In this document: positions 1 to 64,000 of the stretch, piece by piece | Layout: each line of letters begins with the position of its first letter | How positions within the stretch are numbered: the first letter of the stretch is position 1 | NCBI GenBank assembly: GCA_963717145.1 | Contig: OY970325.1 | Location: forward strand, 1,248,001-1,312,000 | DNA from: an uncultured Armatimonadetes bacterium | GTDB taxonomy: Bacteria; Armatimonadota; UBA5829; DTJY01 | Length of the DNA stretch: 64,000 nt | Direction: 5' to 3' | Made by a program: the position numbers and the translations under genes | Notes under the pieces: model-generated | Database searches by the model: none | Seen by the model: only the letters and a program-made list of their open reading frames with translations | Told to the model about the DNA's origin: nothing

Positions 1-573
1 GGTCAGGAATGCCGCTCCGAGTGCCAGGGATGTCAATAGCCACGGGAGCATACTCCCGGTCCTCCACGATCGGAAGGCGGATGCCATCGCGATCGTCACC
101 AGCAGGGTCGCCTGGTTGTCACCGTAGACTCGGTCGGCATCCCGAACGGCGGCCGGCACGAAGGCCATCAGGAACGCCGCTGTCAAGGCTATCCATCGGT
201 TTCCGAGGGCCTCCCTCACCATCCAGTAGGTTGTGACAATCATGAGCGATGACACGACCACGTTGAGGTGCTGGCCCACGATGATGAGCGGTTTGCCGGT
301 AATCAGGAATGCCAACGCCAGGACCATCGGTACTCCGCCGGGATGCAGCGTGTCCATCGCGTGGACTGTCGTGTGGAGTTGACCCGTCCAGATGTGATAG
401 ATGTCGCGGGCGATGACGGTGTAGAAGAACTCGTCGCTGCTGATGTGATGGATCCGGTGGCTGGCGATGGCGCGTACGATGAGTGCGATGCAGAACAGGA
501 TCAAGACGTCCGCCCACGCCCAGATCCGATCACGCGATCCACAAGCTTCCGTCTGACTATCGATGGATTCCAT
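1..573 (-). CDS. GT-C (ArnT/PMT-like) membrane glycosyltransferase, N-terminal part; runs off the window edge
   Basis: Manual translation from ATG 573 (MESIDSQTEA...LILFCIALIVRAIA...SSDEFFYTVIAR...) is open to position 1. It has a first TM helix, a DE..Y loop and further TM helices. Not in the ORF track because it has no stop. Confidence 0.75.
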   Translation of the reverse strand, partial: MESIDSQTEACGSRDRIWAWADVLILFCIALIVRAIASHRIHHISSDEFFYTVIARDIYHIWTGQLHTTVHAMDTLHPGGVPMVLALAFLITGKPLIIVGQHLNVVVSSLMIVTTYWMVREALGNRWIALTAAFLMAFVPAAVRDADRVYGDNQATLLVTIAMASAFRSWRTGSMLPWLLTSLALGAAFLT

Positions 574-588
574 GGCCTGCTTTTCCCA

Positions 589-655
589 TGTAGTGGCCGT
601 GCCTCTGTGCCGGCCTACGACCGCATATGGCCGGCACAGAGGCACGGCCACTACA
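589..655. repeat. GTAG-ended REP-like palindrome, family A
   Basis: TGTAGTGGCCGTGCCTCTGTGCCGGCC-N13-GGCCGGCACAGAGGCACGGCCACTACA. Related copies at 28805 and 33220. Confidence 0.9.
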
Positions 656-665
656 CTCGAGACTG

Positions 666-1016
666 CTAACGTTTGGCTACCAGGGCTACTCCGAGGCAAA
701 TCAGGAGAACCCCACCCCATCGAGTCAGGCTCACTGCCTCGCCGAAGTAGAACCTGGCGGCAAGCAGGCCGAAGATGTAGCTCAGACTCATGAGAGGATA
801 CGCGAGGCTCAATGGCGCTTTGGAGAGCACGTCGAACCAGAGCAAAGTGGCGACTCCAAAGAGCGCGAACCCGGCCCAGATCTGCCACGATCCGACCAGG
901 CCCAGAATCCCGCCTCGCGTGAGGCTGAAGCCCTCCTGTTGGAGGCCGATCTTCCAGCATACCTGGCCAACGCTCAGCATCAGCGTACACAGTATTACAG
1001 TGAGCGCGAACCTCAA
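666..1016 (-). CDS. Small EamA/SMR-like membrane protein (ArnE/ArnF-type lipid-sugar flippase)
   Basis: 116 aa, 4 TM, motif LSKAPLSLAYPLMSLSY...FGEAVS..RWGG. Sits between GT2 and GT-C genes. Confidence 0.8.
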   Translation of the reverse strand: MRFALTVILCTLMLSVGQVCWKIGLQQEGFSLTRGGILGLVGSWQIWAGFALFGVATLLWFDVLSKAPLSLAYPLMSLSYIFGLLAARFYFGEAVSLTRWGGVLLICLGVALVAKR

Positions 1017-1378
1017 GGGCTCTCCCCCTTATGCCGCGAATCCTCCTCCAACTGCCTGCGAAGAAGCCCGATCTCCTGAGTCAGCCGCCAGTTCTGCGCC
1101 GTCAGCTTCGAGAGGACAACTGTGAAGTGGATCGCGAGCACCATCCCGAGCAGCAGCGCGATCACGAAGAGGGCATACGCCGGATGCGCTATCCCGAGCA
1201 CCCGTGCAAGCCAAGTGACGACATTGCTGAACAGGGAGACGAGCAGGATCAGCAGGGCGGATCCGAGCCAAAGCAGTGCATACTCCTCGCGCAGCCTGCG
1301 CCGCCTCACGAGGTCGACGATCACAACCATCACTATGAGGCTGGCTATGGCCGCTATGAGACGCTGCGAGATGGTCAA
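1013..1378 (-). CDS. DUF2304-family membrane protein
   Basis: VRRRRLREEYALLW...KLTAQNWRLTQEIGLL pattern; directly downstream of a GT2 gene. Confidence 0.8.
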   Translation of the reverse strand: MTISQRLIAAIASLIVMVVIVDLVRRRRLREEYALLWLGSALLILLVSLFSNVVTWLARVLGIAHPAYALFVIALLLGMVLAIHFTVVLSKLTAQNWRLTQEIGLLRRQLEEDSRHKGESP

Positions 1379-1379
1379 C

Positions 1380-2288
1380 TCAACTCTCCTCGGGCAGGCA
1401 TTCGGAGCATATAGGCTGGACGAGGACGCTTATGAGTACCGCCATGAGCGAGCGTATGATGAAATACATCCCTCGCAGCGGAGTGAACATAGACTGTCCG
1501 GCTGTCCTTTCACCCATAGATACGGGTACCTCCGTGTATCGGTATCCGTTTCGGGCGAGCAGGATGATCGCCTCTATCTCCGGGTAGTCGCAGGAGCAGT
1601 TGTCGACCATGAACCGCATGGCCCGCCGTCCATACGCCCGAAAACCGGAGGTGTTGTCCGTGACCCGCTGGTGGATAGCCATGGAACTGAGCGTGCGCAG
1701 CATCCACATGATCGCGCCGCGGACGAAGGATACCTTGTAGCCGCTGTTCTCGATGAACCGGGACCCGAGGACCATGTCGGCTTCGCCCCGGAGTATCGGC
1801 TCCACCAGCGCGCCGATCTGATCGGGACGATGCTGGCCGTCCGCATCATACTGGAACACGGCGTCATATCCGTGACTGAGCGCATATCGGACGCCGGTCT
1901 GGACCGCCCCGCCGATTCCGAGGTTGACCGGGAGTGATATCGTGGGGAAGCCCATCGATCGGGCGATCTCGGCCGTCCGGTCCGTCGAGCCGTCGTCAAC
2001 GATCACGGCATCGGCATCCGGCCTGACAGACGCGAGTTCGGCGAGTGTCGTCGGCAAGCTCTCCTGCTCATTGCGGGCAGGGATGACGGCGATAATGCGT
2101 CGACCGGCTACAGGTTTGGTATCTTCGAGAGGATCTGTCCATGAATATGCGTCCAGTGAAAACCGAAGCCAATATAGCAGCCTCCGAGGTCCTGTGTCAA
2201 CCTGATTGCCTGGTTGGAGAGCTTCCAGCTTCCGGCGTATCAACCAACTGACACATATCATTCCTCTTCGATGAACATCGACCCGCAA
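1380..2288 (-). CDS. GT2 glycosyltransferase (DPM1/polyprenol-phosphate type); true start probably downstream of the ORF start
   Basis: IPARNE, VDDGSTD, NLGIGGAVQTG, DADGQH and DNTSGFRAY motifs. Confidence 0.88.
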   Translation of the reverse strand: MRVDVHRRGMICVSWLIRRKLEALQPGNQVDTGPRRLLYWLRFSLDAYSWTDPLEDTKPVAGRRIIAVIPARNEQESLPTTLAELASVRPDADAVIVDDGSTDRTAEIARSMGFPTISLPVNLGIGGAVQTGVRYALSHGYDAVFQYDADGQHRPDQIGALVEPILRGEADMVLGSRFIENSGYKVSFVRGAIMWMLRTLSSMAIHQRVTDNTSGFRAYGRRAMRFMVDNCSCDYPEIEAIILLARNGYRYTEVPVSMGERTAGQSMFTPLRGMYFIIRSLMAVLISVLVQPICSECLPEES

Positions 2289-2312
2289 ACCGACTTATTT
2301 TCGAACAAAGTA

Positions 2313-2341
2313 TTGACAGAACGCGGACAACCTGGTAAAAT
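2313..2341 (+). promoter_or_regulatory. sigma70-type promoter of the LuxR gene
   Basis: TTGACA-17 nt-TAAAAT. Confidence 0.7.
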
Positions 2342-2425
2342 TACCAGTGTGGAGTCATCCACACAACGCACTACCTGATCGTCGGTCGGGTCCCGATTCG
2401 CAACCCGCGGAAAGGAGTGCCAGAC

Positions 2426-2674
2426 ATGACCACAATGATGTCCACCATTGAACTCGAGGTATCGCACACAAGCCTCACGCGACGGGAGGTCCAGGTTCTC
2501 ACCTTGATCATCGAAGGCAGATCGAGCAAGGAAGTTGCGGCATTTCTGTACCTCAGCAAAAGGACTGTCGATTTCCACCTTGCGAGGATCTACGAGAAGC
2601 TGAACGTCACCAACCGCGTACAGGCGATCCGGCGAGCCGCTGCATTGGGCTTCGTCCACGGGGAACTCGTATAG
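2426..2674 (+). CDS. Stand-alone LuxR/GerE-family HTH regulator
   Basis: LTRREVQVL...GRSSKEVA..LYLSKRTVDFHLARIYEKLNVTNR; AAGGAG upstream. Confidence 0.88.
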   Translation: MTTMMSTIELEVSHTSLTRREVQVLTLIIEGRSSKEVAAFLYLSKRTVDFHLARIYEKLNVTNRVQAIRRAAALGFVHGELV

Positions 2675-2702
2675 CAGTTCTCTGAGCGCCGACCGGTGGG
2701 GT

Positions 2703-4283
2703 TCACTGCTTCTGCACCACCTTCACGTGTCCATCGACATAGAGCACCACTTGCCAGCCATAGCCGGCGTCGAGCGTCGCCAGCATGGTGTCACTCGTTG
2801 ATTCGATCTGACTGATGGGCGGCTGTGGGAAATACTGGACGATGTACTGGTCGGTTCCCGGGCGCAGGAAGGCATCAGCACTCGGCAGATAGGGCTCGAT
2901 GTCTTTCCGAAAGCTCTCAGCAGGTGGGAAGCGGTCATTCTGATCCGCTGTGTAACTCAGGATTGACTTAGCCAACTGCGAGGCATTCCGGACGATCATA
3001 TCCTTCTCTTCCTCCTCAGTGAGAGGAAGACCTGCTTCCAGCTTTCCATCGGCGTCCAGTTCCGTCCAGGTCAATTCCGCCACGCATGCGCGGCCTCTCG
3101 ATATGTACGCGAGCTTGGAGCAGTCCGTTGACCAGGTCGGGATAGGATTCGAATACCCGAGTTCGGCGTCGAGCGCGATGCACATATGGTTGCGCTTGGC
3201 GCCCGCGACATATACCAGCCATAGCGTGGTGATCGGCTCGTATGCCGTGCCGTTCTCACCCTCGATGGTCTGAAGTCGATAGTACATCAGCATCCGGCTA
3301 TCCGGCGACCAACCGAGGCCGAGGACATCAGTCGATTTGACCACAGCTATCTGTTTCCTCGTCGAGCGGTCCTCAATCCGGATGCCGGTACCGTCTTGGT
3401 TGAGTAGTTGGTAAACACCATTCGGCGACGTCCTGTTCGGGTCGGCATATTCGCCGACGGTGCGCACCGACTTACCATCGAGCGATGCCTCCATGAACTG
3501 CCACACTTGCGTTTTCACACGGCGTTCGGCGAACGACACGGCCTTGCCGTCGCTCCCCCAACCCACAGGGACCATTGGATCCTTGCCGGTGCGCACGGTC
3601 TGCGCCGATCCGCTGGCCAGATCGAGAACGCACAGCCGATAGGAGAGCCAGCCCTTCCCATCCTCGCCTTCCTGGCTACTGATGAGAGTACAGGCGATCT
3701 TCTTCGAATCCGTACTCCAGACGAGCGGGCTGTCGAGTTCGCCCAATCCCGAGAGGGAGAACACCATCTGCCGGTTGCCGGACGCACTCATAACGGCGAT
3801 ACATGTCTGTTGCGACGACTGCTCGAGGCTTTGGCCATCACTAGATCGCTTGTAGGTCGTGTGCATCGCAGGAAGAGCGATCAGTCTGCTGTTCGGAGAC
3901 CATACGAGGGAGGTTTCGATCCCCAGATCCTGCATCATAGGCACCAACTCATCGGCCTCAGCAGGCAACTGGCCGCCCCTCACGTCGAGGCCAGTCGTGA
4001 GCGGAACTGGCCGTCCACCTGATCTCGGCATGATCACAAGTCGGGATGCAGGTTCGGGGGCATCACCCTCGGCATCTGCGTCAAACTGGCATAGGAGGCT
4101 CGCACCGTTCGGGGAGATCCAGGCTCCGGACACTTGCCCATCAGCTCGATAGGTGATCTGACGGTTCTCCACCAACTCCAGAAACCTCTCGCCGACCACC
4201 ATCCTGTGCAGATCGTCATCGGCTCGGGCGCAGTAAGTAAGCAGCAAGATAACGGCAAACAGAAACATGCTCCGACTCATCAA
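2703..4283 (-). CDS. Secreted TolB/PD40-like beta-propeller protein with C-terminal DGH(V)K-motif domain
   Basis: Signal peptide; repeated WSP(N/D)S / WSTDS motifs; C-terminus VLYVDGHVKVV. Confidence 0.7.
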   Translation of the reverse strand: MMSRSMFLFAVILLLTYCARADDDLHRMVVGERFLELVENRQITYRADGQVSGAWISPNGASLLCQFDADAEGDAPEPASRLVIMPRSGGRPVPLTTGLDVRGGQLPAEADELVPMMQDLGIETSLVWSPNSRLIALPAMHTTYKRSSDGQSLEQSSQQTCIAVMSASGNRQMVFSLSGLGELDSPLVWSTDSKKIACTLISSQEGEDGKGWLSYRLCVLDLASGSAQTVRTGKDPMVPVGWGSDGKAVSFAERRVKTQVWQFMEASLDGKSVRTVGEYADPNRTSPNGVYQLLNQDGTGIRIEDRSTRKQIAVVKSTDVLGLGWSPDSRMLMYYRLQTIEGENGTAYEPITTLWLVYVAGAKRNHMCIALDAELGYSNPIPTWSTDCSKLAYISRGRACVAELTWTELDADGKLEAGLPLTEEEEKDMIVRNASQLAKSILSYTADQNDRFPPAESFRKDIEPYLPSADAFLRPGTDQYIVQYFPQPPISQIESTSDTMLATLDAGYGWQVVLYVDGHVKVVQKQ

Positions 4284-4426
4284 GCGACCTCCTCCGTGCT
4301 ATGGATGGTACATCATGTTCGACACGCGAAACCCGGCAATAGTTCCGGTCTCAGACAGCAGAAGAGCGCAGGCCGATCATTCGACTCGCGCTCTCACCGT
4401 CAACATATTGTGCAAGCGACCTCGTG

Positions 4427-5620
4427 TCACGCCGTCGGATCGGCGTACGGAATGACCTCGGCGCCGTTCTCGGGTGTGCAGACGTAAACCATCGGATCGA
4501 CCCCTATCCGCGCCTTGTATTCCTCCGGAACACGCTTCAGAAATTCCTTTACAGCATCGTCCGCCACCAGGCTGACCGTACAGCCGCCGAATCCCGCGCC
4601 GGTCATTCGAGAGCCATACACGCCCGGGATCTTCCTCGCCGCGTCCACCATGGCGTCCAGTTCGCGGCAACTCACTTCGTAGTTCTCCCGAAGCGACTCG
4701 TGCGACTGGTTCATCAGATGCCCGAAGGATTCTATCTTTCCCGCTCGAAGACATTCGACGCTCTTCAGGACTCGCTCATCCTCGAAAACGACGTGCTCCG
4801 CGCGTCGGCGAACCGTGGGCGGTAGGAACGTTCTGTACTTCCGGAAATCGGAGATGGTAATGTCTCGGAGAGCAGTCGCTTTCGGCAGGTAAGTCTTGAG
4901 TATCGATACCGCCTCCTCACACTGGGAGCGCCTCAGGTTGTACTCGGAATCGACCAGCCCACGCTTCTTCATGGTATCCGCAACAATGACCTTGACGCCC
5001 TCAGCGGGCAGGGGTACTACCTCATGATCGAGCGTTCGGCAGTCGATAAACAGCGCGTGGTCCTTCTGACCGAGGCAGGAGATGAACTGATCCATGATGC
5101 CGCAGTTCACGCCGACGAACTGATTCTCGGCCGCCTGACAGAGAAGCGCCATCTCCGTGCCCTCCATCTCGAACTCGTTCAGCCTCTTGAATACCATGGC
5201 TGAGGCGACTTCGAGCGCGGCGGACGAACTGAGTCCCGAGCCGAGGGGAACGTCACCCTGGATCGCCATGTTCGCGCCGAGGAGCCTCGTGCGACGCTTG
5301 TGCAACATCACCGCGACACCACGCAGGTAGTTGCTCCACTCGTTCTGAGGATCCTTGCGGATCGGCCGATCGAGGTGGAACGACGACACACGGTCGAAAT
5401 TCACGGAGTACAGCGAGACATTCAAGTCGGTCGTCGCCGATGCGGCTATGAGCACGTCCCGGTCTATGGCGATCGGGAGGACATAGCCGTCGTTGTAGTC
5501 GGTATGCTCGCCGATGAGGTTTACTCGTCCGGGCGCGCGAACGATGATCTGCGGCGGAGCCCCGTGCACTTCACCGAACTTGTCCACTAACTCAGCAATG
5601 CGATTTTCGAGATCTGCCAT
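4427..5620 (-). CDS. galK: Galactokinase
   Basis: APGRVNLIGEHTDYNDGYVLP, PLGSGLSSSAA, CGIMDQF and SRMTGAGFGGC motifs. Confidence 0.97.
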   Translation of the reverse strand: MADLENRIAELVDKFGEVHGAPPQIIVRAPGRVNLIGEHTDYNDGYVLPIAIDRDVLIAASATTDLNVSLYSVNFDRVSSFHLDRPIRKDPQNEWSNYLRGVAVMLHKRRTRLLGANMAIQGDVPLGSGLSSSAALEVASAMVFKRLNEFEMEGTEMALLCQAAENQFVGVNCGIMDQFISCLGQKDHALFIDCRTLDHEVVPLPAEGVKVIVADTMKKRGLVDSEYNLRRSQCEEAVSILKTYLPKATALRDITISDFRKYRTFLPPTVRRRAEHVVFEDERVLKSVECLRAGKIESFGHLMNQSHESLRENYEVSCRELDAMVDAARKIPGVYGSRMTGAGFGGCTVSLVADDAVKEFLKRVPEEYKARIGVDPMVYVCTPENGAEVIPYADPTA

Positions 5621-5780
5621 GGCTATTCAGTTCTCCTCTGCCAAAAGCGTTGGAAGCCCTAGCGGAACCAACCCACATTGTTGTTAGATACTCAGTTAGG
5701 GATTTCCTTGTGTGAAATGCGCATGGGCATAACAAAACTTGCAGAAAGGCGCAAATATCGATCGTCGGCTGCCGATCGAT

Positions 5781-6758
5781 CTACGTCAGAGGCTCGGTGG
5801 CTCGAAGCTCGGCCGCCTTTTCCTCGGCAAGCGTGTCGTTGATGAACGCACCCGCGCCGGCCTCGGATCCTGCGAGGAACTTCAGCTTGTCCTTGGTCCT
5901 GTACGGAGGGTAGAACTCGATGTGGAAGTGGTAATGGTCGAAGTCGCCCGTCGTAGTCGGCTTCTGGTGCACGACCATCATGAACGGGAGGCTGAAGCCC
6001 CAGAGGTTGTCATATTTGAGGAGGACGGTCTTCAGCATCCGGGCCAGATCCGTCTTCTCGCCGTCCGAAAACTCGGGCAGCGAGCATCTGTGCTCGTGCG
6101 ACGCGATGTGCACCTCATACGGGTAGCGAGCATAGAAGGGCACGAACGCCATAAAGCCATCGTTCTGCGCCACAATCCGGCGGCCGTCGGACTTCTCCTC
6201 GCCCAGGATATCGCAGACGAGACATCGGCCCGTCCCGGCCATGTGAGCGGCCGATGCGGTGATCTCCTGCTGCACGACCGGCGGGATAAATGGATAGGCG
6301 TAGATCTGCCCGTGCGGGTGGTCGAGGGTGACGCCGATCTCCTTGCCCTTGTTCTCGAAGATGAACACGTAGTCCACGAAGTCCAGCGCCCCGAGATCAT
6401 TGTACCGGTCGGTCCAGACGTGGATCAGGTTGTCGATCTCTTCGACGCTGTGATCGGTCAGGCTGCCCGAGTGTTTCGAGGAGTAGAGGATCACCTCGCA
6501 AACGCCCTCCGCCGGGCGGACCTTGTAGAGTCCGGTCCCCTCGACAGCAGGCTTGGGAGCCTTGCGCCTCAGCGAGGGAAACTTGTTGTCGAATGCGACG
6601 ATCTCGTAGTCCTCGGCGGGGACTTCCGTGGGGAATCCGCCCTCTTTCGTGGGGCACAGCGGGCAGTAATCATCCGGAGGGAAGAAGGTCCTCTCCTGGC
6701 GATGCGTTGCGGTTATGACCCATTGCTGCAAAAGCGGATTCCAGCGTAGTTCGGACAA
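5781..6758 (-). CDS. galT: Galactose-1-phosphate uridylyltransferase
   Basis: ELRWNPL, CPLCP and FENKG.EIGVTLDHPHGQIYA (HPH active site). Confidence 0.96.
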   Translation of the reverse strand: MSELRWNPLLQQWVITATHRQERTFFPPDDYCPLCPTKEGGFPTEVPAEDYEIVAFDNKFPSLRRKAPKPAVEGTGLYKVRPAEGVCEVILYSSKHSGSLTDHSVEEIDNLIHVWTDRYNDLGALDFVDYVFIFENKGKEIGVTLDHPHGQIYAYPFIPPVVQQEITASAAHMAGTGRCLVCDILGEEKSDGRRIVAQNDGFMAFVPFYARYPYEVHIASHEHRCSLPEFSDGEKTDLARMLKTVLLKYDNLWGFSLPFMMVVHQKPTTTGDFDHYHFHIEFYPPYRTKDKLKFLAGSEAGAGAFINDTLAEEKAAELRATEPLT

Positions 6759-6783
6759 GGCGGATTCCTTTCGTGGACCGAGG

Positions 6784-6840
6784 GAGACTCTAGAGCCTGG
6801 ACTTCAGACCTGAGACTGTGGACTTCGGATCTTGTACTTT
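6784..6840. repeat. Degenerate 7-nt tandem repeat (GGACTTC-like), about 8 units
   Basis: gagactc tagagcc tggactt cagacct gagactg tggactt cggatct tgtactt. Confidence 0.5.
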
Positions 6841-6905
6841 CGGCTGCTTGTTGAACCAGTAGTATGTCAGCAGGCGCTTGTCTTCCTTGGTGATAGTCTG
6901 CTTCG

Positions 6906-7896
6906 TCAGGCGCACGATTCCAACTCCTCCAGAACTAGTGTCACTCCGCCCAGGATGCCGGCGTCGTCACGGAGTTTGGACGGCACAACCTGGCAGACTT
7001 CGAGCGCCTCCGCGAGTGCGTTCGCTTTCACCGTCCGCATGATCGGGTCCCAAAGGACGAAACCGGCGCGGGCGATTCCGCCGCCGATTACGACCATCTC
7101 GGGGTTCAGCAGGTTGATCGCGTTGGCGACCCCTATCCCGATGTAATAGCCGGTCTCCTGCAGCACTTCCAGCGACAGATCATCGCCCTCGAAAGCCGCC
7201 TCCGCGATGATCGCCGGGGTCAGGGCATCAGGATTACCCTCCACTCTGTGGACGAGCTGACGTCTTTCGGCCCATCTGGATCTTGCGACGAGCGCGCTCT
7301 ATGATGCCTCCCTGGTTGGCTTCGGATTCGAGGTCACCATAGCGGCCACATCCACAGAGCCGGCCGTTCGGGTTGATGATCTGGTGGCCGATCTCCCCGG
7401 CACCTTCGTTCGCGCCCTTCCAGAGCTTGCCGTCGAGGATGATACCGCCGCCGATGCCGGTGCCGAGCGTCAGCATCACCATGCTGTTGACGCCGCTGCC
7501 CGCGCCGAACCGGAACTCCCCGAGCGCCGCGACATTGACGTCATTGCCCATGAAGACCGGTACGCCGAATGCGTCCCGGAACGGCTGGAGCAACTGCAGG
7601 CCGACCCAGTCCCGGAAGTTCGGCGACCAGAGGACGATGCCCTCACGTGATCTGTGACGACCGGGGACACCCATACCGATCCCACACAGATCCGACGCCT
7701 CCACCTTTGCGCCGTCCATCGCCTCGCGGATCGCGTCGATGATCTGCGGGATGCTCTCGTCAGGGCCGTCCATCGCCTTGGTGGGACGGTGACCCTCGCC
7801 GAGGATTCGGCCGTCCTTCTCGACGACGGAAGCCCGTGTGTTCGTTCCTCCGATGTCGACGCCGATTATGTATCGCTTCTGGGAATTCAGTTCCAA
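6906..7896 (-). CDS. ROK-family glucokinase, split by a frameshift near 7260 (probably a sequencing error)
   Basis: GVDIGGT, NDVNVAALGE, GTGIGGG and GEIGH...CGCGRYGDLE in ORF 7234..7929; NPEMVVIGGG...AGILG in ORF 6906..7244. TTG start at 7896 follows GAGGTG. Confidence 0.88.
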
Positions 7897-7928
7897 GTCC
7901 GCACCTCGACCGATCGATTCCAGGCACA

Positions 7929-7958
7929 AGTATACTTAGCCGTCTTCAGCATTGTCAA
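7929..7958 (-). promoter_or_regulatory. sigma70-type promoter of the ROK kinase/galT/galK genes
   Basis: TTGACA-18 nt-TATACT on the minus strand. Confidence 0.55.
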
Positions 7959-8851
7959 CTTGCCTTAGAGGGCTTCTTGTCGCCCTTCGTTGCCATCATG
8001 CCGCCCAGCGTGATCAGAAACACGCCGAAGGCGGCTCGAAGGATATCGCTCGGAAGACGCATGGCAAGCTCCGCGCCGATCAGTCCTCCGGACACCCCTC
8101 CGACCACAAGCCAAACCCCAACGTCCTTGCGCACATTGCCTTGACTCGCATGGATCATCGCTCCTGAGATGGAGACAGGTATGATGACGGCCAGGGAGAT
8201 TCCCTGAGCCAACTTCTGCGACAAGCCCATCAGGTAAACCATCGCCGGGATCATGATGATCCCCCCGCCGACTCCCATGAGGCCACTAAGTATCCCGGTG
8301 AAGACACCCACCCCGATCACCGCCAGCGCGCCGAGCCCGTGCGCTGAGATCAGATTCGTGTGGCCGTTGACAGGAGCCCCTCCGACCATAGCCGCGATCA
8401 CATCCCAGACCATCTTGCCGGCAATAAGCATCAGGAAGATGCCGAAGTAGCGGCGCAGATGCTTTCCGCTGATCTTGTTACATATCCTGGCCCCGATCAT
8501 AGCGCCGAAGACGCCGCCGACAGCCAACTCTACAGCGATGAGCCAGTCCATCTGACCATTGGCGGCGTACTTGACAGCGCCGAGCAGGACTATGAAGGTG
8601 ATAGCGGCAAGCGACGTGCCGTGCGCCTGATGCTGGCTGAGCCCGATGAGGTACACCATCGCCGGCACCATGATGAAGCCGCCGCCGACTCCAAGGAGTC
8701 CGCTCAATGTTCCAGCGCCGAGCCCTATGAGGACGATCGAGACCGCTCTCAGCCTCCGGATGGTCTGCTGCCTGCGTTCGGATTCCAGTGTCGTGCCGCC
8801 TTTCCGGTGTTGTCTCCACCCATTATAAAGGCTCGACCGGTTGCGAGGCAA
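7955..8851 (-). CDS. TauE/SafE (sulfite exporter-like) membrane protein; start may be CTG at 8788
   Basis: Two repeats of SGL(L/M)GVGGG.IM.PAMVYL.GLSQ..A.G.SLA. Confidence 0.9.
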   Translation of the reverse strand: MPRNRSSLYNGWRQHRKGGTTLESERRQQTIRRLRAVSIVLIGLGAGTLSGLLGVGGGFIMVPAMVYLIGLSQHQAHGTSLAAITFIVLLGAVKYAANGQMDWLIAVELAVGGVFGAMIGARICNKISGKHLRRYFGIFLMLIAGKMVWDVIAAMVGGAPVNGHTNLISAHGLGALAVIGVGVFTGILSGLMGVGGGIIMIPAMVYLMGLSQKLAQGISLAVIIPVSISGAMIHASQGNVRKDVGVWLVVGGVSGGLIGAELAMRLPSDILRAAFGVFLITLGGMMATKGDKKPSKAS

Positions 8852-8892
8852 GAGAAACAGCCGGCCAATCTCCGCAGCAGGAGCTTTCCGGA

Positions 8893-8993
8893 ACCCTCAC
8901 CCCCGACCCCTCTCCCTCAGAAGGGCGAGGGGAGCACAATGCGGCGGACCACTCCCCTCGCCCTTCTGAGGGAGAGGGGTCGGGGGTGAGGGT
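8893..8993. repeat. Long palindrome (CCCTCACCCC...CCCTCTCCC type), 42-bp perfect arms
   Basis: 8893-8934 is the exact reverse complement of 8952-8993. Confidence 0.9.
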
Positions 8994-9008
8994 CTCCGGG
9001 GAACTTCT

Positions 9009-10121
9009 CTACGAACCAAGGGATGCCAGGAGTTCCTCATTGCTCGAGGAGTTCCCGACGAGCCTGAGGAGAGCCTTCATGGCATCGACCGGAGGGATGT
9101 CGTAGAGGATCCGACGGAGCTTGTGGCGCTGTTCCAGGCGGTCGCCGAGGATCAACTCTTCGTTTCGCGTGCCCGATGGCTTGATGTCGATCGCCGGGTA
9201 GATCCGCGACTCGGCGATCTCCCTGCGGAGGACGATCTCGCAGTTGCCCGTGCCCTTGAAGTCCTCGTAGATGAAGTCGTCCATCCGCGAGTTGGTCTCG
9301 ACGAGCGCTGTTGCGATAATAGTGATCGATCCGGCTTCCTCGGATTGCCGAGCGGCGCCGAAGATGCGCCTCGGCCACTCGAGCGCTCGGGAGTCCACAC
9401 CGCCGGAGAGCGTCCGTCCGCCGCCGGTCTGCATCAGGTTCGAGGATCGCCCCAGACGCGTAAGCGAATCGAGCAGGAGCATCACATCCGCTCCCGCCTC
9501 GGCCCAGCGCTTGGCATAATCGAGCGCCAGTTTCGCCAGCCGGACGTGGTCTTCGACATCCTGATCGCTCGAACTGGCGAAAACCTGCCCCTTCACCGCG
9601 CGGACCATCTCCGTGACCTCCTCAGGCCGCTCGTCGAGAAGCAGGACGACGAGTTGCATCTCCGGATGGTTTGTCGAGACGGCTTCCGCCATCTGCGTGA
9701 TCAGGCGGGTCTTTCCCGCTCGTGGAGGCGAAACTATGAGCGCCCTCTGCCCCTTGCCGATGGGGGCGATGAGGTCGATGATCCGCATCGAGGGGTTGCC
9801 CGCACCGGGTTCGAGGACAACCTGCTCGTGCGGGTGGATCGGCGTCAGGGAATCGAAGTCCCCCACCCGCTTCCAATCGTCGACCGATAGGCCGTTGACC
9901 GTCCGGATGGAGGTGAGATGCAGTCCCTTATCTCCCGGCTCGCATACCCCCTCGACGACTGCCCCGTTTCGGAGGCGATTGGTGAGGCTGACCGACGGTA
10001 GGATGAACGCATCGTCCCGGCTCGGCTTCATCTCAGTGGAAAACGCGCGGAGGAATCCCGTCCGCCCGTCCGCCGTATCGAACACCCCTTTACATTCCGC
10101 CAAATTCGGACTCCTACTCAT
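9009..10121 (-). CDS. rho: Transcription termination factor Rho (short form)
   Basis: IDLIAPIGKGQRALIVSPPRAGKT, LLDERPEEVT, LDSLTRL, SGGVD, FKGTGNCEI and YPAIDI.PSGTRNEEL. Confidence 0.93.
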   Translation of the reverse strand: MSRSPNLAECKGVFDTADGRTGFLRAFSTEMKPSRDDAFILPSVSLTNRLRNGAVVEGVCEPGDKGLHLTSIRTVNGLSVDDWKRVGDFDSLTPIHPHEQVVLEPGAGNPSMRIIDLIAPIGKGQRALIVSPPRAGKTRLITQMAEAVSTNHPEMQLVVLLLDERPEEVTEMVRAVKGQVFASSSDQDVEDHVRLAKLALDYAKRWAEAGADVMLLLDSLTRLGRSSNLMQTGGGRTLSGGVDSRALEWPRRIFGAARQSEEAGSITIIATALVETNSRMDDFIYEDFKGTGNCEIVLRREIAESRIYPAIDIKPSGTRNEELILGDRLEQRHKLRRILYDIPPVDAMKALLRLVGNSSSNEELLASLGS

Positions 10122-10193
10122 AATCGTACTCGTAATCGTACTCGCAACCGTGGGAAGTCCGAGTACGATTACGATTAGGAGTACGAGTACGAG
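10111..10193. repeat. Inverted 6-nt tandem repeat (TCGTAC/TCGTAA ... GAGTAC/GATTAC)
   Basis: Tandem hexamers on each arm around a short spacer; overlaps the annotated rho ATG. Confidence 0.75.
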
Positions 10194-10196
10194 ATG

Positions 10197-11045
10197 TCAA
10201 AGCGATCTGCTGATCCGCGCCATGACCTCATCCGCGAACCGCTTGATGTGATCCTGGACGAATCCCTTGATGTCCAGCGATGGGTCCTCGATCAGCGGCG
10301 TGAGGTTCATCGCGAAGTTGAGCTGATTCGTGTCATCCACGCCGTGAGACGCGAAGTAGGTTGCGTGGGCTCTGCGTCGGCCGATCGTCGCCAGGTCATA
10401 TCTTTTACCGCCGCATATCTGTGAGTCAAACACGCCCAGGAGCGCGTTCGCCAGGTTCTCATGACCGGCGCAGTCGAGCCCGACCTTGTCATCGTCAATC
10501 ATCCAGTCGAGGTCGCGCCATACCTCGCATCCGAGGAGCGTCTGAGGCCGAACATCGGCGGGAAGCTCCCTCAGCGCCTGGATGGTCTTCATCGTGACAG
10601 CCACATGTGTATCATGCTTGTCGGCGAGGTTGTGCGTGTAGATCACCTCGGGCCGTGCAGCTAGCACGAGATTCTTAATGTCCTCGATGACAGCGGTATT
10701 GCCCGCATCTTTGACCGATGAACTCGGGTAGTCGAGCATCGCCTGGAATCCGTACTCGCCGATATACGCAGCCTTCTTCTGCTCGGCGCGTCGGACGTTC
10801 TGCATCATGTCGTCGGTATAGTCGGCATAGAGGTCGTCCCTGGGGCTGCCCGCGCCGTTGGTGACCACGACTCCGCCGAACCATCTGTCATCGAGGCCGA
10901 AGCAGTTCAGGACGCCGTGGTATGCCATGATCTCGATGTCATCCTGGTGAGTCGCGAGGGCCATGTGCGTGGTGCGGCTCAGGGCCTCACTCTCAGGCTT
11001 GCCGTCAGGGATGAACATCCCCGCCGTGTCTATGTTGAACTTCAT
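10197..11045 (-). CDS. PIG-L/LmbE-family deacetylase
   Basis: THQDDIE, VVTNGAG, RRAEQ and YTHNLADKHDTH metal-binding motifs. Confidence 0.85.
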   Translation of the reverse strand: MKFNIDTAGMFIPDGKPESEALSRTTHMALATHQDDIEIMAYHGVLNCFGLDDRWFGGVVVTNGAGSPRDDLYADYTDDMMQNVRRAEQKKAAYIGEYGFQAMLDYPSSSVKDAGNTAVIEDIKNLVLAARPEVIYTHNLADKHDTHVAVTMKTIQALRELPADVRPQTLLGCEVWRDLDWMIDDDKVGLDCAGHENLANALLGVFDSQICGGKRYDLATIGRRRAHATYFASHGVDDTNQLNFAMNLTPLIEDPSLDIKGFVQDHIKRFADEVMARISRSL

Positions 11046-11066
11046 ATCGATCCTCCAGATTTCGGT

Positions 11067-11146
11067 CAACGGATATGGAAACGGATGAACAGATGAGCTA
11101 TGGGGTAGAGCCAGGCCTATCCGTTTATCCGTTTGATATCCGTTGA
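11067..11146. repeat. Inverted short tandem repeat (AACGGAT ... ATCCGTT)
   Basis: caacggatat ggaaacggat gaacagat ... atccgttt atccgtttg atatccgttg. Confidence 0.7.
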
Positions 11147-11150
11147 CCGT

Positions 11151-12560
11151 TCACTTGATCTCCGGCAGGCTGGCCGCGGCGACCGCCTGGCCGACTCTCC
11201 GCGACTTCTCGTCCGGAAGGTTGATCTTGAGCTTCTTCGCGAGGTCCGGGAACTCGGTATCGAGCACTTCCTGCGCCTTCGCGATGATGATATCACCGCC
11301 GTCGCCTGAGGTCACTCGCCCGAGGATCAGGACGTGATGGACGTCGTAGAAATCCGCGTAATGGGCGACCGCGTATCCGACGTAGACGCCGATGGTGTTC
11401 CAGATATCGATCGCGCGCTTGTCGCCCGCATGCATCAGATCCTGCACCGACTTGAGGCGGTCGGCGAGATCCGCCTTCTCATCGAGATGAATGTCAACCG
11501 TGGGAGCGAGGCGGAAGACAGCCTGCTGAGACATGAACTGAACACCGCAGCCGTCGTCGCCGGACCACTCGTCCTTCGGCGCGTTCACTCGGTAGTCCAT
11601 CGGGCAGAAAGCCAGTTCGTTCAGCCAGCCGGTGATGTTTCCGTTCGGATCGACGTATCCGGCAGCCTCCGATGAGCCCATCGCAACGCCGAGGATCGCG
11701 TTCTCCCCAAGCGACATGGCGCCGGCAAGTGCAGTCACATCACCATCGTTGACGACAACCATCGGCACTCCCCACTCCTTGCCGAGATCGACGAACATCT
11801 CCCTGATCTTGCCGTACCGCTCCTTGGGAATGCCTCGGAAGAGTGAGGCAACCATCGGGCGATTGTTCATGATCACGCCGGCCGAACTCCCGCCGATCGC
11901 ATCCACGCGGGGCATCTTCGACGCCGCCGTCTTGAGCGCGGCGTTGACCTCAGCATAATGATACGCGGGATCGGTGTTGTCGCGCGGATTCCAGTTGACC
12001 TCTTCGGTATAGATCGGCTCGCCGTTGACGACGGCGGAAACCTTACGGTCGCTCGCGCCGAGGTCGAACCCGATGCGGTATCCCTCGAGATGCCGTCCGA
12101 TGCTCGCGCCAACCTCATGCGCGGGGGCCACCTTGTCAGCATCGGTGATCACGACGGTGAAATCCTTCTCGCTGACCGACTGGCCGTGGAAATTGTAGTC
12201 GAACTCGCGCTCGCCGCTCGGTGAGTAGACCCGCGTGATGTACTCGCCGATCTCCTTCGGACCGCCGATGGAGACCTTCCAGCCGCCCTTCATCCACAGC
12301 AGGAATTTCACCAGCCGTTCGATGTATGGGTAGTTCATCCCCACGTCCGGATGGTCAGCGGGAAGCACGGCGGTCTCGAAGCGGGAGGTCGTGCCGTTGG
12401 CGCGCTCGAGGCCAATGACGAGCGGCACAGGATTGCCCGACTCCGCGACCAGCCTGCGGAATGCTTTGTTGGCAAGGACCGCCGGTCGGAATCCCTGGTC
12501 CAGCACGGGTATGATCTTCGGTTTCGCGAGGTTGGCGAGTTTGCCCAAGTCGTTGCTCAT
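11151..12560 (-). CDS. ROK-family sugar kinase with N-terminal extension
   Basis: GFDLGASDRK, NDGDVTALAG, AMGSSEAAGY and WLNELAF motifs. Confidence 0.85.
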   Translation of the reverse strand: MSNDLGKLANLAKPKIIPVLDQGFRPAVLANKAFRRLVAESGNPVPLVIGLERANGTTSRFETAVLPADHPDVGMNYPYIERLVKFLLWMKGGWKVSIGGPKEIGEYITRVYSPSGEREFDYNFHGQSVSEKDFTVVITDADKVAPAHEVGASIGRHLEGYRIGFDLGASDRKVSAVVNGEPIYTEEVNWNPRDNTDPAYHYAEVNAALKTAASKMPRVDAIGGSSAGVIMNNRPMVASLFRGIPKERYGKIREMFVDLGKEWGVPMVVVNDGDVTALAGAMSLGENAILGVAMGSSEAAGYVDPNGNITGWLNELAFCPMDYRVNAPKDEWSGDDGCGVQFMSQQAVFRLAPTVDIHLDEKADLADRLKSVQDLMHAGDKRAIDIWNTIGVYVGYAVAHYADFYDVHHVLILGRVTSGDGGDIIIAKAQEVLDTEFPDLAKKLKINLPDEKSRRVGQAVAAASLPEIK

Positions 12561-12619
12561 TCACTTCTCCTCTATCGTGTTATGCGCTCTGCGTTCACTT
12601 GGGGGGCGCTTAGGCAGCA

Positions 12620-12668
12620 TGTAAACGTATGCATCAGCATTCTAAGCCCGTTAGCGCCGCAATGTCAA
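12620..12668 (-). promoter_or_regulatory. sigma70 promoter with a LacI/CcpA-type operator over the start site
   Basis: TTGACA(12668-12663)-18-TAGAAT(12644-12639); imperfect palindrome TGTAAACGTATGCA at 12620-12633. Confidence 0.55.
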
Positions 12669-12766
12669 GCCGAGGAGCACGGCGGCACGTTCCCTACATG
12701 TGTGTCCAGATGCGTTCGCCCTGGCCTGAGGAGGTCTAAGGTGTCGGTTCGGAGTAAGAGTAGAGT

Positions 12767-14118
12767 ATGAACAAGATTCTTCTGGCGGCACTGCTCCTGC
12801 TTGCTATCGGGCAGATGGCGGAAGGAGCGGAGAAGGTGTTTCTGGCGGTGAAGCGATCGATCTTCGTGGACAACGTGTGGGCCGGATGCCCAGTGGGTTA
12901 CGCGGCGACTGTCCGCAACGGCAGGCAGTACGTGGCCTACTATGATGCCGACCGGCAGATGACGATCGCCTGTCGGTCGCTGGATTCCGAGACATGGCAG
13001 TTCAAGAAGCTCGACGATCAGGTCGGCTGGGACTCGCATAACTACGTCACGCTCGCCTTCGATTCCGAGGGTTACATCCACGTGTCCGGCAACATGCACT
13101 GCGTCCCCCTTCGCTACTATCGGAGCACGAAGCCGGAGGATATCGACTCGATCGTCGGCGTCCACAGGATGACCGGCGAACTCGAGGCCAGGGCGACATA
13201 CCCTCGATTCTACACCGGCCCGAGCGGCGAGTTCCTGTTCACCTATCGGGACGGCGGCTCGGGGAACGGTAACAACATCGTGAACGCGTATGACGTCAGG
13301 ACACGGACGTGGAAGCGCTATTCCGACAAGCCGCTGTTCGACGGCGAGGGCGAGCGGAACGCATATCAGGCCGGTCCCGCGCGCGACAAGAACGGCATCT
13401 ACCACCTCGCGTGGGTGTGGCGCGACACCCCCGATTGCGCGACCAACCATGACGTCTCATACGCCCAGAGCCCTGACCTCAACCATTGGAGGAGCAGCGA
13501 CGGCACGCCGGTTGCACTCCCACTCACTTTGGAGAACGCCGAGATCATCGACCGAGTCCAGATCCACGGGGGGCTGATGAACTCCGAACGGCTCTCATTC
13601 GACGCTGAGGGTCGTCCGATGGTGAGCTATATCAAGTTCGATCCCAAGGGCAGGACGCAGATATACACCATGCGCCTCGAGGAGCGCGGCTGGAAGAGAT
13701 ATCAGACGACCGACTGGGCCGACCGCTGGGATTTCAGCGGTGGCGGGTCGATCGACGGCATGATTGGCTTCTCCGGGCCGAGTCCCTGGGATGAAACCGG
13801 CAAGCTCTATCAGAGCTTCACGAACAGGTTCATCGCGCCGTATTCGCAGATCCGTTCCTCGACCCGGCAACACTTCAACAGATCGGCGAGACGATGCGCA
13901 TCTACCCCGCGAGCCTCGAGACGCCGACACAAAGCGAGGGATGGCAGGCGAACATCGGCGGAGTGAGCGTGGAGGCGATCCGACGCGGACAGAGCTGCCT
14001 CGCGATCCGGTGGGAGACTCTGCGCTCGAATCGTGACCAGCCGAGGGACGAGGTCCCGCCGCCCTCGAAGCTGGAGATCGTGGAACTCGTGGCGGCGGCC
14101 GCCGCTGCTGCTGAGTAA
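12767..14118 (+). CDS. Secreted BNR_4-repeat beta-propeller protein; frameshift near 13856
   Basis: WDSHNY, HVSGNMH, TYPRF, YRDGGSGNG and WRDTPDCATNHD motifs. Adding one T at CGTTCCTC joins it to ORF 13894..14118. Confidence 0.8.
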
Positions 14119-14139
14119 CAACCGCAGGGAGGTATCCTC

Positions 14140-16726
14140 GTGAGACTGCTGATTATCTGTATCGCGATCCTGATGGCGGCCGGCGCATGTTCGGCCGGCG
14201 AATGGCATCCCAAGATCACGCCAATCGACGAGGTGGAGTTCAACTGGCCGCCGCCGATGGAGGTCGGCCAGGGGGACTACTTCACGATCGCCCGTGACGG
14301 AACGACCAAGTGCGCGATCGTCATCCCGGCAAGTCCGACTGCGCAGGAGGAGAAGTTGGCGGGGATGCTGGCGACGTATCTGGGCATCGTGACCGGTGGG
14401 ACATTTGAAGTCATGCGCGAACCGTTTTCCGGCGGACCGGCGATCTATGTCGGCAACACGACGGTCGGCCTCAGAGTCGCGATGGATTTCCCTCCGGTCA
14501 AGTACCCATCGCTCAGCCTCCCGAACCTGCATGCCTTCATGATCAAGACGGTCGATCCGAACACCCTGGTCATTCGGGGCGCGACCACGTACCCGGTCGC
14601 ACACGCGGTCTCATCGTTCCTGCGCCGGATCGTGGGCGTCGAGCGCTACTGGCCGACCGAGCCCGGCGGATTCGGCGACGTCTATACCCCCAAGCCGACG
14701 CTCACCGTGCCCGAGATGACGTGGACGGACTGGCCGTATCTCATCAGCCGGCATGTCGGCTTCCCCGGGAAGGGATGGGATCTCACGCACGAGGACGAGT
14801 ACCCGAACATGTTCCTATGGTACCGTTGCGCCACGACGCTCTCCATGATGCACAACTTCTTCGAGCTGATCTCGCCGGCGGAGTTCGGCCAGGCGCATCC
14901 CGAGTACTTCCCTGAGATCAACGGGCAGCGGATCGTCCCCACGAAGCAGATCCACTGGCAGCCGTGCATCAGCAACCCGGAGGTCGTCGATATCTGCGCG
15001 CGGAAGATCATCGCCGCCTTCGACAAGGATCCCTTGCGGATTTGCCACGCGTTGGCGGTCAATGACGGCGGAGGCCACTGTGAGTGCGCCGACTGCAAGG
15101 CGATGGATTCACCCGAGGCCGATTCTAACACGACGCAGCTCACCGACCGATATGTGAAGTTCATGAACGCGGTCGCCACCCAGGTCGCGGTCAAGCATCC
15201 CGACCGCCTGATCGGGTTCCTCTCCTACGGCGCGGTCAGGATGCCGCCGGTGACGGTCAAGCTCCACCCGAACCTCGTGCCGTACTACTGTGCGATGGCC
15301 CGCGGCCTCTATGACGGATGGGACGAGTGGATGGCAGCCGGTGCGAAGAACATGGGGCATTACGGATACCACGACGACCGCTGGTTCACGATCCCGAAGA
15401 TCAACCCGCACCAGGAGGCCGAGCGCATCAGGTACATGGTCGGCAGCGGTGTTCAGCGCGGTTACTACAAGGAGTTCAACCCGACCTACCCATTCGATGC
15501 CCATGCGGCGATCGTCTGCGCCGCCCTGCAGTGGGACCCGCGGCTCGACGAGGACAGGATCATCGGCAAGTACTACGACGACATGTTCGCCGAGTCGTCG
15601 AAGGAGATGCGGTCGTTCTACGAGACGCTCGAGAGGGACTACGAGTCGTGGCTGAAGGAGACCGCGCCGCCGCACCCATATGGCTTCGACCGGAGCGACC
15701 TCGATCTCGATCATCACTACGAGCAGTACCAGGTGCTGACCGCGAAGGGCGCGGACAAGGCATGGGAATCGCTTCTCAGGGCGGAGTCGCGGGCGACCGA
15801 TACGAAGGTGAAGCGGCGGATCGGCATCGTGAAGGCGCTGTTCGACTTCACCAGGCAGTGCACTCACGAGTATTGGCTGACCAAGTCGCTGCCGGAATGC
15901 AGGAGCGCATCCGAGGCCGAGAAGCAGGCGCGTCAGGCTCTCTGGTTCGCTCGCAGTAAGGCCGAGTACAAGGCCAAGGTGATGGAGAGCCCCGAGATCA
16001 AGCCCTGGCACATGACCACCCGTGAGCCGTACGATCAGATCAAGGCCGGCGTGATCCCGATCGAGGTCTACATGGCGATCGACGATGGATTCCGTGCCGC
16101 CTACCAGTCCGAGCCGACGGACCCCGCCTGGGAGCAATTGGCCGAGGATGCCGATCCGGTGATCGCTCAGGCCGCTCAGTCGGTACTTGAATCCGACGCA
16201 GATATGCCGAACTTGGCGGAGGATCCCGGATTCGAGGCTCAGATCAAGCCCGAACTCAGGCACGACGAGCCGAAGCAGGGCTCTCTGATCATTACGAAGG
16301 ATCAGCCGCACAACGGCGAGTACTGCGGGATGCTCTATGACTGCAAGTCCACTAGCCTGGTGAAGAGCATCCCGGCTGGAACCCGGCGAGAAGTATACGA
16401 TCTCAGTCTGGATGCGCTCGTTTGAGTACCCCGGACCGTTCGATGTCCCGGGCCTCTACGGGATCCGTGTCAATGCGATGCAGGGCGACAAGGTCGCGAA
16501 CTGGGTGCGCGTGAAGTCGGAAGTGACCGGCGAGTGGCAGCAGTACTCGTTGACCTACACCACTCCGGCTGGCGCCGACAGGATCGACGTGCTCGTGCAG
16601 TGCATGCGCCAGCACGCGAAGGCCCGGCTCTGGATCGACGACATCTGGGTCGTACGCGTCCCGGTCGATCCGCTCGATCTCAGCATCGCAGGACCGACGG
16701 CATCACCGGAAGGGCCGCCGGAATAG
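14140..16726 (+). CDS. Secreted DUF4838-domain protein with C-terminal CBM4/9-like domain; frameshift near 16375
   Basis: Signal peptide; HPEYFPEING.R, PCISNPEV and NDGGGHCECADC; NLAEDPGFE...WQQYSLTYTTP...LWIDD after frame correction. Confidence 0.78.
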
Positions 16727-16782
16727 TGCGGCTCCGACAGACGTTGACCGCCAGTCATACCGGAGAACCGAGGAGGAGTCTC

Positions 16783-17238
16783 ATGAACACAGGTCTCGCA
16801 CGCTTCGTTGCAGTCCTGGTCAGCGCCATAGCGGTGGTCGTTCTGCGCAGAGCGCTCGGCATGGCGGTAGGACGAGAGGGAGTTGACTTCATCCTGCGAC
16901 TGGCCAACGGTCCGTTGTATAGTTCAATCGTCTTCCTGGCTGTTCCGTCTGCCGTGGTAGGCGTTCTGGCCAGCAGGTGGCTAGGCAACCGTCCGTTGCT
17001 GTACGGCAGTCTCATTGGCATAAGCGTATACCTGATCTTGCTCGCAATCGGATCGAATCGCATTGTCGTCCAGAGGTGTACATTCGGCGGCGGCCCAACG
17101 ATACCACTCCCAGTCAGCACGGGCATGGTTATCGAAGCCTACCTGAAGTTTCTGCCTCAGCAACTGCTTCCCCTGATCATAGGCTCATCCCTGGGACTGT
17201 GGCTGGGTGCACTGATCGCCAAGAGACCTCACGGCTGA
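16783..17238 (+). CDS. Hypothetical membrane protein
   Basis: ATG after GAGGAGGAG; about 4 hydrophobic segments. Confidence 0.65.
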   Translation: MNTGLARFVAVLVSAIAVVVLRRALGMAVGREGVDFILRLANGPLYSSIVFLAVPSAVVGVLASRWLGNRPLLYGSLIGISVYLILLAIGSNRIVVQRCTFGGGPTIPLPVSTGMVIEAYLKFLPQQLLPLIIGSSLGLWLGALIAKRPHG

Positions 17239-17327
17239 TCAGGGCATCATTCACACTTCGCCTGAACATTACCCCGCCTCCACCAGTCAAACAAGCAAGA
17301 ATCAGCACTTGATCTGTGGAGGCCAAG

Positions 17328-18464
17328 ATGGCGCAGTTGAAGTGGTATTCGTTCAGGTGGAAGACGGGAGCGATCGCCCTCGGGCTGGGGTTACTGTGCT
17401 GGTACTTCCTTATGGGGAGGTACATGCACCCTGTCGGACGCGGGCCCGCCGGTCCTCCGGTCTCTGCTCGGGAGTTTCACCATCCGTGGTCCACAGACAA
17501 GACCGTCCTCCTCGGGCTGGGCGACAGCGTCACGGACGGCTATGGAGCGACCAAGGGACACGCGTACTTCGACCTCCTCGTAAGGAATGACGACGCGGGA
17601 TACCCCGACATGGCTGGTCGCGACCTCAGTCATGTGCTCCCGTCACTCGAAGTGGTCAACGGCTCTGTCTCCTGCTCAACATCTGATGAACACCTCCGAA
17701 GCCAGGTGGGCTACCTCCGGAAGTTCCCAAAGGACGTCAGAGGCATTGTCGTCATCACGACCGGCGGCAACGATCTGATCCATGATTACGGACGCTCGAC
17801 GCCGAGAGACGGAGCCATGTACGGCTGCACGGCAGAGCAGGCGTCCGAGTGGAAAGAATCATTTCGCAAACGACTAAGAGGCATCATCGAGGGCGTCAAC
17901 AAGCGGTTTCCCTGCGGCTGCCATATCTTCCTGGCGACCATCTACGACCCGACCGACGGTGTCGGCGACATCCAAAATGGCTTCATCATGCTTCCGAAGT
18001 GGCAGGATGGGCTGAGGGCGCACGGGATGTTCAACAACGTGATCGCTGAGGAATGCGAACGGCATTCGAACGTGCACCTGGTCGATATCCATTCGGCGAT
18101 GCTGGGACATGGCATCCACTGCCGGGATAGACGAAATCCCCACTACCGTCCGGACGATCCGCACTACTGGTACTACAACAACCTCGAAGACCCGAACGAG
18201 CGCGGATACGACGCCATCCGCCGGATCTTTCTGCTCAAGATGATCGAGGTGCTGGAACAGAATACCGGCAACCATCCTTCGCACCCCGTAGGGAACGGCC
18301 GCCGTGTTGTTCCGTGGTCGTGGGTACGTACCATCTCAGCACCAAACCGGGTCACCCTCGGCAAGCTCGGCATCAATGGCCGGCCGATCGCTGGTGATAC
18401 TCGTGATGGGGAATCCGCAGTTCACAGGCGCAGGTGCGGATCCGGGATGTCCTTTTCGGCCTGA
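17328..18464 (+). CDS. SGNH/GDSL hydrolase with N-terminal anchor; C-terminal tail partly repeat-derived
   Basis: GLGDSVT, TTGGNDL, IYDPTDG and DPNERGYDAI blocks. Confidence 0.8.
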   Translation: MAQLKWYSFRWKTGAIALGLGLLCWYFLMGRYMHPVGRGPAGPPVSAREFHHPWSTDKTVLLGLGDSVTDGYGATKGHAYFDLLVRNDDAGYPDMAGRDLSHVLPSLEVVNGSVSCSTSDEHLRSQVGYLRKFPKDVRGIVVITTGGNDLIHDYGRSTPRDGAMYGCTAEQASEWKESFRKRLRGIIEGVNKRFPCGCHIFLATIYDPTDGVGDIQNGFIMLPKWQDGLRAHGMFNNVIAEECERHSNVHLVDIHSAMLGHGIHCRDRRNPHYRPDDPHYWYYNNLEDPNERGYDAIRRIFLLKMIEVLEQNTGNHPSHPVGNGRRVVPWSWVRTISAPNRVTLGKLGINGRPIAGDTRDGESAVHRRRCGSGMSFSA

Positions 18465-18910
18465 TACGTCTGGTATAGCGAACCAAAGAGGAAAGCGAGC
18501 CCCCCCAGGAAGACGAGGAAGCCGAAGCCGCGAAGGATCCTGGCCCGGGTGTCCATTATCTGAAAGAAGCCCAGACGTGGCGCTACATTCGGCCAACGCT
18601 TCCGGATCGCCTCACCGTACTCGCCCGGCGACCCCGGCGCGAGGTAGTCTCGAACCGATACTATTTCGCGGACATCTCCCGTCAGAACATGATACTTGCG
18701 CGCCATCTGCGTGAGTTCCTGGGAAGACGGCTCGCCCTTGGAGGCCCTGTACGGCACTGGGGCAATCTCGCCGGAACGTGGGTCGGCTCTCTGCTCGTAC
18801 CATCGGGTCGAGAGCCACCATGAAGACGGTGTCACGCTTGGCAGCACCTCCAGGACCAAAGCGACACAAATGAGCCCTATGCCAAGTCGGAGCATCTTGC
18901 GAGCATTCAT
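18422..18910 (-). CDS. Hypothetical two-TM membrane protein
   Basis: ATG after AGGAGG; N- and C-terminal hydrophobic helices. Confidence 0.55.
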   Translation of the reverse strand: MNARKMLRLGIGLICVALVLEVLPSVTPSSWWLSTRWYEQRADPRSGEIAPVPYRASKGEPSSQELTQMARKYHVLTGDVREIVSVRDYLAPGSPGEYGEAIRKRWPNVAPRLGFFQIMDTRARILRGFGFLVFLGGLAFLFGSLYQTYQAEKDIPDPHLRL

Positions 18911-19023
18911 GGCCATCCTCCTACGCCCTTTCCGGATCCGCTGCTGCGGCATTTCTACCGATCAGTTCGCCTACACACTACTTAGTTCCTTCTGATGGCA
19001 ACTACCTCGACTGGGTCCGCTGA

Positions 19024-19782
19024 CTAACCGTTGGCGGACCGGACCTCGAACACATGGGAGAATACCTGATAGCCCACCGAGAGCGCGGTCTTCTGCGACG
19101 CGACATTGTCCTCTGACGTGCCGTATACCGCCACTCGTCCCTGATCGAGCAGCCGCCCGGTGGTTGCAGAAACGACCGCCTTGCCGTATCCTCGCGCACG
19201 GTGATCTCGGTGGGTTCCGACCATCACATTGCCGATCCGGGCGGACATATCGCCAACGGGATGCGTACCAGCAAAGGCTACCGGTCGGTCATCAACATAG
19301 TATGCGAAGGCGGCATCGTCTCCGAGCAAATAGTCGACGTCGGTCGGGATACCCTCGTCCAGAAGCCAGGTCATGGCCTCTCCGGCATTCACACGAGTGA
19401 TCTTGCGCACGTTGTCATCCGCAATCGGCAGGTAGGCAGACCGGTCGCAGTAGAGCTTCACGCCTGAGTACGTGTAGCACTCGATATCCTCGTCCAGACA
19501 CCGATAGCATATCTCGGCAAGCTTCTCTCTGGTCTCGCTCGTCATGAGTTGGCTCGGTGTCATCGTGTCGGCGAACCGCTGCATCTCTGAAACGAGTTCA
19601 TGCTGCGTCGAGATAAGGCATCTGCCATCGACGCAGCAGAGGTAGAGAACGCTGCCTCCAACGCCGGGATACCGCGCGTCAGATCCACACACGATCGTGT
19701 CTCCCGGCGCGATGTCAACGAGAGGGAAGCCGGCCGGCCTGGAGTAGAAATCTGCCACGCGCTTGAACGCTTCCTCTTCCAT
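19024..19782 (-). CDS. GNAT-family acetyltransferase
   Basis: VGTHRDHRARGYGKAVV and NVASQKTALSVGY acetyl-CoA-binding motifs. Confidence 0.85.
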   Translation of the reverse strand: MEEEAFKRVADFYSRPAGFPLVDIAPGDTIVCGSDARYPGVGGSVLYLCCVDGRCLISTQHELVSEMQRFADTMTPSQLMTSETREKLAEICYRCLDEDIECYTYSGVKLYCDRSAYLPIADDNVRKITRVNAGEAMTWLLDEGIPTDVDYLLGDDAAFAYYVDDRPVAFAGTHPVGDMSARIGNVMVGTHRDHRARGYGKAVVSATTGRLLDQGRVAVYGTSEDNVASQKTALSVGYQVFSHVFEVRSANG

Positions 19783-20535
19783 CTAGTAGCCGACCTTGTT
19801 GTATTCCGCCATCGACTGCTCGTTGAACTCAGGGCCGCCCTCGCGGTTGTGGCTCATATACACGTGCGGCGTGAGGCCCTTCGCGAGCATCGCTTCGATC
19901 GCCTCGCCGCAGATCGCCCACAGACATGCGATGAATCCGATCCCCGAGACGGGGAGCGCCTTGACCGCGAGCCCTTCGACCTCCTGAGAGGCATCACCGT
20001 ACGGAGCGCAGATGTCGATCACCAGGTCGCCGACATCCAGGAGCTTCTTGCCCGAGGGATGCGCGGAGGTGACCTCAGCGGTATACCTCAGGGCAGTCAG
20101 CACGATCACCTTGACGCCGATCTCCCGACATTGGATGGCAAGCTCGATCGGCGCGCGGTTCCGTCCGGAAACCGAGCCCACGAGCACCACGTCGCCTGCC
20201 CTGAGTTGGCTCGTTCGGACGCCACATCGGATGTGCTCCAGGTCGGGTTCGATCGGCTCAGGACGCGGTCGGTTCTGCATGCACTCGGCGATCGGGTTGT
20301 CGATGCTCATGTGGGAATGGAACCGCCGGAGCGACATCAATCCACCCGCGCGATTGGTCATCTCGGAGGCGGTGCCGTGGCCCATCTCGCTGATGAAGAC
20401 CGATCCGCCGGACTCCCAGCAGTTGGCGATCATCCGGCCGGCCGTCCCGATGTTGGCGATCTGCTCCTCACTGATCGTGTCGAGCAGGTCGTGTATGGTG
20501 TTCAGGTAACGCTTGGCTAACATGTTATCCTCCAA
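19783..20535 (-). CDS. SIS-domain sugar isomerase-like protein
   Basis: GDVVLVGSVSGRN.APIELA...GVKVIVLT...HPSGKKL. Confidence 0.85.
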   Translation of the reverse strand: MEDNMLAKRYLNTIHDLLDTISEEQIANIGTAGRMIANCWESGGSVFISEMGHGTASEMTNRAGGLMSLRRFHSHMSIDNPIAECMQNRPRPEPIEPDLEHIRCGVRTSQLRAGDVVLVGSVSGRNRAPIELAIQCREIGVKVIVLTALRYTAEVTSAHPSGKKLLDVGDLVIDICAPYGDASQEVEGLAVKALPVSGIGFIACLWAICGEAIEAMLAKGLTPHVYMSHNREGGPEFNEQSMAEYNKVGY

Positions 20536-20538
20536 TCA

Positions 20539-20597
20539 TGTAGGAGGGGTTTTCCGGGATGGTTCGTACCCGGTAACCCCGAAAAACCCCTCCTACA
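20539..20597. repeat. GTAG-ended REP-like element, family C; supplies the stop codon of the upstream kinase gene
   Basis: TGTAGGAGGGGTTTT...AAAACCCCTCCTACA; related to 52120-52215. Confidence 0.8.
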
Positions 20598-21555
20598 CTG
20601 TTTCCAATCTCTCAAGGAATGGCTTCTGCGTCTCCTCGATGCGGGCCAGAAGCTCCTGAGTCCAGGGTATGCCCATCTCTTTCAAGGCGAGGAGCGCTGC
20701 GCCGATGCACGGGCGAACCCTGGGCTGGATCGGTCGCACGTTCGGAGCAATCTCCAAGGCACGCTCACACACCCGGTCCCAGAATATCCCGCTGCTCTGT
20801 GCGATCCCTCCCGATGCGACGAGCGCACAGTCGGACTCCTCGAGATGCAACCCGTTAACGACATCGCCTAGAGTCTCGGAGATATCATCAGCGGCTTCCA
20901 CAACGATCTTCCAGGCAATTCGGTCGCCGGCCTCGGCGGCCCGAATGACCGCTCTTGCCGCAGACGCGATACGCGAGCGTCCGATCTGCTCGTAGTACAC
21001 CAGATTGAACACCTCATTGGTATTGGTGACGCCAAGTTCTTGGGGAACAAGCTGCTCCAGCGTCGTCTTGCGCTCGGGTCCCCATGACGAGGCCATCGCC
21101 GCGCGCATGCCCATCAGCCCGATCTGATGGCCGCTCCCACGGTCTCCCAATACCGGTCCAAGGCCGTCCAGTGAGAAGTGCTTGCCATCTTCGGTCAGGG
21201 CGGCGACAAATGAGCCTGTTCCGGAGAGGACCAGGATGCCGCTGGTCTCCAGTGCGGTGGCAAATCCGCGGGTCAGCTCGCCTGCATGCACATGATGGAT
21301 GCTTGTTTCCTTGAGATCAAGCCGATCGAGCACCGGATCGTGCAGACCAGCCACCCAGAGATCGCAGGGCCGACGACCACCAAGCGCCTCCCTGATGGCC
21401 AGCGAGAAGTTCTCCAGGGCAGCGTCTCGTCCGGCCCAGAGAGTCTGACCAGTTCCGCCGCGTCCCCAGCCGAGGACGTTTCCGCGCTCATCAATCAATA
21501 CGGCATCGCTCTTCGTGCCGCCGCCGTCAATACCAAGTGCAAGTCTGTCGGTCAT
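20593..21555 (-). CDS. BadF/BadG/BcrA/BcrD-type ATPase (N-acetylglucosamine kinase-like)
   Basis: GIDGGGTKS, LSGTGS and GLGPVLGDRGSG motifs. Confidence 0.87.
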   Translation of the reverse strand: MTDRLALGIDGGGTKSDAVLIDERGNVLGWGRGGTGQTLWAGRDAALENFSLAIREALGGRRPCDLWVAGLHDPVLDRLDLKETSIHHVHAGELTRGFATALETSGILVLSGTGSFVAALTEDGKHFSLDGLGPVLGDRGSGHQIGLMGMRAAMASSWGPERKTTLEQLVPQELGVTNTNEVFNLVYYEQIGRSRIASAARAVIRAAEAGDRIAWKIVVEAADDISETLGDVVNGLHLEESDCALVASGGIAQSSGIFWDRVCERALEIAPNVRPIQPRVRPCIGAALLALKEMGIPWTQELLARIEETQKPFLERLETV

Positions 21556-21558
21556 GGC

Positions 21559-21630
21559 TGATGGTTGATGGTTAATGGTTGATGGGGAATGGCTCCCATG
21601 AACCATCAACCATCAGCCATCAACCATTCT
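21559..21630. repeat. Inverted 7-nt tandem repeat (GATGGTT ... AACCATC)
   Basis: 3-4 heptamers on each arm. Confidence 0.85.
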
Positions 21631-21633
21631 CTC

Positions 21634-22740
21634 CTATTCGTCGAGCGTTCCGTGCCTCAGGCCCAGTGGGAGCGGTGCAGGCCGAGAACAGGTGCTCTGA
21701 AGCTCGATATGCCTGCCTTCCCTCGACGCGTCGTGGAACGCGTGCATGATGTCGAGCACGTGATAGGCCACGTCGCCGTTCGCACGGTGTGGCCTGCCCG
21801 ACCTGAGAGCATACGCCATGTCCCCGGCGGCGAGGCCCCTGCTGTTCTCCACGTAACCGTGAGTCAGCGGCATGTCCGTCCATTCACTTGCGCCCGCACG
21901 ACGAACCTTCACCGGCCCGCCGAAGGTGTTTGGGTCCGGGACGCTGAGCGAGCCCTCGGTGCCATAGATCTCGATCCGAGGACGCTCGTGCGCCCACACA
22001 TCGTTGCTGGTGATGATTGTTCCCACCGCTCCGTTCTCGAAATCGAGTATGCCGGCTACGTGAGTCGGGACCTCCACCTTGATCACCTGCCCGTACTTCG
22101 GCTTGCTGGTGATGACCCGCTCGGGGAATGTGATCCGGGCCGAGCCGGTCACTCGCTTCACCGGCCCGATCAGGTTCACCAGCGCGGTGAGGTAGTACGG
22201 GCCCATATCGAACATCGGCCCGGCGCCTTCTTTGTACAGAAACTCGGGGTCCGGGTGCCAGGTTTCGGCGCCATGACCCATCATGAACGCGACCGCCCCG
22301 ATGGGTTCGCCGATCCAGCCGTCGTCGATCAGCTTTCGGCAGGTCTGCAGCCCCCCGCCGAGGAACGTGTCCGGCGCGGATCCGGCCCGCAGGCCCTTCG
22401 CCTTCGCGGTCTCGATGATCTGTCTGCCGGCCTCTCGCTTAGTTGCGAGCGGTTTCTCTCCGTGGACGTTCTTGCCGGCGTTCAGAGCGTTCATCGCGAT
22501 CTCGGCGTGCACCTTCGGCGGCGTGATGTTGATGACGATCTCGATCTCGGGATCGGCATAGATCTCGTCATTCGTCATCTGCTTGCAGCCGAACTCGGCC
22601 GCTCTGGACGCAGACCGCTCGGGGATGATGTCCGAGCAGCCCTTGATCTCCAGGATCTCGAACATCCCGCCCGACTTCAGATATACCGGGCTGATGTTTC
22701 CGCAGCCGATGACACCGACTTTCGTTCGCTTACTCGCCAT
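21634..22740 (-). CDS. Gfo/Idh/MocA-family oxidoreductase (copy 2)
   Basis: [23 protein letters not shown] and [10 protein letters not shown] motifs. Confidence 0.93.
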
Positions 22741-22750
22741 GAGTGACCCC

Positions 22751-23851
22751 CTATTCGTCCAGCGTGCCGTGCCTCAGGCCCAGGGGAAGAGGCGCGGGCT
22801 GGGCAACCGTGCTCTCGATCATGATGTGCTTCCCCTCGCGTGAGGCATCGTGGAATGCGTGCATGAGATCGAGCACGTGATATGCCAGGTCGCCGTTCGC
22901 ACGATTGGGCCGTCCGGAGCGGAGCGCATATGCCATGTCCGCGACGCCGATGCCCCTGCTGTTCTCGGCGTATCCATGAGTCAGGGGGACCTCGGTCCAC
23001 TCACCCGCGCCGGCGCGCTTCACCCGCACCGGCCCGCCGAAGCAGTTCGGATCGGGAACGCTCAGGCTGCCCTCCGTGCCGTAGATCTCGATGCTCGGCA
23101 GTTGGGCCGCCCAGACGTCGAACGTGGTGATGATGCTGCCGACTGCGCCACTGGCGAAGTCCATCACGCCGACGACGTGCGTCGGCACCTCTACCTTGAT
23201 GACCTCGCCGCGCTTCGGCTCGCTGCCGATGACTCGCTCGGGAAAGGTGATCCGGGCCGAGCCGGTGACTCGCTTGATCGGGCCCATGAGATTGACAAGC
23301 GCAGTCAGGTAGTAAGGGCCCATGTCGAACATCGGGCCGCCGCCGCACTGGTAGTAGAACCCGGGATCGGGATGCCAGCCCTCATGGCCATGGCACATCA
23401 TGAAGGCGGTCGCCCCGATCGGTTCGCCGATCCAGCCGTCGTCGATGAGCTTGCGGCAGGTCTGGATTCCGCCGCCCATGAAGGTATCAGGCGCGGCCCC
23501 GACTCGCAGGCCCTTGGCTTTCGCGGTCTCGACGATCTGTCTGCCGTCCTCTCGCGTACAAGCGAGCGGTTTCTCGCCATGGACGCTCTTGCCGGCGTTG
23601 ATCGCGCCCATTGCGATTTCGGCATGCACCAGCGGAGGGGTGAGGTTGAGGACGATCTCGATCTCGGGATCGGCGAAGATCTCGTCATTCGTCATCTGTT
23701 TGCAGCCGAACTCCGCGGCCTTGGCCTCAGAGCGCTCGGGGATGATATCCGAGCAGCCCTTGATCTCGAGGATGTCGAACGTCCTGCCCGCCTGGAGATA
23801 GATCGGGCTGATGTTCCCGCATCCGATGATGCCGATTTTGGTTGCTGTCAT
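22751..23851 (-). CDS. Gfo/Idh/MocA-family oxidoreductase (copy 1)
   Basis: Same motifs as copy 2; close tandem paralogue. Confidence 0.93.
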
Positions 23852-23874
23852 GTCTCGCTCCTTATTCCCGTAGA

Positions 23875-23978
23875 ACACAGATATCACAGATCGCGGAGGA
23901 TGGAAACAGATGGAACCAGGAATGGGTCATTCGTTCTCCATCCGCATAATCCTCTGCAATCCTCTGGCATCTGTGTTC
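23875..23978. repeat. Degenerate inverted short-repeat element (ACACAGAT ... ATCTGTGT)
   Basis: Repeated (A/C)(A/G)GAT units on the left and ATCC/ATCT units on the right. Confidence 0.55.
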
Positions 23979-23984
23979 TGAATT

Positions 23985-24629
23985 CTATTTCGCCGCCCAC
24001 ATTGCCCCGCGCTTGATGATCTCCATGACCTCGGGGACCTGGAAGTCGGCCAGCACATGACCGAGCGACATGTAGAATACCTTGCCCGCGCCATACTTCC
24101 GCTTCCAGACCGCCGGCATGACCGTGCCCGCGACCCAGGGATATGTATCGCCGCTGACGGTCGTCGTCGCCAGGACCTCGTTGCCCGGATCGACGTGCAT
24201 GTAGTACTGCTCACTGTGCATCTTGAAGCTGCTCAGCCCCGACACGATCGGGTCCGATGGCTTGGTGATGTCGACCGTGTAGTCGATGATGCCGCCCGGG
24301 TGCTCGACCCACTGGCCGCCGACCATGAACTGGTAGCCGGTGTTGTTGCGAAACGAGTCCGCCATGCCGCCGTGCCAGCCCGCGACGCCGATTCCGCCCT
24401 TGATCGCCTTGAGGAGTCCGCCCTCCTGCTCGCCGGTGATCGTGCCCCTCGTCCAGCATGGGACGACCAGGTCGATCGACGCCATCAGACCTTCGTCGGT
24501 GTAGGAATCCATCGTGTCCGAGATGATCGTCTCGAAGCCGTTCGCCTGCAGCACGGGAGCGACCGCGTCGACGCACTGCTTCGGCTCATGGCCATCCCAT
24601 CCGCCCCAGACCATCAATGCCCGCTTCAT
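23985..24629 (-). CDS. ThuA-like (trehalose utilisation / class I GATase-like) protein
   Basis: [38 protein letters not shown] and GKVFY.SLGH motifs. Confidence 0.9.
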
Positions 24630-24676
24630 ATGTTGGCCTCCGTCCGTGTTGTGTCTTGCCGGTCGTATAAACCCCA

Positions 24677-24747
24677 CGGTCGTAGGGGCGTGCCTTGTGC
24701 CGCCCGGCACTACCTCTCGGGCGGCACAAGGCACGCCCCTACGACCG
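24677..24747. repeat. GTAG-ended REP-like palindrome, family B
   Basis: CGTAGGGGCGTGCCTTGTGCCGCCCG...CGGGCGGCACAAGGCACGCCCCTACG; copies at 52008 and a half copy at 33632. Confidence 0.9.
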
Positions 24748-24885
24748 AGTATTCACGCTGTGGCAAGGGAAATCCTGGCCCCGCATGGAATCTGAGTGTG
24801 ATGCGAGGCACACTGCGCACAGGTTAGCACAGATTCTGCGCATGGTGCAAGGATCGATTGCCGACTTTCCCCCGGAGGTGTCGAT

Positions 24886-27612
24886 ATGCGAAAACTGCTG
24901 TTCCTGATCCTGCTCCTTCTACCGGTTCTGTGCCGGGCAGAGATGGACCGCGAGTTCGGCGCACAGAACGCCAGCTTCGCACGAGTCTCGGCTGACGGGA
25001 GCCCGGAGAACTGGCAGTTCTTCTCCGAAGGAACAGGTACCGGCCGATGCGAACTTGTCACGGAAGGGTCCACGCGCTTCGTCCGGGTGACTCGCGACAC
25101 TGGCGGAGACTACACCGGAGTACGTCAGCGCCTGGAGGGCTTCCACGTCAGCCCTTCCCTGGAATACACGATCGTTGGGGAATACAGCAGTCCCGTTGAA
25201 GGGCTCGCGCATCCGTGCGTCTATTACTTGAACGAAAACGGGCAGTTCCTGGGCGCATTCGAGTTCACGCTGCCCGCAACGAGCGAGATGACGAAGTTTG
25301 TCCGGCGGTTCAAGCCGCATCCCGGGACAAAGATCTTCGAGATCCAACTCCGCGCGCAGGGAAAGCCGGGAGAGGTCCGATACTATCGCTGCAACATCGT
25401 GCCACCTCTCATTGGTGCCGACGCCCCTGACCTAGTGCAGAGCGGAGCCGGCCTCGTCGTGGCACAGCCGGGCACCAGGTGTGCCATGCTGAATCCGGGC
25501 ACAACCCTGAAGGTTACCCTTCTTGGAGAGACCGGTGCCGAGGTGTACACCGACTATGGGCGGGCAGGCACTATGCTGGAGATCCGTCCACACGTACTGG
25601 CCACTGCCGATGGAGGAGCTGTGGATGTGCTCGCCAGCGGCCATGGGCTTCCTATCACATGGAAGGTCCTCTGCGAGCCAGGACGGGAGAAACACACTCT
25701 CGAAGTCACCGCGCCTAGCGATGGCCCAAACTTGCCGCTGCTGGTCTGCATCCGCCCGGTCAAAGGTGACCGCCTGAAGCCGCTCGCGGTCGAGTTCGGC
25801 GGATGGGAGAACGGCAACTTCGAGCCCAAGGGACAGTGGATCGGCGACTCCGAGAGGCTGATCGCAGAGGATGTTGACCTCACGATGGCCGAGATGATGC
25901 AGACGCTCACCGATGGAGGCAAGCGGCCGTTCATCGTGGAGAACGCCCTCACCAAGCCGATGAAGGGTGACATCGTCCGCAGATACGTTCTCGGCAAGGA
26001 GAAGCCGTCTTTCGAAGCGCGACTCCGGGCAGCCCAGGGTGAGTCGGAGGCATTCCAGGTGATGCTGCTCCCGAGTGCGGACGGCAAGCCGGCAAACATA
26101 TCCGGTGTGCGGTGTTCCGTATTGAGAAGCAAGGAAGGGACCATCCCTTCTTCCGCACTCCACATCTACCGGGTCGGGTATGTGGACTCCCCATGGGGCG
26201 AGCGCATCCCGGATCCACTCTTCACTGATCTCAACATGGGTGACCCGAGAGACCCTGTCGTCCTGATGGCGGACGTCCGTGTGCCGAGGGACGCTCCCGC
26301 CGGTGAGTACACGGGCTCGCTGCGGATGGCTATCAACGACAAGGCGACCGAAGTCCCGATCCGGCTCACCGTGTCGGACTTCGAGATCCCCGAGGAGAAC
26401 CACCTACGGACGTGCTTCTGGTTCTTCCGCGCGCAGATCAAGCGCCACTACGGCCTCGATCACGATCCCACGTGGGAGGAGTACCGCCCGTACCTCGACA
26501 TGGCGCTCCGATACCGTCTGACGCCGGTCGACTGCAATGAGGGCAACGTCGAGCCACTCTTCCAGGTCTACCGGGAGGCGGACGGCTCGTTCTCGATCGA
26601 CTGGACGGAGTTCGACCGGTTCGCAGAGTACATCCTCGCGCGCGGGGCGAACGTCCTCCACCTCGCGCCGACGCAGTGGTTCGGCTCGTGGTTCAGCGAA
26701 AAGCTGAAGGGCTTCTACAACACCGAGACGTTCACCGACCGCGCGACCGGCAACACTGAGCAGTTCACGCACCCATACCTCTCCGACGAGCACAAGAAGA
26801 TGCTCCAATGGTATCTTCGCGAGGCCTGCGACCATTTCGAGAAGAAGGGCTGGCTGAAGTACGCCTATCTCCAGCCGTTCGATGAAGTCGGCGAGAACCC
26901 CGAGGTCCTGAGCATCCTGAAGACGTGTCGCGAGGCCGATCCGCGCGTCAAGATCCTGATGGACGTCCTCCGGCCCGGCGACTCGATGGCCATGACGCCG
27001 CTGATCGACATCTGGTGTCCCCTGTCGCCGAATCTCCCCGGCGGCGGCTTCGAGCAGGTGCGCAAGGAGGGCGACGAGGTCTGGTGGTACGTCTGCATCG
27101 GGCCAAAGAAGCCATTCGCAAACCTCTTCACCAACTGGAGCGTGACCGAGCACCGGCAGCTATTCTGGCAGTCGTGGAAGTATCAGGCCGAGGGGCTGCT
27201 CTACTGGGGCATCAACTTCTGGAACTGGTGGGGGACGGAGAAGCCATACGACAAGAAGACATCATGGCCCGCAGGGAACTGGACCTCATCGACCACGAGC
27301 GGCGACACCGTGGGCGACGGGTACTTCATCTATCCCGGGCCGAAGGGTCCCCTGCCCTCGCTCCGTCTGCAGGCGATCCTCGACGGCATGGAGGACTACG
27401 AGTACCTGTGGCTGCTCGACGACCTCGTGAAGAAGGCCGAGGCGAAGGGCGTCCCCGCGATGGAGCTTGCGACCGCACGTCACCTGCTCACCGTCGACGG
27501 CAAGTTCTGCCGATCCCTCACCGAGTATTCCCGCGAGCCGGAGGACCTGAGGCTCATCCGCATGCAAGTCGCCCGCGAGATCGAGCGACTGAGTCGGAGG
27601 CCAGCGGATTAG
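24886..27612 (+). CDS. Secreted glycoside hydrolase-like protein (CBM-like N-terminus, GH123/DUF4091 C-terminus)
   Basis: Signal peptide; E.EAFQV, PDPL, FDE, WWYVC, GLLYW and GDGYFIYP...SLRL..I.DGMEDYEYL. Confidence 0.82.
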   Translation: MRKLLFLILLLLPVLCRAEMDREFGAQNASFARVSADGSPENWQFFSEGTGTGRCELVTEGSTRFVRVTRDTGGDYTGVRQRLEGFHVSPSLEYTIVGEYSSPVEGLAHPCVYYLNENGQFLGAFEFTLPATSEMTKFVRRFKPHPGTKIFEIQLRAQGKPGEVRYYRCNIVPPLIGADAPDLVQSGAGLVVAQPGTRCAMLNPGTTLKVTLLGETGAEVYTDYGRAGTMLEIRPHVLATADGGAVDVLASGHGLPITWKVLCEPGREKHTLEVTAPSDGPNLPLLVCIRPVKGDRLKPLAVEFGGWENGNFEPKGQWIGDSERLIAEDVDLTMAEMMQTLTDGGKRPFIVENALTKPMKGDIVRRYVLGKEKPSFEARLRAAQGESEAFQVMLLPSADGKPANISGVRCSVLRSKEGTIPSSALHIYRVGYVDSPWGERIPDPLFTDLNMGDPRDPVVLMADVRVPRDAPAGEYTGSLRMAINDKATEVPIRLTVSDFEIPEENHLRTCFWFFRAQIKRHYGLDHDPTWEEYRPYLDMALRYRLTPVDCNEGNVEPLFQVYREADGSFSIDWTEFDRFAEYILARGANVLHLAPTQWFGSWFSEKLKGFYNTETFTDRATGNTEQFTHPYLSDEHKKMLQWYLREACDHFEKKGWLKYAYLQPFDEVGENPEVLSILKTCREADPRVKILMDVLRPGDSMAMTPLIDIWCPLSPNLPGGGFEQVRKEGDEVWWYVCIGPKKPFANLFTNWSVTEHRQLFWQSWKYQAEGLLYWGINFWNWWGTEKPYDKKTSWPAGNWTSSTTSGDTVGDGYFIYPGPKGPLPSLRLQAILDGMEDYEYLWLLDDLVKKAEAKGVPAMELATARHLLTVDGKFCRSLTEYSREPEDLRLIRMQVAREIERLSRRPAD

Positions 27613-27613
27613 A

Positions 27614-27740
27614 TCCCAGTCGGCGGAGGCCGACTTCGTGCTCTTCGTAGGTGCGAATTCATTCGCGGTGTCATGGCGTCGCACCACGCGATTGAAATCG
27701 CGCCTACGAAGGGCACGAAGTCGACCTCCGTCGACTGGGA
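27614..27740. repeat. Composite palindrome with an inner GTAGGTGCGAATTCATTCGC REP-like element, between convergent genes
   Basis: Outer arms TCCCAGTCGGCGGAGGCCGACTTCGTG / CACGAAGTCGACCTCCGTCGACTGGGA flank CGTAG...CTACG. Confidence 0.85.
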
Positions 27741-27750
27741 ATGGATGCGG

Positions 27751-28653
27751 TTACTGCCCCTGCTTGAGCAGCGAGTTGATGTCGATGATCACACCGCCGC
27801 CGCCCTGACCCGAGACCGTCGGGACCTCGCCGTTCCACTTCTCGATCCACTCCCGCGCGAGAACCTTCGATCCGCCCTGTGCCTGAAGCGCCTGGGCATT
27901 GAGCCTCGCCGCCTCGGATGCGCCCCTCGCCTTGGTGACCGCGGTCTGGCGCTCGAGTTCGGCCTTCTGGAGGACGTACTTCTGCTTCTCCGCCTCCTGC
28001 TGGGCTACCTGCTTCGATTCGATCGCGGTGTTGAAGTCGGGCGAGAACTCGAAGTTGGTGATCGAGAGGCCTGCCGGCTCGACGATCAAGTCATAGCTCC
28101 TCAGGCGCTTCGTGATATCCATCTCGACCTCGGCCTTCACCGTCGCACGGTTCTTGATCAGTTCCTCCGCCGTGTACTTGGCCGTGACAGTCTTGATGGA
28201 TTCCTGCACTGCGGGGTCGATGATCCTCGTCTTGTACTCGACCCCCACGTCCTGATAGAGGTGCCCCACTCTGGATGGGTCTACGTGGAAGTTCAGGGCG
28301 ACCGATGTCGTCACCACCTGCAGGTCCTTCGATGCCGCCTGAGCGTTGTCCGTCGATTCCTTCTGCGTCCTGACCTCCATCAGCTCGACGGAGTTCACAT
28401 AGGGCATGATGACGTGGATCCCCTCGCCCAAGACGCCCCGCACCGCTCTGAAGCGGAGGAGCACGCCCCTGTCACCGGCGGGCACGATGACGATGGTCGA
28501 GGCAATCAGTCCGCCGACGATCATCACGAACGCGAGAATGCGCGCGGCCCACGCCCAGGGCTTCAGGTTGAGCTTGTCGCTGGTTTCAACGTGAAACCGG
28601 CGCAGCATGAACGAGAGGACTATCAGGATGATCCCAAACCATACAGCCGTCAT
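27751..28653 (-). CDS. SPFH/prohibitin-family membrane protein
   Basis: VPAG.RGV, ASKDLQ.V, YTAEELI.NR and FSPDFN.AIE.KQVAQQ motifs. Confidence 0.93.
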   Translation of the reverse strand: MTAVWFGIILIVLSFMLRRFHVETSDKLNLKPWAWAARILAFVMIVGGLIASTIVIVPAGDRGVLLRFRAVRGVLGEGIHVIMPYVNSVELMEVRTQKESTDNAQAASKDLQVVTTSVALNFHVDPSRVGHLYQDVGVEYKTRIIDPAVQESIKTVTAKYTAEELIKNRATVKAEVEMDITKRLRSYDLIVEPAGLSITNFEFSPDFNTAIESKQVAQQEAEKQKYVLQKAELERQTAVTKARGASEAARLNAQALQAQGGSKVLAREWIEKWNGEVPTVSGQGGGGVIIDINSLLKQGQ

Positions 28654-28774
28654 GTTCTGCCTCCTGTCGAGAAACTCTGCCTACTACTGGTAAGACACGC
28701 ATCGTACGAGTAAGTTGCGCTCATGGTGCCTCCACAAAGGTATTCACCGCCCGCTCGGCTTTTCACCTTCAACT

Positions 28775-28803
28775 TTGCCAAATCCGTCGGACTTCACTAT
28801 AAT
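28775..28803 (+). promoter_or_regulatory. sigma70-type promoter of pfp
   Basis: TTGCCA-17 nt-TATAAT. Confidence 0.7.
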
Positions 28804-28804
28804 A

Positions 28805-28870
28805 TGTAGTGGCCGTGCCTCCGTGCCGGCCAACCACGGTGCAGGCCGGCACGGAGGCACGGCCACTACA
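28805..28870. repeat. GTAG-ended REP-like palindrome, family A
   Basis: TGTAGTGGCCGTGCCTCCGTGCCGGCC...GGCCGGCACGGAGGCACGGCCACTACA. Confidence 0.9.
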
Positions 28871-28918
28871 TCGAGGCGTTATCCACAATCGAAGACGGGG
28901 GAGATGGAAAGCAATACT

Positions 28919-30578
28919 ATGGGCAAGGAATTATCAATCTTACAGAAACACCGCGCGGAGTATCAGCCGAAGCTGCCTGACGCGCTGAAGACCGGCGATA
29001 TCAAAGTCGAGTTCGGCGAGCCGTCGCATCCGGCGACCGATCAGTCGGACATCGAGCGGCTCTTCCCACTGAGCTACGGCCAGCCGGTCGTGAGGATCGT
29101 TCAGGGCGATGGCGGGCTCACCACCGAGCCGCTGAAGGTCGGCGTCGTGCTGTCGGGCGGACAGGCGCCGGGCGGGCACAACGTCATCGCCGGGCTGTTC
29201 GATGCGCTCAAGGCTGCGAACAGGGACAGCAAGCTCTTCGGCTTCCTGAAGGGCCCCGGCGGCGTCATCAAGGGCAAGTACAACGAGATCACCGCCGAGA
29301 TGATCGACGAGTACCGCAACACCGGCGGCTTCGACATGATCATGAGCGGGCGCGACAAGATCGAGAAGCCCGAGGACTTCGAGGCATGCCGCGACAACTT
29401 CGAGGAGATGGGGCTCGACGGCCTGGTGGTCATCGGCGGCGACGATTCGAACACGAACGCCGCGCTGCTCGCCGAGTACCTGCGGGGTCAGAAAAGCAAG
29501 ACGAGCATCATCGGCGTCCCGAAGACGATCGACGGCGACATGAAGAACGAGCAGATCGAGGCGTCGTTCGGCTTCGACACGGCGTGCAAGGTCTACTCCG
29601 AGCTGATCGGCAACATCTGCCGCGACGCGACGTCCGCGGTCAAGTACTGGCACTTCATCCGCCTGATGGGCCGCGCCGCGAGCCACGTGACGCTGGAATG
29701 CGCGCTCCAGACCCACCCGAACATCACGCTCATCTCCGAGGAGGTCCAGGAGAAGGGCACGCACGCTCGAGGAGATCGTCGACTACATCGCCGACGTGAT
29801 CGTCAAGCGCGCCGAGAAGGGACAGAACTACGGCGTGCTGCTCGTCCCCGAGGGTCTGCCGGAGTTCATCTCGGACATCAAGGCGATGATCGACGAGCTG
29901 AGCACGATCCTTGGCAGGGACGAGGACTACATCAAGGGCCTGAGCGATCACTCCGAGCGCGTGCAGCATATCACAGGCGAACTGACCGACGCGAGCGCCA
30001 AGGTGTACAACTCGCTGCCCGTGGACATCCAGGAAGTGCTGCTGAAGCGCGACAGCCACGGCAACGTGCCGCTCTCGCAGGTCGAGACCGAGCGGCTGCT
30101 GATCGATCTGGTCTCGGATAAGATCCGCTTCATCAAGGCACATGACGGCAAGAAGTGGCTCAAGTTCAGCCCGCTGACTCACTTCTTCGGCTACGAGGGC
30201 CGCTGCGCCGCGCCGTCGAACTTCGACGCGGACTACACCTATTCCCTCGGCTACGCGGCGGCGCAGCTCGTGCGCGCGAGACTGACGGGGTACACCGCGA
30301 ACGTGCAGAACCTGACGAAGCAATCGGACGAGTGGGTCGCCGGCGGAATACCGGTGACGATGATGCTGAACATGGAGACGCGCAAGGGCAAGAAGGTCCC
30401 GGTGATCAAGAAGGCGCTCGTCGACCTGGACGGCGCGCCGTTCAAGAAGTTCGCCGCGAATCGCGAGGACTGGGCGCTGAACGACGAGTACATCTTCCCC
30501 GGCCCGATCCAGTACTTCGGCCCGTCCGAGATCGCGGACCGCACGACGGAGACGCTTGCCTTGGAGAGAGGGTGCTGA
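28919..30578 (+). CDS. pfp: PPi-dependent phosphofructokinase (long clade); frameshift near 29762
   Basis: [27 protein letters not shown] and LMGR.ASH; continues as VPEGL.EF...HFFGYEGRC in ORF 29796..30578. Confidence 0.92.
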
Positions 30579-30587
30579 GGTAAACCC

Positions 30588-30730
30588 TGTTCGGGCTGGA
30601 GTTGCCAGTGTTCGGGCTGGAGTTGTACTCCAGCTCGCGCCACTAACCGCGGAGTTGTACTCCGCCACGGCTCGGCGAATGGAGTACAACTCCATCATCA
30701 GTCTCACGTGCCGGAGTACAACTCCGGCAC
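30588..30730. repeat. Cluster of four GGAGTTGTACTCC-core hairpins preceded by a 21-nt duplication
   Basis: Cores at 30619 and 30651 (forward) and 30681 and 30713 (reverse). Confidence 0.85.
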
Positions 30731-30748
30731 GAACGGGCACTGGGTTTC

Positions 30749-31642
30749 CTACAAGGTCTCGATTCCGTGCGTCGTGAGAAGGTATTCCTTCGCGGCGGAC
30801 ATATCTTCGGCGGACGGCTCGCGGAACGGGTCCGGGTAGCGGGTGATTCCGAGGCGGGCGTACTTGGAGTCGCCGAGGGCGTGGTATGCAAGAAGCTCGA
30901 TCCCTCGGCAGTTGCGAAGTGAACGATATATCGCGGCCAGGCGGTCGAGATGTTCCTCGGTGAGGTTGACTCGGGCGATGAGGAGGCAGCGGAGGATGGT
31001 CACGCCGCCTGCTTCATCGACCCGGCGGAGGTTCTCGAGGATCGGGGCGAGTGGGACGCGGGTGTTGGCTTCGTGCCGCGCCTCGTCCGTGTCCTTGATG
31101 TCCCACAGGAACAGGTCCACAAGCGGAACGATCTCCAGGAAGCGCTCCGACGGCCCGAAGCCGCATGTCTCGATGCATGTGTGGAGCTTCTCGCCCCCCT
31201 CAAGGATCTGACGGGTGAACTCGAACTGTGCGAGCGGCTCTCCGCCCGAGAGCGTGAGTCCCCCACCCGATTCCTCGTAGAACACGCGGTCCTTCTCGAC
31301 CTCGGCGATGACTTCCCGGGGCGTCATCTCCTTCCCCGCGACTTCGAGGGCGCGGGCGAAGCATCCGTCGGCGCAGGTCATGCACGCCCGGCACATGATC
31401 CGATCGAATGCGTGACCATCCTGGGTCAACGAGTGCCCGCCCTCGGGGCAGACGGCGACGCACTTCCCGCACCCGATGCACAGCCTGGGCGTATAGAAAA
31501 GCTCAGGCTGTCGGCGCTTCGACTCAGGGTTGTGACACCACGCGCAGTCGAGCGGGCAGCCCTTGAGGAACACGACGGTCCGGATGCCCGGCCCGTCGTG
31601 AGTGCAGAATCGCTGGATATCGAAGATAGTTCCTGTTGCCAT
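30749..31642 (-). CDS. Glycyl-radical enzyme activating enzyme (radical SAM, with ferredoxin insert)
   Basis: IQRF..HDGPGIRTVVFLKGCPLDCAWCHNPE, CIGCGKCVAVCP, CRACMTCADGC and GG.TLSGGEPL. Confidence 0.95.
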   Translation of the reverse strand: MATGTIFDIQRFCTHDGPGIRTVVFLKGCPLDCAWCHNPESKRRQPELFYTPRLCIGCGKCVAVCPEGGHSLTQDGHAFDRIMCRACMTCADGCFARALEVAGKEMTPREVIAEVEKDRVFYEESGGGLTLSGGEPLAQFEFTRQILEGGEKLHTCIETCGFGPSERFLEIVPLVDLFLWDIKDTDEARHEANTRVPLAPILENLRRVDEAGGVTILRCLLIARVNLTEEHLDRLAAIYRSLRNCRGIELLAYHALGDSKYARLGITRYPDPFREPSAEDMSAAKEYLLTTHGIETL

Positions 31643-31650
31643 GACATTAT

Positions 31651-31726
31651 GTGTGGGAGTATGGGGGTATGGGAGTTTAGGCGCTCCGGACTCCCATACC
31701 CCCACACCCCCACACACCCATACTCC
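31651..31726. repeat. Inverted 8-nt tandem repeat (GTGTGGGA/GTATGGGG ... CCCATAC/CCCACAC)
   Basis: Octamer units on both arms; fills the GRE-activase intergenic gap. Confidence 0.8.
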
Positions 31727-31728
31727 GC

Positions 31729-34293
31729 CTACACCGTCTGCTGCGTGCGGCCGATCACCATGTCCTGCCAGTTCTTGTCGAGAGTGGCAAACCGGGCCGA
31801 CCATCCTGCGATGCGGACTGCAAGGTTCGGGTATTTCTCGGGATGCCGCTGGGCGTCGAGGAGGAGCGCCGTGTCGACGACATCTATGTGCAGGAAACAG
31901 CCTCTGAGTTTGACAAAGCTCTTCATCACCCCGACTAGCGCGGTGACGCCCTGCTCGCCCTTGACCGACGCCGGCAGGACCTTCAACTCGAGCGTCCCGA
32001 TGTTCGGCAGGTTCGTATAGTCCATCTTGCAGTAGGACTTGAGCATCGCCGTCGGACCCTTGCGGTCTGTCCCGGGCGATGGGGAGAAGTTCGTGGCGAG
32101 GATCTCGCCGAGGTGGTGGCCGTCGGCGGTCGCCCTGCGGTGTCCCCTCCACTCGATCTCGCGCCCGAACGTACTGATCCCCGCCGGGCGGAGGACGCCG
32201 TTCCGCTCCTTGACCACTGAGGCCATCCGCGTGTAATCGTCGAAGATGCGCTTGACCATCGCGTCGGCCTCGTCGTTGTCGTTGCCGTAGGTCTCGATGC
32301 GGTTGAGGACAAGCTGCCGGAGGTTCTCCTGCCCCTGCCAGTCGGAGCGGAGGATGTCGATGAACTCACCGAGCGAAAGGCGCTTCTCGTCATAGACGAG
32401 CTTCTTGATCGCGAGCAGGCTGTTCGCCGTGTTGGCGATCCCTCCGATGTGCGGCGCAAGCACTGTATACGCCGGCCCGCGGTCCCAGTAGCCGCGCCCT
32501 TTCTCGATGCATCCCTCGATCAGCATCGAGACGACCGGCGGCGCGGCCCCTCCGAGGCAGTATCCGTCCGCGCCCGCGTTGTGGGAATCGACCGCCGCCT
32601 GGAGTTCCTTCGCGAACCCGGCGTAGAGGCTCTCGAAGTCCTCAAAGTATTGGTTCTGCCCATCATGTTGGTTCTGGAGTTGTACTCCAGAACCGTCCAC
32701 TTGTTGCGGGTTCTGGAGTACAACTCCAGAACCAACATCGTTATTCAGGCCGAGGGCCTGCTGAAGCATCCTGAGGGAGTCCTGGGGCGAGTAGATGAAG
32801 CTCGTCTTGCCGGGAACGATCGCCTCCCAGCAGCCGTCGTTCGCGAACCGGCGCGCCTCCTCGATCGGGTAGCCGAACTTCACCAGCGCAGCGATGACGA
32901 CCTCCTCGTTGTAGACGGCCACGATCCCGCCGCCGTAACGCTGGACCTCCGCGATGCGCTTGAGCAGCTTCTCGGGAGTGCGGCGGTTGAGCCGGACTGC
33001 GATCGGGTAGTCGCTGATATGGAGTTCCTCGACGACATCGAGCGCGAGGTAGGTCACGTCGTTGGTGACCTCCTTCCCCTCGGCGTCGATCCCCGCGAGG
33101 ACTATGTTCTGGTAGTGCTGGGCATCCCCACTGCCGCGACCCTCCAACGCGCCGATCCACTCCGTGCCCTTGATCCAGAAGTGGGCGAGGTCCTCGCGGG
33201 CCTCGTCGATAACGTTGGTCGTAGTGGCCGCGCCTCCGTGCCGGCCTTCCGTGCCTCCGTGCCGGCCTCCACCGTCGCTGGCCGGCACAGAGGCGCGGCC
33301 ACTACGGGCGTTCTCCAGGTCGCGCTTGAGGTAGGGCATGAGCATCTCGTCGATGCGCCCGATGCCGGACCAGTTGCCGCAGAGGCGCTGGAAGGCATAC
33401 GCGAACCAGAGCGACTGGACCGCCTCCGCGAAGGTCGTCGGCGGGTTCTCGGGGACATTGGCCAGGTTGCGGAGAACGCGCTCGTAGCCGGCCTTCTCAT
33501 CGCCGGTGGACTTCGCGATCAGCTCACGGAGGTGGCTGATGTTGCGTGCGTGCCATCGGTTGGCGGCGTCGAGGCAGAGCTTCATCGCCTGGAGCAGATC
33601 GACGCCCTTCGCATCGAGCGCCGACCTCGCCTGTAGGGGCGTGCCTTGTGCCGCCAGATGTTGGTTCTGGAGTTGGACTCCAGAACCCTCTGCAGTGGTA
33701 GGGTTCTGGAGTCCAACTCCAGAACCAACATCGGGGACTCCAGACCCAACATCGAGGTAAGAGGAGGGGTCGGCCAGCCGCTCGTCTATCTCCTTGCGGA
33801 TACCCTTGTAGCCGACTCGGAGCACCTTGTCGAAGCCGAGCGTCGTGTGGCTGACGCTCCCCTTGCCGTAGATCGGGACCGCGTGGTGAGGACCTTCGAC
33901 AAACGTCGCCGACCCGACGATCCGCTCGCCGGGGAGGATCCGCAGGGGCGCGCGCTCGGCGATGAACTCGATCGCGCGGGCGCACTTCATCTCCTCCGAG
34001 AGGCCGGTGACGTCGATCAACTCCTCGATCTTGACGCCAGCCGGGACCATCGAGCGCCCGAACTCGCCCCTCAGTCCACGCTCGGCGAGCGAGCGGGTGA
34101 CGTCCGACAGCCGCTTCGGAGTCGGGAACGGTTTGTCGATGTTCAAAGTCTTCACCATGCTCTCCGCCTCCGATCCCGCCTCAGCCGCCTGACCCGTACT
34201 CAGGTAGAACAGCCCGCCGCCAAGCGCGACCATCCCCGTCTTGATGAACTCCCGCCGATCGATGCCCTTCTTCTTCGCCATGTGATCTCTCAT
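31729..34293 (-). CDS. Glycyl-radical enzyme (PFL-like superfamily) with predicted Tat signal peptide; start at 34293 or 34281
   Basis: C-terminal HPEKYPNLAVRIAGWSARF Gly loop, NDGCWE Cys loop, P..F.EAVQ and GRID motifs; N-terminal IDRREFIK + hydrophobic stretch + AEA. Confidence 0.92.
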   Translation of the reverse strand: MRDHMAKKKGIDRREFIKTGMVALGGGLFYLSTGQAAEAGSEAESMVKTLNIDKPFPTPKRLSDVTRSLAERGLRGEFGRSMVPAGVKIEELIDVTGLSEEMKCARAIEFIAERAPLRILPGERIVGSATFVEGPHHAVPIYGKGSVSHTTLGFDKVLRVGYKGIRKEIDERLADPSSYLDVGSGVPDVGSGVGLQNPTTAEGSGVQLQNQHLAAQGTPLQARSALDAKGVDLLQAMKLCLDAANRWHARNISHLRELIAKSTGDEKAGYERVLRNLANVPENPPTTFAEAVQSLWFAYAFQRLCGNWSGIGRIDEMLMPYLKRDLENARSGRASVPASDGGGRHGGTEGRHGGAATTTNVIDEAREDLAHFWIKGTEWIGALEGRGSGDAQHYQNIVLAGIDAEGKEVTNDVTYLALDVVEELHISDYPIAVRLNRRTPEKLLKRIAEVQRYGGGIVAVYNEEVVIAALVKFGYPIEEARRFANDGCWEAIVPGKTSFIYSPQDSLRMLQQALGLNNDVGSGVVLQNPQQVDGSGVQLQNQHDGQNQYFEDFESLYAGFAKELQAAVDSHNAGADGYCLGGAAPPVVSMLIEGCIEKGRGYWDRGPAYTVLAPHIGGIANTANSLLAIKKLVYDEKRLSLGEFIDILRSDWQGQENLRQLVLNRIETYGNDNDEADAMVKRIFDDYTRMASVVKERNGVLRPAGISTFGREIEWRGHRRATADGHHLGEILATNFSPSPGTDRKGPTAMLKSYCKMDYTNLPNIGTLELKVLPASVKGEQGVTALVGVMKSFVKLRGCFLHIDVVDTALLLDAQRHPEKYPNLAVRIAGWSARFATLDKNWQDMVIGRTQQTV

Positions 34294-34580
34294 ATCGGTC
34301 TGGCCTCCTTCAATATGCGTTGGCGGATCAGCCAATAGATGCTGTCGTCGATCACTACATCTACAGCCCGCCCCAGAAGCTCACTGAGATCGGCGAGCAA
34401 CCCTGACTGGTCAAGTAGGCTTCGGTCGGGCTCCATCGTCACCAAGAAGTCGATGTCGCTCAATGCCGTGTCATCGCCCCGAGCCGCGCTGCCGAACACG
34501 CGCACATTTCCCGCGCCGTGGCTCGCCGCCAAGCGCAGGATGTCCTCTCGTCTTTCCACGATGAGTTCAAGCGCCGTCAT
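34290..34580 (-). CDS. Minimal nucleotidyltransferase (MNT antitoxin type), orphan
   Basis: 96 aa; VRVFGS.ARG....SDIDFLV...LLGR.VDVV. Confidence 0.88.
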   Translation of the reverse strand: MTALELIVERREDILRLAASHGAGNVRVFGSAARGDDTALSDIDFLVTMEPDRSLLDQSGLLADLSELLGRAVDVVIDDSIYWLIRQRILKEARPI

Positions 34581-34713
34581 GATGCCCCCCGGGTGACCGT
34601 TACCTACATTATACACCAGAATCCGCCGAATGCCTCCCTTCACATTCGTGCCGCACACACAGCAAGAGCTCGTCCGATATGACTGCCAGGATGGCGGCGA
34701 TCAATGATAGAGG

Positions 34714-34742
34714 TTGACAAAGACGAGGAGGCGGCGTAAGCT
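34714..34742 (+). promoter_or_regulatory. Putative sigma70 promoter
   Basis: TTGACA-17 nt-TAAGCT upstream of 34809. Confidence 0.5.
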
Positions 34743-34808
34743 TGGAGCAAGCTACCGGTTATACTGCACCACGATGAAGACCAACTAGTCGTTCTGTGGA
34801 GCGCTTCA

Positions 34809-35450
34809 ATGAACCTCACTCCTGAAGACAGACAGAGAATCTATGAAGAAGAGAAAGATCGCATCGCGGCGCAGAGCGGGCAGTTGGCTCAGCCTCAGCG
34901 GGCCTCCAGTAAGTTGACATGCCTGGGGGTGGGCTGTGGTGTTGTCGCCGCAGTCCTAGCGGTGGTGTTCCTATGCGTTGCCGGCCTTGGTTACGTGATC
35001 TACAAGGCATCTGATCTCGATGATGCTTTCAACTCGGGTCTGCAGGGTACTACACCGCCAACGAAGTTCGTCAAGGTCGAATGGCGGCTTGCGCCTGAGG
35101 GGTTTGACCGAAGCACTTTCATGCGACGTCCCCAGGGTACGTTGTGGGCTCCCGTGTACGTGCGGGTCACGAACCACGGTTATGACAAGGTGCCGGTGAA
35201 CCCTGCCTACTGCGCCTTGAACATCAACGGCACATCGTACTCGTTCGGACCGGTGCCGGTGAAGCGTGACTTGCCGTTGTGTGAGTTGTCGAGCGGCGCG
35301 AGCACGGACGGTTACGTAGGGTTTGAGATTCCCGCAAATGTCCGCGCAACGACTGCCCGTTTCGAGTTCAAGCCACTGGTGCTCTTCGAGAACTACGAAG
35401 TCCAGTACGAGATGTTGGGCGACAGCTCCAGTCCGAGATCCAAGCCCTGA
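34809..35450 (+). CDS. Single-TM protein with DUF4352-like Ig-fold domain
   Basis: LTPEDRQRIYEEEK N-terminus, TM helix, V.VTN.G...VNP...L..G....G.V.FEIP pattern. Confidence 0.6.
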   Translation: MNLTPEDRQRIYEEEKDRIAAQSGQLAQPQRASSKLTCLGVGCGVVAAVLAVVFLCVAGLGYVIYKASDLDDAFNSGLQGTTPPTKFVKVEWRLAPEGFDRSTFMRRPQGTLWAPVYVRVTNHGYDKVPVNPAYCALNINGTSYSFGPVPVKRDLPLCELSSGASTDGYVGFEIPANVRATTARFEFKPLVLFENYEVQYEMLGDSSSPRSKP

Positions 35451-35471
35451 GGATAGGAGCCACTGTGCAAT

Positions 35472-36356
35472 ATGGATAACGAGGAGTTTCTGAGTAGAAA
35501 TCGCCGCTTTGTCGCCTACATGGATGTCCTTGGGTACTGTAGCATAGCCTCGGATACTATCCTTGATCAACGTAAAGCCGTGCGTTTCCACAGCCTCTTC
35601 CAAGCTCTGGGGATAGCTGTCACCCAGGCGCTAAGGGACTGTTCGGATCCAGAACCAGTAAAGGCCATCTGCTTTAGTGACTCCTTCTATTTCTCCGGCA
35701 AAGACCTCCCAGGGCTACTCAGCTTCCTCGAGCAGGTCTTCACAGGTGCGTATGCGTTTCAGGGATCGAGCTATGATAAGGACTCGGACGATTGGGTGCC
35801 ATTCGTGCGTTCTGCAGTCGTGCAAGGTTGGGCCGTGTACTTCAGGGACCCGACTCTACCAACATTACCGGAGCCCGAAGTCTTCCGGAACCCCGTGGGA
35901 CCCGCTGTCGTTGAAGTATATAACTTAGCCGAGAAGCGCATAAAGCTGCCAGGCATGAGATGCTTCATGGAACGCGGTCTGCTGAACCAGTGTTCACCGA
36001 CCTGGGTAGATACCCCGCCACACTATAAGATAACGTCCGGTGAGAGAGAACTGCGTCTCCTCGACGTGCCGATCACTCCTAACCTGAAGGAACAGAACCT
36101 TGAGCTTGTGGAACTAGCCTGGCCCTGTCGAGTGATTTCGAGCGACCCCTCGTTCTTCAGTCCGCTCGACAAGTGCAAGTCGCAGTTCTCCGTGGGAACG
36201 AACGACGAGAAGAGCCAGCGAGTCAAACACTACAATGCAACAGTCGAGCTGTTCCGGCAGTCGGTCCTCATCGGCGATGATCGCAATGCTCCAATCATGT
36301 GGGATCGCATGAGTGGCGATCTAACCCTGAACGCTAATCCAGAAAGAACGACTTGA
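35472..36356 (+). CDS. Hypothetical protein with class III nucleotide-cyclase-like motifs
   Basis: VAYMDVLGY...FSDS...VRSAVVQG...VGPAVVEVYNLAEK. Confidence 0.55.
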   Translation: MDNEEFLSRNRRFVAYMDVLGYCSIASDTILDQRKAVRFHSLFQALGIAVTQALRDCSDPEPVKAICFSDSFYFSGKDLPGLLSFLEQVFTGAYAFQGSSYDKDSDDWVPFVRSAVVQGWAVYFRDPTLPTLPEPEVFRNPVGPAVVEVYNLAEKRIKLPGMRCFMERGLLNQCSPTWVDTPPHYKITSGERELRLLDVPITPNLKEQNLELVELAWPCRVISSDPSFFSPLDKCKSQFSVGTNDEKSQRVKHYNATVELFRQSVLIGDDRNAPIMWDRMSGDLTLNANPERTT

Positions 36357-39324
36357 GGAACTCGGACTCGGGGCCGGGGTAGACCGCCTCCGCGAGGTGC
36401 TCGATGCCCTGCTGGTTGCCCCAGGAGTAGACGATGTGCGTCTTTCCATCGAACTCGCAGAAGTCCACGTCCGAGTTGTTGATGTTCACCGCCCCCGCGA
36501 TCCGATCGCGCTCAGCGGACGTGAGCTTCGGATTGGCGATCAGCTTGTCCTCGATCGAGTAATGCATGATCGGGTTCTGGGGGCTGCTCTCCCACCTCAC
36601 GAGATCCTTCGAGCGGACGATGCAGGGGTTATACGTCGGACCGGGGTACGCCTCGAGGTAGACCATGTAGTACCAGCCCTCGAGGAATCGGATCGCGGGG
36701 CATGCCGTGTAGCGCTCCTTCGAGTAGACGCACTCCTCACCCGTGAGCTTCCACTCCCGGAGGTCCTTCGACTCGGCGAACCGCATCGTGAACGCGACGC
36801 CGGTCTCCTCGGGCGGGCGGCCGATCTCGAACGCCATGACGTAGCCGTCCCGACCCTTGCAGACTGAGGTGTTGAAGATCCCCCACCCCTTCAAGTCGAG
36901 CGCGGTCTTGCTCTCCCAATGCTGAAGGTCCTTCGACCAGAAGACTTCGACTTTCTCGCCGTCCCAGATGTTCACACCAAACGCGTAGGCGGTGTCACCA
37001 TCCACGAACGCGCTGCCGAGATGGTATCCCTGCGCGAACGCGGGTGTCGGGTCGCCGGTCTTCACGTCCACGAACCGGAAGTACGACGGCTTGCCGAGGT
37101 TCGGCTAGTAATACTGATCGCGCACGTACTCGAAGCGGTACAGCCTGCCCTTGAAGACGACGGGAGTCGCCTCGACCAGGTCGCAAACGATCGTCCCGAG
37201 CTTCCTGATCTTCGGGAGGATGCCGTCCGACGCGTGTATATCGGCGTTAGACGCGCGTATATCGGCGTTAGACGCGCGTCGATCGGCGTTGGACACACGT
37301 CCATCGGCGTTGGACACACGTCCATCGGCGTTGGACACACGTCCATCGGCGTCGGACGACTTGCGGTATTCGTCGTTGTACAAACCGATCTCCTCCATTG
37401 GAATGCGCTTGAAACCTTGTTTGAACGCGGGCGAATCGTCTCTCAATCGGAAGTCCCCGCGCGCGAAGTCGACGAACCCCGGATCGAGATCCACCGTGTT
37501 GTCCCGAATGGTGAAAAGTTCGCTGCAGATGGCGTCGGTCACTCGCAGCCACTGTCCGCCGAAGGAGATGTTCCGCGCGAGGGTGTTGTACTTCGGCGCG
37601 CCGGGCTCGTCGTCGTAGAGCTTGAGCAGTTCGGGGTAGCGCTCCTTCCAGGGCGACTCGCGGTAGGGCATCGCCTCGAGCTGCTCCTTCATGTAGCCGT
37701 CCACGGTACCCTTCGCCCAGTTGAGTCCCCTCGCATCGACTGCGACGGCGGGATCGCACTCGATGAAGAGATTGTTTTCCACCGCGCAGTCTCGTCCGCC
37801 GCCGATGCAGACGCCCATCTTGGCCTTGTAGAGGACGTTGCCGTAGATGCGCATATCGCTCGCGCAGTCGTCGATGTAGATCGAGCGAACGTCTTGTGTC
37901 CCCATGTGATGGAAGTAGTTGTAGCGGATGACGTTCCCTCGCCAGGAGAAGTCGCGCCCGGTGTAGAACCCGCCGGAGTCGCTCGTCTCCATGCAGACGT
38001 GGTGCGTTTCGTTGAACTCCATGATGTGGTCGTTGCCGGTGAAGATGATGGCGGTGTGGGGCGCGTCGTGCATGAGGTTATGGGCGACCCGGTTGCCGAC
38101 GCCGCCGAGGGATACAGCGGGGCGGTAGGTCCGATTCCACCGGCTGAAGTGGTGGATGTGATTGTTGACGGCGAAGCACTTGCCGGGAATCAGCTTGGCG
38201 CGGTCGCCCGCATTGATGACGATGCCCGTCTCGCCGATGTTGTAGAGATCGCAGGACTGGACGCCCGATTCCGTGCTGCCCTGGATGCTGATCCCCGTGC
38301 AGCCGATGTTTCGGACCGCGCACCCGGCGATGAGGCAGTGCGCGCCTCCGGTGATACGGATTCCATCACCGCGCGCGTGCTCGAACGTGAGGCCTCGCAT
38401 GGTGATGTGGGAGGCGTTTTCGATGGTGACGAGCGGCGTCTCGAGGATCGAGACGGCCACGCGGGCATTCTTGATCGGCGATGGCGGCCAGAAGTAGAGG
38501 ATACCGGTCGCGCGGTCGAGATAGAACTCGCCGGGCTGATCCAGCTCCTCCAGGATGTTCTCCCAGTAGAAGCGCTTGCCCGCGGTGTAACCGTAGATCC
38601 CGTGCGGCGGTTCCGTGGCGACGACGTGGTTCGCCAGGTCGATGCTCTTAACCTTCTCGTGAGTCTCGGCCCAGTCCCAGGTCCAGTAGCCGTGCACCCA
38701 GATGTCGTCCGTCGACTTCCAGCGCGAAGGGCGGTCTCGTTCGTATGCAAACTTCCCTCCCTGAGGGCCGTCGGGGACGCCCGCGATCTTCGCCCACTCA
38801 CCATTCGGCCAGCGCGCGAGTTCCATCGGCTGATCGTTGAAGAACAGCTCGAGCGCGGCAGTGCCCCCTGCGCCGTATCCGCGACGTTTCAGGGAGCCGA
38901 AGTCAGTGATCCCGAGGGCCTTGAGGTCCGCCTGAAGAACCTTCCCTCGACTGGCTTCATCAATGCGACCCAGGATGGCGGGATCGGTAACCGGTCGGAA
39001 GCCCTTGACCTCTCTGCCGCCGCTGATGAAGACCTCCTCACCCTCGCAGGCACGGTAGGTGATCGGGCGCACCTCCCTGCCGCCGTCTCCCGCGACCAGG
39101 GCGAAGGTCTCTGTGCGGTTATAGACGCCGCCCCGCAGCCAGATCGTCGCTCCGCCCGGGCCGATCTTCAACAATCTAAGGATGTCGCGGGCACGCTCCA
39201 GCGTGGCGAACGGCTTCCCTTTCGTACCGGGATTTGTGTCGCTCCCATTGGGAGCAACATAGAATTCCGTCGCCTGCGCGGCCGCGGTAAAGAGTAGCAG
39301 TAGCAGAATAGCGAACGATCTCAT
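36334..39324 (-). CDS. Secreted right-handed beta-helix protein fused to a glycosidase-like propeller domain; interrupted by one in-frame TAG at 37105-37107
   Basis: FYVAPNGSD.NPGT..KPFATLERA, ARWPN, ELD.PGEFY and IYIDD motifs. ORF 36334..37071 is in the same frame as ORF 37105..39324. Confidence 0.75.
37229..37354. repeat. 21-nt tandem repeat x6, encoding an (S)NADGRV/NADIRA linker
   Basis: GACACACGTCCATCGGCGTTG-type units in tandem. Confidence 0.92.
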
Positions 39325-39384
39325 ATCGGCTCACCCCCTGGGGACATTACCACCAGTGTTCGACGAGTGGCCGCTGTTCACCTG

Positions 39385-40020
39385 TCAGGCATCGCTGGTC
39401 TTGCGCCTCAACCTGCACACAAGACCATCGACCCAGATGTCCATCGAAAGGTAGACGAACCAGAGGAATCCGGCAAATGTCGTGATGAAGAACCCGAGCC
39501 CCGGCCTGTCCAGCGTCTTGAGGATTGATGCCCATACGAACTCAGGCCTGGTCACGATATCCCAACTGTTCAGGCGAAGTACCAGGCCGAGGTAGACGCC
39601 GAGCGACATAAGCAGGAAGAACGGGATCGCCCAGACCCAGAGGGTCAGTTGTCTCTGCCTCATCAGCCACGCGATGGGACGAATCGCCAGCGTGAATGTC
39701 AGCGCGCCGATCCCGCTGTAGAACATGTAGAACAGGGTGTAAGTCATCAGCCGAACCGCCGCGTCTTTGCTGACGAACCACTCCGCGTACAGGTTCGAGT
39801 AGCCAATAACGTTGAGAAAGTGCCGCCACTCCGTGAGCAGGTAGCACGTATTCGGCACGAACGCGATCCACACAAGCCCTAGGACCACCATCGCGCCCCG
39901 GATCGGGATCGTGCGCCTGGCGGGATACCTGTACAGCGCATAGATGGCATATCCGGCGGCGACGGGAATCACCGCGAGGAATGTGTTCCACATGACCCAG
40001 CGAATCAGGTAAGGACTCAT
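39385..40020 (-). CDS. DUF1361-family membrane protein
   Basis: WNTFLA.IP, W..F.PN..YL.TE and GVYLG..LRLNSWD motifs. Confidence 0.85.
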   Translation of the reverse strand: MSPYLIRWVMWNTFLAVIPVAAGYAIYALYRYPARRTIPIRGAMVVLGLVWIAFVPNTCYLLTEWRHFLNVIGYSNLYAEWFVSKDAAVRLMTYTLFYMFYSGIGALTFTLAIRPIAWLMRQRQLTLWVWAIPFFLLMSLGVYLGLVLRLNSWDIVTRPEFVWASILKTLDRPGLGFFITTFAGFLWFVYLSMDIWVDGLVCRLRRKTSDA

Positions 40021-40079
40021 ATGCATACTAGGAGATACGCCCTATCTGCTGCAAAGGGTTCCCCATTCCCTCCGCAGCC

Positions 40080-42230
40080 CTACCGCGACTGCCCGGGATT
40101 CGACTTCATGGAGAGCGAGACGCGCCCCCGGGGGATATCGACGCCGATCACCACCACCGAGACCTTCTGCTGCACCTTCACGGCCTCGTTCGGGTCGCTG
40201 ATGAACTTGTCTGCAAGCTGGCTGACATGCACCAGGCCGTCCTGATGCACCCCTATATCGACGAACGCGCCGAAAGCCGTGACGTTGGTCACGATCCCCG
40301 GAAGCTTCATGCCGACCTTGAGGTCCTCCAGGGTCTCGACCCCATCCGCGAACCGGAACACCTCGAACTGCTCGCGGGGATCGCGTCCGGGCTTCGCAAG
40401 TTCGTCCATGATATCGCGCAGCGTCGGCATTCCGATCGTATCGGAGACGTAGCTTTCGAGCTTGATCTGCTTGCGCAGGTTCTCGTCACGCATCAGGTCG
40501 GCGACCGTGCAGCCGAGATCGCCGGCCATTCGATCGACGACCGAGTAGCTCTCGGGGTGGACGGCGCTTGCGTCGAGCGGGTTCTTGCCGTCACGGATGC
40601 GCAGGAATCCGGCGGCCTGCTCGAACGCCTTCGGACCGAGGCCCTTGACCTTCTTGAGCTGGACCCGCGAGGCGAACGGTCCGTTCTCATTGCGGAACGT
40701 CACGATGTTGTCGGCAAGCTGCGGGCCGAGGCCGGAGACGTAGGTGAGCAACTGCTTGCTCGCGGTGTTGACCTCGACGCCAACACCATTGACGCAGCTC
40801 ATTACGGTATCGTCCAGGCTGCGCTTGAGCAACTTCTGATCGACATCGTGCTGATACTGCCCCACCCCGATCGACTTCGGGTCGATCTTCACGAGTTCCG
40901 CGAGCGGGTCCATCAGCCGTCGCCCGATCGAGACTGCGCCTCGAACGGTGATGTCCTGATCGGGGAACTCCTCGCGGGCAACCTCCGACGCCGAGTAGAT
41001 CGACGCGCCGGATTCGTTCACCATCACGACGTCGATCTGCTTCGGCAGGTTGAGCTGCTGAATGAATCGCTCGGTCTCACGGCTGGCCGTGCCGTTCCCG
41101 ATGGCGATGACCTCGATCTTGCACTTCTCGATCAGGCGCAGGAGCGTGACGCCTGCCTGGCGGAGATTCCCCTCGCCGGTGTGCGGGTAGATCGTCTCGT
41201 TGCGGATCAGTTTGCCCTGTCGGTCGAGGCAGACGACTTTGCATCCCGTGCGGAATCCCGGGTCGAGGGCGAGCACGTTCTTTCGTCCAAGCGGCGCTGA
41301 GAGAAGCAGCTCTCGGAGGTTTGCGGTGAACACGCGGATCGCTTCTTCATCCGCACGGCGCTTCAACTCCGCGCGGACCTCTGTCTCCATCGACGGCGCG
41401 AGAAGCCGCTTGTAGCCGTCCTGCACGGCAAGATCGACCTGCGCCGAAGCCGGCGTCCTGCCCTTGACGAAGCGCGTCTCGAGACATCCGACCGCGTCAT
41501 CCTCCGGCGGAGCGACGTGCAGCCGAAGCACGCCCTCGTTCTCGCCGCGCATCATGGCCAGCACGCGGTGCGACGGAGCGCGCTCGAGCGGCTCACTCCA
41601 ATCGAAGTAGTCCTTGTACTTCGCGCCCTCCTCTTCCTTGCCCTTGATAATGGAGGTCGCGATCTTGCCCCTGCGCGTGAAGAGGTCGCGCATCTCACCT
41701 CGGGCATGCTGGTCCTCGCTCACCATCTCCGCGATGATGTCGCGGGCGCCGGCGAGAGCATCGCCCACCGACGCCACTCCGAGTTCCTTGCTGATGAACT
41801 TGGCGGCTTCGGCCTCGGGGTCGGTGTTCGACTTCTGGGCGAGGATGACCAGCGCGAGCGGTTCGAGCCCCTTCTCGCGGGCGATCGTCGCGCGGGTCCG
41901 ACGCTTGGGGCGGTATGGCAGATAGATGTCCTCCAGTTCGGCCATCGTCTCGGCGGCGAGGATCTGCGCGCTCAACTCATCGGTGAGAAGGTCGCGCTCG
42001 ATGAGCGACTTCAGGATCGCCTCCCGGCGGTCGTCGAGTTCCTCGAGCTGCTCCAGCCGGTCGCGAATCGACGTGATCGCGACCTCGTCGAGCGAGCCCG
42101 TCGCCTCCTTGCGGTATCGAGCGATGAACGGAACGGTCGCGCCCTCCCCGATGAGGTCGGCAGTGGCCTGAACCTGTCTGTGCTGCAGATTCAGCTCACC
42201 AGCCAGCTTGTAGATATGCTTGGTGTTCAT
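40080..42230 (-). CDS. tex: Tex-family RNA-binding transcriptional accessory protein
   Basis: TVPFIARYRKEATG.LDE, DPGFRTGCK, GASIYSAS, IGVGQYQHDV and a C-terminal S1 domain. Confidence 0.96.
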   Translation of the reverse strand: MNTKHIYKLAGELNLQHRQVQATADLIGEGATVPFIARYRKEATGSLDEVAITSIRDRLEQLEELDDRREAILKSLIERDLLTDELSAQILAAETMAELEDIYLPYRPKRRTRATIAREKGLEPLALVILAQKSNTDPEAEAAKFISKELGVASVGDALAGARDIIAEMVSEDQHARGEMRDLFTRRGKIATSIIKGKEEEGAKYKDYFDWSEPLERAPSHRVLAMMRGENEGVLRLHVAPPEDDAVGCLETRFVKGRTPASAQVDLAVQDGYKRLLAPSMETEVRAELKRRADEEAIRVFTANLRELLLSAPLGRKNVLALDPGFRTGCKVVCLDRQGKLIRNETIYPHTGEGNLRQAGVTLLRLIEKCKIEVIAIGNGTASRETERFIQQLNLPKQIDVVMVNESGASIYSASEVAREEFPDQDITVRGAVSIGRRLMDPLAELVKIDPKSIGVGQYQHDVDQKLLKRSLDDTVMSCVNGVGVEVNTASKQLLTYVSGLGPQLADNIVTFRNENGPFASRVQLKKVKGLGPKAFEQAAGFLRIRDGKNPLDASAVHPESYSVVDRMAGDLGCTVADLMRDENLRKQIKLESYVSDTIGMPTLRDIMDELAKPGRDPREQFEVFRFADGVETLEDLKVGMKLPGIVTNVTAFGAFVDIGVHQDGLVHVSQLADKFISDPNEAVKVQQKVSVVVIGVDIPRGRVSLSMKSNPGQSR

Positions 42231-42283
42231 GTATTCCTCAGGTATGAAACCTCATCGCCGACTGGAGTCGTCCTGTCTCCAGA

Positions 42284-43189
42284 CTATCCCTTTATCCCCG
42301 TGAGCGTTATGCCCTGAATGAACGTCTTCTGCGTGAAGAAGAAGAGGACGATGATCGGTACGGTGATCACCGTCGACACCGCCATCAGCATCCCGTAGTA
42401 GGAGCCGTACTGGCTCTGGAACATCGCGAGCCCGAGCGAGAGCGTGAACTTGTCCTGGTTGAAGAGGTAGATCAGCGGGCCGAGGTAGTCGTTCCACGAG
42501 CCCATGAACGTGAAGAGCGCCACTGTCGCCAGCGCCGGTTTGGCGAGTGGTAGGACGATCCGCCGATAGATCTGGATCTCCGAGCAGCCGTCGATCTTCG
42601 CGGCCTCCGTGAGGTCCTTCGGGATCGAGAGGAAGAACTGCCTCAGCAGGAAGATGAAGAACGCGTTCCCCAGGAATGCGGGCACCGTGAGTGGCAGGAA
42701 GGTGTCGATCCAGCCGAGCCAGGTGAAGATGCCGAAGAGCGGGACCATCACGACCTGGTACGGGAGCATCATCGTGCTGAGCAGGATGAGGAAGAGCGCC
42801 TCCCTACCCCGCCACGGGATGATCGCGAGGCCGTATGCCACGAGCGAACTCGATATCAGCACGCCCACGACGTTCGCGGTGCAGATGATGAGCGTGTTCT
42901 TGAGGTAGAGCAGGAACGGCACGAAGGTGAGACCCTTCGAGTAGTTGCTCCATTCGAACGGATGAGGTATCCACTTCGGCGGGATGAGCATGATCTGGCT
43001 CTCCGGCTTGAAGGAGGTCGAGAGCAGCCAGAGGAATGGCGCGAAGAAGACCGCGCTCAGGATGATGAGCGCCGCGTAGGTCACGATCTTGCCGGGAGGC
43101 AATGAAAAATGAAAAGTACAAAATGCAAAATGCAAAGTGTCGGATCCCCCCGATTCTGCATTTTGCCCTTTGCCTTTTGCATTTTGCAT
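42284..43189 (-). CDS. Carbohydrate ABC transporter permease (MalG-like); first ~30 aa repeat-derived
   Basis: FLLRQFF..IPKDLTEAAKIDGC EAA motif; WNDYLGPL. Confidence 0.93.
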   Translation of the reverse strand: MQNAKGKGQNAESGGSDTLHFAFCTFHFSLPPGKIVTYAALIILSAVFFAPFLWLLSTSFKPESQIMLIPPKWIPHPFEWSNYSKGLTFVPFLLYLKNTLIICTANVVGVLISSSLVAYGLAIIPWRGREALFLILLSTMMLPYQVVMVPLFGIFTWLGWIDTFLPLTVPAFLGNAFFIFLLRQFFLSIPKDLTEAAKIDGCSEIQIYRRIVLPLAKPALATVALFTFMGSWNDYLGPLIYLFNQDKFTLSLGLAMFQSQYGSYYGMLMAVSTVITVPIIVLFFFTQKTFIQGITLTGIKG

Positions 43190-43197
43190 TTTTCATT
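43103..43197. repeat. Inverted 7-nt tandem repeat (CAAAATG ... CATTTTG)
   Basis: 4-6 heptamers per arm; contains the upstream stop and the downstream start codon. Confidence 0.88.
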
Positions 43198-44131
43198 TCC
43201 CTCCGTAGTACACATACCGCGCGCTCGAGCGGAAGAGCAGGAGCGTCGCGCCGAGGATCACCAGGAACAGCAGCCACGCCATCGCGCAGGCATATCCCAT
43301 CTTGAAAAGCTGGAACGCGTTCCGGAACAGGTACATCGAGAACATCATCGTCGAGTTCACCGGGCCGCCCGTGCCGCCGGTCATCACCCACGCCTGCGTG
43401 AAGTACTGGAAGCCGCCGATGATCCCCATCACCGTCGTGAAGAAGATGTACGGGCTCATAAATGGTATGGTGACATGCCGGGTCTTCTGCCAGGGGGTCG
43501 CGCCGTCGAGACTCGCCGCCTCATAGAGGTCCTGCGGGACGTCCTGCAGGCCGGCGAGGTAGATCACGACCGAGCCGCCGACTCCCCAGGTGCTCATCAG
43601 GACGAGCGCCGGTTTCGCCCACTCGATGCTTCTCATCCATCCCGGCCCGGAGAACCCCGGGAGCCCGAGATGCTGCGAAATCCCGCCGAGCCAATCGACG
43701 CCGAGGTTGATCAGCCCGTAGTCCGGGTTGAGCAGCCAGATCCAGAGGACCGAGCTTGCGACGACGGGGACGATCGACGGGATGTAGAAGATCGTGCGGA
43801 AGAATGCCATGCCCCGCACCTTGGCGTTGAGCAGGATCGCGAGCGAGAGGGCGATCACTATGCCCAACGGGACCGCGAGGGCGGTGTAGTATGCGGTGTT
43901 GTAGATCGACTCCCAGAAGAGCGCGTCGTGCAGGAGGAGCTGGTAGTTCCCCCACCCGACCCAGACCGCGGGTTTCAGCGCGGAGTACCGGCAGAAGCTG
44001 TAGTAGAGCAGCGAGATGACCGGATAGACCGTGAAGCACGCGAGCCCGACGATCGCAGGCGCGCAGAACAGCAGTCCGTTCCGCATATTCACCCGCTCGA
44101 CCCCGCTCCGTCTCTTCCTCGCCGCCCCCAT
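43193..44131 (-). CDS. Carbohydrate ABC transporter permease (MalF-like)
   Basis: IYLAGLQDVPQDLYEAASLDGA EAA motif; MGYACAMAW. Confidence 0.94.
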   Translation of the reverse strand: MGAARKRRSGVERVNMRNGLLFCAPAIVGLACFTVYPVISLLYYSFCRYSALKPAVWVGWGNYQLLLHDALFWESIYNTAYYTALAVPLGIVIALSLAILLNAKVRGMAFFRTIFYIPSIVPVVASSVLWIWLLNPDYGLINLGVDWLGGISQHLGLPGFSGPGWMRSIEWAKPALVLMSTWGVGGSVVIYLAGLQDVPQDLYEAASLDGATPWQKTRHVTIPFMSPYIFFTTVMGIIGGFQYFTQAWVMTGGTGGPVNSTMMFSMYLFRNAFQLFKMGYACAMAWLLFLVILGATLLLFRSSARYVYYGGK

Positions 44132-44144
44132 GCAACAACCTCAC

Positions 44145-44276
44145 TGTAGGGGCGGTTCAACGAAAGATCTACCCAGGGCTGTCATTCTGAGCGTAGCGAA
44201 GAATCTCGATCCCGGGGCCAGATTCTTCGCTACGCTCAGAATGACAGCGGTGGATGATCGGCGAATCGCCCCCACC
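44145..44276. repeat. Nested palindromes: TGTCATTCTGAGCGTAGCGAAGAATCT element (44178-44248, 29-bp arms) inside a degenerate GTAGGGGCG element
   Basis: Perfect inner inverted repeat; outer arms TGTAGGGGCGGTTC / GAATCGCCCCCAC. Confidence 0.85.
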
Positions 44277-44437
44277 GGATATCGTTCATGGGATAGTTCA
44301 CCGGCGAGGGGTGTGTTTTCCTTCGTATGCCAGACATGAAGCGCCCTCTACGTCTGTCCGGCAGCGGAGGGAATGCTTCACGCCGCCCGAAGGTCCACGT
44401 ATTCGCCAGAGAGATCGCCCCTGTCTGGGGAATGATT

Positions 44438-44640
44438 GAGATGTTCAGCCGGAAGAAAGATGTTTCCGCCCGGAGAGAAGTTGTTCCAGCCCGTGGAGGA
44501 GTTGTTCCAGCCCGTGGAGAAGTTGTTCCAGCCCGGATGGAGATCTTCCCGCCCGCGGACAACTACTTCCAGCCCTCTTACAATCTCTCCCCGCCCGGAA
44601 GAAAGATGTTTCCGGTCGGAAAAGAGATGTCATTGGGGAG
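44438..44640. repeat. Degenerate 21-nt tandem array (about 9-10 units)
   Basis: AGTTGTTCCAGCCCGTGGAG(A/G) x3, near-perfect, with decayed units in the same phase on both sides. Confidence 0.75.
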
Positions 44641-44830
44641 GGATCTCTCCCTGATCGGTGACAGGCCCCTGCTCAAGGCCCGGTGAGCTTGCGCACGTCC
44701 TCCGGGCTGCGGGTCAGGATGCGGCGGGCGATCTGGGCGGGCATTGTCTCGACGCGAGAACTCATTCCAGTCACTATCAGATAATCCCCGGCCTCATCAT
44801 CCGTCGGATCGCACTGAGACACATGCGCGA

Positions 44831-47800
44831 CTACCGGGCGACCCGGAAGCCGTACCTCAGATGCTGCTTGTCAGGGACGTCGTAGTCACGCACAGCGCAT
44901 CGCCACGTGTAGGTTTCCGTCCACGGACTCCAGCTTCCGCCGCGCAGGACTCTGTACACATCGCTATCGTCAAACGGAGCAGCAGACCCCGGGTACGACT
45001 TGCGCCAGTCGTAGACCCACTCCTCGGCATTACCGGCCATGTCCTCACAGCCGTAAGGACTCGCACCGCTGGGGTAACTGCCAACCTGCGCCGTCTCGTT
45101 GACCTGGTAGCCTCCGCCTGCGGCATCGTGGTCAAAGAAGTTGTTGCAGTACTCTCTGTTCCAGGTGTCTCCCCACGGATAGACGTTCGGGTGGCCCCCA
45201 CTCCACCGCGCTGCTTTCTCCCATTCGGCTTCAGTCGGCAGGCGCAGTCCTGCCCAGTTGCAGAACGCCTCCGCCTCGTAGAAACTCAACCCTACCGCTG
45301 GGTGATCCGGAGTTTGGGTAAACGGTCCAGTTCCCCAATCCCAAGGTGGATTCCAGTTCAGTGGCATGGCAAGGCCCAAGAGATCTCTCCGTTCTCTGCC
45401 TTTCTGCGACCAATAGGCATCGTTGCTGTAACCTCCAGCATCAATGAAGCGCTGATACTGCTCTCGCGTTACTTCGAACTTGCCCATCCAGTAACCCGGC
45501 AGGGAAACCCAGTGTTGCGGCTCTTCCGGTCCACAGGACCCTGCCTGCGCCCAGTACAGGTCATCGCCAACCCCGCTGTTGCCCATTAGGAAACTCCCCG
45601 CCGGGACATAGAGCATCTCCGTCTTAGAGGGGAACTTGTACGCTTTGGCCTTCTGAGGCTGCTGGCTCGCGGCGAGGACGCTTCCGTTCCAGTCACCCTC
45701 CACCCACACGAAGTCACCGACGTCGAGAGCGCTCAGGCCTGTGACTTCGATCTCCGCGCGACCGTCTGATATCCGCAAGGGAGAGGACGAGGTAACTCGC
45801 CCCCAAGTCCGGACGGGGTTTCGCGGGACGAGTTGGCTGCGCAGATCGCTCGCTCTGATGCCGACACCCGGTCCGCGGACAAGCGTAACCGTTATGGTAT
45901 CCGTGCCGGAGTTTCCGGCCAGGTCCACAGCAGTTACCGTGAGAATGTTCGGCCCCGGGGTGAGGCTGACAGTGAACCTCCACTGGCGCGCCATCCCCTC
46001 ATTGGTCTGTCCCGTGCTGATAGTGACGGATGAGAGGCCGGACATGGGCTCAGGATCGCTACACACACCGTCAAGCGCAACCGACACCTGATCGGTAGTG
46101 AAGTCGAGTCCGTTGTTAGCCTGTATGTCCACCACAGGGCCAGTCGAGTCGACAGCGACGGCAAGGCTACTGGACCAGTCGGATAGGCGCTCCGGGTGCA
46201 ACTGACAGCGGGCCCTAGCTCTCACATAGTAATACCCTTGACTAGTCCACGAGTGGCTCTGCGTGGCGGCACCCCACGTTGGCGTGCTGCCGTCTCCCCA
46301 GTCGAACTGGTATTCAACCGTGTGTCCCAGGCTGGAAGTGGAGCTGGTAGCTGTGTAGTTCGCTGACTCACCTGGCTTGCGGTAAGCATTGCCGGATGGA
46401 ATGCCAGGAACCGAGACGCTTTCTGCGAGAACAATCAGCGTGCGGTGCTCGCCCTCCTCCCTGTTCCCGGACGTATCCCATGCCTCGGCCCAGTACTCCA
46501 GCCGCTGACCGGAGGCGAATGATCCGACGGACTTCGAGCTCGCATATGAACTGGAGAAAATGTTGTCTTGCATCACGTCGCTGTGGAGTGATCCATCATT
46601 CCAGTACACGACAACCTTCTGCAAGTAGGTGTTATCTGAAGCGGAGACGTTGAGAGTCACCGACTGACTCTCGATCGGCGCGGCCGGTGCAGTCGTCACC
46701 GCGACCGACGGTGCCACATTGGGGTTCTCGATGATCTGGAAGTAGTCCGTGTAGGTCTTCTGGTACGTCGCGGAAGCGTCCTTGACAAATACATCCACGT
46801 GCCAGTTGCCGCACTTGCTGGCAGCAGAATTCCCGCTTATCCCAATCCAGCCCCAGAACCGATAGTAATCGTAGTAGCTGTTCTGGCCCGGATCGGCTGC
46901 CGCGAAATCGTAGGTCGTGTACTGGGAGCCGTTGGGCTCATACCATATCCACCTCACGTCAAAACTCTCTACCACCCTATCCGCATTGGCCCAAGTCCAA
47001 GCTCTGGCATCCGTCTGTTCGAACACATCCGTCTCGCCGTCGGTGTTGTATGGAGGGGTACTAGTGTTGACGTTTCGGGTCATCCGATGCTCGGTGAACT
47101 CCCAGCCTATCGTGAACTGCTCTGTCGTTCTGTACTTCCAGCCACTGCCGTCATGTATGTACAGCTTGCATGTCCATCGTCCAGGCCGGTACGAGGCCAG
47201 GTAGTCCCTGATGTACACAGACCACCAGCAGTGGTACGATTCCCAGTAGTCCCACCCGGAGCCATGAGGATCGGGCACAGTATATGTATTCGTGAGGTGC
47301 AGGGTGCCGTCGGGCTCGTAGAACTCCCATTTCACCTGGAGTGATCGAGTTACGTCTGTGAGGCGAACCCAAACCATCGACTGAGTATCCGAACGCCTGA
47401 AGAACTCTGTCTCATAGATCGGGTTGTAAGGACTTGAACCCTGGACGTCCCGGCAAGTAGTAGTACGCTCCAGGGTGTACCCACTGCCGCCTTCATCCCC
47501 CTTGATAGTGAGCCACTTCTGGATCGCCTTGGTAAGACCGTATCGATTGTCAAGGAGGGTTATGGAGATATTCCGAGAAGTGCTGGGGGCTGCGATCTCT
47601 GCCGAGAAAGCACCTCCGGACACCGGCGCTGTGTACAGATTGTCCCCTGTGTTGATGGTTGCCGTGCCCACAGGAACAGCGGAACCGGTGTTGTAATACG
47701 CACTCCCAGTCACAAGCACAGCGGCACCCGGCACTAGGTTGGAACTGGGATTGAGGGTGGCTGTTAGAGTGAGGTCAGTCGGATCCGGAGGAGGCGCCGT

Positions 47801-49528
47801 CTCGATCGGGAAGCTGAACGCATAGGAGCTTGCCATGCTTATGCCCGCCAGGTCTTTGACACCTGTTCCTACGGTGACCGATACGGTTTCGCCAAATACG
47901 AAATCCACCTGAGGGTCAATGGTGAGCTCGTGTGTCGACGGGTCGAGATGGGGAAACGTGCAGCTTTTCGTCCCGCTCATACTCCCAACAACCACGATAG
48001 TCGAGTTCGTACAAGTCGACTTGTCCATCGCCTTGTTGAAGGTGACCCAGATGTTCGTATCCCTACTTGTTCCCTGGCGATGCGAAACCACGGCGGGGAT
48101 CGCTTGGGCAGGATATTCAAGGTAAGGGTTGATCTCCACGGTGTGATTGTAGTTCTCATCCATCCAGTGGCTTAGTACATCGGACCGGAAGTCTTTCGCG
48201 CTCCCGTAAGATCCTGTGATCATCTGCACCAGGAACTTGATCCAGTCAGCGGGATTCAGCCAACTCCACCAGTTGAGCTCCAGGATCTTATCATACTTTG
48301 CATTGTACCAGTAGCCCAAGCCGTAGCGAATCTGGACCGTATTGAGTATAAGACGCCGAATTGACTCGTATGCCGGATCAGATGAGCCTGGCAACTGCGT
48401 TTCGAGATCGATCTCGTACCAGAACAGAAGTTCGTTAATGGTCGCGGCGCAGCACATTGACTGCATGTCTGACACATCTGCGAGGCACTCCGTGATTATC
48501 TGGTACGACAAGTAGTATGGTATCACCAGCCGGGTCACGCTCGTTGCCAAGGTGCCTTTGATCAACCCGAACTCCGTGGCAACCTGCGACGTGAACACCC
48601 CAAATTCTACCAGGTATCCTGCCCCATGGGATTGAAACGCATTCAGGGTTGATTGGATGACGTTCACATCCTTTTCGATGAACTCCGCAACATCTGCCTT
48701 TGCCAGGTTGAACCCTGCGCTGATTGCCGGATCGCTTGGATGGGTGTGGTCCAAGAAAGCCTGCAGACATTCCATTCGTTCGTAGAGCGCCGCGTTTTCA
48801 ATGGAGTGCAGGAACATGTCTTGCGCTACGTCCGCCCGGATGTTCAGGGCAAGAGAGACGCCGCTCAGTGCCACAGACAGCTTTCCGAGCGACTTGACAA
48901 AGTGCTTGTCGTTCACAACTCTCTGCCAGTTCAGCAGCGTGGTCTGGATTTCTGCGGGCTGGAAACCCCAGGTCCCACCGCTCTTGAGAACTGCGAGTAG
49001 ATCGGCCAGATCGCTGCCCGCTTCGACTACTTTGGATGATTCACTTGCCACGTCACGCAGTTGGGCATACCTAGAGCCCGATACCTTCAGCCTAGCCGCC
49101 AGCTCTGGCTGCATCATCGCGGCAACGAAGGCATGGCGATATCGCTCTACGCGAATACTGTAGCTGTCAAGGTCGAGAAAGAGGAATGCGTCCCTCCACC
49201 ACCCAGAAGTCGTCGTCGATGGAACGTATACGGAGTAACCAGACCGGTTCGCGAGTTCGACGTACACGATGGTCGTATCGTGGATCGTGGGGAAGCCAGA
49301 CGAGACCGATGCCGGATGTAACTGGTTGACAGAGACGCGGGTACCCGCACGCGACTGGGTTACCAGAGCGGACGATGATGTTTCCGGGCCGCGTGCGACA
49401 ACCCCCGCGCCACCCCCGGAATCGCCTTCCACGGGCGGAACTGCTCCTATGAGAGCCGATGAGGATGCAAGCGCTAAAAGCAGAACCGTTGTTAGAACAG
49501 CATAGGCAGATCGGGACTGGTACATCAT
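44831..49528 (-). CDS. Large secreted multidomain protein: helical N-terminal region, Big_5/Ig and PKD-like domains, C-terminal FGE-sulfatase (C-type lectin fold) domain
   Basis: ATG 49528 after GGAGGT; signal peptide; VTFNKAMD, YQFDWGDG, VDLAGN, VPAGSFLMG, EVT..QY..F, RLPTEAEWEKAAR, DMAGNAEEW and RVLRGGSW...GFRVAR. Confidence 0.85.
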   Translation of the reverse strand: MMYQSRSAYAVLTTVLLLALASSSALIGAVPPVEGDSGGGAGVVARGPETSSSALVTQSRAGTRVSVNQLHPASVSSGFPTIHDTTIVYVELANRSGYSVYVPSTTTSGWWRDAFLFLDLDSYSIRVERYRHAFVAAMMQPELAARLKVSGSRYAQLRDVASESSKVVEAGSDLADLLAVLKSGGTWGFQPAEIQTTLLNWQRVVNDKHFVKSLGKLSVALSGVSLALNIRADVAQDMFLHSIENAALYERMECLQAFLDHTHPSDPAISAGFNLAKADVAEFIEKDVNVIQSTLNAFQSHGAGYLVEFGVFTSQVATEFGLIKGTLATSVTRLVIPYYLSYQIITECLADVSDMQSMCCAATINELLFWYEIDLETQLPGSSDPAYESIRRLILNTVQIRYGLGYWYNAKYDKILELNWWSWLNPADWIKFLVQMITGSYGSAKDFRSDVLSHWMDENYNHTVEINPYLEYPAQAIPAVVSHRQGTSRDTNIWVTFNKAMDKSTCTNSTIVVVGSMSGTKSCTFPHLDPSTHELTIDPQVDFVFGETVSVTVGTGVKDLAGISMASSYAFSFPIETAPPPDPTDLTLTATLNPSSNLVPGAAVLVTGSAYYNTGSAVPVGTATINTGDNLYTAPVSGGAFSAEIAAPSTSRNISITLLDNRYGLTKAIQKWLTIKGDEGGSGYTLERTTTCRDVQGSSPYNPIYETEFFRRSDTQSMVWVRLTDVTRSLQVKWEFYEPDGTLHLTNTYTVPDPHGSGWDYWESYHCWWSVYIRDYLASYRPGRWTCKLYIHDGSGWKYRTTEQFTIGWEFTEHRMTRNVNTSTPPYNTDGETDVFEQTDARAWTWANADRVVESFDVRWIWYEPNGSQYTTYDFAAADPGQNSYYDYYRFWGWIGISGNSAASKCGNWHVDVFVKDASATYQKTYTDYFQIIENPNVAPSVAVTTAPAAPIESQSVTLNVSASDNTYLQKVVVYWNDGSLHSDVMQDNIFSSSYASSKSVGSFASGQRLEYWAEAWDTSGNREEGEHRTLIVLAESVSVPGIPSGNAYRKPGESANYTATSSTSSLGHTVEYQFDWGDGSTPTWGAATQSHSWTSQGYYYVRARARCQLHPERLSDWSSSLAVAVDSTGPVVDIQANNGLDFTTDQVSVALDGVCSDPEPMSGLSSVTISTGQTNEGMARQWRFTVSLTPGPNILTVTAVDLAGNSGTDTITVTLVRGPGVGIRASDLRSQLVPRNPVRTWGRVTSSSPLRISDGRAEIEVTGLSALDVGDFVWVEGDWNGSVLAASQQPQKAKAYKFPSKTEMLYVPAGSFLMGNSGVGDDLYWAQAGSCGPEEPQHWVSLPGYWMGKFEVTREQYQRFIDAGGYSNDAYWSQKGRERRDLLGLAMPLNWNPPWDWGTGPFTQTPDHPAVGLSFYEAEAFCNWAGLRLPTEAEWEKAARWSGGHPNVYPWGDTWNREYCNNFFDHDAAGGGYQVNETAQVGSYPSGASPYGCEDMAGNAEEWVYDWRKSYPGSAAPFDDSDVYRVLRGGSWSPWTETYTWRCAVRDYDVPDKQHLRYGFRVAR

Positions 49529-49636
49529 CGTTACCTCCGAATGTACTGCTGAATCAATTGGGTGAAGCGAATCGTTCCCGGCGCGTCTGCGAGGAGTAGT
49601 GGTGCTTGCGCCGGGCTGCTGGGTGGCAGTGTCCAC

Positions 49637-49665
49637 ATGTTAGCGCCACAATGTCCGGTTGTCAA
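49637..49665 (-). promoter_or_regulatory. Putative sigma70 promoter of the large secreted protein gene
   Basis: TTGACA-17 nt-TAACAT; the -35 overlaps the IS target duplication. Confidence 0.55.
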
Positions 49666-49670
49666 GCTCA

Positions 49671-51137
49671 GTAACAGTTCACGCTTGGGGATAACGAGTT
49701 TGATCAGGCAGGGAAGAGGACAGACTTGCCTGCGAGCAGTTGCCTGCATGATTCGAGCATGTCCAGACCCCTGACGTGCCATGTGCCAAACAGACTCATG
49801 AGCGTCATCTTTGTCTCAGAACCCTTCTCGCTTCTCGTCCCGCCGCATACCTTGCGCGCGATCACACACGGCCTCAGCGCTCGTTCTGCGCCATTGTTGT
49901 CCGACGGTACTTCCGGGTACTCTACGAACATGAACAACTCGTGCAAGCGATCTATGAATCTCTTTGCCAGCGTCTGCTGTGGAGCATCTGAGCCGACATA
50001 CGGACCTGAGAGCGCCTCTACCTCTTCCTCGAAGAGTACTCGCTTCCACTTGCGAACCTCCGCCTTCTTGCTCCGGAACTCCTTTGCCCGATCGTAAACA
50101 CCCTTCACCGCATCCGCCCATGCGATGACGCCCGTGTCGTCCGCGTTCCTCTCCTTCAGTTTGTGCAGATCCCTGGCCAGATGTGCCCAGCATATCTGGC
50201 GGTCTGCAACTACCGGGTTGTATCCGGCATAGCAATCCGTTACCACTACCCCTTCGTAGTCGCCGCCTATCGTTTCCTTCGGGATCTCTCCACTCCGACT
50301 CCGCCGGTAGATGAAGTATCGCACGTTCTTAGTGGAGAAGGTCCAGATGTATCCGTTCAGCCCATCCTCTCTCCAGCCCGTCTCGTCTGCGTTTATGTAT
50401 GGGCTTCCACGTACAAGCGAGAGTAGCCGCTCTTTCTCTTTTTTGCCACAGTCTGCCACCGTGTGCAATATCTCGCTTATCTCTCCCACAGAGAGCTGAA
50501 GACCATACAGAGCCTTCAGCAATCCCTGTATCGTCCGCTTTGTCATGCGACCTACCGTCGAAAGATACGATATCAGGCTCATCAGGTTCACGCCTACCCG
50601 ATGCTTGCCTACAACCTGGCCGGAAAGGTCAACCTTCGGCACATGACTCTTGCCACAGTATCCGCATCTTCTGGCGATGAACCTGTGCTCGACTACGTCC
50701 ACAGGCACGATGGGGATGTCGATGACTTGGCGGAGTCTCTTTACCGTGCCCCCTGTGAGCGCTCGGCCGCAGTCCGGACACTTCGAGTGCGCGTGCTCGA
50801 CTACACGGGTGGGTGTCTCCCGCCTGCGCACGAACGACTTCTTGCGCTTCTTTCGTTCAGCTGCCCGGCGCTCTTTGCGGTTCGGCTTCACCCAGTCAGG
50901 CACGGATGGGGAACTGCCATCACCGCCGGAAAGCCTGGCGCGAAGGTCTTCGTTCTCCTTCTCCAGGTCGCCGATACGCGCCACGAGTTGGGGAACTAGA
51001 CCTTCCAACTGGCTGACCCTGGCCTCAAGCTCCTCGTATGTCGGCTTGGATTGCTCGCTCACACTCCTTGGTTCGAGACGCTCCCAGCAGGTTCCTTCTT
51101 CTTACAGACAAAATAATCCCTAAGCCTGAACTGTTAC
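49671..51137 (-). mobile_element. IS66-family insertion sequence, single-ORF (ISBst12-like) type, 1467 bp
   Basis: Terminal IRs GTAACAGTTCACGCTTGGGGAT / GTAACAGTTCAGGCTTAGGGAT; 8-bp direct repeat CAAGCTCA at 49663-49670 and 51138-51145. Confidence 0.95.
49704..51062 (-). CDS. IS66-family DDE transposase
   Basis: N-terminal coiled coil, CPDCG...CGYCG zinc finger, ADETGW, TDCYAGY, QICWAHL.R and DNNGAERALR. Confidence 0.95.
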   Translation of the reverse strand: MSEQSKPTYEELEARVSQLEGLVPQLVARIGDLEKENEDLRARLSGGDGSSPSVPDWVKPNRKERRAAERKKRKKSFVRRRETPTRVVEHAHSKCPDCGRALTGGTVKRLRQVIDIPIVPVDVVEHRFIARRCGYCGKSHVPKVDLSGQVVGKHRVGVNLMSLISYLSTVGRMTKRTIQGLLKALYGLQLSVGEISEILHTVADCGKKEKERLLSLVRGSPYINADETGWREDGLNGYIWTFSTKNVRYFIYRRSRSGEIPKETIGGDYEGVVVTDCYAGYNPVVADRQICWAHLARDLHKLKERNADDTGVIAWADAVKGVYDRAKEFRSKKAEVRKWKRVLFEEEVEALSGPYVGSDAPQQTLAKRFIDRLHELFMFVEYPEVPSDNNGAERALRPCVIARKVCGGTRSEKGSETKMTLMSLFGTWHVRGLDMLESCRQLLAGKSVLFPA

Positions 51138-51212
51138 CAAGCTCAGGCGTGAGAAACTGGTAAAAATACCAGGTCGGGGATGCAGGGCTGACCATCACCG
51201 CAACCCTCTCTC

Positions 51213-51992
51213 TCAGATGGAGAGGGGGTCTGCTTCCGACTCCTGGCTTCTGACCCCTGACTCCTCATGCGCGTGGCGGAGGTAGGCGTCGAGGACGGGG
51301 GCGACGCCGTCGTCCATGCGGATGACGCCGGAGTCGAGCCAGAGGACGCGGTTGGCGACGGTGCGGACCGCCCTTAGGTCGTGGGAGACGAAGATGATCG
51401 TCTTGCCCGCCTGCTGCATCTCGCGGACCTTCGCGTAGCACTTCTGCTGGAACTCCTCGTCACCGACGGCGATCACCTCGTCCACGAGCAGGATGTCCGG
51501 GTCGATCTGAGTCGCGATGGCGAACCCGAGGCGCAGGACCATGCCGTTCGAGTAGGTCCGGATCGGCGCATCGATGAACCGCTCCAGTTCGGCGAACGAG
51601 ATGATCGCATCGAGCCGCTTGCGGATCTCCCGGCGGCTGATGCCGAGGATCGAGGCGTTGAGGTAGATGTTCTCCAGGCCGGTGAGGTCGGTATGGAATC
51701 CCGCGCCGAGATCGAGCAGCGCGGAGACCCGGCCATTGACCTCTACCGTGCCGCTCGTGGGCCGGTAGACGCGCGCGAGGATGCCGAGGAGCGTGCTCTT
51801 CCCCGAGCCGTTCTTGCCGATGACCGCGAGCGTCTCCCCGGCATCGACGCCGAACGAGACGCCATTGAGCGCCTCGATGTCCTCGACCCTGGCGCGCAGG
51901 AACGAGAGCATCAGGCCCTTGAGGGAGCCGGCCCGCCCGTGTTGCAGGCGGAAGGTCTTGTGCAGGTTTTCGACTCTGACTGCTTGGGTCAT
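51213..51992 (-). CDS. wzt: Polysaccharide/teichoic-type ABC exporter ATP-binding protein
   Basis: GKNGSGKST, LGAGFH.DLTG.ENI, YSNGM..RL.F and DEVIAVGD..FQ.KC. The tail ESGVRSQESE derives from a 7-nt repeat. Confidence 0.92.
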   Translation of the reverse strand: MTQAVRVENLHKTFRLQHGRAGSLKGLMLSFLRARVEDIEALNGVSFGVDAGETLAVIGKNGSGKSTLLGILARVYRPTSGTVEVNGRVSALLDLGAGFHTDLTGLENIYLNASILGISRREIRKRLDAIISFAELERFIDAPIRTYSNGMVLRLGFAIATQIDPDILLVDEVIAVGDEEFQQKCYAKVREMQQAGKTIIFVSHDLRAVRTVANRVLWLDSGVIRMDDGVAPVLDAYLRHAHEESGVRSQESEADPLSI

Positions 51993-52007
51993 GTGCCAAT
52001 CCCACGC

Positions 52008-52251
52008 TGTAGGGGCGTGCCTTGTGCCGCCGGCGAGCGACGTATCGGGCGGCACAAGGCACGCCCCTACGGTGTATGTCGTCGGGCGGCATGAAGCGCG
52101 CCCCTACAGCGTTGTCATTTGTAGGAGGGATTTGCCGGGATGATTGTGCCCGGTAATCCCGAACGATGTCCATCGGGATTACCGGGCACAATCATCCCGG
52201 CAAATCCCTCCTACACCGAGTATGAGTATGAGTAGGAGTAGGAGTATGAGT
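52008..52251. repeat. Mosaic of REP-like elements: family B palindrome (52008-52070), extra arm (52084-52108), family C palindrome (52120-52215), GAGTA(T/G) hexamers (52218-52251)
   Basis: Direct inspection of the inverted arms and tandem hexamers. Confidence 0.9.
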
Positions 52252-52252
52252 C

Positions 52253-53083
52253 CTACACCTGCTCGGCGAAGATCCACTTTCTGCTGTTGAAGAACGCATA
52301 GCCCGCCGCGAAGAACAGGAACGATGTGAGCGCGGCGAGGGCGAGATACCGGAAGTCCATCGGGATGTCGTGGATCGTCGCCGACTCGAACGGCGGGAGC
52401 AGGATCTTCCGGTAGGTGATCATCAGCACCGAGAGCGGATTCCACCACAGCGCCTTGATCGCGATTTCCCGCCACGGGCCCGGGATCATCGCCGACTGAT
52501 AGATCTGCTCCGAGAGATAGACGATCGGCGTAGCATAGAACAGCAGGCCGAGCACGACCGTCGCGACGTATTTGATATCCTCGTAGAACACGTTCAGGCA
52601 CGAGACGAAGAACGCGATCCCGAGGTTGAGCATGAGCTGGATGAAAACGACGAACGGCAGCATCCACCAGGTCGCGAGGATCGGCGTCCCCAGGATCAGC
52701 AGGTAGATGAAGAACACGCCGAGCGCCAGGATGAAATGCGCCAGGTTCGAGAGCACCGCGGAGAACGGGAGCGCCTCGCGCGGGAAGTAAATCTTCTTCA
52801 CCAGGTCGCCGTGCTGGAGGATCGACTGGCTCGCGTCGAGCACCGACATCTGGAAGAAGGTCCACGGCAGGAACGCGCACAGGAGGTAGGCCGAGTAGTT
52901 CGGGATGCCGATGTTGAGCACGTACTTGAAGACGAGGGTGATCGTGGCGACCTGCAGCAATGGATTGGCGAGCGACCAGAAGAACCCGAGGACCGAGTTC
53001 TTGTAGCGGACCTTGATGTCACGGATCACGAGATTCAGCAGAAGCTCGCGGTACTTCGCGAGTTCGGCAAGCTCTTTGAACAT
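52253..53083 (-). CDS. wzm: Polysaccharide ABC exporter permease
   Basis: RDIKVRYKNSVLGFFWSL.NPL, LVKKIYFPRE, FYATPIVY and NPL motifs. Confidence 0.93.
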   Translation of the reverse strand: MFKELAELAKYRELLLNLVIRDIKVRYKNSVLGFFWSLANPLLQVATITLVFKYVLNIGIPNYSAYLLCAFLPWTFFQMSVLDASQSILQHGDLVKKIYFPREALPFSAVLSNLAHFILALGVFFIYLLILGTPILATWWMLPFVVFIQLMLNLGIAFFVSCLNVFYEDIKYVATVVLGLLFYATPIVYLSEQIYQSAMIPGPWREIAIKALWWNPLSVLMITYRKILLPPFESATIHDIPMDFRYLALAALTSFLFFAAGYAFFNSRKWIFAEQV

Positions 53084-53091
53084 ACGTCCGC

Positions 53092-53120
53092 AGTATATCC
53101 CCGCCGGCCCTCGATGTCAA
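53092..53120 (-). promoter_or_regulatory. sigma70 promoter of wzm, possibly giving a leaderless mRNA
   Basis: TTGACA-17 nt-TATACT, 8 nt upstream of the ATG. Confidence 0.65.
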
Positions 53121-53133
53121 ATGGTGGGATGCC

Positions 53134-54240
53134 CTAGCCCTTACCAGCGGCTTTCTTGGCGTCCTGCGCCCGCTTGAGGAGAGCAGTGGCCTCCTCGTCA
53201 TCAGGGGTGAAGTCATCGAGAACCGTGCGGCAGAACCTGCTCACGGCTTTGTACTCGCCTGCATCGAGCACCTTGTTCGCAAGGTTGAGTGAGAAGCCCC
53301 CGCAGGTACTGTGACAACACCGCTGAACTCGGCACGAGGAGAGAAGCCACTTCGCAGCCTCGGCGGGGTTGTGCTCATCAAGCGACATGAGGCCGAGGTA
53401 GGTTTCGGCTTCTGTCGTGTCACAACCCGGGCCGCCCTCAAAGCCTTCTTTATCGCATCCCCTCACCTGACTGAAGGCCTCTCTCGCCTGATCCAGGCTT
53501 CCTACTTCCTTGAGGCTCCTTCCGTAGACTACCAGCAGTCCGGGCTTGGATGTCTCATCTGCATTCGGGAGAGCTCCCTTGCAGACGGCAACTGCTTCGG
53601 CATTCCTTCCGAGGTCAAGCAGGAGATCAGCAAGCTGGTCAGAGTAGAATGGAGCATAGAAACGATCGTCGCCTGCTGCCGTAATCGCTGCCCGAAAGTA
53701 ACCGATTGCCTTCTCTGCCAGCGGCATGTCGATCTCGGCTGGGAAGGCAGTGCTCTCAGGCAGCCCGTAGTAACGCAGGAATCGCGCCTTGGCCTCTTCA
53801 TCGCACCATTTCGGGGGAATGGCAGCCCTCTCGCACGTCAGCGCAAGCATCCAGAGCAACTCCGGCTCCTTCCGGCCCGCCTTGACCTGCGCCTCAAACC
53901 TGGAGATGACGTCACGGAGGTACGTACGATCGAGGTAGAAGGCAGAAGCGTTCCTGAAGTAGATCTCCGTGTTGGCGGGATGGTGCTCGATCATCTTGAG
54001 GGTGTGGTACTTCAGGCGCGTCAGAGCAAATGGTTTGCATTCGAGCCTCCGAGCATACCAGCGGATGGCCGTGGCCCGCTGAGACTCATCCTCCGGATGC
54101 GCCTTCAGGTATACCTCGAAGTTGTCTGCGTCCGGGGAGGAGATTCCCGGTGGAGAGAGAAAGATATCGTCTGCAGTGGCAGACCAGGCGACGACACTCA
54201 ACAGCATAAGTGCCGTGATCGGAATCATCATTCGCTTCAT
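53134..54240 (-). CDS. Secreted TPR-like helical repeat protein
   Basis: Signal peptide MKRMMIPITALMLLSVVAWSATA; AEKAIGYFRAAI, LGRNAEAVAVC and AETYLGLM.L...NPAEA. Confidence 0.65.
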   Translation of the reverse strand: MKRMMIPITALMLLSVVAWSATADDIFLSPPGISSPDADNFEVYLKAHPEDESQRATAIRWYARRLECKPFALTRLKYHTLKMIEHHPANTEIYFRNASAFYLDRTYLRDVISRFEAQVKAGRKEPELLWMLALTCERAAIPPKWCDEEAKARFLRYYGLPESTAFPAEIDMPLAEKAIGYFRAAITAAGDDRFYAPFYSDQLADLLLDLGRNAEAVAVCKGALPNADETSKPGLLVVYGRSLKEVGSLDQAREAFSQVRGCDKEGFEGGPGCDTTEAETYLGLMSLDEHNPAEAAKWLLSSCRVQRCCHSTCGGFSLNLANKVLDAGEYKAVSRFCRTVLDDFTPDDEEATALLKRAQDAKKAAGKG

Positions 54241-54279
54241 GGCACACCTCGGAGATATCGTTATGGCAGATACCCTAGT

Positions 54280-54392
54280 TGTATGACAGAGCACTCGCCG
54301 ACTAGTTGCATGGATGAGTGAGTCTGTGCCGAATGCCACGGTGATTGTCTTCCTGTCTGCAAGCCATTCTGAGTCCCAGGACTTTCTACTCG
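54280..54392 (-). pseudogene. Possible decayed VapC/PIN toxin remnant
   Basis: The frame overlapping the antitoxin stop reads (T)SRKSWDSEWL...FGTDSLIHATSRR, which resembles the start and end of PIN toxins with the middle missing. Confidence 0.3.
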
Positions 54393-54619
54393 TGCTCGAG
54401 ATCGCGTGCCCTTTCACGTAGCAACTCCTCCGTCAACGACGGCCCGTCTTTGATACAGCCGCAGAGGAACGAAATCGGGTCGTCCGGAACCGGCGTAAGC
54501 ACGATGCTTCCGCCTCGTTCGGTCACGGCAAGGCGCTGGCCGGGCTTGATGTGCAGCTTCTCCCGAATCCGCTTGGGAATCGCGATCTGGAACTTAGATG
54601 ATGCGCGGAGAGTTGTCAT
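54386..54619 (-). CDS. AbrB/MazE/SpoVT-family DNA-binding protein (antitoxin-like)
   Basis: 77 aa; SSKFQIAIPKRIREKLHIKPGQRL. Confidence 0.85.
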   Translation of the reverse strand: MTTLRASSKFQIAIPKRIREKLHIKPGQRLAVTERGGSIVLTPVPDDPISFLCGCIKDGPSLTEELLRERARDLEHE

Positions 54620-54756
54620 CAGCTGTACCTCAGGCGACTGCGTTTTAACTTCACATGCATCATACCACGTTTGTCGCCATTGGCAAAGCTGTCTTGACGG
54701 AAAAGCCCCAGGATCGATTCGATCCTGGGGCTCTTTGTGACTGCTGATCGGGGGAT

Positions 54757-55368
54757 TCAGCGGTTCCTGCGTCGGAGCGCAAGGGCGAGACCTGGAAGGC
54801 CGATACCCAGTGCCATAAGCGAAGACGGTTCCGGGATGGGTACGCACTTCGTAGCGACTTTGATGTCGGTCACGGCGAATCCGCCATCCGTCAGCCACTC
54901 GAACCACTCCTGGGCCGGTTGAGGCCGGATGGTCCACTCGATCGTCCTGCGGAAAACACCGCCTCCGAGATCCTCCGTTGCCCAGGTGGGAGGCGACCAC
55001 ACGCCTGTACTGCCGTGCAGGTTCTGGTTCATGGGATCCGCGATAGCGCCCGGTCCGGTTTCCCGCCACGTGTACTGGAGCCAAACGAGTTTCTGCTTCG
55101 TCGGGTCGGCTTGGTTGTGAACAAACAGGATTGTTGAAGTATCCCAAGGTTCAGGACCCGGACCGATTGAGACTCCCGCCTCGAATCCGGATCCCCAGGG
55201 AGCAGCCGTGTTCTCGATAGCCGTGCCGCCGGCGATCACAAAGTCCCGCTGGACATCGGCCGAGCCGAACCAGGCCGGAAGTCCCTGAGCGAATGCCGAC
55301 GACGATGCCAGCATGACGACGACTGCCAGCAAGCTGAATACCAGCAATCTAGTCGGTACGATCTTCAT
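54757..55368 (-). CDS. PEP-CTERM sorting-domain protein
   Basis: Signal peptide ending AFA; C-terminus IPEPSSLMALGIGLPGLALALRRRNR. Confidence 0.9.
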   Translation of the reverse strand: MKIVPTRLLVFSLLAVVVMLASSSAFAQGLPAWFGSADVQRDFVIAGGTAIENTAAPWGSGFEAGVSIGPGPEPWDTSTILFVHNQADPTKQKLVWLQYTWRETGPGAIADPMNQNLHGSTGVWSPPTWATEDLGGGVFRRTIEWTIRPQPAQEWFEWLTDGGFAVTDIKVATKCVPIPEPSSLMALGIGLPGLALALRRRNR

Positions 55369-55738
55369 CTTCTTTTCTCCTTTGCCTACAATGTGCCGGG
55401 GCCCGGGGCCGGCCGGCCAGTGGAAATCGGCAGGATCAATGTGTCCTGTTGCGCCGGTTTCCGTCAGGTGTCTTGATGCGTTGACATCTCTCCGTCAGAT
55501 CGACGGGAACACTGGGTTTGCTGCCCTTGTTACTCACCTCCCCGGCATCTTCGCAGAGAGTTGACCGACGCTGGTCTGGGCGGAGTGCATTCAAATACGC
55601 AACCTGGAACTATGCTGCGGCAGGATAGTATGCTGTCCTGGGGGTTTGCCTCGAATGGCCAATGCTCCAAGCTCGACGCTTGGTGACTCAGCCTTATCTC
55701 GCAAGGATACTCATCGCCGATTCGCGAGTCTATGCGTT

Positions 55739-55766
55739 ATTGTAACATTTGTAACGAAATTGTCAA
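55739..55766 (-). promoter_or_regulatory. Putative sigma70 promoter about 370 nt upstream of the PEP-CTERM gene
   Basis: TTGACA-16 nt-TACAAT with a GTTACAA direct repeat inside. Confidence 0.5.
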
Positions 55767-55834
55767 GACATTTTGCAGGGGCTTAAGCAAAACTGGTATT
55801 TTTGCTGGGTCTGGCCGGAGTGCCTCTCAAATGC

Positions 55835-55869
55835 AAAAAGCCTCCGAACCCTAGTGGATTCGGAGGCTT
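55835..55869 (-). terminator. Intrinsic terminator of the rRNA operon
   Basis: AAGCCTCCGAA-loop-TTCGGAGGCTT followed by a T tract on the minus strand, just after the 5S. Confidence 0.85.
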
Positions 55870-55877
55870 CATGATTA

Positions 55878-55995
55878 AGCTGGCAACGACCTATTCTTCC
55901 GGAGGCTTGTGCCCCAAGTACCGTCGGCCCTGGAGAGCTTAACTACCGTGTTCGGGATGGGAACGGGTGTACCCTCTCCGGTAACATCACCAGCA
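55878..55995 (-). rRNA. rrf: 5S rRNA
   Basis: Reverse complement contains CCCGTTCCCATCCCGAACACGGTAGTTAAG and GCCGACGGTAC. Confidence 0.95.
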
Positions 55996-56051
55996 AACTG
56001 CTGCGGGATGCGCATAGAAAACTGCACAGCGGGGGTAGAATCTAAGATTTA

Positions 56052-59044
<2,993 letters not shown>

Positions 59045-59203
59045 AAACTCTCTACTCGATTCAATCGTAGATTTACCCTTCCGCTATGCAGTTTTCAATG
59101 TGCATTCCGCTCGGCGCTTGCGCGCCGCCACGCTGTGCTTTGCAGTCGTGGAAAACTTGTTTTCAAATACTTCCTGCGCCCTTCGTCCAGCGCACGAGAC
59201 CGC

Positions 59204-59232
59204 ATTATACTGCAGCCCGGGTCGGAAGTCAA
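59204..59232 (-). promoter_or_regulatory. Internal sigma70 promoter upstream of 23S
   Basis: TTGACT-17 nt-TATAAT in the spacer between tRNA-Ala and 23S. Confidence 0.65.
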
Positions 59233-59294
59233 GGTGTTTCCGCAAGATCATACCCGAGGGCAGTCTTGCGGGAACACTTGTGCCTCAAAGGATC

Positions 59295-59370
59295 TGGTGG
59301 AGGCTAGCGGGATCGAACCGCTGACCTATTGCGTGCAAAGCAATCGCTCTCCCAGCTGAGCTAAGCCCCC
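59295..59370 (-). tRNA. tRNA-Ala(TGC)
   Basis: GGGGGCTTAGCTCAG...TTTGCAC...GGTTCGATCCC...CTCCACCA; G3:U70 pair. Confidence 0.97.
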
Positions 59371-59373
59371 ATA

Positions 59374-59450
59374 TGGTGGGCCTAAGTGGATTCGAACCAC
59401 TGACCTCATCCTTATCAGGGATGCGCTCTAACCAACTGAGCTACAGGCCC
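59374..59450 (-). tRNA. tRNA-Ile(GAT)
   Basis: GGGCCTGTAGCTCAGTTGG...CTGATAA...GGTTCGAATCC...CCCACCA. Confidence 0.97.
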
Positions 59451-59726
59451 ATGTATCGGTTCGCCCCGGCTACTCGCTCTCCGAGTCGCCAGTAAGAGGC
59501 ACAAATATAGGGAAGACTCACGCCTTCCCCTGATGTATCAAGGTGCTGTAAGCCAGTTCGGATACTGTGTTATGTTTGTGTGACGTCTACCGTCATGAAC
59601 ACTCCCAGCACAGAATCAACCTTAACAACTGAATAGTGCAAGCGAAGCGACCAGGTAAGATCGACCTAGGTTTCCTGTGATCGGATTCCGACTGCTCGAG
59701 AGCAGGCGGGTCCGGCCACCTGGAAT

Positions 59727-61277
<1,551 letters not shown>

Positions 61278-61522
61278 AAAAACTACAAAAACTGACCACC
61301 ATCCAGAAAGAAGCGCCCTACTAGAGAGCAAATCTTAGAGGAAAGCACTCAGTTTAATTAGCTTTCATAAGAGACTGGTGGACCTTCTCGATTTCTCGAT
61401 CGGACCCGGTTTGAACTTACCTGACATCCACATTGTTTCACTGGAATCAACGTGTGCTCCGCTTGCACTATTCAATTGTCAAGGTTCTTGCGTGGAGGAA
61501 ACTCCTCCAGCGCACAACGATC

Positions 61523-61655
61523 ATTATACCGCCCCGGTTCCGGAATGTCAACACTTATTTTGGACTTGGCTCAATTATTTTTCAGCCAGCATCCAAAGCG
61601 CGCATCCCGATCCAGCGCAGGGTTGTATCTTACCACACTCCCTCGGGCCTGTCAA
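61523..61655 (-). promoter_or_regulatory. Tandem rRNA promoters P1/P2
   Basis: TTGACA-17-TAAGAT (61655-61627) and TTGACA-17-TATAAT (61551-61523). Confidence 0.85.
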
Positions 61656-61839
61656 TCACATTTCACCGAGAATGCAAAAAGTTTCTTCCCACTAACCTGC
61701 GGAGGCGAAACACAGAGGATCAGGTACGTCGATAACGACTGTCGCACGCCCCAGTTTGCATCTCCGCAGGAATGGGAATCCTATGTCTGCGCATCCAATT
61801 TGGATACGCATCATGTGAAAGGAGGTTTCGATAAGGAAC

Positions 61840-63084
61840 ATGAAAGTTACTCGACTTGCGCTAACTCTGGGACTCATCGCACTGCTGCTGGTCCCCTGTG
61901 TAGCAGACACTGATGGTAAGAAGGGCACCATGGAGGGGCCCACGTGCGGGGTCAACGCCGATGTGGGCGTGATGGACGAGGCTCTTAGCCAACAGGCGTT
62001 CAACGCCACCGTCCAGCCTGGTCCGAGGGTCAAAGCAGGACTGCCACTCTCAGCGGACGTGTATGTGAACGGTGCGTTGGCGATACGCATTCCGGCATCA
62101 GCCGCCGGACTGACTCCGATGCAGCGGGCCGAGATCGTCGCAAACCGCCTGAACGTCGCGTTCGCCGGCGGGAAATCCTGGCTGGACTCGCAGGTTCTGG
62201 CGAAGGATGGTCTATGGACCTTCAGCATCGGCGATGATCTGATCGCCACCGCTGACGCCAACTCGGCGCGGGCCTTCAACACTCAGACCGGGGACCTTGC
62301 CGGCATGTGGGCGCGTCAGACTGTTATCGCGCTCGGCGGCGAACCTCAGATGATCGCCGCTCAGATCATGCCGACGACAGCCATCGCCGGATCGATGCAG
62401 GAACTCGGCGGAGCAGCCTGGATGGTCGCGCCGATCAAGACCGTGCCGTCGCTCAATGTATCGTCACGGGAATCGGTGGGGAGCATCACCGTTGGTGGGA
62501 CTCAGAGCAGTCTGGACAGGGTCACATCAGTGGCGGTCTATGCATATGCCAAGAACAACGCCAACATCTGGCTGTTCGTGCCGACTACGACCAACTCGAT
62601 CACCGGCAGCATGGTCCCGAGAGTCACGGCAGTTGGCGTCATCCGCGTGCCCTCTGAGTTGTTGCCCTTGCAGGACATACTGATGGGCGATGAGGCGACC
62701 GGGGCGATGAACGTGCTGACGCCCACTCAGTGGAACACGTCGATCAACGAGCAAATGGCGGCTTGGAAGGTCACCCTTCAGGGATCGACCAAGGTGGTGC
62801 CGCTGTATTCGATGCAGATGAACCACGTGATCGGCGCTGCCCAGGTCGTCGGTGATGTCGGCGGACTGACACAGACTCAGGCCGTCATCGCTTCCGACGC
62901 AAACGGCGTCACGTCATTCGGTGCAACTTCGGTCGCGCCGGGGATGATCTCCGGCCAGCCTTCGATGCTCAGCAGCGTCGTTGTCTCGGCCCTGATCTTC
63001 TACCCGACCGGCGGGATGACGAGCCCGGAAACGACGGAGACGCCGGAAACGACCGAGATGATGGATATGATGGAAATGGAATAG
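61840..63084 (+). CDS. Secreted hypothetical protein
   Basis: AAGGA RBS, signal peptide, 414-aa ORF ending in an acidic Met-rich tail. Confidence 0.75.
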   Translation: MKVTRLALTLGLIALLLVPCVADTDGKKGTMEGPTCGVNADVGVMDEALSQQAFNATVQPGPRVKAGLPLSADVYVNGALAIRIPASAAGLTPMQRAEIVANRLNVAFAGGKSWLDSQVLAKDGLWTFSIGDDLIATADANSARAFNTQTGDLAGMWARQTVIALGGEPQMIAAQIMPTTAIAGSMQELGGAAWMVAPIKTVPSLNVSSRESVGSITVGGTQSSLDRVTSVAVYAYAKNNANIWLFVPTTTNSITGSMVPRVTAVGVIRVPSELLPLQDILMGDEATGAMNVLTPTQWNTSINEQMAAWKVTLQGSTKVVPLYSMQMNHVIGAAQVVGDVGGLTQTQAVIASDANGVTSFGATSVAPGMISGQPSMLSSVVVSALIFYPTGGMTSPETTETPETTEMMDMMEME

Positions 63085-63097
63085 AGACACACCCCGA

Positions 63098-63132
63098 GGG
63101 TCGGGCCTCCCTTTCCTGGGGAGGCCCGACCC
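63098..63132. terminator. GC-rich hairpin between convergent genes
   Basis: GGGTCGGGCCTCCC / GGGAGGCCCGACCC 14-bp stem; no clear U tract. Confidence 0.55.
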
Positions 63133-63137
63133 GCACG

Positions 63138-64000
63138 TTACCTTTCGATCTCCAACTCGTACCACAGCGTCCGCCACTTCGGACCTATCTCCAACGTCAA
63201 CTTGCCTCCATCGACTCGACACGATACCGGCACGGCCCTTCCGCCACCACCGTCGAGGGCGTACACCGTAGCCGCCGACGCTGACGCAGCCAGCTCGATG
63301 ACCGCCGGGATGCCCTCCGCCATGACCGGACCTTTCCCCCATTGAGTTCCCACGCTGGTCCGAGTCGCATTCCAACCCATCCCCTGGTTTTCGACTTTGC
63401 CAACCGCGGATATCAGCAGATGACCCGACGACTCCAGAGGCTTGCCATCCAGGGAGATCACGGTGATGGCCGCGAACTTGTCGGGCGCCCCGAGGATCTC
63501 GATGGTCAGTCCCCCGAGGTCGATTGGACCACCGCCCGCAAACCCGACGACACCTCTGCTCTTGGGAGAGTTGATGGTGAATATGGCGGGTTTCCAGATC
63601 ACCGCGGACAATGACTTAGACTCCTGGCGTCGTACCGCCTTGTCCTTGCTGGAAAAGCGCACCGAAGTCCGCGCGGAGAGCGCCTCGGCCTTCAGTATCC
63701 CCACGGATTCCCAGGCGGCCATCGCGTTGTCCCCATTCCGGAACAACTCGCCCGGAACCATGAAAGCGGGAAACTCCATCTCGGTCGAGGACTCGAGCCG
63801 AGGGACATCAGCTCTCCGAAAGATGGCCGCAGCAGCCGGAAGGAACATGATCTTCCCGGGATGGCTGTCGATCGAGAAGTAGCCCGCGATCTGCTCTCGG
63901 TTCCAGTCGCCGTTGGCATGGTAGTCGAAGAGGAAGATGCCGTCCCAGTCCTGCAGAGCGGCGAACGATGCCAGCATCGGGAGGCATTCCGCCGAGTAGT
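63138..64000 (-). CDS. C-terminal part of a probable glycoside hydrolase (TIM-barrel plus beta domains); start outside the window
   Basis: AALQDWDGIFLFDY...F.IDSHP.K, SLDG.PL..S..LLI and YALD..G.R motifs. Confidence 0.65.
   Translation of the reverse strand, partial: YSAECLPMLASFAALQDWDGIFLFDYHANGDWNREQIAGYFSIDSHPGKIMFLPAAAAIFRRADVPRLESSTEMEFPAFMVPGELFRNGDNAMAAWESVGILKAEALSARTSVRFSSKDKAVRRQESKSLSAVIWKPAIFTINSPKSRGVVGFAGGGPIDLGGLTIEILGAPDKFAAITVISLDGKPLESSGHLLISAVGKVENQGMGWNATRTSVGTQWGKGPVMAEGIPAVIELAASASAATVYALDGGGGRAVPVSCRVDGGKLTLEIGPKWRTLWYELEIER

Follow-up and report, generated by a model that had tools for sequence, protein, structure and literature searches.

Glycyl radical enzymes (GREs) work with a radical that oxygen destroys, and to obtain it they require SAM, a reductant and a radical SAM activase in the cytoplasm. 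To our knowledge, all characterised GREs are located either in the cytoplasm or in microcompartments. The glycerol and diol dehydratases carry no signal peptide and act in one or the other of these places, and the trans-4-hydroxy-L-proline dehydratase HypD is cytoplasmic. Meanwhile, TorA, DmsA and the hydrogenase small subunits have their cofactor inserted in the cytoplasm and are then exported in the folded state by means of an S/T-R-R-x-F-L-K signal. We know of no precedent for an exported GRE. A literature search found no paper describing a GRE family with a Tat signal; in the matching passages of PMC9324843 and PMC5606693, glycyl radical and Tat or signal-peptide terms co-occur but are unconnected.

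The stretch analysed here (the window) comprises 64,000 nucleotides of an uncultured Armatimonadetes bacterium and contains a GRE gene which, judging by its sequence, belongs to an uncharacterised PFL2-like GRE clade that acquired a Tat signal peptide. The gene lies on the minus strand at 31729..34293 (stop codon included in the end coordinate), as defined by the open reading frame, its translation and the Pfam matches, and encodes 854 aa; the whole open reading frame spans 31729..34335. A Shine-Dalgarno-like AAGGAGG (34304..34310, minus strand) is present in the sequence 10 nt 5' of the ATG at 34293, and the protein translated from this ATG begins MRDHMAKKKGIDRREFIKTGMVALGGGLFYLSTGQAAEAGSEAES. 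The closest relatives use the start MAKKKG, which corresponds to a second ATG at 34281 and accounts for the N-terminus reported in the preliminary description. Because a further internal ATG, that of M59 (MVKTLN), has GGAGG 8 nt upstream, a cytoplasmic isoform may be produced from it; Met59 has no counterpart in the nearest relatives P0003, P0004 and P0005. A scan of positions 30400-34900 revealed no promoters or terminators beyond shuffled expectation.

The protein matches the Pfam models PFL-like (PF02901, 293.8 bits against a cut-off of 24.3) and Gly_radical (PF01228, 78.8 bits), the former in two stretches because of the in-frame insertions described below. Alignment to solved structures placed the Cys loop NDGCWE at residues 485-490 (32824..32841, minus strand), with the catalytic Cys488 and, two residues further, Glu490. 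The glycyl radical loop RIAGWS (residues 827-832; 31798..31815, minus strand) lies inside the Gly_radical match. The gene for a GRE-activating radical SAM enzyme of 297 aa (30749..31642, minus strand) follows on the same strand, 86 nt beyond the stop codon of the GRE. It was identified by TIGR02494 (311.4 bits against a cut-off of 174.35) and Pfam, and contains CPLDCAWC plus two ferredoxin-like cluster motifs. The activase begins MATGTIFDIQRF, with neither an N-terminal extension nor a signal peptide, as had been noted before. An activase was recognisable at 34 loci, and at none of them did it have a signal-like N-terminus, two automatic flags having proved to be over-extended ORFs; an exported activase was therefore rejected for these loci.

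The best matches among solved structures were the B12-independent glycerol dehydratase 1r8w (E 1.6e-81) and the 1,2-propanediol dehydratase 5i2a/5i2g (E 3.9e-82), followed by HypD (6vxc, E 1.3e-74), which is likewise a C-x-E eliminase. In the ESM Atlas, the matches were generic GRE clusters only. The window's GRE has the ten-stranded-barrel GRE domains, the Gly loop, the G-C-x-E Cys loop and the His164 equivalent in common with 1r8w and 5i2a, and shares with the glycerol/diol dehydratases a TIGR02494-type activase with extra ferredoxin-like clusters. Its G-C-W-E lines up with the GCVE of 1r8w, 5i2a and 6vxc, so that the eliminase C-x-E motif is present; the Glu of this motif is presumably the general base, two residues past the catalytic Cys. 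Residues corresponding to C433, E435 and H164 of 1r8w are all there. In contrast, the diol-binding set, which we take to be H164, H281/S282 and D447 of 1r8w, is incomplete in the window's family, as Asp447 falls in a gap and His281/Ser282 are replaced by Ser/Gly. The family also differs from the glycerol/diol dehydratases in having Trp for Val in the Cys loop and Trp for Tyr after the radical Gly.

Among the curated NCBIfam models, the window's GRE stayed under every cut-off. TIGR01774 (PFL2/glycerol dehydratase) gave 314.7 bits for the window's protein and 344.9 bits for P0003, which lacks the insertions, whereas the cut-off of this subfamily is far higher at 678.2 bits. The HypD model NF043068, the second-best match, gave 301 bits against 1100, and the window's GRE is thus no HypD orthologue. 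The HpsG, HpfG, CutC, indoleacetate decarboxylase, HPA decarboxylase and PFL models were also far from their cut-offs. Hence the protein falls outside all characterised clades; placement inside a characterised cytoplasmic one had been named in the preliminary description as an outcome that would speak against its proposal. Its hallmarks and those of its relatives are the NDGCWE and R[IV]AGWS loops, and NDGCWE is unchanged throughout the alignment of the family (alignment A1), with the Cys opposite C433 of 1r8w. The GCWE loop, which had been called unusual, turned out to be nothing special to this gene, since it marks the whole family and also a signal-less sister clade at 35-37% identity.

The predicted Tat signal peptide of the window's GRE covers residues 1-39 (34177..34293, minus strand). 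It was recognised from the sequence and consists of an n-region with DRREFIK (residues 12-18), a Gly-rich h-region GMVALGGGLFYLS and the c-region AEA. The twin-arginine motif RREFIK occupies residues 13-18 (34240..34257, minus strand), and cleavage is predicted before G40, between AEA (residues 37-39) and GS in the stretch 37-41. The Pfam model TAT_signal (PF10518) reached 12.6 bits on this N-terminus against a cut-off of 22.7, while the relatives P0036 (24.6 bits) and P0039 (25.6 bits) passed; the NCBIfam Tat models gave no match to the window's GRE at E <= 0.01. The window's genome encodes TatC (203.8 bits) and two TatA/B proteins (72.2 and 45.3 bits). TatC was found in 5/5 other tested genomes with signal-bearing forms. 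As it was also present in 4/5 genomes with signal-less forms, TatC does not discriminate between the two kinds of carrier and was rejected for this use.

With a signal defined as RR together with 10 or more uncharged residues in a row, RR with a hydrophobic region was detected in 90 of the 118 full-length relatives, down to about 51% identity. The consensus around RR is [NDS]RR[DE]F[LIV]K, with F(+3) in 82/90 and K(+5) in 64/90 signals. The h-region has a median length of 17 and a mean Kyte-Doolittle value of 1.31, and A-x-A occurs in 66/90 signals at a median position of 35 and is absent from the other 24. RR did not vary in any of the 33 sequences of alignment A1, in which a variable linker follows the signal and leads to a conserved mature start, P.RLSD. 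By comparison, the loose pattern was seen in six of 100 other GRE cluster representatives used as a control, and only one of them (P0203) was N-terminal-signal-like. On this comparison of sequences, the RR-signal pattern is beyond chance. The N-terminus noticed at first is thus a conserved Tat-type signal and no over-extended call, and many of the homologues that share the GCWE loop carry RR peptides, a point that the preliminary description had proposed to test.

When the tree was rooted on the NDGCWE sister clade, the branches at the base of the family (14 cluster representatives) proved signal-less, and all Tat-bearing forms fall into one nested clade of 120 rows with a support of 93. Signal-less subclades occur inside the Tat clade as well, and one genome holds two sister paralogues (L028 and L036), one with and one without the signal. 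Therefore, the catalytic core also works or once worked in the cytoplasm, and the signal has been lost or gained repeatedly; the minimum number of changes in signal state was 15 in one analysis and 11 in another. The signal-less NDGCWE relatives have the same Cys and Gly loops and the same overall length, with identities of 44-56% in the family and, as given above, less to the sister clade. Near their genes, glycoside hydrolases turn up just as sporadically. The proteins themselves start at the linker (M..ETLNV.. or ..W.P..P.RLSD) and occupy basal positions on the tree. It had been suggested that homologues lacking the extension and starting at the MVKTLN codon would undermine the signal. Such homologues do exist, as signal-less subclades start exactly there (e.g. 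MSLVETLNV...), but the closest relatives keep the signal and have no internal Met.

Loci with the RR form are spread over Armatimonadota (5 plus the window), Hydrogenedentota (10), Planctomycetota (7) and Bacteroidota (8), and occur also in MAGs labelled Nitrospirota (4) and in 5 without a phylum label. A further 8 forms, from Bacteroidota/Opitutales, have a single Arg instead of RR. The family is also represented in culture, by Alistipes hominis New-7 (locus L035), whose GRE is of the single-Arg form. In 33 proteins, all of them Tat-bearing and forming a subclade, a Laminin_G_3/concanavalin-like domain (LamG) is inserted in a loop, which is predicted to be on the surface. This lectin-like domain appears to give the Tat-bearing forms an extracytoplasmic flavour.

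The activase is the sole conserved neighbour. GRE clusters were present at 81/81 loci and activase clusters at 63/81, and no further conserved partner was found at these loci among transporters, aldehyde/alcohol dehydrogenases, other downstream enzymes, microcompartment shell proteins and Tat chaperones. Sulfatase genes lie near the GRE at 8 loci, GH123 at 4 (the window included) and GH127 at 3, and rhamnosidase, fucosidase, arabinofuranosidase and GH116 genes were observed as well. The support that gene neighbourhoods may lend to a sugar-derived substrate is sporadic.

The preliminary description had considered the enzyme an intact GRE with RIAGWS and NDGCWE. The frame is indeed open and both loops are there, but the alignment disclosed three in-frame insertions of palindromic repeats, all on the minus strand and together about 100 aa long. 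Insertion 1 (48 aa, 33631..33774) consists of element-A palindromes (GGTTCTGGAGT...ACTCCAGAACC), insertion 2 (29 aa, GRASVPAS..., 33214..33300) of element B, a REP-like palindrome, and insertion 3 (23 aa, 32665..32733) of a second element-A copy. Element A occurs at 6 and element B at 66 loci of the genome. Many element B copies are located at ORF edges. A preference of element B for coding DNA was rejected, as an ORF of 200 aa or more spans 46/66 copies, compared with 365/400 random 60-nt windows.

These insertions might inactivate the window's copy, and one reading of the data is that the family is Tat-exported while this member is decaying or inactive, its open frame being a recent accident. 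It would fit such decay that the insertions are missing from 32/32 aligned relatives, including one at 87% identity, that the elements look like mobile repeats, and that contigs of about 90%-identical relatives from one sample lack insertion 2, just 16 other letters separating 33209 from 33313 in them. The public sequencing runs listed for the stretch were two DNA runs of one sample, which cover small shares of it (0.09 and 0.07), and included no RNA run. However, none of the three insertions shifts the frame or brings in a stop, and their sites fall in loops that vary in length and show gaps when aligned to 1r8w, 5i2a and 6vxc; that of insertion 1 is the loop which holds a whole LamG domain of about 215 aa in relatives. 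Apart from the insertions, the protein matches P0003 at 87% identity and retains all invariant family residues, and its activase is intact. We consider decay unlikely, and the window's copy is probably still functional despite its insertions.

Quite improbable, in our estimate, is a cytoplasmic enzyme whose RR N-terminus is not used for export, being a vestige, a regulatory or chaperone-binding tag or a tether to the cytoplasmic face of the membrane, or is bypassed by a start at Met59. The signal-less relatives that start exactly at the linker, the internal ATG with its upstream GGAGG, the window's TAT_signal score under the cut-off and the location of the characterised GREs known to us are in line with this possibility. 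Nevertheless, the conservation of RR, F(+3), K(+5), the hydrophobic region and A-x-A in about ninety sequences from several phyla would be unexpected for an untranslated or vestigial stretch. The absence of the internal Met from P0003, P0004 and P0005 also speaks against such a start, and every LamG-domain form falls in the signal-bearing clade. A protein that is exported and yet radical-inactive outside, either never activated or deprived of its radical and serving for binding or as a structural protein, or one anchored by an uncleaved signal, seems very improbable to us. Since SAM, reductant and activase would be lacking in the periplasm, an exported GRE could not be re-activated there, and the 24/90 signals without A-x-A could point to anchoring. 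Against both stands the strict retention of the Gly loop, the Cys loop and the adjacent activase across the Tat clade, which argues for selection on radical catalysis.

The reading that we favour, with somewhat better than even confidence, is an enzyme that is activated in the cytoplasm, exported by Tat and then active as an eliminase in the periplasm. Because the window's GRE and about ninety relatives keep a signal for the export of folded proteins, the GRE is probably periplasmic. In the proposed mechanism, the GRE would fold and dimerise in the cytoplasm, where the neighbouring radical SAM activase would put the glycyl radical into the RIAGWS loop. TatABC would then export the folded GRE, and signal peptidase would cut after AEA (residue 39). 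In an anoxic periplasm, a thiyl radical on Cys488 and Glu490 as the base could act on a small polar, probably glycan-derived substrate by chemistry of the 1,2-elimination type, that of glycerol/diol dehydratase, HypD and CutC. We infer export itself, its place after activation, the persistence of the radical beyond the cytoplasm, the kind of chemistry and the substrate class. By analogy, the logic would be that of TorA, DmsA and the hydrogenase small subunits, namely maturation that is possible only in the cytoplasm (here the proposed installation of the radical) followed by folded export. Unlike these classical Tat substrates, whose cargo is a metal cofactor, the GRE would carry a protein-based radical, and no conserved proofreading-chaperone gene lies beside it.

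Extended to the family, the proposal describes a widespread GRE clade in Armatimonadota, Hydrogenedentota, Planctomycetota and gut and rumen Bacteroidota, whose members would be activated in the cytoplasm, carried with their radical through Tat and used for periplasmic elimination on glycan-derived substrates, some of them guided by LamG. The chances that this broader picture holds seem to us evenly balanced. As the family has a cultured carrier in Alistipes hominis New-7, the idea is directly testable. If it is true, these would be the first GREs acting outside the cytoplasm, and both the known cargo of Tat and the range of sites for radical chemistry would become wider. The conserved Tat signal on a large clade implies folded export and periplasmic use of a protein-based radical in anaerobes, and it points to an undescribed step by which bacteria of soil, sediment, digesters, the rumen and the gut break down glycans anaerobically.

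An ORF scan placed the glycyl radical enzyme (GRE) of the window in an ORF at 31729..34335 on the minus strand. Its start ATG (34293) has AAGGAGG 10 nt upstream, and starting instead from a further ATG, at 34281, yields MAKKKG, the start used by the closest relatives. The 854-aa product (31729..34293) matched Pfam PFL-like (293.8 bits) and Gly_radical (78.8 bits). As read from the translation, it carries the twin-Arg motif RREFIK (residues 13-18), a putative signal cleavage site AEA|GS (residues 37-41), the Cys loop NDGCWE (residues 485-490) and the Gly loop RIAGWS (residues 827-832). The activase (30749-31642, minus strand, 297 aa, N-terminus MATGTIFDIQRF) starts 86 nt downstream of the GRE, contains CPLDCAWC and scored 311 bits against TIGR02494 (cut-off 174); its translation has no N-terminal extension. 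Because these domains, motifs and the extension-free activase were all found, the preliminary description of a GRE with a Tat-like (twin-arginine) N-terminus beside an activase without signal peptide is confirmed, on the minus strand. The activase likewise lacked a signal at all 34 loci where it was recognisable. A gene for a 96-aa MNT-type nucleotidyltransferase (34290-34580, minus strand; Pfam NTP_transf_2) overlaps the GRE start with its stop (ATGA); no HEPN partner gene adjoins it, and it is not kept beside the GRE in the other loci of our 81-locus comparison.

A search of 5.8 billion proteins yielded 2073 relatives of the GRE, and the best 120 of these, down to 51% identity, were examined. 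Of the 118 relatives among them that reach 680 aa, 90 have an RR pair and, after it, 10 or more uncharged residues in a row. In these 90 RR forms the consensus was [NDS]-R-R-[DE]-F-[LIV]-K, with Phe at +3 in 82 and Lys at +5 in 64; the RR started at a median position of 9, and the Gly-rich hydrophobic region had a median length of 17 residues. A-x-A was found in 66 of the 90 (median position 35). Among 100 full-length control representatives of other GRE clusters, the loose pattern occurred in 6; five were internal RRA helices, and only one, P0203, resembled an N-terminal signal. Both Arg residues were invariant in a 33-sequence alignment; there, a variable linker separates the signal from the conserved mature start P.RLSD.TH.LA.RG. 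With a cut-off of 22.7 bits, Pfam TAT_signal stayed below it on the N-terminus of the window's GRE, at 12.6 bits, and exceeded it in the relatives P0036 (24.6) and P0039 (25.6). The RR-type N-terminus is a real, conserved feature of this GRE. The window's genome, assembled as one 5.37-Mb contig, has genes for TatC and for two TatA/B proteins. TatC was also found in all five other genomes tested with signal-bearing forms, and its presence is consistent with export but does not discriminate between the two kinds of carrier, because four of the five genomes tested with signal-less forms have it as well.

The distribution of the signal was then traced in the family. Searching 1.84 billion cluster representatives gave 6473 matches at E <= 0.001. 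The family proper, with at least 44% identity to the close insertion-free relative P0003, is represented by roughly 18 full-length clusters at 50% identity, and the signal is absent from most of these. A sister clade, 35-37% identical, also has NDGCWE, together with the usual GRE N-terminal helix and no signal; next comes the bulk of the PFL2-like enzymes with GCVE-type loops (about 270-300 bits). In a FastTree phylogeny of 142 rows (every protein among P0002-P0138 that reaches 680 aa, with 8 sequences of the sister clade as outgroup), 14 signal-less representatives were basal, and a single nested clade of 120 rows took in every signal-bearing form; its support, 93, is a local SH-like value, as are all supports in this tree. 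That clade also holds several signal-less subclades, and the Tat label needs a minimum of 15 state changes. A second tree combined 66 locus-derived proteins with 8 family representatives and 5 outgroup sequences, 15 truncated loci being excluded. There the window's GRE adjoins that of an Armatimonadota MAG (L002), and RR forms are spread over Armatimonadota, Hydrogenedentota, Planctomycetota, Bacteroidota and MAGs labelled Nitrospirota. One Armatimonadota genome carries sister paralogues with (L028) and without (L036) the Tat signal on the same chromosome, OY781964.1. A single gain followed by several losses is the likeliest history, and the catalytic core can evidently function on both sides of the membrane.

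Several variants were observed besides. In eight Bacteroidota/Opitutales members (L035 from Alistipes hominis New-7, L040, L053, L060, L063, L064, L066 and L068) the leader before the hydrophobic region is of a single-Arg type, S-R-x-[DE]-F-[LI]-[KR]. These members are nested among RR forms of the same clade with at least three state changes, and their leader may act as a natural Tat signal without RR or mark a switch of export pathway. P0203, a 765-aa cluster representative with the Tat-like N-terminus MKGAIPRREFLYGAVAAPCALAAEK, belongs to a different GRE clade (Cys loop AIAGCEEP, Gly loop RVGGFS) and may be an independent second case. The window's genome has four more GRE genes (571621-573699, 582251-584533, 778155-780416 and 3973426-3975948 of G000:C1) from other clades, with GCIE and GCNE loops and RVSGFS and RVAGYS; none of the four has a Tat-like N-terminus.

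The best solved-structure matches were 1,2-propanediol dehydratase (5i2a), B12-independent glycerol dehydratase (1r8w) and HypD (6vxc), with E values of 1e-82 to 1e-75. The GCWE loop singled out in the preliminary description is present and aligns with G-C-V-E of all three, having Trp in place of Val, but it does not set the signal-bearing forms apart, as NDGCWE is also found in the signal-less sister clade. The enzyme retains counterparts of three 1r8w residues, C433, E435 and H164, whereas D447 lies opposite a gap and H281/S282 opposite S/G; the functional roles of these residues are those known for 1r8w. All curated NCBIfam models, TIGR01774 included, scored far under their cut-offs, which bears out the expected placement outside characterised clades. 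Because of the G-C-x-E alignment and these low scores, the GRE is predicted to work like a C-x-E eliminase outside all characterised specificity groups.

ORFs were clustered over 80 loci from species-representative genomes plus the window. Only the GRE (81/81) and the activase (63/81, many contigs being cut short) recurred. Sulfatases (8 loci), GH123 (4 loci, including the window's 24886-27612), GH127 (3 loci), AraC and IclR regulators, GFO/IDH/MocA oxidoreductases and phosphomannose isomerase were sporadic. At RR loci, 128 of the 136 nearest neighbours were scanned (the 8 longest ORFs left out); they were mostly housekeeping genes, together with three sulfatases, a 3-keto-disaccharide hydrolase, a glucuronyl esterase, a lectin-like protein and a PA14 protein. 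At single-Arg and signal-less loci, the scan covered 73 of the 78 nearest neighbours (5 activase or antisense ORFs left out), among them rhamnosidases of GH78 and GH106, a GH29 fucosidase with a sulfatase, and enzymes of GH51, GH127, GH116 and GH10. As glycosidase and sulfatase neighbours are only sporadic, the tie to glycan breakdown is recurrent but loose. More telling than the neighbours is a lectin-like Laminin_G_3/concanavalin-like (LamG) domain in 33 signal-bearing proteins (residues 207-340 in P0062), inserted between ...ERLARGG and LD.KG.DLL. The flanks of the window's GRE region, the GH123-domain protein (plus strand, 908 aa) and a right-handed beta-helix, pectate-lyase-like protein (37105-39324, minus strand, 739 aa), fit a glycan-degrading setting. 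In a Lentisphaerae MAG (L071:12152-15028), the activase ORF continues into a DUF2961 (GH172-like) domain, 958 aa in total; either the two are fused or a stop codon or frameshift has gone unrecognised.

The window's GRE is about 100 aa longer than its relatives owing to three stretches missing from all 32 aligned relatives: residues 174-221 (48 aa; 33631-33774), 332-360 (29 aa; 33214-33300) and 521-543 (23 aa; 32665-32733), all on the minus strand. They are in frame and composed of palindromic repeat DNA, much like the palindromic elements that sit in frame in genes of Rickettsia. Element A (GGTTCTGGAGT...ACTCCAGAACC pairs) occurs at 6 genome loci, two of them within the GRE gene. Element B, a REP-like hairpin of about 60 nt (GTAGTGGCCGTGCCTCCGTGCCGGCC, loop, GGCCGGCACGGAGGCACGGCCACTAC) translating as GRASVPAS, occurs at 66 loci, many at ORF edges and a few deep inside long ORFs. 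The copy at 28806-28869 falls within ORF 28715-30121, in its N-terminal part; the phosphofructokinase domain of this ORF does not start until residue 141. Contigs of about 90%-identical relatives from one soil-labelled sample join 33209 to 33313 with only 16 other letters between, and hence lack insertion 2. That the insertions inactivate the window's copy is unlikely, though worth keeping in view, and is compatible with export at the family level; the protein may tolerate them, since all three sites fall in gapped, length-variable loops in alignments to solved GREs, site 1 being the LamG loop.

Another explanation is that the GRE remains cytoplasmic. The preliminary description held that relatives lacking the extension and starting at MVKTLN would speak against export. 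Signal-less forms do start at the position of this codon (Met59, GGAGG 8 nt upstream), but Met59 is not kept in the nearest relatives in the 33-sequence alignment; we regard a cytoplasmic enzyme as improbable. There is very little likelihood that the GRE is exported but not radical-active, or anchored through an uncleaved signal. The reading that we find reasonably probable is cytoplasmic activation followed by Tat export: the GRE would fold and gain its glycyl radical in the cytoplasm, then be exported in the folded state, have its signal cleaved after AEA, and work in the anoxic periplasm with eliminase-type chemistry on a small molecule derived from glycans.

Our full-text literature search, covering sources outside the subscription journals, found no description of a GRE with an export signal; the passages of PMC9324843 and PMC5606693 that match GRE and Tat or signal terms are unrelated to an exported GRE. 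A Tat-type signal on a GRE implies radical enzymology outside the cytoplasm, a proposal that is unproven but testable.
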